DNA of 20,000 bases from IMG/VR virus record IMGVR_UViG_3300020577_013858; one strand, given 5' to 3'. Origin of the DNA: an uncultured virus (IMG/VR IMGVR_UViG_3300020577_013858) (lineage: Duplodnaviria; Heunggongvirae; Uroviricota; Caudoviricetes). The position numbers and the translations under genes were made by a program. Below are positions 1-20,000 of this stretch, one piece after another. Position 1 is the first letter of the stretch; the number at the start of each line of letters is the position of its first letter. A model generated the notes under the pieces. That model did no database searches, had not been told where the DNA came from, and saw only the letters and a list, made by a program, of their open reading frames with translations.

Positions 1-204
1 TGTGCCGTGTGGGGTGTGGGTGTGGCCGGTGCTCCTCCGCAGCAGTGGGAGACGACGACGCTGGACGCCGCCGCCGCCACGTTGACCGCGGGGTCGGGCG
101 GATGGGTCGCGATCAACGGGTTGACCATCGGGGCGCTCGGGACGGATTTCGTCATGGACCTTCTCGACTTTCGACTCGCTTCGCAGCGTGCGGGCTCGCA
201 GTAG
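1..204 (+). CDS. 3' end of a hypothetical protein (5'-truncated by window; possibly late/structural)
   Basis: Frame 1 is open from position 1 to TAG 202-204 with GC3-rich codons; the stop overlaps the AGGAG SD of the next gene. Confidence 0.6.
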   Translation, partial: CAVWGVGVAGAPPQQWETTTLDAAAATLTAGSGGWVAINGLTIGALGTDFVMDLLDFRLASQRAGSQ

Positions 205-212
205 GAGACGCT

Positions 213-644
213 ATGGGATGGCTGGAGATCGTCGGTACGGGTGGTGCGGCGGCGGGCCTGACGGCGCTCGGTTCCGTCGCCAAAGAGGCTCTCGCGCAGC
301 ATCGCGCAAATCGCGAGTCGGCCGCGAAAGCGGCGCTCGACGCGCGCGTCGTCGAGGTCAAGGCGCGGCAAGATGGCGAGGTCGCGCAGAACTCGCATGA
401 AGAGGCGCTCCTCAATACGCTGGTGGGGCTCGCGCGCGACACGGCCACGCAAGCCGTCGCGCAAGCGGAGAAGCTGTCCACGGTCATCGTGACCGCTTCG
501 ACGGCGATCAACGGCCTTCAAGCCGCCATCGCCAACCTCCAACTCGATGTGCGCGCGATCGGCTCCAAAATCGACGCACTGGAAAATCGGCTCGACGCCG
601 CCGACCGCGCAAGCGGTGTCATTTCGCGGGAGAAGGTCTCATGA
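213..644 (+). CDS. Holin-like membrane-anchored coiled-coil protein (143 aa)
   Basis: AGGAG 203-207 then ATG 213; Gly/Ala-rich hydrophobic N-terminus MGWLEIVGTGGAAAGLTALGSVA followed by heptad coiled coil (INGLQAAIANLQLDVRAIGSKIDALENRL). Function inferred from architecture and position only. Confidence 0.5.
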   Translation: MGWLEIVGTGGAAAGLTALGSVAKEALAQHRANRESAAKAALDARVVEVKARQDGEVAQNSHEEALLNTLVGLARDTATQAVAQAEKLSTVIVTASTAINGLQAAIANLQLDVRAIGSKIDALENRLDAADRASGVISREKVS

Positions 645-1213
645 GCATGTTCGTCGAACAGTTCTTCGCGGATGTCGGCGCCGTGCGGGCGATGCAATCG
701 TCCGTGGTCGAGCGCATCGACGAGGCAGCGGCTCGAATGAGCGCGAGTCTTCACGGCGTCGAGCAGCTTCTCGTGCGGGACCGCGCGTCCTTTCCGACGC
801 TGCACCCGAGTGTGCTCGTGCTCGACGACGACCTGAACGCGGCAAACACGGTTGTGCGCGCGCTCAAGCTCGAACTGCCCGCGTACCTCCGCAATCTCAC
901 GGGTGCGTCGTCGTGGGCGTTCAAGGTGTCCGCAGAACATAACGTTGAGGTCGCACGTCACCGCGTCAAGGTGGAGGGCGTGTCCGTGGTCGTCGCGGAC
1001 TACTACCTTGAGAACGCGGGCATCTCCGGCGCCTCGTTCCTTCGTTCGCTCGACCGCGCGCATCGGGGCGTGCTCGTGTCGGGGATGGCGGCCGTCGAAG
1101 AGCTGCGCGAGCTCGGGCGCGCGGCCAACGCGCAGGTGTTCCGACGCCCGGTCACCGAGGGCGAATGGCAGGCGTTCATCGCGCACGTCGCGACCCTTCT
1201 CGCCGCACCCTGA
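641..1213 (+). CDS. Stand-alone CheY-like response regulator receiver protein with N-terminal helical extension
   Basis: VLVLDDD (D62-64), VVVADYYL (phosphoacceptor D120), ISG, LVSG (S147), FRRP at the conserved KP position; ATGA overlap with upstream gene; no output domain. Confidence 0.8.
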   Translation: MSMFVEQFFADVGAVRAMQSSVVERIDEAAARMSASLHGVEQLLVRDRASFPTLHPSVLVLDDDLNAANTVVRALKLELPAYLRNLTGASSWAFKVSAEHNVEVARHRVKVEGVSVVVADYYLENAGISGASFLRSLDRAHRGVLVSGMAAVEELRELGRAANAQVFRRPVTEGEWQAFIAHVATLLAAP

Positions 1214-1217
1214 ACCG

Positions 1218-2234
1218 TTACCGTTTCGTCGTGATCCACGCGGCGCGTTCCTTCGCGTTGCGCAAGCACGGACCCTGCGCGAGCACGTAGGACGCGAGGC
1301 CCCCGTCTTCGGCCTGTGCGTGTCGCAGCCGATCGAAAAGCCGATCTCCGAGCGCGCTGCGATAGTAGTGCTTGTGGACGTCGTCGCGCGTGAGGTTGCA
1401 GGTGACGAACGTCACGCGCCCGGCGTTGTAGCGCTCCAACAGCAGTTCCGTGATGCGCGTGGGGTCTTCTTCGGTCCCGAGGTCGTCGAGAAGCATCGCG
1501 CGCGCTTGACACCAGCGCTCCCACTCCTGTTGCGCCTGGAACCCGGTGCGTCGGTCGCGTGGGCCAACCCACGTTGCCGCGAGGTACACCGCGCTTTCGC
1601 CGCACGTGCGCAGGAGCACGTGCGCCGCCGCGACGGTCTTTCCGATGCCCTTCGCGCCCGACACGACGCGAATGCACGCGGCGCGGCGCGGGGTACGCCA
1701 CGCCCAAGCCTCGCGAAAAAGCCGCAGGGATTCCGACTCAGGGAGCCAATCGTCGTATGCCGGTTCGCGCACGTTCGGATCGCCCGGGAGGCCCATCGCG
1801 TTCGCGGTGCGCTCGTAGGCCGCGCGTCGACGTCCGACCTCCGCCTTGAGCGTCGCCCTGAACACCTCGACGAGATCGGAGCCGTTCCGGGGGAGACGAC
1901 GCACGATCGCCAGAAGGTGCTTCCATGCAACCGCGCGGGGTTCCGGTTCGACCGTGCCGAGCGCGTAGCGATGCTGCGTCCATGCCTGCACCGCGTCACC
2001 GAGCGTCCGCACGCGGCCCGCCTGGTCGTAGAACGCCGCCAACACCTCGGGGGTGTTCTCGGGGGCGCCGTGCGCGGGCACGAGTCGAACGGGTGTCGGG
2101 CTCGCAAGCAGTTGGGCAAGCAGCACGGGCACGCCGTGATGCTCGCCCGTGCGACGCGCAAGCAGACTCGCGTTGAGCTCGCGCTCATAGTCCGATCCGA
2201 AATCCAGCGTGCGTTGCGGGTCGTTGGAGCTCAT
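1218..2234 (-). CDS. DnaC/IstB-like AAA+ ATPase (phage replication helicase loader type)
   Basis: Walker A VVSGAKGIGKT, Walker B MLLDDLGTE, sensor TFVTCNL, LGDRLFDRL; start MSSNDP at 2234 overlaps upstream stop (ATGA). Confidence 0.85.
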   Translation of the reverse strand: MSSNDPQRTLDFGSDYERELNASLLARRTGEHHGVPVLLAQLLASPTPVRLVPAHGAPENTPEVLAAFYDQAGRVRTLGDAVQAWTQHRYALGTVEPEPRAVAWKHLLAIVRRLPRNGSDLVEVFRATLKAEVGRRRAAYERTANAMGLPGDPNVREPAYDDWLPESESLRLFREAWAWRTPRRAACIRVVSGAKGIGKTVAAAHVLLRTCGESAVYLAATWVGPRDRRTGFQAQQEWERWCQARAMLLDDLGTEEDPTRITELLLERYNAGRVTFVTCNLTRDDVHKHYYRSALGDRLFDRLRHAQAEDGGLASYVLAQGPCLRNAKERAAWITTKR

Positions 2235-2689
2235 TCGCCTTCGGTAAGCGCTTTCCCGAGGGCCTGGAGTTCCTCGCGAAGTCGGGCGTTCTCCGCCGTG
2301 AGGGCGTCGATGCGTTCGCTGCGAAGCGTCGCAAAGTCGCACAGTCTCATGCGCTCCTGCATGAGCTTGTCGAGGTCGCGCGTGAGTTCGGTGATACGTT
2401 CGGCGCGATCCGCCGAAAGGCCGCGCAGGCTCGTGTGCTCCTGCGTGAGCTTCTCGAAACGTTCTTGCTCGACCTCGCGGGTCGTCTCCGAAGTGGAGAG
2501 CTTGAGTTCGAGTTCGCGGATGCGTGCCCGAAGAATCTCGGTCGATTCTGAGGCAGGCATGGTCACGGGAAGAACCCGCTCGATATACTCCCGCTTGACA
2601 CTCGCGCGGGGCTCTCCGTCGGTCGAGGTGTGGTTCGCGAGTGCAGCGGGGTCACGGGTCGTGTTGCTGGAAATCGTTGAGGCTTTCAT
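2231..2689 (-). CDS. Coiled-coil hypothetical protein (152 aa)
   Basis: ATG 2689 overlaps the stop of the HTH gene; long heptad E/R/L-rich C-terminal half (LRARIRELELKL...LTAENARLREELQAL). Confidence 0.75.
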   Translation of the reverse strand: MKASTISSNTTRDPAALANHTSTDGEPRASVKREYIERVLPVTMPASESTEILRARIRELELKLSTSETTREVEQERFEKLTQEHTSLRGLSADRAERITELTRDLDKLMQERMRLCDFATLRSERIDALTAENARLREELQALGKALTEGE

Positions 2690-2991
2690 GGACGGCGTTC
2701 CTTTCGCGTGGCGTTCACTGCGCGCTCGACTCGCGCACGGGCGTGCGGCGTGCGAAGGCTTCGCACGCCACGATAGGGGGTTCCGTCGCCCGCGCCAAGC
2801 CACGCGAGCGAGCAGCGAAAGACGCGCGCGAGGGCGTAGACGGTGGCGAACGAAACGTGCGGGTGATCCTTCGCCCGAAGGGCGTAGAGCTGCGCGCGGG
2901 AGAGGCCCGAAAGCGCGGCGATCTCGTGCTCGGGTCGAGTGAAGCGCGCGGCGCGCGTGAGCGCCGCAAGGCGTTGGCGGAGCGTGCTCAT
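2686..2991 (-). CDS. XRE/Cro-C1-type helix-turn-helix regulator (101 aa)
   Basis: MSTLRQRL...EIAALSGLSRAQLYALR...VSFATVYALARVFRCSLAWLGAGDG is the typical XRE pattern; GAGGAG SD upstream; ATGA overlaps at both ends. Confidence 0.8.
   Translation of the reverse strand: MSTLRQRLAALTRAARFTRPEHEIAALSGLSRAQLYALRAKDHPHVSFATVYALARVFRCSLAWLGAGDGTPYRGVRSLRTPHARARVERAVNATRKERRP
2747..2769. promoter_or_regulatory. Palindrome copy 1: GGCGTGCGAAG-G-CTTCGCACGCC, inside the XRE gene
   Basis: Perfect 11-bp arms; same core as 13174-13190 and 17011-17026. Confidence 0.6.
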
Positions 2992-3164
2992 CGGCGTCTC
3001 CTCGCGATGGCGCCCTCGCGCTTGCACCTCATGCACGTGTCCCGTGCGCAGGAGGTGTTGGTGTTGAAGACGAAGCCGCACGCGCGGCATTCGATCTCCC
3101 GCGCGTGGTAGAGACCGAGGTCGTCGTCGATGTGACGACGCACGAGAAACAGGGGGTCATCCAT
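2988..3164 (-). CDS. Small Zn-ribbon protein (58 aa), absent from the ORF track
   Basis: Hand translation MDDPLFLVRRHIDDDLGLYHAREIECRACGFVFNTNTSCARDTCMRCKREGAIARRRR*; CxxCG...CxxC; stop overlaps XRE ATG; ATG lies 7 nt after a -10 box. Confidence 0.75.
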   Translation of the reverse strand: MDDPLFLVRRHIDDDLGLYHAREIECRACGFVFNTNTSCARDTCMRCKREGAIARRRR

Positions 3165-3171
3165 GGTGCGG

Positions 3172-3200
3172 ACGGTAGATCAAAAAAAGGTGTACAGCAA
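3172..3200 (-). promoter_or_regulatory. Leftward sigma70-type promoter, probably leaderless
   Basis: TTGCTG (3200-3195)-N17-TACCGT (3177-3172), then 7 nt to ATG 3164; AT-rich island. Confidence 0.6.
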
Positions 3201-3203
3201 TCG

Positions 3204-3232
3204 TTGACTTTGAGTCTTCGCTTTGCCACGAT
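3204..3232 (+). promoter_or_regulatory. Rightward sigma70-type promoter
   Basis: TTGACT (3204-3209)-N17-CACGAT (3227-3232) with extended -10 TG; ATG at 3243 has no SD. Confidence 0.6.
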
Positions 3233-3242
3233 CGTGACAGTC

Positions 3243-3971
3243 ATGACCGAGAGCAATCCTACGTCTGAGGCTTCTCCGCCCCCTTCGATCGACCACAAGG
3301 CGCTCGCGTCGATCGTCCGCACGGGGGATCTTCGCGAGCTCTCCGAAGCGGATCGGGTCGAGCTCATGTCGTCGGCGTGTCGCGCGCTCGGGCTCGACCC
3401 GTTTACGATGCCGTTTTCGTTCGTCAACATCGGGGGGCGCGTGCAGTTGTACGCGCGGCGTTCGGCCACCGATCAACTCGCGCGGATTCACGGACTCGTG
3501 CGCGAGGTCATCGACGGCCCGAAGGTGGTTCCGGTGCTCAACAGCGCCGTTGCGTTTGCGATGTGCAGGTTGACGCTTCCCTCGGGGCGCTACGAAACGG
3601 CGTCGGGCACCGTGCCGTTGTCTCACCAGAACGCAGGCGATGCGCTCATGACCGCGGAGACGAAGGCCAAGCGCCGCGGAACGCTCGCGATTCTGGGGCT
3701 CGGGATGCTCGACGAGATGGAGGTGGACGTCATCCCCGGGGCAGAAATCGCGGAGGTCATTGCGCTCAAGGAACGCATCGAGCGTGAGGTCTCGTCGGTC
3801 GAGACCGCCGCGCGCGTCTGGGTTGAGGTGTCGGCGCGCGTCGAGGCGCTCACGCCCGTGCAACAACGCCGCGTGCGCGCTGTGCTGGTCAAGGCGTCGC
3901 GGTCGAACGCGGACGCGGTACGTGCGGCGGTGTCCGCGCGGCGCGCGGAGACGAAGGGGAGTGCGGCGTGA
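3243..3971 (+). CDS. Probable phage single-strand annealing/recombination protein (RecT/Redbeta-like)
   Basis: GDLRELSEADRV..C..LGLDPFTMPF...G+VQLYA....DQL..IHG and ALMTAETKAKRR.TL.I.GLGMLDE.E motifs, recalled from a common phage protein family; first gene of the early operon. Confidence 0.6.
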   Translation: MTESNPTSEASPPPSIDHKALASIVRTGDLRELSEADRVELMSSACRALGLDPFTMPFSFVNIGGRVQLYARRSATDQLARIHGLVREVIDGPKVVPVLNSAVAFAMCRLTLPSGRYETASGTVPLSHQNAGDALMTAETKAKRRGTLAILGLGMLDEMEVDVIPGAEIAEVIALKERIEREVSSVETAARVWVEVSARVEALTPVQQRRVRAVLVKASRSNADAVRAAVSARRAETKGSAA

Positions 3972-4090
3972 GCGCTTGCTGCACTCGTGCTCTCAGGCTT
4001 TGGGTTCCGGTGATCGCACGCATCTGCGCGCGGGTTTCCGGGGAGGCGCGTTGCGCGCTCGCGCTGCGCAGGTGCGAGGGATGCTCATGA
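3968..4090 (+). CDS. Small Cys-rich ORF (40 aa), absent from the ORF track
   Basis: GTG 3968 and TGA 4090 give 4-nt overlaps with both neighbours; VSACCTRALRLWVPVIARICARVSGEARCALALRRCEGCS. Confidence 0.5.
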   Translation: MSACCTRALRLWVPVIARICARVSGEARCALALRRCEGCS

Positions 4091-4818
4091 GCCACGCCTT
4101 CACCCGCTTTGCGACCGAAGCGGTCACGCACGCGCGACCGCCCCATGCGTTCGACACGGCGCTCGCGCGGGCGATCGGAGACGGCTCTGTCCCGGTCGTG
4201 GCGTTGGTGCGTGTGCTTCTCGACGCGCCCACGACGGACCCGTGGACCGACACGCGGAACATGGCGCTCGCCCATGTCGCGGCGCATCCCGAGCTGGCCG
4301 TGTCCGTGCTCGCGATCGGCGCGCAGGTGCTCGCGGATTGGCCCGAGCCGACGTACACGTTTCAAATGCACGGTGACCCGCATTGCGCGCGCTTTCAGTG
4401 CTTCGCGTGCCTTGCGATCGGAGGCCCAAGCGCAGAAGGCGGCTTCGTCGAGCGGGTTCACGGGACGGGCATCGGTCGCACGAAGCACGAGGCCAAGCAG
4501 CGCGCGTCGGTCGATCTTCTCGCGCGCGTCGCGCGACTGGCGGTGCCCGAGGTCGAGGTCGCGCCCGCGAAGTCTTCGCCGCCCGAGGTGACCGACGCCG
4601 ACCCGATTCAGGCGCTCTACCATTGGTGCAGCCGTCGCGCGCTTCCCGTCGTGCCTGCGTTCGCGTTCGCGATCGAAGGGCCGCCCCATCGCGCGGAGGT
4701 GACGTGCCACTGTCACCTGCACGGGTTCCCGCACACGTCGGGCAAGGCCCGCACGAAGCAGGGTGCGAAGCGTGCGGCGTGCGAACTCATGCTCGCGACG
4801 ATTCGAGGTGCGACGTGA
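4087..4818 (+). CDS. Tandem double-stranded RNA-binding domain (2x dsRBD) protein, 243 aa, no RNase III domain
   Basis: Repeat 1 AVSVL...PEPTYTF..HGDPHCARF.C...GIGRTKHEAKQRASVDLL; repeat 2 DPIQALYHWC...P.FAF..EGPPHRAEVTC...GKARTKQGAKRAACELML; both carry GxxH loop and KxxAK helix motifs. Confidence 0.85.
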   Translation: MSHAFTRFATEAVTHARPPHAFDTALARAIGDGSVPVVALVRVLLDAPTTDPWTDTRNMALAHVAAHPELAVSVLAIGAQVLADWPEPTYTFQMHGDPHCARFQCFACLAIGGPSAEGGFVERVHGTGIGRTKHEAKQRASVDLLARVARLAVPEVEVAPAKSSPPEVTDADPIQALYHWCSRRALPVVPAFAFAIEGPPHRAEVTCHCHLHGFPHTSGKARTKQGAKRAACELMLATIRGAT

Positions 4819-5834
4819 AGCTCGACGTGAAGCACGCGATCCAGACCCCTCAGGGGTGGGTCATTTGCCCCGAGGTGTTGGTGCAGCGGACGGCGACGTG
4901 GGCGGTCTACACGGTAGACCTTCGCGGGGTGGATGCGGAAACGATCGAGATCCGAACGAAAGACGGTGGTTACTCTGTCCGTGCGCGTTCTCGCGAAGCG
5001 GTGACGCTGTGTGTCGGCGGAGACCCCTTCTGCGAGGTGCCCGGTGTTTCGTACGAGGTTGAGGTCTCGATTCCGAGCCTTCAGTCGTCGATGGTGTTCC
5101 CGCAGTTCGATCGCGACACGGATAGGCTGTCATTCTCCGTGCAGTGTAACGATACGACGGCGCAAACCGGATTCCCGGTGCCAGTCAACTTCACCGGCCG
5201 CCCGCGGCGTGCCGATGTCCCGGTGCAGGCGATGCCCGTGATGGCGCCTGCCCCCAAACCCAAAAAGGAGCCCTCGAAAATGCCCGAACCGAAAGAACCC
5301 TCACTCCGCGAGCGGGTCGCCGCGCATCCGGTCGTCAAGACCGTCGAGCGCGATGCGGCGGATGCTGCGTGGCGCATGGCAGGTCATCAGCTCGTCAAGC
5401 TCGCGCGCGAGCCTCTCGTCGCGGCTCTGGCGCGGTCGCTCGGACCCGGTGACGAGACGTTCCGCGCGCGTCTCGCGGCGTTCCTCGAAACCGAGCTCGG
5501 CGCGACGCTTCTCACGGCGCTCCTGTCCGTGGGGCTCTCGGCGGTCCCGGCGCTTCCCGGGCTCCCTGCACCGCTCGTGCAGCGGTTGGCCCAAGAACTG
5601 CGCGTGAAGTCGATGGCGGGCGCGGCGGATCTCATCGTCGACGTCGTGATGGGGCCGGTGCGCGAGACGCTCGCGACGTTCGCGGCGGGCGGGCAGATCA
5701 CCCTCATGCCGTTTCCCGTGAGCGAAGAGGACGCGCAGATTCCCGCGACGTCGAGCGCGACCCCCGCGGCGTTCGACGGCGGCGCGCGCCCCGAAGCGAC
5801 GGAGACCGTGAAGAGGCGTCGTCGTGCAGATTGA
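4815..5834 (+). CDS. Hsp20/alpha-crystallin-like N-terminal domain + Pro-rich linker + helical C-terminal domain
   Basis: PEVLVQRTATWAVYTVDLRGVDAETIEIRTKDGGYSVRAR resembles the Hsp20 P.VD+.ET...Y.+..DLPGV..E.I.+...DG.L.+.G.R pattern; GTG 4815 overlaps upstream stop. Confidence 0.55.
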   Translation: MKLDVKHAIQTPQGWVICPEVLVQRTATWAVYTVDLRGVDAETIEIRTKDGGYSVRARSREAVTLCVGGDPFCEVPGVSYEVEVSIPSLQSSMVFPQFDRDTDRLSFSVQCNDTTAQTGFPVPVNFTGRPRRADVPVQAMPVMAPAPKPKKEPSKMPEPKEPSLRERVAAHPVVKTVERDAADAAWRMAGHQLVKLAREPLVAALARSLGPGDETFRARLAAFLETELGATLLTALLSVGLSAVPALPGLPAPLVQRLAQELRVKSMAGAADLIVDVVMGPVRETLATFAAGGQITLMPFPVSEEDAQIPATSSATPAAFDGGARPEATETVKRRRRAD

Positions 5835-6840
5835 CCTCTTTCCGCCCGTTCCGCCCAAGCTCGGGCAAGGGGATGGCGCGCGCTTCTCACAGCCCGACCG
5901 ACATCACCGTTACGCCCTCTGGCGCACGTGGAGTCATCACGGGCCGCGCGTCGTGTTCGTGATGCTCAACCCGAGCGTGGCGAACGAGAAGGAACCCGAC
6001 CTCACGCTCACGAAGTGCTGCGAGTTCGCGCGTCGGTGGGGCTACGGTGGCGTCGTGCTGGTCAACCTCTTCACGTGGGTCGAGACGCAAAGCGAAGAGC
6101 TCGTGCGGCGCGTTCACGCGGGCGAACCCGTGAACGGTCCCGGCGCGGACGCGGCGATCGTCGAGGCCCTTGCGCTGGCAGACCGCATCGTGATCGCGAC
6201 GGGCGACGTCCCCTTCGCTCGGGAGCGACTCGCGCACGTGCTCGCGCTGTGCGCGCAACGCCCCGTGCAGTGCCTCGGGCTCACGAAGGCGGGCTTCCCG
6301 CGTCACCCTTCGCGGTTGGGCTATGCGGCGACGCTCATGCCCTTCGACGGCCTTCCCGCGGAGCCCTTCGACGCGCGCGGGCTCACGTTCTGGCGACCGT
6401 GGGCGGAGGCCATCTTTCGGCCCGTGCCGCCCGGGGCGACCGCGCCCCATCCGAAGGACGTCGACAATCGTCCGCGCCCGCCTGGTTTCATGCGCGGCAA
6501 GCGCATCGCCGTTCACACCGCGCAACGCATCCATCACGAGGGCCTGGATTGGCTCCGTCGCACGTTCGGGTATCCCTGGACCGTCGCAGACCTCGCGCAC
6601 CCGGGCGTGATCCTCGGGACGGTGCGCGTCGCGGGCACGGTCACCGAGGGCGCGCGCGCGTGGTTCTTCGGGCCGGAATGGAACGGGAAAGAGAACGTCG
6701 GTTGGCTCCTCGACGACGTGCGCCCATTCGCCACGCCCATCCCGTTCACCCCGAGCTTCGCGCGGGGCTTCTGGCGCTTGCCGCCCGACGTGCTCGCGCG
6801 CGTCGAGATGCAGTATCACCAGCACGGAGAACGCGCGTGA
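5824..6840 (+). CDS. DUF1643 domain fused to an ASCH (PUA-like) domain
   Basis: N-half RYALWRTW....VVFVMLNPSVA....D.T...C..FARRWGYGG...VNLF...CLGLTK.G.PRHP (DUF1643); C-half GLTFWRPWAEAI..KDVDNR...RIAVHT...GVILGTV...W.LDDVRPF..PI...GFW (ASCH). Confidence 0.85.
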   Translation: MQIDLFPPVPPKLGQGDGARFSQPDRHHRYALWRTWSHHGPRVVFVMLNPSVANEKEPDLTLTKCCEFARRWGYGGVVLVNLFTWVETQSEELVRRVHAGEPVNGPGADAAIVEALALADRIVIATGDVPFARERLAHVLALCAQRPVQCLGLTKAGFPRHPSRLGYAATLMPFDGLPAEPFDARGLTFWRPWAEAIFRPVPPGATAPHPKDVDNRPRPPGFMRGKRIAVHTAQRIHHEGLDWLRRTFGYPWTVADLAHPGVILGTVRVAGTVTEGARAWFFGPEWNGKENVGWLLDDVRPFATPIPFTPSFARGFWRLPPDVLARVEMQYHQHGERA

Positions 6841-7112
6841 AGCCGTCTGAGGTATGGCTGATCGGTTCGCCCTTCCCGTTGGTTAACACCTTCGGGAGCG
6901 TCGAGCGCGAGTGTGCGGTGGCGATGGTCGTGCGTGCGCTCGCGGCGACCGTCGATCGGTGGGAGCCGATCACGGGCGTGGACATCGCTGCGGTCGTGCG
7001 CGCGGACCTCGCCGAGTCGCGCGAGCCGTGGTTCTCAATCTGTGGCGCGTCGAGTTTCGGCGCGAGGTGCCTTCGCTCGACACGCCCTGACAATCGGGCA
7101 GAGGGGCGTTGA
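6837..7112 (+). CDS. Hypothetical protein (91 aa), C-terminus possibly disrupted
   Basis: GTG 6837 overlaps upstream stop; good codon bias for about 65 codons, then weaker. Confidence 0.55.
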   Translation: MKPSEVWLIGSPFPLVNTFGSVERECAVAMVVRALAATVDRWEPITGVDIAAVVRADLAESREPWFSICGASSFGARCLRSTRPDNRAEGR

Positions 7113-7137
7113 CGCGCCCTTTGTTCTTCAATAAAGG
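7109..7137 (+). promoter_or_regulatory. Candidate promoter with overlapping imperfect palindrome
   Basis: TTGACG 7109-7114, N17, TAAAGG (weak -10); CCTTTGTT-cttc-AATAAAGG at 7118-7137; AT-rich island. Confidence 0.45.
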
Positions 7138-7147
7138 TAAACACATC

Positions 7148-8194
7148 GTGCGACCTGTGCTCTTTCTCGACATCGACGGCGTGATGAACTCGCAAGCGCA
7201 CTACGACCGTCTCAAGGCCCGCGGCGAACCGACGCCGCCCGCGGGATGGCTCGACCCCGTTCTCGTCGCGCGCGTCAACGAGGTGTGTCGCGTCACCTGT
7301 GCAGAGGTCGTCATCACCTCGTCGTGGCGGACCTGCTACGACAAGGGGGGGCTGGATTTCGTCCGCGCGACGCTGCGTGAAGCGGGCTTCACGGGCGAGG
7401 TGATCGACGGCACGCCCGACCTGTGCGAGCGCGCCCCCGATGGCTCGCTCCTGCGTGTGGCGGAGACGCGCGGCGACGAGATTCGGCTCTGGTTGGGGGA
7501 GAACCCGGGGCGTGGTCGGTGGGCGGTGGTCGATGACCTCGACCTCGGGATGGACGCCGCGCGACACGTGAGGACGGACCTCGCGCACGGCATCACCGGG
7601 GAGAACGCGGAGGCCCTGGTGTGGGCACTCGGAGGCCCCGTGCCGTGGTCGGTCTGCGTGGTGCGCTACAGCTACAACTCGACCTCGACGCACCCTGAGT
7701 TCGAGGAGCGTCGCATCGTGGACGTGGGGCTCACGCCCGGGGAGGCGTTGCTCGCGGGGATCGTGCTTGTGCCGCCGCACGAACCCGACGATGGGCGTGG
7801 GGAGGGGGAGGTCGTGTTCCTGCGCGTGCTCGGAGCGGGAGGCCGTCAGGCGTCGTCGTTTTTCTTCGTCGAACGCGGGCACCTTCGCATCGTCGCGGAC
7901 GTGTTCGGTGACACGCTCGCGAAATGGGCGAGCGAAGAGCTCGCATGGTGCGAGAGCATCCGCGGGTTGGTCGAACTGGCCGCGCGGAACTCGCGCGAGG
8001 CGTTCGGACACACGAACACGTGGCACGTCGAACCCGTGCAGGGGCTTGGGTGGGTCGCGACGGTGCGGACGGAGCGGGGCGCGCAGGTGTTCCGCGCGGA
8101 GAACCCTTCGCTGCGCAGGTGCCTTGCGGCGCTCCTCCAATTCCTCGCGATGCCCTGGACGGCAAGCGCAGAGGTCGAGCGGGGTGGCGCGTGA
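7148..8194 (+). CDS. HAD-family phosphatase, Swiss-Army-Knife RNA-repair-like type (HAD_SAK_2), with long C-terminal extension
   Basis: VLFLDIDGVMN (motif I), VVITSSWR (motif II), RGDEIRLWL, WAVVDD (motif IV); about 190 extra unrecognised C-terminal residues. Confidence 0.85.
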   Translation: MRPVLFLDIDGVMNSQAHYDRLKARGEPTPPAGWLDPVLVARVNEVCRVTCAEVVITSSWRTCYDKGGLDFVRATLREAGFTGEVIDGTPDLCERAPDGSLLRVAETRGDEIRLWLGENPGRGRWAVVDDLDLGMDAARHVRTDLAHGITGENAEALVWALGGPVPWSVCVVRYSYNSTSTHPEFEERRIVDVGLTPGEALLAGIVLVPPHEPDDGRGEGEVVFLRVLGAGGRQASSFFFVERGHLRIVADVFGDTLAKWASEELAWCESIRGLVELAARNSREAFGHTNTWHVEPVQGLGWVATVRTERGAQVFRAENPSLRRCLAALLQFLAMPWTASAEVERGGA

Positions 8195-8640
8195 GAGCCG
8201 AACTTCGGTCCGTGTGCGCGCTCTGCGACGCGGTGTTTCGCAGCGTGGCGGCGGCGGTGCCTCATCATGCTGCGCTGCACGGGGCAGACGGCGTGTTGCG
8301 CGCGCTGCACGACGCCGCGTTGCGCGGGACCGACCACGTTGCGGTCGTGCGCGCGGCCAACATCCTCTTGAACCTCTGGACGGTGCCGAACGGAAGCCCG
8401 CCCCACGACCGCGCTGTGTTCTTTCTGTTGCGACTCCTTCGGGAGTCGGCGGTGCTCGTGTCGAAGGAACAATCGCGTCAGTGGACGGGATACGTGCAAC
8501 TCGTCAAGACGGCGGCGGCCAGTGCGCTCTGGCACCTCGGGCCGGGCGGTCCGGGGAGCGGGCGCGCGGCGGCCGATCGTGTGGAGGTGTTTTGGCGGGA
8601 AGGGTTGGAGGATACTTCGAGGCAGGGAGAAGGGCGATGA
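8191..8640 (+). CDS. Hypothetical protein with N-terminal C2H2-like Zn finger
   Basis: CALCDAVFRSVAAAVPHHAALH = C-x2-C-x3-F-x8-H-x4-H; 4-nt overlaps at both ends. Confidence 0.6.
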   Translation: MRAELRSVCALCDAVFRSVAAAVPHHAALHGADGVLRALHDAALRGTDHVAVVRAANILLNLWTVPNGSPPHDRAVFFLLRLLRESAVLVSKEQSRQWTGYVQLVKTAAASALWHLGPGGPGSGRAAADRVEVFWREGLEDTSRQGEGR

Positions 8641-9473
8641 AGGTGATGCAGGTGGTGAACGGGGAAGCGACGCTCACGCCCGAGGCCCACGGGGCGACCA
8701 CGCAGGGCAAGCGGGCGCGGCCGAAGACGCTCAACGTCAATCGGCTCTCCAAAAAAGCGCTCGACGAGGGCGCGATGGACACGAGTTGGTACGACCGTCG
8801 CGCGCACGCCCCGACGACCTACGGAGAGTGCGTGTCGCGGGGTCTCGGCACGCGCGACCCGTGTCCGTTCGTGAGTTGCAAGCATCACCTGCAACTGTCG
8901 GTCACGGAGGTCGGCTCCATTCACTTCGTGTGGCCCGACCGAGACGTCGACGCGATGCCGGGCACGTGCTCGCTCGCGCTCGGCGCACGCGGCGGCATGA
9001 AGCTCGACGAGATCGCCGCGCACACCAACCTCACCAAAGAGGGCGTGCGCAGGATGCTCGCCAAGGCCGTCGCGAAGATCCTCGCGCGGCTCATGGGCGT
9101 GAACGTCGCGCGGGTCGAGCGCCTGCTTCGTTCGGCGCGGCTCTCCGAGTCGGCCCCGTGGGGAATGTCGCCCGCGCGCAAGGTCGCCCGCGACGCGGCG
9201 CGATCCGAACTGTGGATGATGATTCGTCGCGCGAAACTTCGCTTGCCGCCCGAGCAAGCCGCACTCCTCGCGCAGCTTCCGGCGATCGTGTCCGCTGCAC
9301 GCGCAGAGGATCTTGACGCGGGGCCACCGCGCGACGCGGATGGCGCGCAGGTGTCGCCCATCCCGCGGGTCGTGCGCTGCGCGCCGAAGGCCGACAACTT
9401 CGCGTCGTATTACACCCCGAAAGAGCCCCTCAACCCCATGCTCGACCCCCGGCGCTATCGCCGCGCAGGTTGA
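8637..9473 (+). CDS. Cys-cluster + sigma70 region-4-like HTH DNA-binding protein (myxobacterial type)
   Basis: P.T..EC......PCPFVSCKHHL.L.V...GSI...WPD..V..M..TC.L....RGGMKLDEIAAHTNLTKEGVRRM; ATGA overlap with upstream gene. Confidence 0.75.
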   Translation: MKVMQVVNGEATLTPEAHGATTQGKRARPKTLNVNRLSKKALDEGAMDTSWYDRRAHAPTTYGECVSRGLGTRDPCPFVSCKHHLQLSVTEVGSIHFVWPDRDVDAMPGTCSLALGARGGMKLDEIAAHTNLTKEGVRRMLAKAVAKILARLMGVNVARVERLLRSARLSESAPWGMSPARKVARDAARSELWMMIRRAKLRLPPEQAALLAQLPAIVSAARAEDLDAGPPRDADGAQVSPIPRVVRCAPKADNFASYYTPKEPLNPMLDPRRYRRAG

Positions 9474-9484
9474 ACGGAGATGAC

Positions 9485-10657
9485 ATGACCTCTAGGATTG
9501 AATGGACATTCGACGGCAAAGTGTGGCCCGTCACGCGGGGCTGCGAACTCGAATCGCCCGGGTGTCTCTTCTGCTATGCGATGCGCGACGGCGCGCGCTT
9601 CGTGAAGGGCTACAACGCGGGTTACATCGAACTGCGTGAGCGCGAGCTGCGCGTGTCGCCCACGGAGAAGATCACGAAGAGACTCCCGGTGTGGACGGGC
9701 AAGGTCTCGACGTTGGAGCGGAACCTCACGATGCCGTTCGGGTGGAGAAACCCGGTGTCGGTGTTCGTGAACTCGACCTCGGATCTCTTCCATCCCGAGG
9801 TGCCCGGCGACTTCATCGGGGCCGTGCTCGGTGTGATCGCCGTCACGCGCGAGCACAAGTACATGATCCTCACGAAGCGCGACGAGGGGCTCGCACACTG
9901 GTTCGAGCAGTTCCTCCGCGCGCCCTACTTCGGCTCCGTGGCGAAGCTCCTCCAAGAGACGGCCCGAAAGATCGAGGCCGCGGGGCTCATGACCCGAGCC
10001 ATTCGCAAGCGCCTGGACAGCGCGATCAACCTCGCGCTTCGGGATCTTCTCCGCTGGCCGCTCGACAACCTCATCGTGGGCGTGTCCGCCGAGAATCAGC
10101 ACTACGCCGACCGGCGCATCCCGAACCTTCTCCGTGTCCCGGGGATGCGATTCGTGTCGATTGAGCCGCAACTCGACGCGATCGACCTCCGCCCGTACCT
10201 GTTCGGCGGGGCGTGCGCGCACTGCGGCCAGGTGCGTGTGCGACGGGAGCAAATCGAGCTCTGCATGTCGTGCGGCACGTGGGTTCCCTGCCCCGAGTCC
10301 CGTGAGCTGCACTGGATCATCGTCGGTGGCGAGTCGGGCATTCCGGGGCAGACCGCGAGGCCCTATCACCTCGCGTGGGCGCGTGAGATCGTGCGCGCGT
10401 GTCGCGGGGCGCGCGTCCCGGTGTTCGTGAAGCAACTCGGGCGCTATCCTCGCGTCGCGGAGACGTCGGAGTTCCTGCGCGCCGTGGGTCCGTCGATGTC
10501 CAACGTCGGGCTCATCACCATGCAAGACGGCGAGAAGCCGTCGCTGATGCTCAACCACCTGCGCGGGGGCGACATGGGCGAATGGCCCTTTGACCTTCGC
10601 GTGCGCCAGTCCCCGCGTTGGCCGGGTGACAGTGATTCGCGTTTGGAGAGACCATGA
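9485..10657 (+). CDS. Phage Gp37/Gp68 family protein (DUF5131; three-Cys radical-SAM-like)
   Basis: GGAG SD; IEWT...W.VTRGC...SPGC..CYA, FVNSTSDLFH, Y.ILTKR, GVSAENQ, RFVSIEP, WIIVGGESG, PVFVKQLG; inserted CAHC...CMSC Zn ribbon. Confidence 0.92.
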   Translation: MTSRIEWTFDGKVWPVTRGCELESPGCLFCYAMRDGARFVKGYNAGYIELRERELRVSPTEKITKRLPVWTGKVSTLERNLTMPFGWRNPVSVFVNSTSDLFHPEVPGDFIGAVLGVIAVTREHKYMILTKRDEGLAHWFEQFLRAPYFGSVAKLLQETARKIEAAGLMTRAIRKRLDSAINLALRDLLRWPLDNLIVGVSAENQHYADRRIPNLLRVPGMRFVSIEPQLDAIDLRPYLFGGACAHCGQVRVRREQIELCMSCGTWVPCPESRELHWIIVGGESGIPGQTARPYHLAWAREIVRACRGARVPVFVKQLGRYPRVAETSEFLRAVGPSMSNVGLITMQDGEKPSLMLNHLRGGDMGEWPFDLRVRQSPRWPGDSDSRLERP

Positions 10658-10848
10658 CGTTCAAAACCCTTCCCTCGGTTCGTGTCGCCCGTGTCGTCCG
10701 CACCTCGTCGAAGCGTTGCATCGTCACGTTCGAGGGTGACGCGGACGCGATCACGGCCTACGTCAACGGCGAGACGCTCGACAAGGCGGGGTCGTTTACG
10801 CTCGAACTCACGCGCGAGACGGGTGCGACACGCGGAGCAAAGCGATGA
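10654..10848 (+). CDS. Hypothetical protein (64 aa)
   Basis: GGAG SD; ATGA overlaps at both ends. Confidence 0.7.
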   Translation: MTFKTLPSVRVARVVRTSSKRCIVTFEGDADAITAYVNGETLDKAGSFTLELTRETGATRGAKR

Positions 10849-11255
10849 CCATGCAGAACGAAGACGCCGCGCGCCTCGCGCTCCTCGAAACCGCCGTGCG
10901 CCTCGCCGCGCAGGCGTACAACGCCGTGGTCGGCGGACGGAGACGCCCCCTTCACGAGTTCCACATGGCCTACGACACCCACGACGACGGCACCGTGTCG
11001 GCGGGTGTGAAGGTCAGTGGAAACGGCGCGGGCATGTGGGGGGTGCCGAGCGACGGGAAGATTCGCGCGCTTCACGCCTGCGAGTCGGCCATTTCTACGT
11101 ACATCGCGCAGCACATCGCGATGCTCAAAGCGGACAAGACCGCGATCGAGCGGCGCATCGAACTTCTCGAACGAGCGAACGCGACGGTGCAGTCGCTCAT
11201 GCGTGAAGAACAGGCATTTTACGAGTGCGTGAAGTGCGCGCAGGAGAAGTCATGA
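10845..11255 (+). CDS. Hypothetical protein with C-terminal coiled coil
   Basis: GGAG SD; ATGA overlaps; GC3 bias. Confidence 0.75.
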   Translation: MTMQNEDAARLALLETAVRLAAQAYNAVVGGRRRPLHEFHMAYDTHDDGTVSAGVKVSGNGAGMWGVPSDGKIRALHACESAISTYIAQHIAMLKADKTAIERRIELLERANATVQSLMREEQAFYECVKCAQEKS

Positions 11256-11713
11256 ACACGAGACCTCTGCGTCGTGTCGCGGTCGGCGACGAGTTCATGG
11301 TGTCCCGTGACGTGCGCCCCGGTGGCATGTTCGAGTTTCAGGTGTGGGTCGTCGAAGATGGCACGGGCAGCATCGTGTGGGATCGAACGAACTTCGGGGA
11401 CACCCCTTCTCGGTGGCGGCGACTCGGGGCTGCGCGGCGTGCGGATGCACCCGACGAAGAACTGGCGGCGGTGTTCGTCGAAGAGCAGCAACTCGCGGTG
11501 CGGCTCATCGCGCAGGTGTTCCCGATCACCGCGCAGTCGCCCGCCGAGAACGGCGCGATTCGTATGCCGTGCCCCGCGCTGCAACCGCTTCTGAACCACC
11601 GCGCGCGATTGGTTGCGGCGCTCGCCGCACTCGACCGTCGTATTGACGCGGTGTCCGACGATGAAGAGGCCACGTTCCGTCGTGCCTTCGAGGAGGAGGA
11701 TCTCACGCCATGA
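11252..11713 (+). CDS. Hypothetical protein (153 aa)
   Basis: AGGAG SD then ATG 11252 overlapping upstream stop. Confidence 0.75.
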   Translation: MNTRPLRRVAVGDEFMVSRDVRPGGMFEFQVWVVEDGTGSIVWDRTNFGDTPSRWRRLGAARRADAPDEELAAVFVEEQQLAVRLIAQVFPITAQSPAENGAIRMPCPALQPLLNHRARLVAALAALDRRIDAVSDDEEATFRRAFEEEDLTP

Positions 11714-11913
11714 ACAACGTTTACGACTGGAAAGGCACGCTCGGTTCGGTGACGGATCTCGTCCGAGAGACGACCACGCTCGTCAAAGAAATGACCGTCG
11801 CTGTGTCTGAACTCCGTAAGGCCGCGATGGCCGCGACGGAGGCATTCAAGGCCATGGAATACGCCGAGACAAAGAGGGGCTATCTCTACGAACTTCAGAT
11901 CAAAGACAGATAG
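11710..11913 (+). CDS. Small helical hypothetical protein
   Basis: GGAGGA SD; ATGA overlap. Confidence 0.7.
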   Translation: MNNVYDWKGTLGSVTDLVRETTTLVKEMTVAVSELRKAAMAATEAFKAMEYAETKRGYLYELQIKDR

Positions 11914-11923
11914 GATAGGGTCG

Positions 11924-12592
11924 ATGAAACTTCGGGATACAGCGCTCGTCGCGTTTCTTTCGCCGCACATCGAGTATGGCGAGACAATCGTGTGCCTTCG
12001 GTGTCGTCGCGTCTACGATTCCCTCGACGTTGCGCCCGCAATTTGCGAGTGCGGCGTGCGTCTGACGCCTCCCGAGCGCGATGGCGACTTCTCCGCGCGA
12101 CCCGTGTGCCTGAACTGTGCGGACCGACTCCGCACGTCGGGTGACCCCGCGCACGACGACTGCGTGATTCGGGTTCGTCGCAACGACCTGGCCGTGTCCC
12201 CCGTGCTCGCGCAATTCGTCGCGCGGGCGGCTCACTTCGGCTGGTCGGCGCGCGGGCCGCGCGCGTTCGAGCAGACCATCCGCAACCCCGATGGCACGCT
12301 CTCCGTGCAGCGTGGGTTTCGTCTGAGCTTTTTTAGCGAGCATGACGGCATTCGGCGACTCGCGGTCACCGGAGAGACGATGGCGGCGTTGGATCACGCG
12401 CTCGTGTCGGAATTTGATCCCGCGGTGCAGCGGTGGGTCGTCGAAGAAACGGCCGCCGTGGATGATCTCACGGCGCAAATTCGCAGGCTCATGGGGCTGC
12501 GCGATCGTGCGGCCGAACGGGTGACCCGAGCGACGGGAGGGGTCGCGGAGGGTGCTTCGCGCGACTCCCAGGAATCGCATGAGGTGCGGTAG
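11924..12592 (+). CDS. Zn-finger-containing hypothetical protein
   Basis: CLRC...CECG...CLNC...HDDC Cys clusters; tight operon spacing. Confidence 0.7.
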   Translation: MKLRDTALVAFLSPHIEYGETIVCLRCRRVYDSLDVAPAICECGVRLTPPERDGDFSARPVCLNCADRLRTSGDPAHDDCVIRVRRNDLAVSPVLAQFVARAAHFGWSARGPRAFEQTIRNPDGTLSVQRGFRLSFFSEHDGIRRLAVTGETMAALDHALVSEFDPAVQRWVVEETAAVDDLTAQIRRLMGLRDRAAERVTRATGGVAEGASRDSQESHEVR

Positions 12593-12601
12593 AATCGCCC
12601 T

Positions 12602-13168
12602 GTGAGACGGACGAAAACCGAGCAGGAGGCCCTTTCGCTCCTGCGGCGTTACAAGCGCGACCGCATCGATTTCGCCATCTACCACGCCATTCAAATCGCG
12701 CGCGCGAGCGGCTCGGTGGACTCGACCCGCCTGCACGCGCGCCTCGTCGAACTCGGGGTCGTGGCCGCCGTGCGCGAGGCCAAGGGCGCCGCCGAGCTGC
12801 GATGGTATGGGGCGGTGTTCACCTGCGGGCTCTTCAAGCAGACCGGGGAGTTTGTCTCCACCGCGAACCCTGGACGGGGTGTCCACCGCGGGCGGCACGC
12901 GAACGTGTGGCGACTCCGCCCCGACGCCGATCTCGCGCCCTACGCGACGGAGCCCCCCAGGCCCGCGCCGATCGACGAGGCCACGTCGCTCGCCGCAACA
13001 CCCCGCAACACCCCGCAACACCCCGCAACGCCCCTCCCGTTCGAGCCGGGGGCCGCGCTTCGGGAGATCACCTACCTCGACCGCGTGGCGACGCTGCACG
13101 GGGAAAAGCCGTCGCCGAACGTCGAGCGGCTCAAGGCGTGGCTCGAATCGCTCGTGCCGACGAACTGA
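12602..13168 (+). CDS. Phage hypothetical protein, possible winged-helix DNA-binding
   Basis: GAGG upstream; V.STRL...RWYGAVF...F.QTG.F....G.H.....VWRL pattern; Pro-rich repeat linker. Confidence 0.6.
   Translation: MRRTKTEQEALSLLRRYKRDRIDFAIYHAIQIARASGSVDSTRLHARLVELGVVAAVREAKGAAELRWYGAVFTCGLFKQTGEFVSTANPGRGVHRGRHANVWRLRPDADLAPYATEPPRPAPIDEATSLAATPRNTPQHPATPLPFEPGAALREITYLDRVATLHGEKPSPNVERLKAWLESLVPTN
12993..13034 (+). repeat. 10-bp tandem repeat (CCGCAACACC) x4 inside CDS
   Basis: ccgcaacacc ccgcaacacc ccgcaacacc ccgcaacgcc cc. Confidence 0.95.
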
Positions 13169-13173
13169 CCCCC

Positions 13174-13190
13174 CTGCGAAGGCTTCGCAG
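13174..13190. promoter_or_regulatory. Palindrome copy 2: CTGCGAAG-G-CTTCGCAG
   Basis: Perfect 8-bp arms, 5 nt after a stop codon and upstream of a promoter. Confidence 0.65.
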
Positions 13191-13246
13191 CGGAATCGCC
13201 GGATTTCCGAGCCGTTCGAGAAAAGATAGATTGCACGTCGTTTTTG

Positions 13247-13275
13247 TTGGCGTGCGCTCTGGAACGGTTTACCTT
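13247..13275 (+). promoter_or_regulatory. Sigma70-type promoter candidate
   Basis: TTGGCG-N17-TACCTT with upstream T-tract; AGGAG at 13300-13304. Confidence 0.5.
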
Positions 13276-13467
13276 TTCTTCGACGGCGAGAACCCGAACA
13301 GGAGATTTACCGATGCGCTCGCACGGTCGGAGGCGGAGTCGCAGAGTGCGGTGGAGTATTACCTCGAACACGGCGAGCATCCCGTGCCCGAGCGTTGGCG
13401 CGAGGTGTTCCGCAGGGTCTACGTGCGAGAGGTTCGACGCCGCGACCGCAGGGCGCTCAACGACTGA
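13252..13467 (+). pseudogene. Truncated or remnant ORF similar to the C-terminus of 17125-17481
   Basis: Frame ...DALARSEAESQSAVEYYLEHGEHPVPERWREVFRRVYVREVRRRDRRALND* has coding-like bias, but the SD-linked ATG 13313 is in another frame. Confidence 0.4.
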
Positions 13468-13550
13468 GCATTGCGCCCCGCGCGTAGAAAAAGGCCCGGT
13501 AGGACGCGCGCAAGCGTGAGCCCCGGGCTTGAGGCCGTGAGGAAACACCC

Positions 13551-14321
13551 ATGCAGTTCACTCGCAAATTCCAGGGACACACCTATCACTTCTCGCTCGC
13601 GCCGTTCGGCGAAGAGTCGGTTCTCATCTACTCCTCGCCGGAAAGCGCCGCGCTGCTTGCGCTCGCGCCCGAGCAGGTGACCGCGTTCGCCGTAGAAGCG
13701 TCCGGGGAGCCGCTGCGCTTTCTTTCGCAGGCCGTCATGGGCGGTCTCGGGGTCGCGCGGCTCGCGCGGGTGATCGACGCGCAGTTCAACCTGATCTTCA
13801 CTCGGCTCGCGCGGGCGTGGACGTACCTCGCGCGGGCGGTCGAGGGGTTCAACGGCGCGACGGCCGAAACCTGCGAAGACGTCGCGCAGGATCTCGACGT
13901 GAAGCTCGCCGAATACAACGCCGCGCTCGTTGAGGTTCAGGCGTTCGCCGCGCGCCAGTTCGAGGCGGGGAACCGGGGCTGGTACGAAGCGGCCGAGGTG
14001 TGGACGAAGCACGACGTCGACTCGATGTACGACGCCGACCTTGAGCGCATGGGGATGCCCGAGTTCGTTCTCCATCTCTTCGTCAAGGCGTCGCGGTCCG
14101 CGCGGGTCGAGGTGCAGACGATTGTGTGTTCCGCGACCCTGGAGGGCGACTATCGTGTGGAGGACACGGTGTATGCCCGCGATCTCGACCACGCCGCCGA
14201 GCTGGCACAGACGATCGTTCAGCGCGAGACCCAAAGCGTCGATGTCACGCGCCGCATGGTGTTCGTGCCCGACACGGGCGTCTCGTATTGGTGGGATGGC
14301 AAGAAAGTGAACCACGCATGA
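13551..14321 (+). CDS. Hypothetical protein (256 aa)
   Basis: AGGAAACACCC-ATG leader; strong GC3 bias. Confidence 0.8.
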   Translation: MQFTRKFQGHTYHFSLAPFGEESVLIYSSPESAALLALAPEQVTAFAVEASGEPLRFLSQAVMGGLGVARLARVIDAQFNLIFTRLARAWTYLARAVEGFNGATAETCEDVAQDLDVKLAEYNAALVEVQAFAARQFEAGNRGWYEAAEVWTKHDVDSMYDADLERMGMPEFVLHLFVKASRSARVEVQTIVCSATLEGDYRVEDTVYARDLDHAAELAQTIVQRETQSVDVTRRMVFVPDTGVSYWWDGKKVNHA

Positions 14322-14566
14322 AAATCAGTGAGGAATCGAGGCGCCTGGTTTCGTTGCACAACGGCGACGAGTCGATGCGTGCGCAGTGGGGGGCGTTGGT
14401 GCGCGCTGCGCTGGAAACGCACCGCAACATCGCGCGCGCTGCGCGAGCGCTCAGTGTCAACCGAGCGACCTTGCGCGACTGGATCAAAGAAACGCCCTCG
14501 CTCGCGGAGGGCATCGAAATGCAGGAACGTGGGCGCCCCAAGAATCCGCCCGCTCAACCCGAGTGA
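14318..14566 (+). CDS. Small Fis-type HTH protein with AT-hook-like RGRPK tail (82 aa)
   Basis: LVRAALETHRNIARAARALSVNRATLRDWIK; ATGA overlap. Confidence 0.8.
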   Translation: MKISEESRRLVSLHNGDESMRAQWGALVRAALETHRNIARAARALSVNRATLRDWIKETPSLAEGIEMQERGRPKNPPAQPE

Positions 14567-14599
14567 CGAGACGTCACATCACCCCGCAGGAAAACACCC

Positions 14600-15574
14600 A
14601 TGGAAGACTCGAAGATCACCCCCCAGGCCGTCGAAGAGGCCGCCGCGCAGGGCGTTGAGAACGTCGCGGCCAACCGCGACGCCATCACCACCGTGCTCGC
14701 GTTGCTCGTGCCGCGCGCGTCCGAGCTCACCGCGGGCTACAAGGTCATCGTCGCGGAGAGCTCGTTCCCGGGCGAACGCCCGAAGCAGCACGCGCCCGGG
14801 ATGCAGCTCTTCTGTGACTACGGTCCCGAGACCGTCGAAACCGACCACAAGGGCGGCAAGCTCACGGGCTACCTGCTGTTTCTCGCGCCCGATGGCACGT
14901 TTCGCGGCGGCCCCATCACGGGCTCGTTCACGGCCGATCACACCCGCTGGTCCGCGCACTACACGCACGTCACGATCGACGAGATCGTCGTGCGGGTGAA
15001 GGCAGAGGCCCTCGTCAACACCGTCGCGAAGGTGCTGGACGCGCGCAGGGCGGCCAAGGGCACCGCGTGGGTGCGGCGACGCATCGCGGTCATCGCGCAG
15101 TCGCTCCAACAGGGCGACCCGACGCTCGCCATCCCCTCCGACGTGCGCGACTTTCTTCTCGTCGCCGCGCAGGTGGTTCGACTCCACGACCCGAACGTCG
15201 GCGGGTTCGTGGTCGAGACCCTTCGCGCGCTGCGCACGCCCGTGACCGAGCCCCGTGCGAAGGCTCTCGTCGCGAAGGCGGGTGAACTGGCGACGGCGTG
15301 CGCCAACCGCGCCGAATCGGCCGAAGATCACCTCAAGCTCGGAGACGGCGCGGCGAAGGCGCTCGCGGAGGTGTTCGCCGACGTGCTCGACGTGTACGTG
15401 CTGCACGCGGACGAACCTCCCACCGAGGCGCGCGCGCAGGCGCTCGCGGGGTATGCCGAGCAAGCCGCGCTGCACGCGCTCAAGTGGGTCGAGTTCATGC
15501 GCCACACGCTGACCGCGCCCCTTCTCGACGCGCCCGCGGCTCCGCCCGCCCTCGTGCCGCCGTCGTTGAACTGA
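14600..15574 (+). CDS. Hypothetical protein (324 aa)
   Basis: AGGAAAACACCC-ATG leader; strong GC3 bias. Confidence 0.8.
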   Translation: MEDSKITPQAVEEAAAQGVENVAANRDAITTVLALLVPRASELTAGYKVIVAESSFPGERPKQHAPGMQLFCDYGPETVETDHKGGKLTGYLLFLAPDGTFRGGPITGSFTADHTRWSAHYTHVTIDEIVVRVKAEALVNTVAKVLDARRAAKGTAWVRRRIAVIAQSLQQGDPTLAIPSDVRDFLLVAAQVVRLHDPNVGGFVVETLRALRTPVTEPRAKALVAKAGELATACANRAESAEDHLKLGDGAAKALAEVFADVLDVYVLHADEPPTEARAQALAGYAEQAALHALKWVEFMRHTLTAPLLDAPAAPPALVPPSLN

Positions 15575-15598
15575 CACCGCCCACGGCGCCGGGGGTCG

Positions 15599-15627
15599 TT
15601 GACCCGCTCGCGCCCGCTCTCTATCCT
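15599..15627 (+). promoter_or_regulatory. Sigma70-type promoter
   Basis: TTGACC-N17-TATCCT in the intergenic gap ahead of GGAG/ATG 15678. Confidence 0.7.
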
Positions 15628-15677
15628 CGCTCCGATTCGCGCCCTCTCGTTTCACCCGGCGTGACCCCGGAGCCCCC

Positions 15678-16634
15678 ATGACCCTCTCGAATCCTGCCCT
15701 TCACCCGTTGCCCGTGGGCGTCGCCGAGACGCTCCGAGCGAATCTTTCGTTCGCGTTCGACGCCATTAGCAACGCCGTCTCCCGCGACGTCGTGGCGCGC
15801 GTCGAGGTACACCTGTCCGCGGGCCAACTCCCCGAAGCGTTCGAGCTCCTCAAGGAATCGCCCGTGAACGATGACCTCAGTGACCGCGACGCGGCGCTCT
15901 TCGCCGCGTTCAAGGGGACGCTCCTCGCGGCGGTCCAGGCGTGCGCGAAGCGAGGCGCTCCCCGGACGTTCTACGCCGCCATCGCCCTCAAGGGGCACCA
16001 CGACTTCGGGCTCTGCCACGTGCAGGAGGAGACGCGCGGCTCGCGTCGCCATTACACGTGCTGGCCGCTTCTCCAGCCCGAGCAGCGGTTGGAGCTGGTC
16101 TGGGATGAATCGTGCTGGCGCGTCACGGAGGTTGACCCGAAGGTCGCCCGCGCCATGTGCGATCGGTTCGAGCGCGAGCACGCGGACACCACCACGCTGC
16201 AACGGGAGGTCGAAGAGCTCGCGCGTGCCACGCACGGGGCGGACGCCGAAGTGATCGTGTTCCAAGACGATCTCCGCGTCGACGTCCAGGGTGGATGGCT
16301 CGCCGTCGTCTACGTCGGGGCCAACCTCGTCGCCGAGTGCCGTGGCGACCGCAGCTCGAAGTACCGCGCCCTCGACGATCTTCGCGGGGTGCTCAAGGCG
16401 CCCGACGAGGGCACCGCGGGCGAACGGGCGTTCGTGCAGTGCGCCACCGAGCCGAGCGACGACGGCACCGAGGGGTTCGACGAGTCGCCCGGCGTGGGCG
16501 TCGAGCCGCAAGGCCCGCCCGTAATCAGTCGGATTCGTCAGAAAATCGAGCATATCACCGAGCTGGTCGCGACGGGATCGACGCCGCCCACGGGATCGAC
16601 GCCGCCCACGGGATCGACGCCGCCGAGCGTGTGA
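15678..16634 (+). CDS. Hypothetical protein (318 aa) with low-complexity tail
   Basis: GGAG SD; GC3 bias; C-terminal (TGSTPP)x3. Confidence 0.8.
   Translation: MTLSNPALHPLPVGVAETLRANLSFAFDAISNAVSRDVVARVEVHLSAGQLPEAFELLKESPVNDDLSDRDAALFAAFKGTLLAAVQACAKRGAPRTFYAAIALKGHHDFGLCHVQEETRGSRRHYTCWPLLQPEQRLELVWDESCWRVTEVDPKVARAMCDRFEREHADTTTLQREVEELARATHGADAEVIVFQDDLRVDVQGGWLAVVYVGANLVAECRGDRSSKYRALDDLRGVLKAPDEGTAGERAFVQCATEPSDDGTEGFDESPGVGVEPQGPPVISRIRQKIEHITELVATGSTPPTGSTPPTGSTPPSV
16572..16625 (+). repeat. 18-bp in-frame tandem repeat ACGGGATCGACGCCGCCC x3
   Basis: Read directly; encodes TGSTPP three times. Confidence 0.95.
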
Positions 16635-16694
16635 CGCGACGATTTTGTCAGGTCCGCGTGGGGCCGTGCGTTCCTTGGGTAAGGAGCCGCCACC

Positions 16695-17006
16695 ATGCAG
16701 AACCTCGCTTCTCACATTCTCGAAGCCTTTTTCGCCGCCACCGAAGGCCACCGCAGCTACGGGACGTTTCGCGTCGTCGAGGCGGGCTTCGTGAGCCCCA
16801 CCTTCGAAGTCTACGAAGACGCGCTCGACGTGGCGGACGCGCGGTCGCAGCGCACGCTCGACGCGGTACGGATTGAGGAGTTCGTCAACGGCGCCTGGAC
16901 GCACAACACCGCCTGGATTCACGGTCTGTGCGTCGAAAGCGAACCCGAGCGCGTGGCCGCGCTTCTCGCGGGCGCCTCGGGCACATCGGGCAACGCCAAG
17001 AACTGA
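16695..17006 (+). CDS. Hypothetical protein (103 aa)
   Basis: TAAGGAG SD; GC3 bias. Confidence 0.8.
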   Translation: MQNLASHILEAFFAATEGHRSYGTFRVVEAGFVSPTFEVYEDALDVADARSQRTLDAVRIEEFVNGAWTHNTAWIHGLCVESEPERVAALLAGASGTSGNAKN

Positions 17007-17010
17007 TCCC

Positions 17011-17026
17011 CTGCGAAGCCTTCGCG
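17011..17026. promoter_or_regulatory. Palindrome copy 3: ctGCGAAG-C-CTTCGCg
   Basis: 6-bp perfect arms, 4 nt after a stop codon and upstream of a promoter. Confidence 0.65.
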
Positions 17027-17075
17027 CGTCGAAACACTGGTTTCGGGGCGGTTTCAGAAAAACGGCGGGTCGCCG

Positions 17076-17104
17076 TTGACATTGTATCTTCTAGGAGATA
17101 CTTT
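17076..17104 (+). promoter_or_regulatory. Strong sigma70-type promoter overlapped by an 18-bp operator-like palindrome
   Basis: TTGACA-N17-TACTTT; GTATCTTCTAGGAGATAC at 17084-17101 (one mismatched pair). Confidence 0.8.
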
Positions 17105-17124
17105 TCTGTTCAGGAACCAACCCC

Positions 17125-17481
17125 ATGCCGCAGACGGACACCCTTTCAGACTCACACGACGGCGTTTTTCTGTGCGCGTGCGCTGTGTGCGACAGGGCGC
17201 TCACGCGGGCGTCCCTTCGGATGCGCGGTGCCTTCGCGAACTGCCTGCGGTGCTACGCCGAAGGCCAGGAGATCGACGCCGAGGTGAAGCGCTACGACGT
17301 GACGCGCGAGGTCGCAAAGCGCCGCGCAAAGGAGTTCGCGCACGGCACCTACGAGGTGTCGATCGCCGCGTTGGAGGCCCGTCTGAACGTCGATCTCGCG
17401 GCGGAGCCCTACCTCGACGCCGAGGTGTACCGCGAGATGTACGTGTGGCAGTTGCGGCAATGGGGCGTCCGCGTTCGATAG
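17125..17481 (+). CDS. Zn-finger-containing hypothetical protein
   Basis: AGGA SD; CACAVC...CLRC. Confidence 0.75.
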   Translation: MPQTDTLSDSHDGVFLCACAVCDRALTRASLRMRGAFANCLRCYAEGQEIDAEVKRYDVTREVAKRRAKEFAHGTYEVSIAALEARLNVDLAAEPYLDAEVYREMYVWQLRQWGVRVR

Positions 17482-17500
17482 TCATCCGAGGAGCAATCAC

Positions 17501-17767
17501 ATGGTCACCCTGAAACTCACCAAAGACGACACCGATACGCAGACCTTCGAAGCGCTCGTGCATGGCGCCGAGGTCGTGATTACCCACGTTCGCAACGATG
17601 CCTTCGTGCCGCTCTTCGGCGGTCGCTGGTGTGCGTCGTGGAGTGCGGGCTACGGTCGGGAAGGCTCGCTCCGCGTCGATTCGCGGGCGGAGGTCGAGTC
17701 GCAGCTCGAACGGGCTGTGCAGAGCTCGCAGCGGGCTCCGCGCGGGCGTCGGATGGAGTGCGCGTGA
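17501..17767 (+). CDS. Hypothetical protein (88 aa)
   Basis: GAGGAG SD; GTGA overlap with the methyltransferase. Confidence 0.75.
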   Translation: MVTLKLTKDDTDTQTFEALVHGAEVVITHVRNDAFVPLFGGRWCASWSAGYGREGSLRVDSRAEVESQLERAVQSSQRAPRGRRMECA

Positions 17768-18678
17768 ACGCCGTCGATCTCTTCGCCGGGCATGGAGGCG
17801 TCGCGTGTGCGATGCGCGAGCTCGGTCTCGACGCCCGTCACGTCGAGCTCGACGTCGACGCCTGCGACACGCTCACAGCCGCGGGGTTCCGTGACGTGGT
17901 GCAGGCCGACGTGCGCGACCTCGGGGCGTGGCGCCCTCAGTCGCCGACTGGTCTCCTTTGGGGGTCGCCCCCGTGTCCGAAGTGGAGCCGCGCCAACCGC
18001 CGTCGCGACCGCATCCCCCTCGCGGTGGACGGCTGGTCGTGGATGCTCGACGCCGTGCGCGCCTTGCGCCCGACGCTTGTGTGCGTCGAGAACGTCAAGG
18101 ACGCGCCCACGCACCGATGGGCGTCCGACCTTCGCGCGGAGGGCTACCACACGGGCGAATGGCGCCTGGACGCCGCCGACTTCGGGGAGGCACAGCGTCG
18201 TCGTCGTCGCTTCGTGGTGGCTTCGCGGGTCGCGATGCCGTTGGCGCCCGTTCCGACGCACGGCGACCCCCGTCTCGGGCTTGCGCCGCCCCGCTCGATG
18301 CGTGACATCCTCGACCCCCAAGGGGATCGTCACGTCTACCGCCCCGGAACGGGGCGCGCGGCGTCGGAGCCGTGGCGTCTCGACCTCCCGACACCGACCG
18401 TCATGTGTACCGAGGTAAAGGGCACACGCGCAAGCTCGGCGAGCGGATGGACGTTCCACGGTGGCCCCGACCGTCTCAGTGAAGCCCTTTTCCTCGCGCT
18501 CGGGTGGCGTCGGGCGACGCTCGCCGAGTGCGCCCGCGCGCAGGGCTTCCCCGAGGCGCATCCGTTCCGCGGCACCTCGGAGGCCCGCTACCGGGGCGCG
18601 GGCAACGCCGTCCCGCGCACGCTGGCGTTGGCCGTGCTGCGCGCGGCGCTCGCCACGCTCGACGCGGGGCGCGTGTGA
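17764..18678 (+). CDS. DNA (cytosine-5)-methyltransferase, orphan phage type (304 aa)
   Basis: Motif I DLFAGHGG, IV GSPPC, VI ENV, VII LDAADFG, VIII QRRRR.F, IX ECARAQGFP, X GNAVP; GTG 17764 after GGAG. Confidence 0.93.
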   Translation: MNAVDLFAGHGGVACAMRELGLDARHVELDVDACDTLTAAGFRDVVQADVRDLGAWRPQSPTGLLWGSPPCPKWSRANRRRDRIPLAVDGWSWMLDAVRALRPTLVCVENVKDAPTHRWASDLRAEGYHTGEWRLDAADFGEAQRRRRRFVVASRVAMPLAPVPTHGDPRLGLAPPRSMRDILDPQGDRHVYRPGTGRAASEPWRLDLPTPTVMCTEVKGTRASSASGWTFHGGPDRLSEALFLALGWRRATLAECARAQGFPEAHPFRGTSEARYRGAGNAVPRTLALAVLRAALATLDAGRV

Positions 18679-18965
18679 GCTCGGGTCACGCTCGACCGGC
18701 CGCGAGCTGGTACACGCTTCTCGGTGACGTTCACCGCGCACTCCAGGCTTGGCCGGAGGGGGTGCCTGGTCGTGTCGAGTCCGAGGCTTTGCGGGCGACG
18801 CTCGTCGAGCACGTTCGGGCGACGCTCGCGGCCAGTTCGCGCGACGGTCGGGCGATCCCTTCGCGGCGCGCAGCGGCGTCGTTGGGGGTGTCGTTGAGCC
18901 TGCTTACGGCGTGGTGTGCGCCTGGAGGGCCGCTGCACAAGGCCGCCCCGCTCGGTGACGAGTGA
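18675..18965 (+). CDS. Small protein with C-terminal HTH (Fis-like)
   Basis: HVRATL...SRRAAASLGVSLSLLTAWC; GTGA overlap. Confidence 0.55.
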   Translation: MSSGHARPAASWYTLLGDVHRALQAWPEGVPGRVESEALRATLVEHVRATLAASSRDGRAIPSRRAAASLGVSLSLLTAWCAPGGPLHKAAPLGDE

Positions 18966-19684
18966 CGAAGATTTTGTGTCAGTCCCGAGGCTCCGCCGTC
19001 GTCTTAGGCGGTATGGGCATCCCCTCTTCTGGCGGCAAAGCCGCCCCTGGTCCCGTCGTCGTCAACCCCAACCCCGAGACGCTTCGCGTTCGGGCCGCCA
19101 TCGCGGCCACGCGCGCGCAGCTCGTCGAGCACTGGCGCGGTCTCGTCGAGTCGCGCACGCTCGGTCACCCGAGCGCGACCGGAAGCGTCACGGACCACAA
19201 GACCGTTGCCTCCCTGGAGGCGGAGCTCGATGTGGTGTCGTGGCATCCCTACTCCCATCCCGCTGTGAGGCCGGGCTGCACGGCGTTCTGGACGCCCGAC
19301 CTTCGGGGCGTTCTCGGTGTCGTGTCGATCGCGGAACTCCCGGTCGACGTCATGCTCACGCTCCGCGACGGGCACGCGACGGGCACGGTGTCGGCGGAGG
19401 TCGAGGGCACCTACGGTGCGACCACGGACGGGACGTGTCTCATCGTGGGCGACCACAACGGCATGGAGGTCGTCTTCACGTTCCACCCCGGGGAGCCGGT
19501 GACGCCCTCGTCGGTGCCCGCATCGGGCTTTGCCGGGCGCTCGGTGACGCGCGACGAGGCCCTGTCGCTCGGGTTCTCGCTCGCGAAGGTTCGTCGCCCC
19601 GCGTGCGACGGCTGCGTGGTCTGCACGACGGGCGGTTGTCTCTGCGACACGCCCGAAGAGCACGCGGACGCGCTCGCGAAGTAG
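18962..19684 (+). CDS. Hypothetical protein with C-terminal Cys cluster (alternative start ATG 19013)
   Basis: GC3 bias from about 19013; VVFTFHPGEP; CDGCVVC....CLC tail. Confidence 0.75.
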   Translation: MTKILCQSRGSAVVLGGMGIPSSGGKAAPGPVVVNPNPETLRVRAAIAATRAQLVEHWRGLVESRTLGHPSATGSVTDHKTVASLEAELDVVSWHPYSHPAVRPGCTAFWTPDLRGVLGVVSIAELPVDVMLTLRDGHATGTVSAEVEGTYGATTDGTCLIVGDHNGMEVVFTFHPGEPVTPSSVPASGFAGRSVTRDEALSLGFSLAKVRRPACDGCVVCTTGGCLCDTPEEHADALAK

Positions 19685-19753
19685 TTTTCCGCCCTGTCGA
19701 TTTCGTGAAACGATAGAGGGGGGGTACGGCAGTATGGGGATGGAGGTCCGACC

Positions 19754-19903
19754 ATGCTGAACCCGTACTTCGTGTTTCCCTCGACGCAACGCCTTCCCCC
19801 GATCACTCCCGAGGCCCGTGCGGCGCTTCGTGCGGCGCTCGTGTGGGTGCCTCGGGAGGAGAGGCATCTCGTTCTTCGTCTCCCGCCCCGTGTAGCGCGC
19901 TGA
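19754..19903 (+). CDS. Small hypothetical protein (49 aa), absent from the ORF track
   Basis: GGAGG SD at 19742-19746; MLNPYFVFPSTQRLPPITPEARAALRAALVWVPREERHLVLRLPPRVAR*. Confidence 0.55.
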   Translation: MLNPYFVFPSTQRLPPITPEARAALRAALVWVPREERHLVLRLPPRVAR

Positions 19904-20000
19904 GATTGCGGAACGGTAACCATTTTCTGACGAACTCTGGTAGTCTGTCTCTCGTGACAGCTCGCTTCATCCGCTACGGCTTTCGGCGTTTGTCGCCGCT

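Follow-up and report, generated by a model that had tools for sequence, protein, structure and literature searches.

A receiver gene that overlaps a coiled-coil gene in an uncultured virus: a possible split signalling accessory of a lysis module

At the end of a rightward gene unit in an uncultured virus, a gene for a receiver-domain protein overlaps one for a coiled-coil protein with a hydrophobic N-terminus. Both lie in the window, a 20,000-nucleotide stretch that forms the final 20 kb of a 70,592-bp record (G000; 68% GC, completeness 99% by CheckV). The reading that we favour, as plausible though short of probable, is that the pair is a two-part, membrane-tethered receiver accessory of a lysis module, through which host phosphate would bias the timing of the membrane lesion. 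The arrangement itself recurs in other phages and has been annotated in print, with no explanation for it found in the literature searched; new here are the N-terminal helix of the receiver protein, the loss of a conserved Lys, the split form and the occurrence in an apparently tailless virus. Both genes are real and not artefacts; a codon model fitted to the long genes of G000 classes each of them as coding. The predicted ATGA start/stop overlap (641–644, + strand) is present in the sequence and again in a contig assembled from run X1, which equals window bases 1–3000 with zero differences and may itself be source data; this overlap would couple translation of the two genes. As the original prediction had it, the receiver gene is the last of the unit: the convergent gene for a DnaC-like helicase loader (1218–2234, − strand) ends at 1218. 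Neither a sigma-70 promoter nor a terminator was found in the rightward unit.

The 190-aa receiver protein (641–1213, + strand) taken alone scores below the curated cut-off of Pfam Response_reg (PF00072; E 0.03, 14.9 bits against 30.2). Relatives were recovered from a search of 1.84 billion representatives, which returned eight proteins of 162–183 aa plus one spurious repeat protein, and from a profile search, which added six more and one generic receiver; the family alignment (A2) left out the repeat protein (P0008, 773 aa) and a generic receiver used as an outgroup (P0035). All 16 members of this alignment match PF00072 at E≤0.1, and the alignment matches 77 PDB sequences at E≤0.001. An AF2 model built on it (pLDDT 90.2) has a helix at residues 2–50 followed by a (β/α)5 core, and Foldseek ranks receivers first, 3dge_C among them (TM by target 0.82). 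The model thus bears out the forecast of a helical N-terminus of about 50 residues joined to a receiver domain, and the gene encodes a true receiver fold of the CheY class. Two single-sequence attempts were set aside: a PDB search that returned one chance match (E 0.56) and an AF2 model that was unusable (pLDDT 45.6).

The receiver domain (803..1213, + strand; residues 55–188) carries the D62/D63 acidic pocket, the phospho-acceptor site D120 and S147. These residues, together with R169-P170, all align to canonical receiver columns, in agreement with what had been read from the DNA, and the conserved Lys that precedes Pro after β5 is replaced by R169. An insert after helix 1, forecast at about 12 residues, was found to comprise 10–13; it lengthens helix 1 to residues 65–87 and is private to the 190-aa protein (1/16 members). 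The N-terminal helix (641..790, + strand; residues 2–50) is soluble and heptad-like and is a candidate docking helix; it finishes with an L-x-x-R-D motif that recurs across the family. An N-terminal extension of 42–76 aa occurs in 15/15 members checked, with a maximum Kyte-Doolittle value of 1.15. Single-protein viral scans for this N-helix family confirmed no relative, and a search with a DNA pattern of the family had 0 viral matches and three genome matches, one of them a generic receiver and two without a match to the family HMM. At least 21 weak, apparently generic receivers were met in a metagenome scan (9/64 parts).

The upstream partner, a 143-aa protein (213–644, + strand), has AGGAG 7 nt before its ATG. 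It had been described as a membrane-anchored coiled coil, of which the second half is well founded: residues of about 100–129 form a coiled coil with L/I/V at 8/8 a/d positions. The anchor is less secure, since the hydrophobic segment (residues 4–22) is rich in Gly and Ala and has a Kyte-Doolittle mean of only 1.25; basic residues follow it, and we regard the predicted membrane segment as marginal. With a long, helical body between the two ends, the architecture appears holin-accessory-like. The further description of the gene as holin-like found no support in family matches: the protein is a singleton with no homologue (0/5 related records) and with no holin match in Pfam, PHROGs or NCBIfam; PF10874 is likewise absent. 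Its nearest Atlas neighbours, phage hypotheticals (0.89) and DUF2746 (0.87), serve as leads only.

Four further overlapping genes precede the pair, in a unit where 4-bp overlaps are common. They encode, in order, a 406-aa protein with a hydrophobic N-terminus, an internal lipobox-like motif and a Cys-rich domain (G000 C1:47745–48965), a 245-aa HExxH protein (C1:48958–49695), and proteins of 116 and 253 aa that look beta-rich and stand directly upstream of the pair. The motif before the Cys-rich domain is one that we take to be lipobox-like. The gene of the 253-aa protein (C1:50035–50796, + strand), whose 3′ end occupies window positions 1..204, has no match in Pfam, PHROGs or NCBIfam. A tRNA-Met(CAT) lies at C1:47069–47142, just before the unit.

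In related phages, two genes of this unit stand in a tail-to-lysis region. A receiver scan led to G001 and an HExxH scan to G001–G003, while G004 and G005 were added through a fusion scan; an HExxH DNA pattern retrieved no phages beyond G001, G003 and G004. The receiver is present in three of the four records reached through HExxH. These are tailed phages: G001 has terminase, portal and major head matches, baseplate matches occur in G002 and G003 (with portal and sheath matches in G002), and G004 and G005 are homologous to the other three. In four of them (G001, G002, G004 and G005, whose contig ends inside the gene) the receiver is fused to a hydrophobic hairpin, and because of this Rosetta-stone pattern we read the G000 pair as a membrane-tethered accessory. 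The fusion proteins of G001, G002 and G004, of 191–200 aa, have a Lys-intact receiver and PF00072 scores above the cut-off (33.8, 45.9 and 48.3 bits), and the fusion receivers reach 69–81 bits on the family HMM, against ≤56 for other receivers in the fetched loci. Homology between the hairpins and the 143-aa protein was not shown: a profile of the former fails to match the latter at E≤10. A tblastn search with the G002 fusion found no match in 50,697 GenBank phages, a set that includes the distant receiver of Alteromonas phage R8W.

A single origin of the fusion receivers and the N-helix family is plausible from the trees, in which the fusions group with the N-helix proteins at 98/95 and 96/100 after 3/38 rows (two long branches and one near-duplicate) were left out. 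With all 38 rows the group stands at 90/97 and takes in one long-branch generic row, and a quick run on 37 rows with the long branches gave a support of 47; the trees have few outgroups, and their in-group was selected on similarity.

Gene order in G001, G002 and G004 runs from tail genes through a small and a larger beta-rich gene (the latter a Laminin_G_3 match in G002) to the fusion; then come a holin-like/lipoprotein, an HExxH and an M15-like gene, and in G001 and G002 also an SLT-like gene whose product is hydrophobic at its N-terminus. In 4/4 phages the fusion comes straight after the last beta-rich gene of the tail region, except that a 38-codon remnant separates the two in G001. Homology to the 406-aa and 245-aa genes of G000 was established for the relatives' lipoprotein domain (E 5e-10 to 7e-8) and HExxH protein (E 3e-34 to 1.5e-30), and both genes were shown to be present in three of the four fusion-bearing phages. 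The fusions thus stand before lipoprotein and HExxH genes that have homologues upstream of the G000 pair, and before an M15-like gene, a position that favours placing the pair in a lysis module. Homology of the two beta-rich G000 genes to those of the relatives was not shown (253-aa protein: probability 0.6%), so that for these two genes a shared slot is an analogy. The M15 matches in the receiver-bearing relatives (E 2e-4 to 1e-3) and the SLT match, in G001 only (E 0.013), are below cut-off. The last gene of the G003 cassette encodes an endolysin with an Amidase_2 match above cut-off, a 71-aa two-TM gene occupies the receiver's slot, and the cassette has no receiver, which indicates that the receiver is dispensable. 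The lysis-cassette setting that had been proposed has partial support: in its favour are the lipoprotein and HExxH genes of the relatives' tail-to-lysis region, the fused receivers and the layout of R8W, and against it stands the lack of recognised endolysin or tail genes in G000.

Several features of these cassettes deserve mention in their own right. The 38-codon ORF before the G001 fusion (L029:6281–6397) begins with a match to the 71-aa two-TM gene of G003, suggesting that the fusion may have displaced a gene of that type. In four viruses a holin-like hydrophobic N-terminus and a Cys-rich lipoprotein domain are fused, with a lipobox-like signal internal to the protein between them; at this place G003 has two genes, one small and hydrophobic and one for a lipoprotein. 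Besides the G000 gene, the lipoprotein genes lie at L029:7052–7822, L030:9219–9944 and L038:11484–12242, and also at L032:9448–9950. The fused form is possibly an unusual outer-membrane lysis component. The HExxH protein (also L030:9941–10609, L032:9947–10609 and L038:12846–13475) has no Pfam or PHROG match, and its gene always adjoins lipoprotein and candidate endolysin genes, making it a candidate for a new lysis-associated metallopeptidase.

The receiver could instead be a decoy for host signalling, a late-expressed auxiliary gene whose product would drain a host phosphorelay or block it (in motility, development or envelope stress) and which rides with the tail-lysis module while leaving the holin untouched; we consider this doubtful, though a serious contender. 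It would agree with the lack of a kinase. The original prediction that no kinase is near proved correct, as HisKA has no match on G000, no kinase family appears among its called genes, and HATPase_c is found in 0/5 relatives' records (fragments 25–77% complete); no cognate kinase for the receiver was thus found on the 70.6-kb record. Retention of the Asp and Ser with loss of the Lys would suit a phosphate sink, and G000 encodes a second host-signalling gene, for a PP2C-type Ser/Thr phosphatase (C1:7646–8401). The cassette region also accepts unrelated cargo, as a D12 adenine methylase, a Tad2-like anti-defence gene and DUF6527 are inserted in that of G004 (L038:10600–12852), and in the parts of PMC10579305 and PMC7289586 that treat them the CheY-like genes of Alteromonas phages are read as class II auxiliary genes. 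A decoy does not account for the tie, by fusion or by ATGA, between the receiver and a holin-slot membrane protein in seemingly separate lineages.

Conservation within the N-helix family bears on a further alternative, that the domain is blind to phosphorylation in this lineage and serves the membrane protein as a constitutive partner, antiholin-like or structural, which we judge unlikely. The Lys site of the 14 N-helix members in the tree reads R in eight, T in four, I in one and K in one, so that loss of the Lys is a family trait (13/14), and one member lacks the Asp residues as well; by comparison, the Lys is kept in 3/3 full-length fusions and 21/21 other receivers. The private insert after helix 1 and the sub-threshold Pfam score of the 190-aa protein are in keeping with such a scaffold. 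Set against it, the acidic pair (13/14), the phospho-Asp (13/14) and the Ser/Thr (14/14) are kept at identities to the query of about 25–34%, and the Lys persists in the fusions. Because the phospho-Asp and Ser/Thr are retained in this way, we prefer to read the domain as a phospho-receiver.

Among the 91 genes of G000 called with the codon model, no convincing match to terminase, capsid, tail, holin or endolysin families was obtained from Pfam or PHROGs, nor any to a spanin family, and a six-frame search for Terminase_6N was empty. Structural matches were confined to a portal (E 0.004) and an adaptor (E 0.006), and no stretch of either match passed. Endolysin and tail genes, for which inspection of the upstream sequence had been advised, were accordingly not recognised anywhere in the record. 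A minus-strand block (C1:13000–28000; L001, L002) encodes many small hydrophobic and C-terminally anchored proteins, a 551-aa protein (C1:22447–24102) and a P-loop ATPase with Walker A/B-like motifs (C1:24556–25611), while no terminase, portal or tail was recognised on the record; the block resembles, we infer, that of a tailless, membrane-containing virus. The candidate capsid protein and the ATPase had no informative PDB match and no phage match. Tailless-looking as it is, G000 has envelope genes in common with tailed phages. A 362-aa C-terminally anchored protein of the block (C1:15330–16418, − strand) contains a Glu-x-Gly-Leu-Phe-Gln motif, presumably of the kind seen in lysozyme-like folds; it is a candidate virion muramidase, and a PDB search with it gave no significant match. 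A tRNA-Arg call at C1:18268–18364 overlaps a protein gene and is doubtful. Three very large genes fill C1:28096–46707, for a 1298-aa protein with a 2H phosphoesterase/Acb1-like domain, a 2637-aa protein without a family and a 2266-aa DarB-like methylase-helicase, and window positions 4087–4818 (+ strand) encode a protein with two dsRNA-binding motifs. The host is probably Gram-negative; two of the relatives have weak MXAN_6577-like matches (E 2e-5 and 3e-4), which fall far short of the cut-off and hint at Myxococcota.

That the unit is a host-recognition or envelope module, with the receiver a hitchhiker paired by chance, is improbable: it would suit the lack of recognised endolysin and holin in G000, the two beta-rich genes without a family directly upstream of the pair, the frequent 4-bp overlaps and the counting of an Alteromonas CheY-like gene in a host recognition module in the relevant part of PMC10579305, but homologues of the lipoprotein and HExxH genes adjoin the above-cut-off amidase in G003 and the membrane-plus-receiver arrangement recurs.

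Returning to the tethered accessory of a lysis module, we envisage the 143-aa protein as a holin-type helper that would be inserted N-out/C-in in the inner membrane and whose coiled coil would hold the N-terminal helix of the receiver, rebuilding the tether made by fusion in the relatives. Host kinases or acetyl-phosphate could then phosphorylate D120, and the phosphorylated receiver would bias when the membrane lesion forms. Since most N-helix members are without the Lys, the G000 receiver would most likely act as a partner that can be phosphorylated but switches weakly, serving at the membrane as a brake or phosphate sponge. The change to Arg speaks against a fully canonical switch in the G000 copy, where switching is likely blunted, and the Lys-intact fusions could be true switches. 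This reading is weakened because the 143-aa protein lacks a homologue and has a marginal TM segment, and because no holin, endolysin or spanin was matched in G000; the sub-threshold M15 and SLT matches, the receiver-free cassette of G003, the cargo in G004, the loss of the Lys and the tree support of 47 weigh against it as well.

Lysis timing sets burst size, and its known controls, antiholins and T4 lysis inhibition among them, work, to our knowledge, without Asp phosphorylation. If our reading is true, tying a receiver to a holin-type protein would connect host signalling directly with the lysis clock, and the genes labelled "PhoB/CheY auxiliary genes" in cultured Alteromonas phages would have to be re-read. 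The locus adds a comparison of fused with split forms, a sub-family that has lost the Lys, and a module common to tailed phages and a virus without recognised head or tail genes. On our best reading, a receiver accessory was recruited to lysis modules more than once. A bolder version, which we think rather unlikely, is that phages repeatedly wired an orphan phospho-receiver to membrane proteins of the holin type, either by fusion or as a pair docked through a coiled coil, to form a lysis timer gated by phosphorylation and reading the two-component state of the host, and that an apparently tailless virus took the module from tailed phages with which it shares a host and divided it into an anchor and a docking receiver. 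No proposal of a phage receiver as a lysis regulator was found in the literature searched, which is not proof of absence; the terms "receiver" and "response regulator" do not occur in the main text of a myxophage preprint (10.64898/2026.09.14.751636).

Stand-alone receivers of the PF00072 family, such as CheY, DivK and Spo0F, share with the G000 protein the (β/α)5 fold, acidic pocket, phospho-Asp, Ser/Thr and Pro, and the lack of an output domain. The G000 receiver differs from them in its Arg for Lys, 50-residue N-terminal helix and lengthened helix 1, in being viral, and in that no cognate kinase was found. The same substitution in CheY, K109R, is described in the pertinent part of PMC3203184, which cites Lukat 1991, as phosphorylated yet without signalling. 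In T4 lysis inhibition, holin T, of N-in/C-out topology, is controlled by the antiholins RI and RIII, and superinfection is the signal. The G000 pair has no detectable sequence or fold link to this system, whose signal is not Asp phosphorylation. An outline of antiholin and lysis-inhibition control in part of PMC13056207 has a soluble partner bind the single-TM holin and delay lysis on a signal. The same source describes the LysF1b (DUF2746) proteins of mycobacteriophages, which have one N-terminal TM segment, predicted N-out/C-in, and a long helical tail, are ATGA-coupled in the cassette, and are needed for efficient lysis. Such one-TM proteins aid lysis, DUF2746 comes up as a weak Atlas neighbour for the 143-aa protein, and the latter resembles them in its helical tail, its ATGA coupling and, marginally, its hydrophobic N-terminal segment; they lend weight to a place in a lysis module. 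The 143-aa protein differs in lacking a PF10874 match, in its weak TM segment and in a host that is probably Gram-negative, and LysF1b is presented without a receiver partner in the sections of PMC13056207 concerned.

The nearest parallels come from cultured Alteromonas phages, in which CheY-like or "PhoB" genes place a receiver at the tail-fibre/lysis junction, as in the relatives of G000. The CheY-like genes V22 gp30 (rank 8 in our viral fold search) and A5 gp11 are class II auxiliary genes of a shared host recognition module in the corresponding parts of PMC10579305 and PMC7289586, and V22 gp30 lies two genes after a papain-like amidase (PMC7289586, in part). R8W g48 is named a PhoB-like auxiliary gene in PMC8228385, and these receivers are described, in the relevant portions of the three papers, as auxiliary metabolic genes without a link to lysis. 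In R8W the order is tail fibre gp45, an annotated class II holin gp46, gp47, the receiver gp48 and a hydrophobic gp49, with ATGA overlaps on both sides of gp48. Its gp47 is a 98-aa protein with one TM segment and a coiled-coil-like tail, whose Kyte-Doolittle value of 2.40 (at residue 6) contrasts with 1.25 in the 143-aa protein. As in G000, a gene whose product has a hydrophobic N-terminus and a coiled-coil or coiled-coil-like tail is joined by ATGA to a receiver, here after an annotated holin, and this succession also leads us to the membrane-tethered reading. The proteins themselves differ: gp48 has the receiver first, a C-terminal helix and the Lys, in place of the N-terminal helix and Arg of G000, and its 19.7 bits on the N-helix family HMM, under generic receivers, suggest that R8W recruited its receiver separately. 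With a like layout and a culturable host, R8W makes the idea testable now.

Follow-up and report, generated by a model that had tools for sequence, protein, structure and literature searches.

The gene P0001 (4087..4818, plus strand) encodes a 243-amino acid protein that comprises a helical domain and two dsRNA-binding domains (dsRBDs) without a nuclease. It lies in a window of 20,000 nucleotides, i.e., the whole analyzed stretch of DNA from an uncultured virus. Judging from sequence comparisons, P0001 is almost certainly the C-terminal recognition half of a ribonuclease with an RNB-helical-dsRBD-dsRBD architecture, from which the catalytic RNB domain has been lost. It is a real gene that was correctly described by the initial annotation and is built from known domains, and its origin is both traceable and unexpected. 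On balance, with slightly better than even confidence, we read P0001 as a nuclease-deleted offshoot that would act as a duplex-RNA binder in a phage early region, with shielding of RNA as a plausible use.

Reading Frame and Domain Composition

The plus-strand frame from 4087 to 4818 translates into 243 amino acids without internal stops, with a GC3 of 0.83 and a codon log-odds score of +0.28, compared to −0.18 and −0.27 for the two remaining plus-strand frames. A Shine-Dalgarno-like GAGG (4076..4079, plus strand) is located 7 nt 5' of the ATG at 4087, a second in-frame ATG is present upstream at 4081, and the stop overlaps the start of the next ORF (GTGA). An in-frame upstream extension was rejected, as it gains only about eight residues that align weakly, and its codon score is that of non-coding sequence. 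Read comparison yielded one contig, possibly the source of this DNA, that spans the stretch without differences, and two identical 151-nt pieces from a second study.

The initial annotation described two dsRBDs behind an approximately 70-residue helical N-terminus and suggested a Pfam search and a structure prediction, both of which agree with that description. The dsrm profile (PF00035) matches P0001 in two stretches with 52.6 bits (cut-off 23), and AlphaFold2 with a 29-row alignment predicts four helices and two alpha-beta-beta-beta-alpha domains at a mean pLDDT of 92.9 (a single-sequence prediction with a pLDDT of 42 was set aside). The helices (residues 2-12, 20-32, 37-46 and 54-66) make up an N-terminal domain of residues 1-68 (4087..4290; DSSP of the model). 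Its W53 is near-invariant, with a Trp in 67 of 68 full-length and eight of nine standalone (nuclease-free) rows. Then follow dsRBD1 (residues 69-148; 4291..4530) with its GDPH loop (H99), R131-T-K133 and the basic motif K133-K137, a Pro-rich flexible linker of about 23 residues (4531..4599) that forms the lowest pLDDT block (63), and dsRBD2 (residues 172-242; 4600..4812) with its GPPH loop (H201), K224 and K228, all on the plus strand. The coordinates initially assigned to the dsRBDs closely match these, and the GDPH, GPPH, TKHEAK and TKQGAK motifs reported with them are all present. P0001 retains H99, H201, K137, K224 and K228, and a [KR]-x(1,3)-[KR] motif occurs in both dsRBDs. The helix-1 Glu, rightly noted as not conserved, is missing from dsRBD1 across the whole family and is replaced by H179 in dsRBD2, where 62 of 68 full-length relatives and six of eight standalone proteins carry Glu.

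The reported lack of an RNase III signature or nuclease also held up: neither the RNase III models of Pfam, at E ≤ 0.1, nor those of NCBIfam match P0001. Comparison of the helical domain with nine RNase III domains gave an hhalign probability of 0.2%, i.e., no similarity, which rules out that this domain is an RNase III relic. A search for its fold, weak as dsRBD2 dominated the outcome, gave no fold match for the helical domain among the matches listed. The top structural matches of P0001 are the dsRBDs of E. coli RNase III and TRBP (VIA Z 12.0, rmsd 1.9, 71 aligned). Foldseek matches tandem-dsRBD proteins with an E of 1e-9, and R2D2, Loquacious, DRB4 as well as viral dsRBD proteins are among the structural matches. 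Since the His residue of either loop is retained along with both basic motifs, and in view of the modeled fold, we infer that P0001 is probably a non-catalytic binder of duplex RNA.

Origin From an RNB Ribonuclease Family

A phmmer search of 1.84 billion representatives retrieved 140 proteins, among them P0001, at E ≤ 0.001. The best relatives measure about 590-620 amino acids and align from residue ~11-25 of P0001 to its end (best E 3e-23); in Pfam, for which 70 of the 140 were scanned, they carry RNB (PF00773) together with dsrm. A 600-column HMM of 59 full-length members was used to class 143 sequences (the 140 and three cluster members) as full-length (n = 88), containing part of the RNB domain (n = 15), C-terminal only (n = 20) or other (n = 20), the latter being eukaryotic dsRBD proteins, RNase III and short pieces. 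The parent architecture of ~600 amino acids consists of the RNB domain, the helical domain, which connects RNB to dsRBD1, and two dsRBDs, without a cold-shock or S1 domain. Its Asp motif begins 4-53 residues from the N-terminus, leaving no room for cold-shock domains (CSDs). Both this motif and TSPxRR are kept in 84 of the 88 full-length parents, and the N-terminal half matches RNase R and RNase II structures with E values of 4e-31 and 6e-27, respectively, Asp motif included. RefSeq examples, named "RNB domain-containing ribonuclease", are WP_327378746.1, WP_023383605.1, WP_204165055.1 and WP_012166605.1, and automatic annotation already shows the RNB+dsrm architecture, in two Atlas clusters with 76 and 82 members.

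P0001 occupies columns 349-596 of the 600-column full-length HMM with 152 bits, which corresponds to the last ~245 residues. The standalone profile aligns to the full-length profile with an hhalign probability of 100% (E 3e-53), residues 1-151 of P0001 match RNB+dsrm clusters of the Atlas by structure (TM 0.53), and the helical region scores 74 bits against a region HMM that was built with P0001 included. This full-length homology to enzymes with RNB and two dsRBDs implies that the nuclease missing from P0001 is of the RNase II/R type and not RNase III. The initial framing of P0001 alongside TRBP, Staufen and E3L had to be abandoned, as the whole protein is homologous to the C-terminal half of these bacterial enzymes. 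An HMM search of the 20-kb window in six frames detected no RNB remnant, the highest score outside P0001 being −0.6 bits. This homology shows that P0001 stems from a parent exoribonuclease of mobile elements that shed its RNB domain, the remaining half having been kept as a phage gene of its own.

The standalone set comprises 11 of the 20 C-terminal-only sequences in eight clusters: P0001, P0061, P0069, P0071, P0074, P0081, P0087 (with P0141/P0142) and P0133 (with P0143). Nine others (P0007, P0011, P0013, P0028, P0039, P0042, P0065, P0106 and P0121) were left out as fragments or unresolved. The clusters of the fragment-like P0042 and P0054 also contain members of 620 and 601 aa, respectively, and that of P0039 one of 332 aa; P0013 sits on a 116-kb contig.

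Occurrence of Parent and Standalone Forms

The parent is covered to at least 80% in 48 of the 74 plasmid records that it matches; most of these are from Rhodococcus, Acaryochloris, Pseudomonas, Streptomyces and Gordonia. Several Rhodococcus plasmids contain two to three matching places each, and one Acaryochloris strain has several plasmids, each with a parent match. The parent is also carried by three IMG/VR contigs (536, 437 and 202 kb; CheckV 98-100%) and by a 105-kb metagenome contig that is phage-like by its translations. Loci with the parent, each on a large plasmid or a jumbo viral contig, include L001:10001-11800, L002:10001-11737, L003:9980-11788, L161:8852-10699, L176-L178 and L195-L200. 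Two RNB-driven scans listed 160 loci, of which at least five contain the helical domain (the three IMG/VR contigs above, a Streptomyces contig and a contig of a cyanobacterial MAG). The genome-contig scan is no census, the matches listed being mostly ordinary RNase R. Across nine annotated plasmid regions with the parent, no common defense neighborhood was found, and one region carries no annotation; genes near the parent encode DndC/PAPS reductase, recA/recD, Lsr2, mIHF, WhiB, HNH and gp37/gp68. In elements of Streptomyces and Pseudomonas, the parent is closely preceded by DndC/PAPS-reductase-family genes (L176:4503-6050, L177:7118-7918 and L081:6444-8072).

The initial annotation also considered that homologues could be ordinary chromosomal genes. 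This is largely not so, with the family found on plasmids and viral contigs and in none of 383 Polyangiaceae genomes (nor in 193 genomes of another search; both scored 5-14 candidates per genome), while the cyanobacterial MAG copy (L082) does have chromosome-like neighbors. Myxococcota had been chosen for the genome searches as a guess from GC content. Eight matches were obtained in 401 Myxococcota genomes, i.e., six RNase III, one small single-dsRBD protein and one divergent standalone protein. This divergent standalone protein of 263 aa, with the helical domain and dsRBDs, the first of which has decayed, is encoded at L174:9614-10405 on contig C66 (190,544 bp) of G157, and probably lost its RNB domain independently. 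The contig, from a Myxococcota bin, is phage- or mobile-element-like, with many genes for methyltransferases, helicases, ParB, MazG and integrase. A 144-aa protein of a Myxococcota genome (L173:1483-1917) has a lipoprotein-like N-terminus, one dsRBD and no nuclease, and two RNase III proteins (L166:988-1998 and P0072) end in two dsRBDs. On a 1,506-bp contig, P0070 carries dsRBDs that hardly differ from those of P0010 behind a start that we take to be GHKL-ATPase-like; it is a chimera or misassembly.

Among 50,697 phage records, P0001 has no tblastn match, and none of the 38 records that match the parent reach 80% coverage; by these same searches, cultured phages contain neither the parent nor the standalone form. 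No relatives of P0001, A2 or P0133 were found in viral contigs, and a viral match of P0141 (L179) was rejected, being a chance similarity of eight residues within a 99-aa ORF that is unrelated. Nor was the standalone form found on plasmids: the 15 plasmid records matched by P0081 align one dsRBD only, 11 of them being annotated as RNB ribonucleases and four lacking annotation at the match.

Genomic Context in the Window

The gene upstream of P0001 (3243..3971, plus strand) belongs to phage families, with Atlas clusters that are 86-94% viral, six IMG/VR loci and three phage records, in keeping with the phage-like setting described initially. One of its Atlas clusters is 20% Rad52_Rad22, and as a lead only, the gene possibly encodes a single-strand annealing protein. 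The dsRBD gene occurs at none of the six loci that share this upstream gene (0/6), which marks P0001 as accessory cargo. The 115-bp gap between both genes (3972..4086, plus strand) contains no RNB remnant according to a six-frame HMM search. It is covered by a doubtful 40-codon ORF (3968-4090, plus strand) that overlaps both neighbors and has a codon score of −0.14. The initial placement of P0001 as third gene of an early operon depends on this ORF; among well-supported genes, P0001 is the second. Both "phage" and "early" are strong inferences for this setting, the latter from gene order only.

On the other side, a 339-aa ORF (4815..5834, plus strand) overlaps the stop of P0001 and has neither a family match nor a phage record. 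A strong Shine-Dalgarno sequence precedes an ATG at 5280 inside this ORF and suggests a nested or second product. The next gene in the same-strand cluster is a fusion of DUF1643 and phrog_3193 (5824..6840, plus strand), the latter domain presumably being ASCH-like. In L003, a DUF1643 gene also follows the parent gene at a distance of about 1.5 kb. Rightward of DUF1643 follow HAD_SAK_2, a protein that weakly matches sigma region 4, and DUF5131, with a C5 methyltransferase further along. The HAD_SAK_2 protein (7109-8194), a Swiss Army Knife RNA-repair HAD with a ~190-aa C-terminal extension, is a second RNA-related gene of the cluster. ORF 15678-16634 ends in a short peptide repeat (approximately 16580-16634), in which a unit of six residues occurs in three near-copies. 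Divergently oriented is a Cro/CI-type HTH repressor-like gene (2686..3090, minus strand), after which a DnaC-like loader gene follows on the same strand (within 1218-2342); the pair is matched by phrog_2328, HTH_3 and phrog_50. A receiver-like domain protein (641-1213; Response_reg E 0.03, below the cut-off) lies downstream of a 211-aa ORF (9-644). This arrangement of leftward and rightward genes is how the early region of a temperate phage is organized. No virion genes (capsid, terminase) were recognized among the 26 window proteins scanned, the contig as a whole measuring 70,592 bp. PADLOC (2023 library), whose models describe defense and not anti-defense, matched none of ten proteins.

This context bears on the possibility that P0001 is an RNA regulator of the phage itself, which would bind stem-loops or duplexes of sense and antisense RNA around the divergent repressor or early promoter and adjust the processing, stability or translation of phage transcripts without any role in defense. 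Such a role would suit both the position of P0001 near the front of a same-strand cluster that diverges from the HTH repressor and the surroundings of the plasmid parents, which adjoin recA/recD, Lsr2/mIHF, WhiB and gp37/gp68-type genes rather than known defense genes. Nonetheless, no convincing structured-RNA element was found, nothing stood out in a promoter/terminator scan with shuffle control or in a repeat search without control, and the absence of P0001 at all six loci with the upstream gene points to an accessory gene instead of a core regulator. We therefore consider this explanation unlikely, albeit the least improbable of the alternatives.

Standalone Relatives and Phylogeny

Seven further 50%-identity clusters, known from protein sequences alone, share the nuclease-free form at about 25% identity. 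Standalone proteins other than P0001 have 10-28 residues of their own ahead of the family match, and the two multi-member clusters contain 245-261 aa proteins only. The longest contigs per cluster range from 1.2 to 64 kb, and a truncation could hide in the two shortest. The breakpoint is the same throughout, just ahead of the helical domain, which all standalone forms keep with a near-invariant Trp and Pro. The loop His of dsRBD2 is gone in four of the eight standalone proteins and several are acidic, a pattern that suggests drift of this dsRBD.

The constant breakpoint and the retention of the helical domain, while dsRBD2 drifts in half of the proteins, would also be expected of a protein decoy or adaptor in which the helical domain docks on RNB and either poisons a full-length enzyme of the family or recruits host RNase II/R in trans to duplex RNA. 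In the P0001 model, however, helix 4 continues straight into helix 1 of dsRBD1, so that the domain may merely stabilize dsRBD1, and the 20-kb window contains no RNB gene; we regard this mode of action as rather improbable.

In an 80-row tree (LG+G4, quick search), nine of the 11 standalone rows group together (SH-aLRT 91), and the divergent G157 copy is placed away from this group. P0001 falls outside the other standalone rows in the free trees, on a long branch (1.55-1.7), and it is a singleton in a word-based homolog search. Given these observations, it may represent a separate, recent RNB loss. In a reduced tree, from which seven rows were removed (four long branches and three near-copies), constraining the eight standalone rows as one clade was 31 log-likelihood units better (AU p 0.753). 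For these sequences, a single origin of the standalone form is allowed rather than shown. The word-based search with the standalone alignment returned three proteins, one of which is an RNase III, and a search for longer relatives, across 785-2240 aa, gave none. Small nuclease-free dsrm clusters also occur in Bacillota in the Atlas; bacterial nuclease-free dsRBD proteins are hence not unique to the family of P0001.

The singleton status, the long branch, the loss of the conserved helix-1 Glu and the position outside the standalone clade of the free trees would equally suit a relic of a truncated RNB-dsRBD ribonuclease gene with little or no present function. Yet the 243-aa frame is intact, with a normal codon score, its own Shine-Dalgarno sequence and a stop-start overlap; there is no RNB debris upstream, the predicted fold is confident, and seven further clusters, at about 25% identity, are truncated in the same way. 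A relic is accordingly quite improbable.

Proposed Function

Our preferred reading remains that of a nuclease-free binder kept for its RNA recognition. P0001 would bind A-form duplex or stem-loop RNA through its two dsRBDs without cutting it. An enzyme that finds duplex RNA would, minus its RNB domain, become a protein that sits on the same RNA, and P0001 may in this way occupy structured RNAs that the parent enzyme would otherwise degrade. Duplex RNA of the phage might then be shielded from dsRNA-directed nucleases or sensors, candidates being host RNase III, RNase R and the parent enzyme where a rival plasmid or phage encodes it. We put forward shielding or counter-defense as the role of P0001 tentatively, at somewhat less than an even chance; the anti-defense role is a fair hypothesis. 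At the sequence level, H179 in place of Glu and the damaged dsRBD2 loop in half of the standalone proteins would count against full-strength binding by P0001.

A more specific and rather speculative version casts the parent as a dsRNA-directed exoribonuclease weapon of plasmids and jumbo phages, in which case the nuclease-dead decoy of smaller phages would shield duplex RNA from the parent or from dsRNA sensing. If true, P0001 would be a bacterial counterpart of E3L-type antagonists, made from the targeting module of the attacker itself. It is very improbable that P0001 is instead a sponge for cyclic nucleotide signals on a dsRBD fold, as Acb4 of phage SPO1, which in the available part of its description is structurally homologous to dsRBDs of bacteria and acts by sequestering CBASS signals (PMC11722364): in what is accessible on Acb4, it is a single domain that has lost the KR motif, whereas P0001 has two domains with the KR motif in both and dsrm matches above cut-off, and Acb4 is not among its best 50 structural matches.

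Comparison With Known Systems

Literature searches, which covered titles and the starts of abstracts and few subscription papers, gave no description of the RNB + dsRBD architecture or of its nuclease-free form among the matches listed. The main text of a jumbo-phage review (PMC7824862) contains no whole-word mention of RNase R, RNase II, RNB or dsRBD, and the accessible main text of bioRxiv 10.1101/2025.06.06.658234 does not mention dsRBD. In the available part of PMC3710099, HEPN-RNase III-dsRBD fusions are the only bacterial case noted.

The closest known proteins are the RefSeq RNB-helical-dsRBD-dsRBD enzymes, which reside on mobile elements and share the helical domain and both dsRBDs with P0001; P0001 lacks their RNB part of ~350 amino acids and has His for the helix-1 Glu of dsRBD2. 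Canonical RNase II/R carry CSD1, CSD2 and S1 domains, as given in part of PMC5714204. In contrast, the parent begins at RNB and ends in dsRBDs, and P0001 lacks the RNB domain altogether. Tracing P0001 has thereby exposed a parent family of RNase II/R in which dsRBDs replace the OB folds, and the parent enzyme, together with the half that lacks the nuclease, makes a natural experimental pair. With bacterial RNase III, the likeness is confined to the dsRBD, on which dsRBD2 of P0001 superposes (Z 12.0, rmsd 1.9, 71 residues), while P0001 has no RNase III domain or signature and its helical domain is unrelated by profile comparison.

A survey of phage dsRBDs (bioRxiv 10.64898/2026.07.21.739742) states, in the portion available, that the [KR]-x(1,3)-[KR] motif is needed for dsRNA binding and is lost in Acb4, and that the surveyed phage dsRBDs, some with the KR motif, are single-domain except for one RNase III. 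Compared to the Acb4 clade and phage RNase III, P0001 is tandem and RNB-derived, a form that this portion of the survey does not mention. There, bacterial dsRNA sensing and its blocking by dsRNA-binding proteins of phages are presented as an open possibility, a question that P0001, as a tandem and motif-intact candidate, makes directly testable. Finally, TRBP, R2D2, Loquacious, DRB4, vaccinia E3L and MERS NS4a have the same fold and motifs, are likewise nuclease-free and likely work in a similar way to P0001. The eukaryotic tandem-dsRBD proteins lack the helical domain, as the eukaryotic matches among the 143 sequences failed its HMM. Since the origin of P0001 is bacterial and mobile, its likeness to these eukaryotic and viral dsRBD proteins is best understood as convergent architecture.
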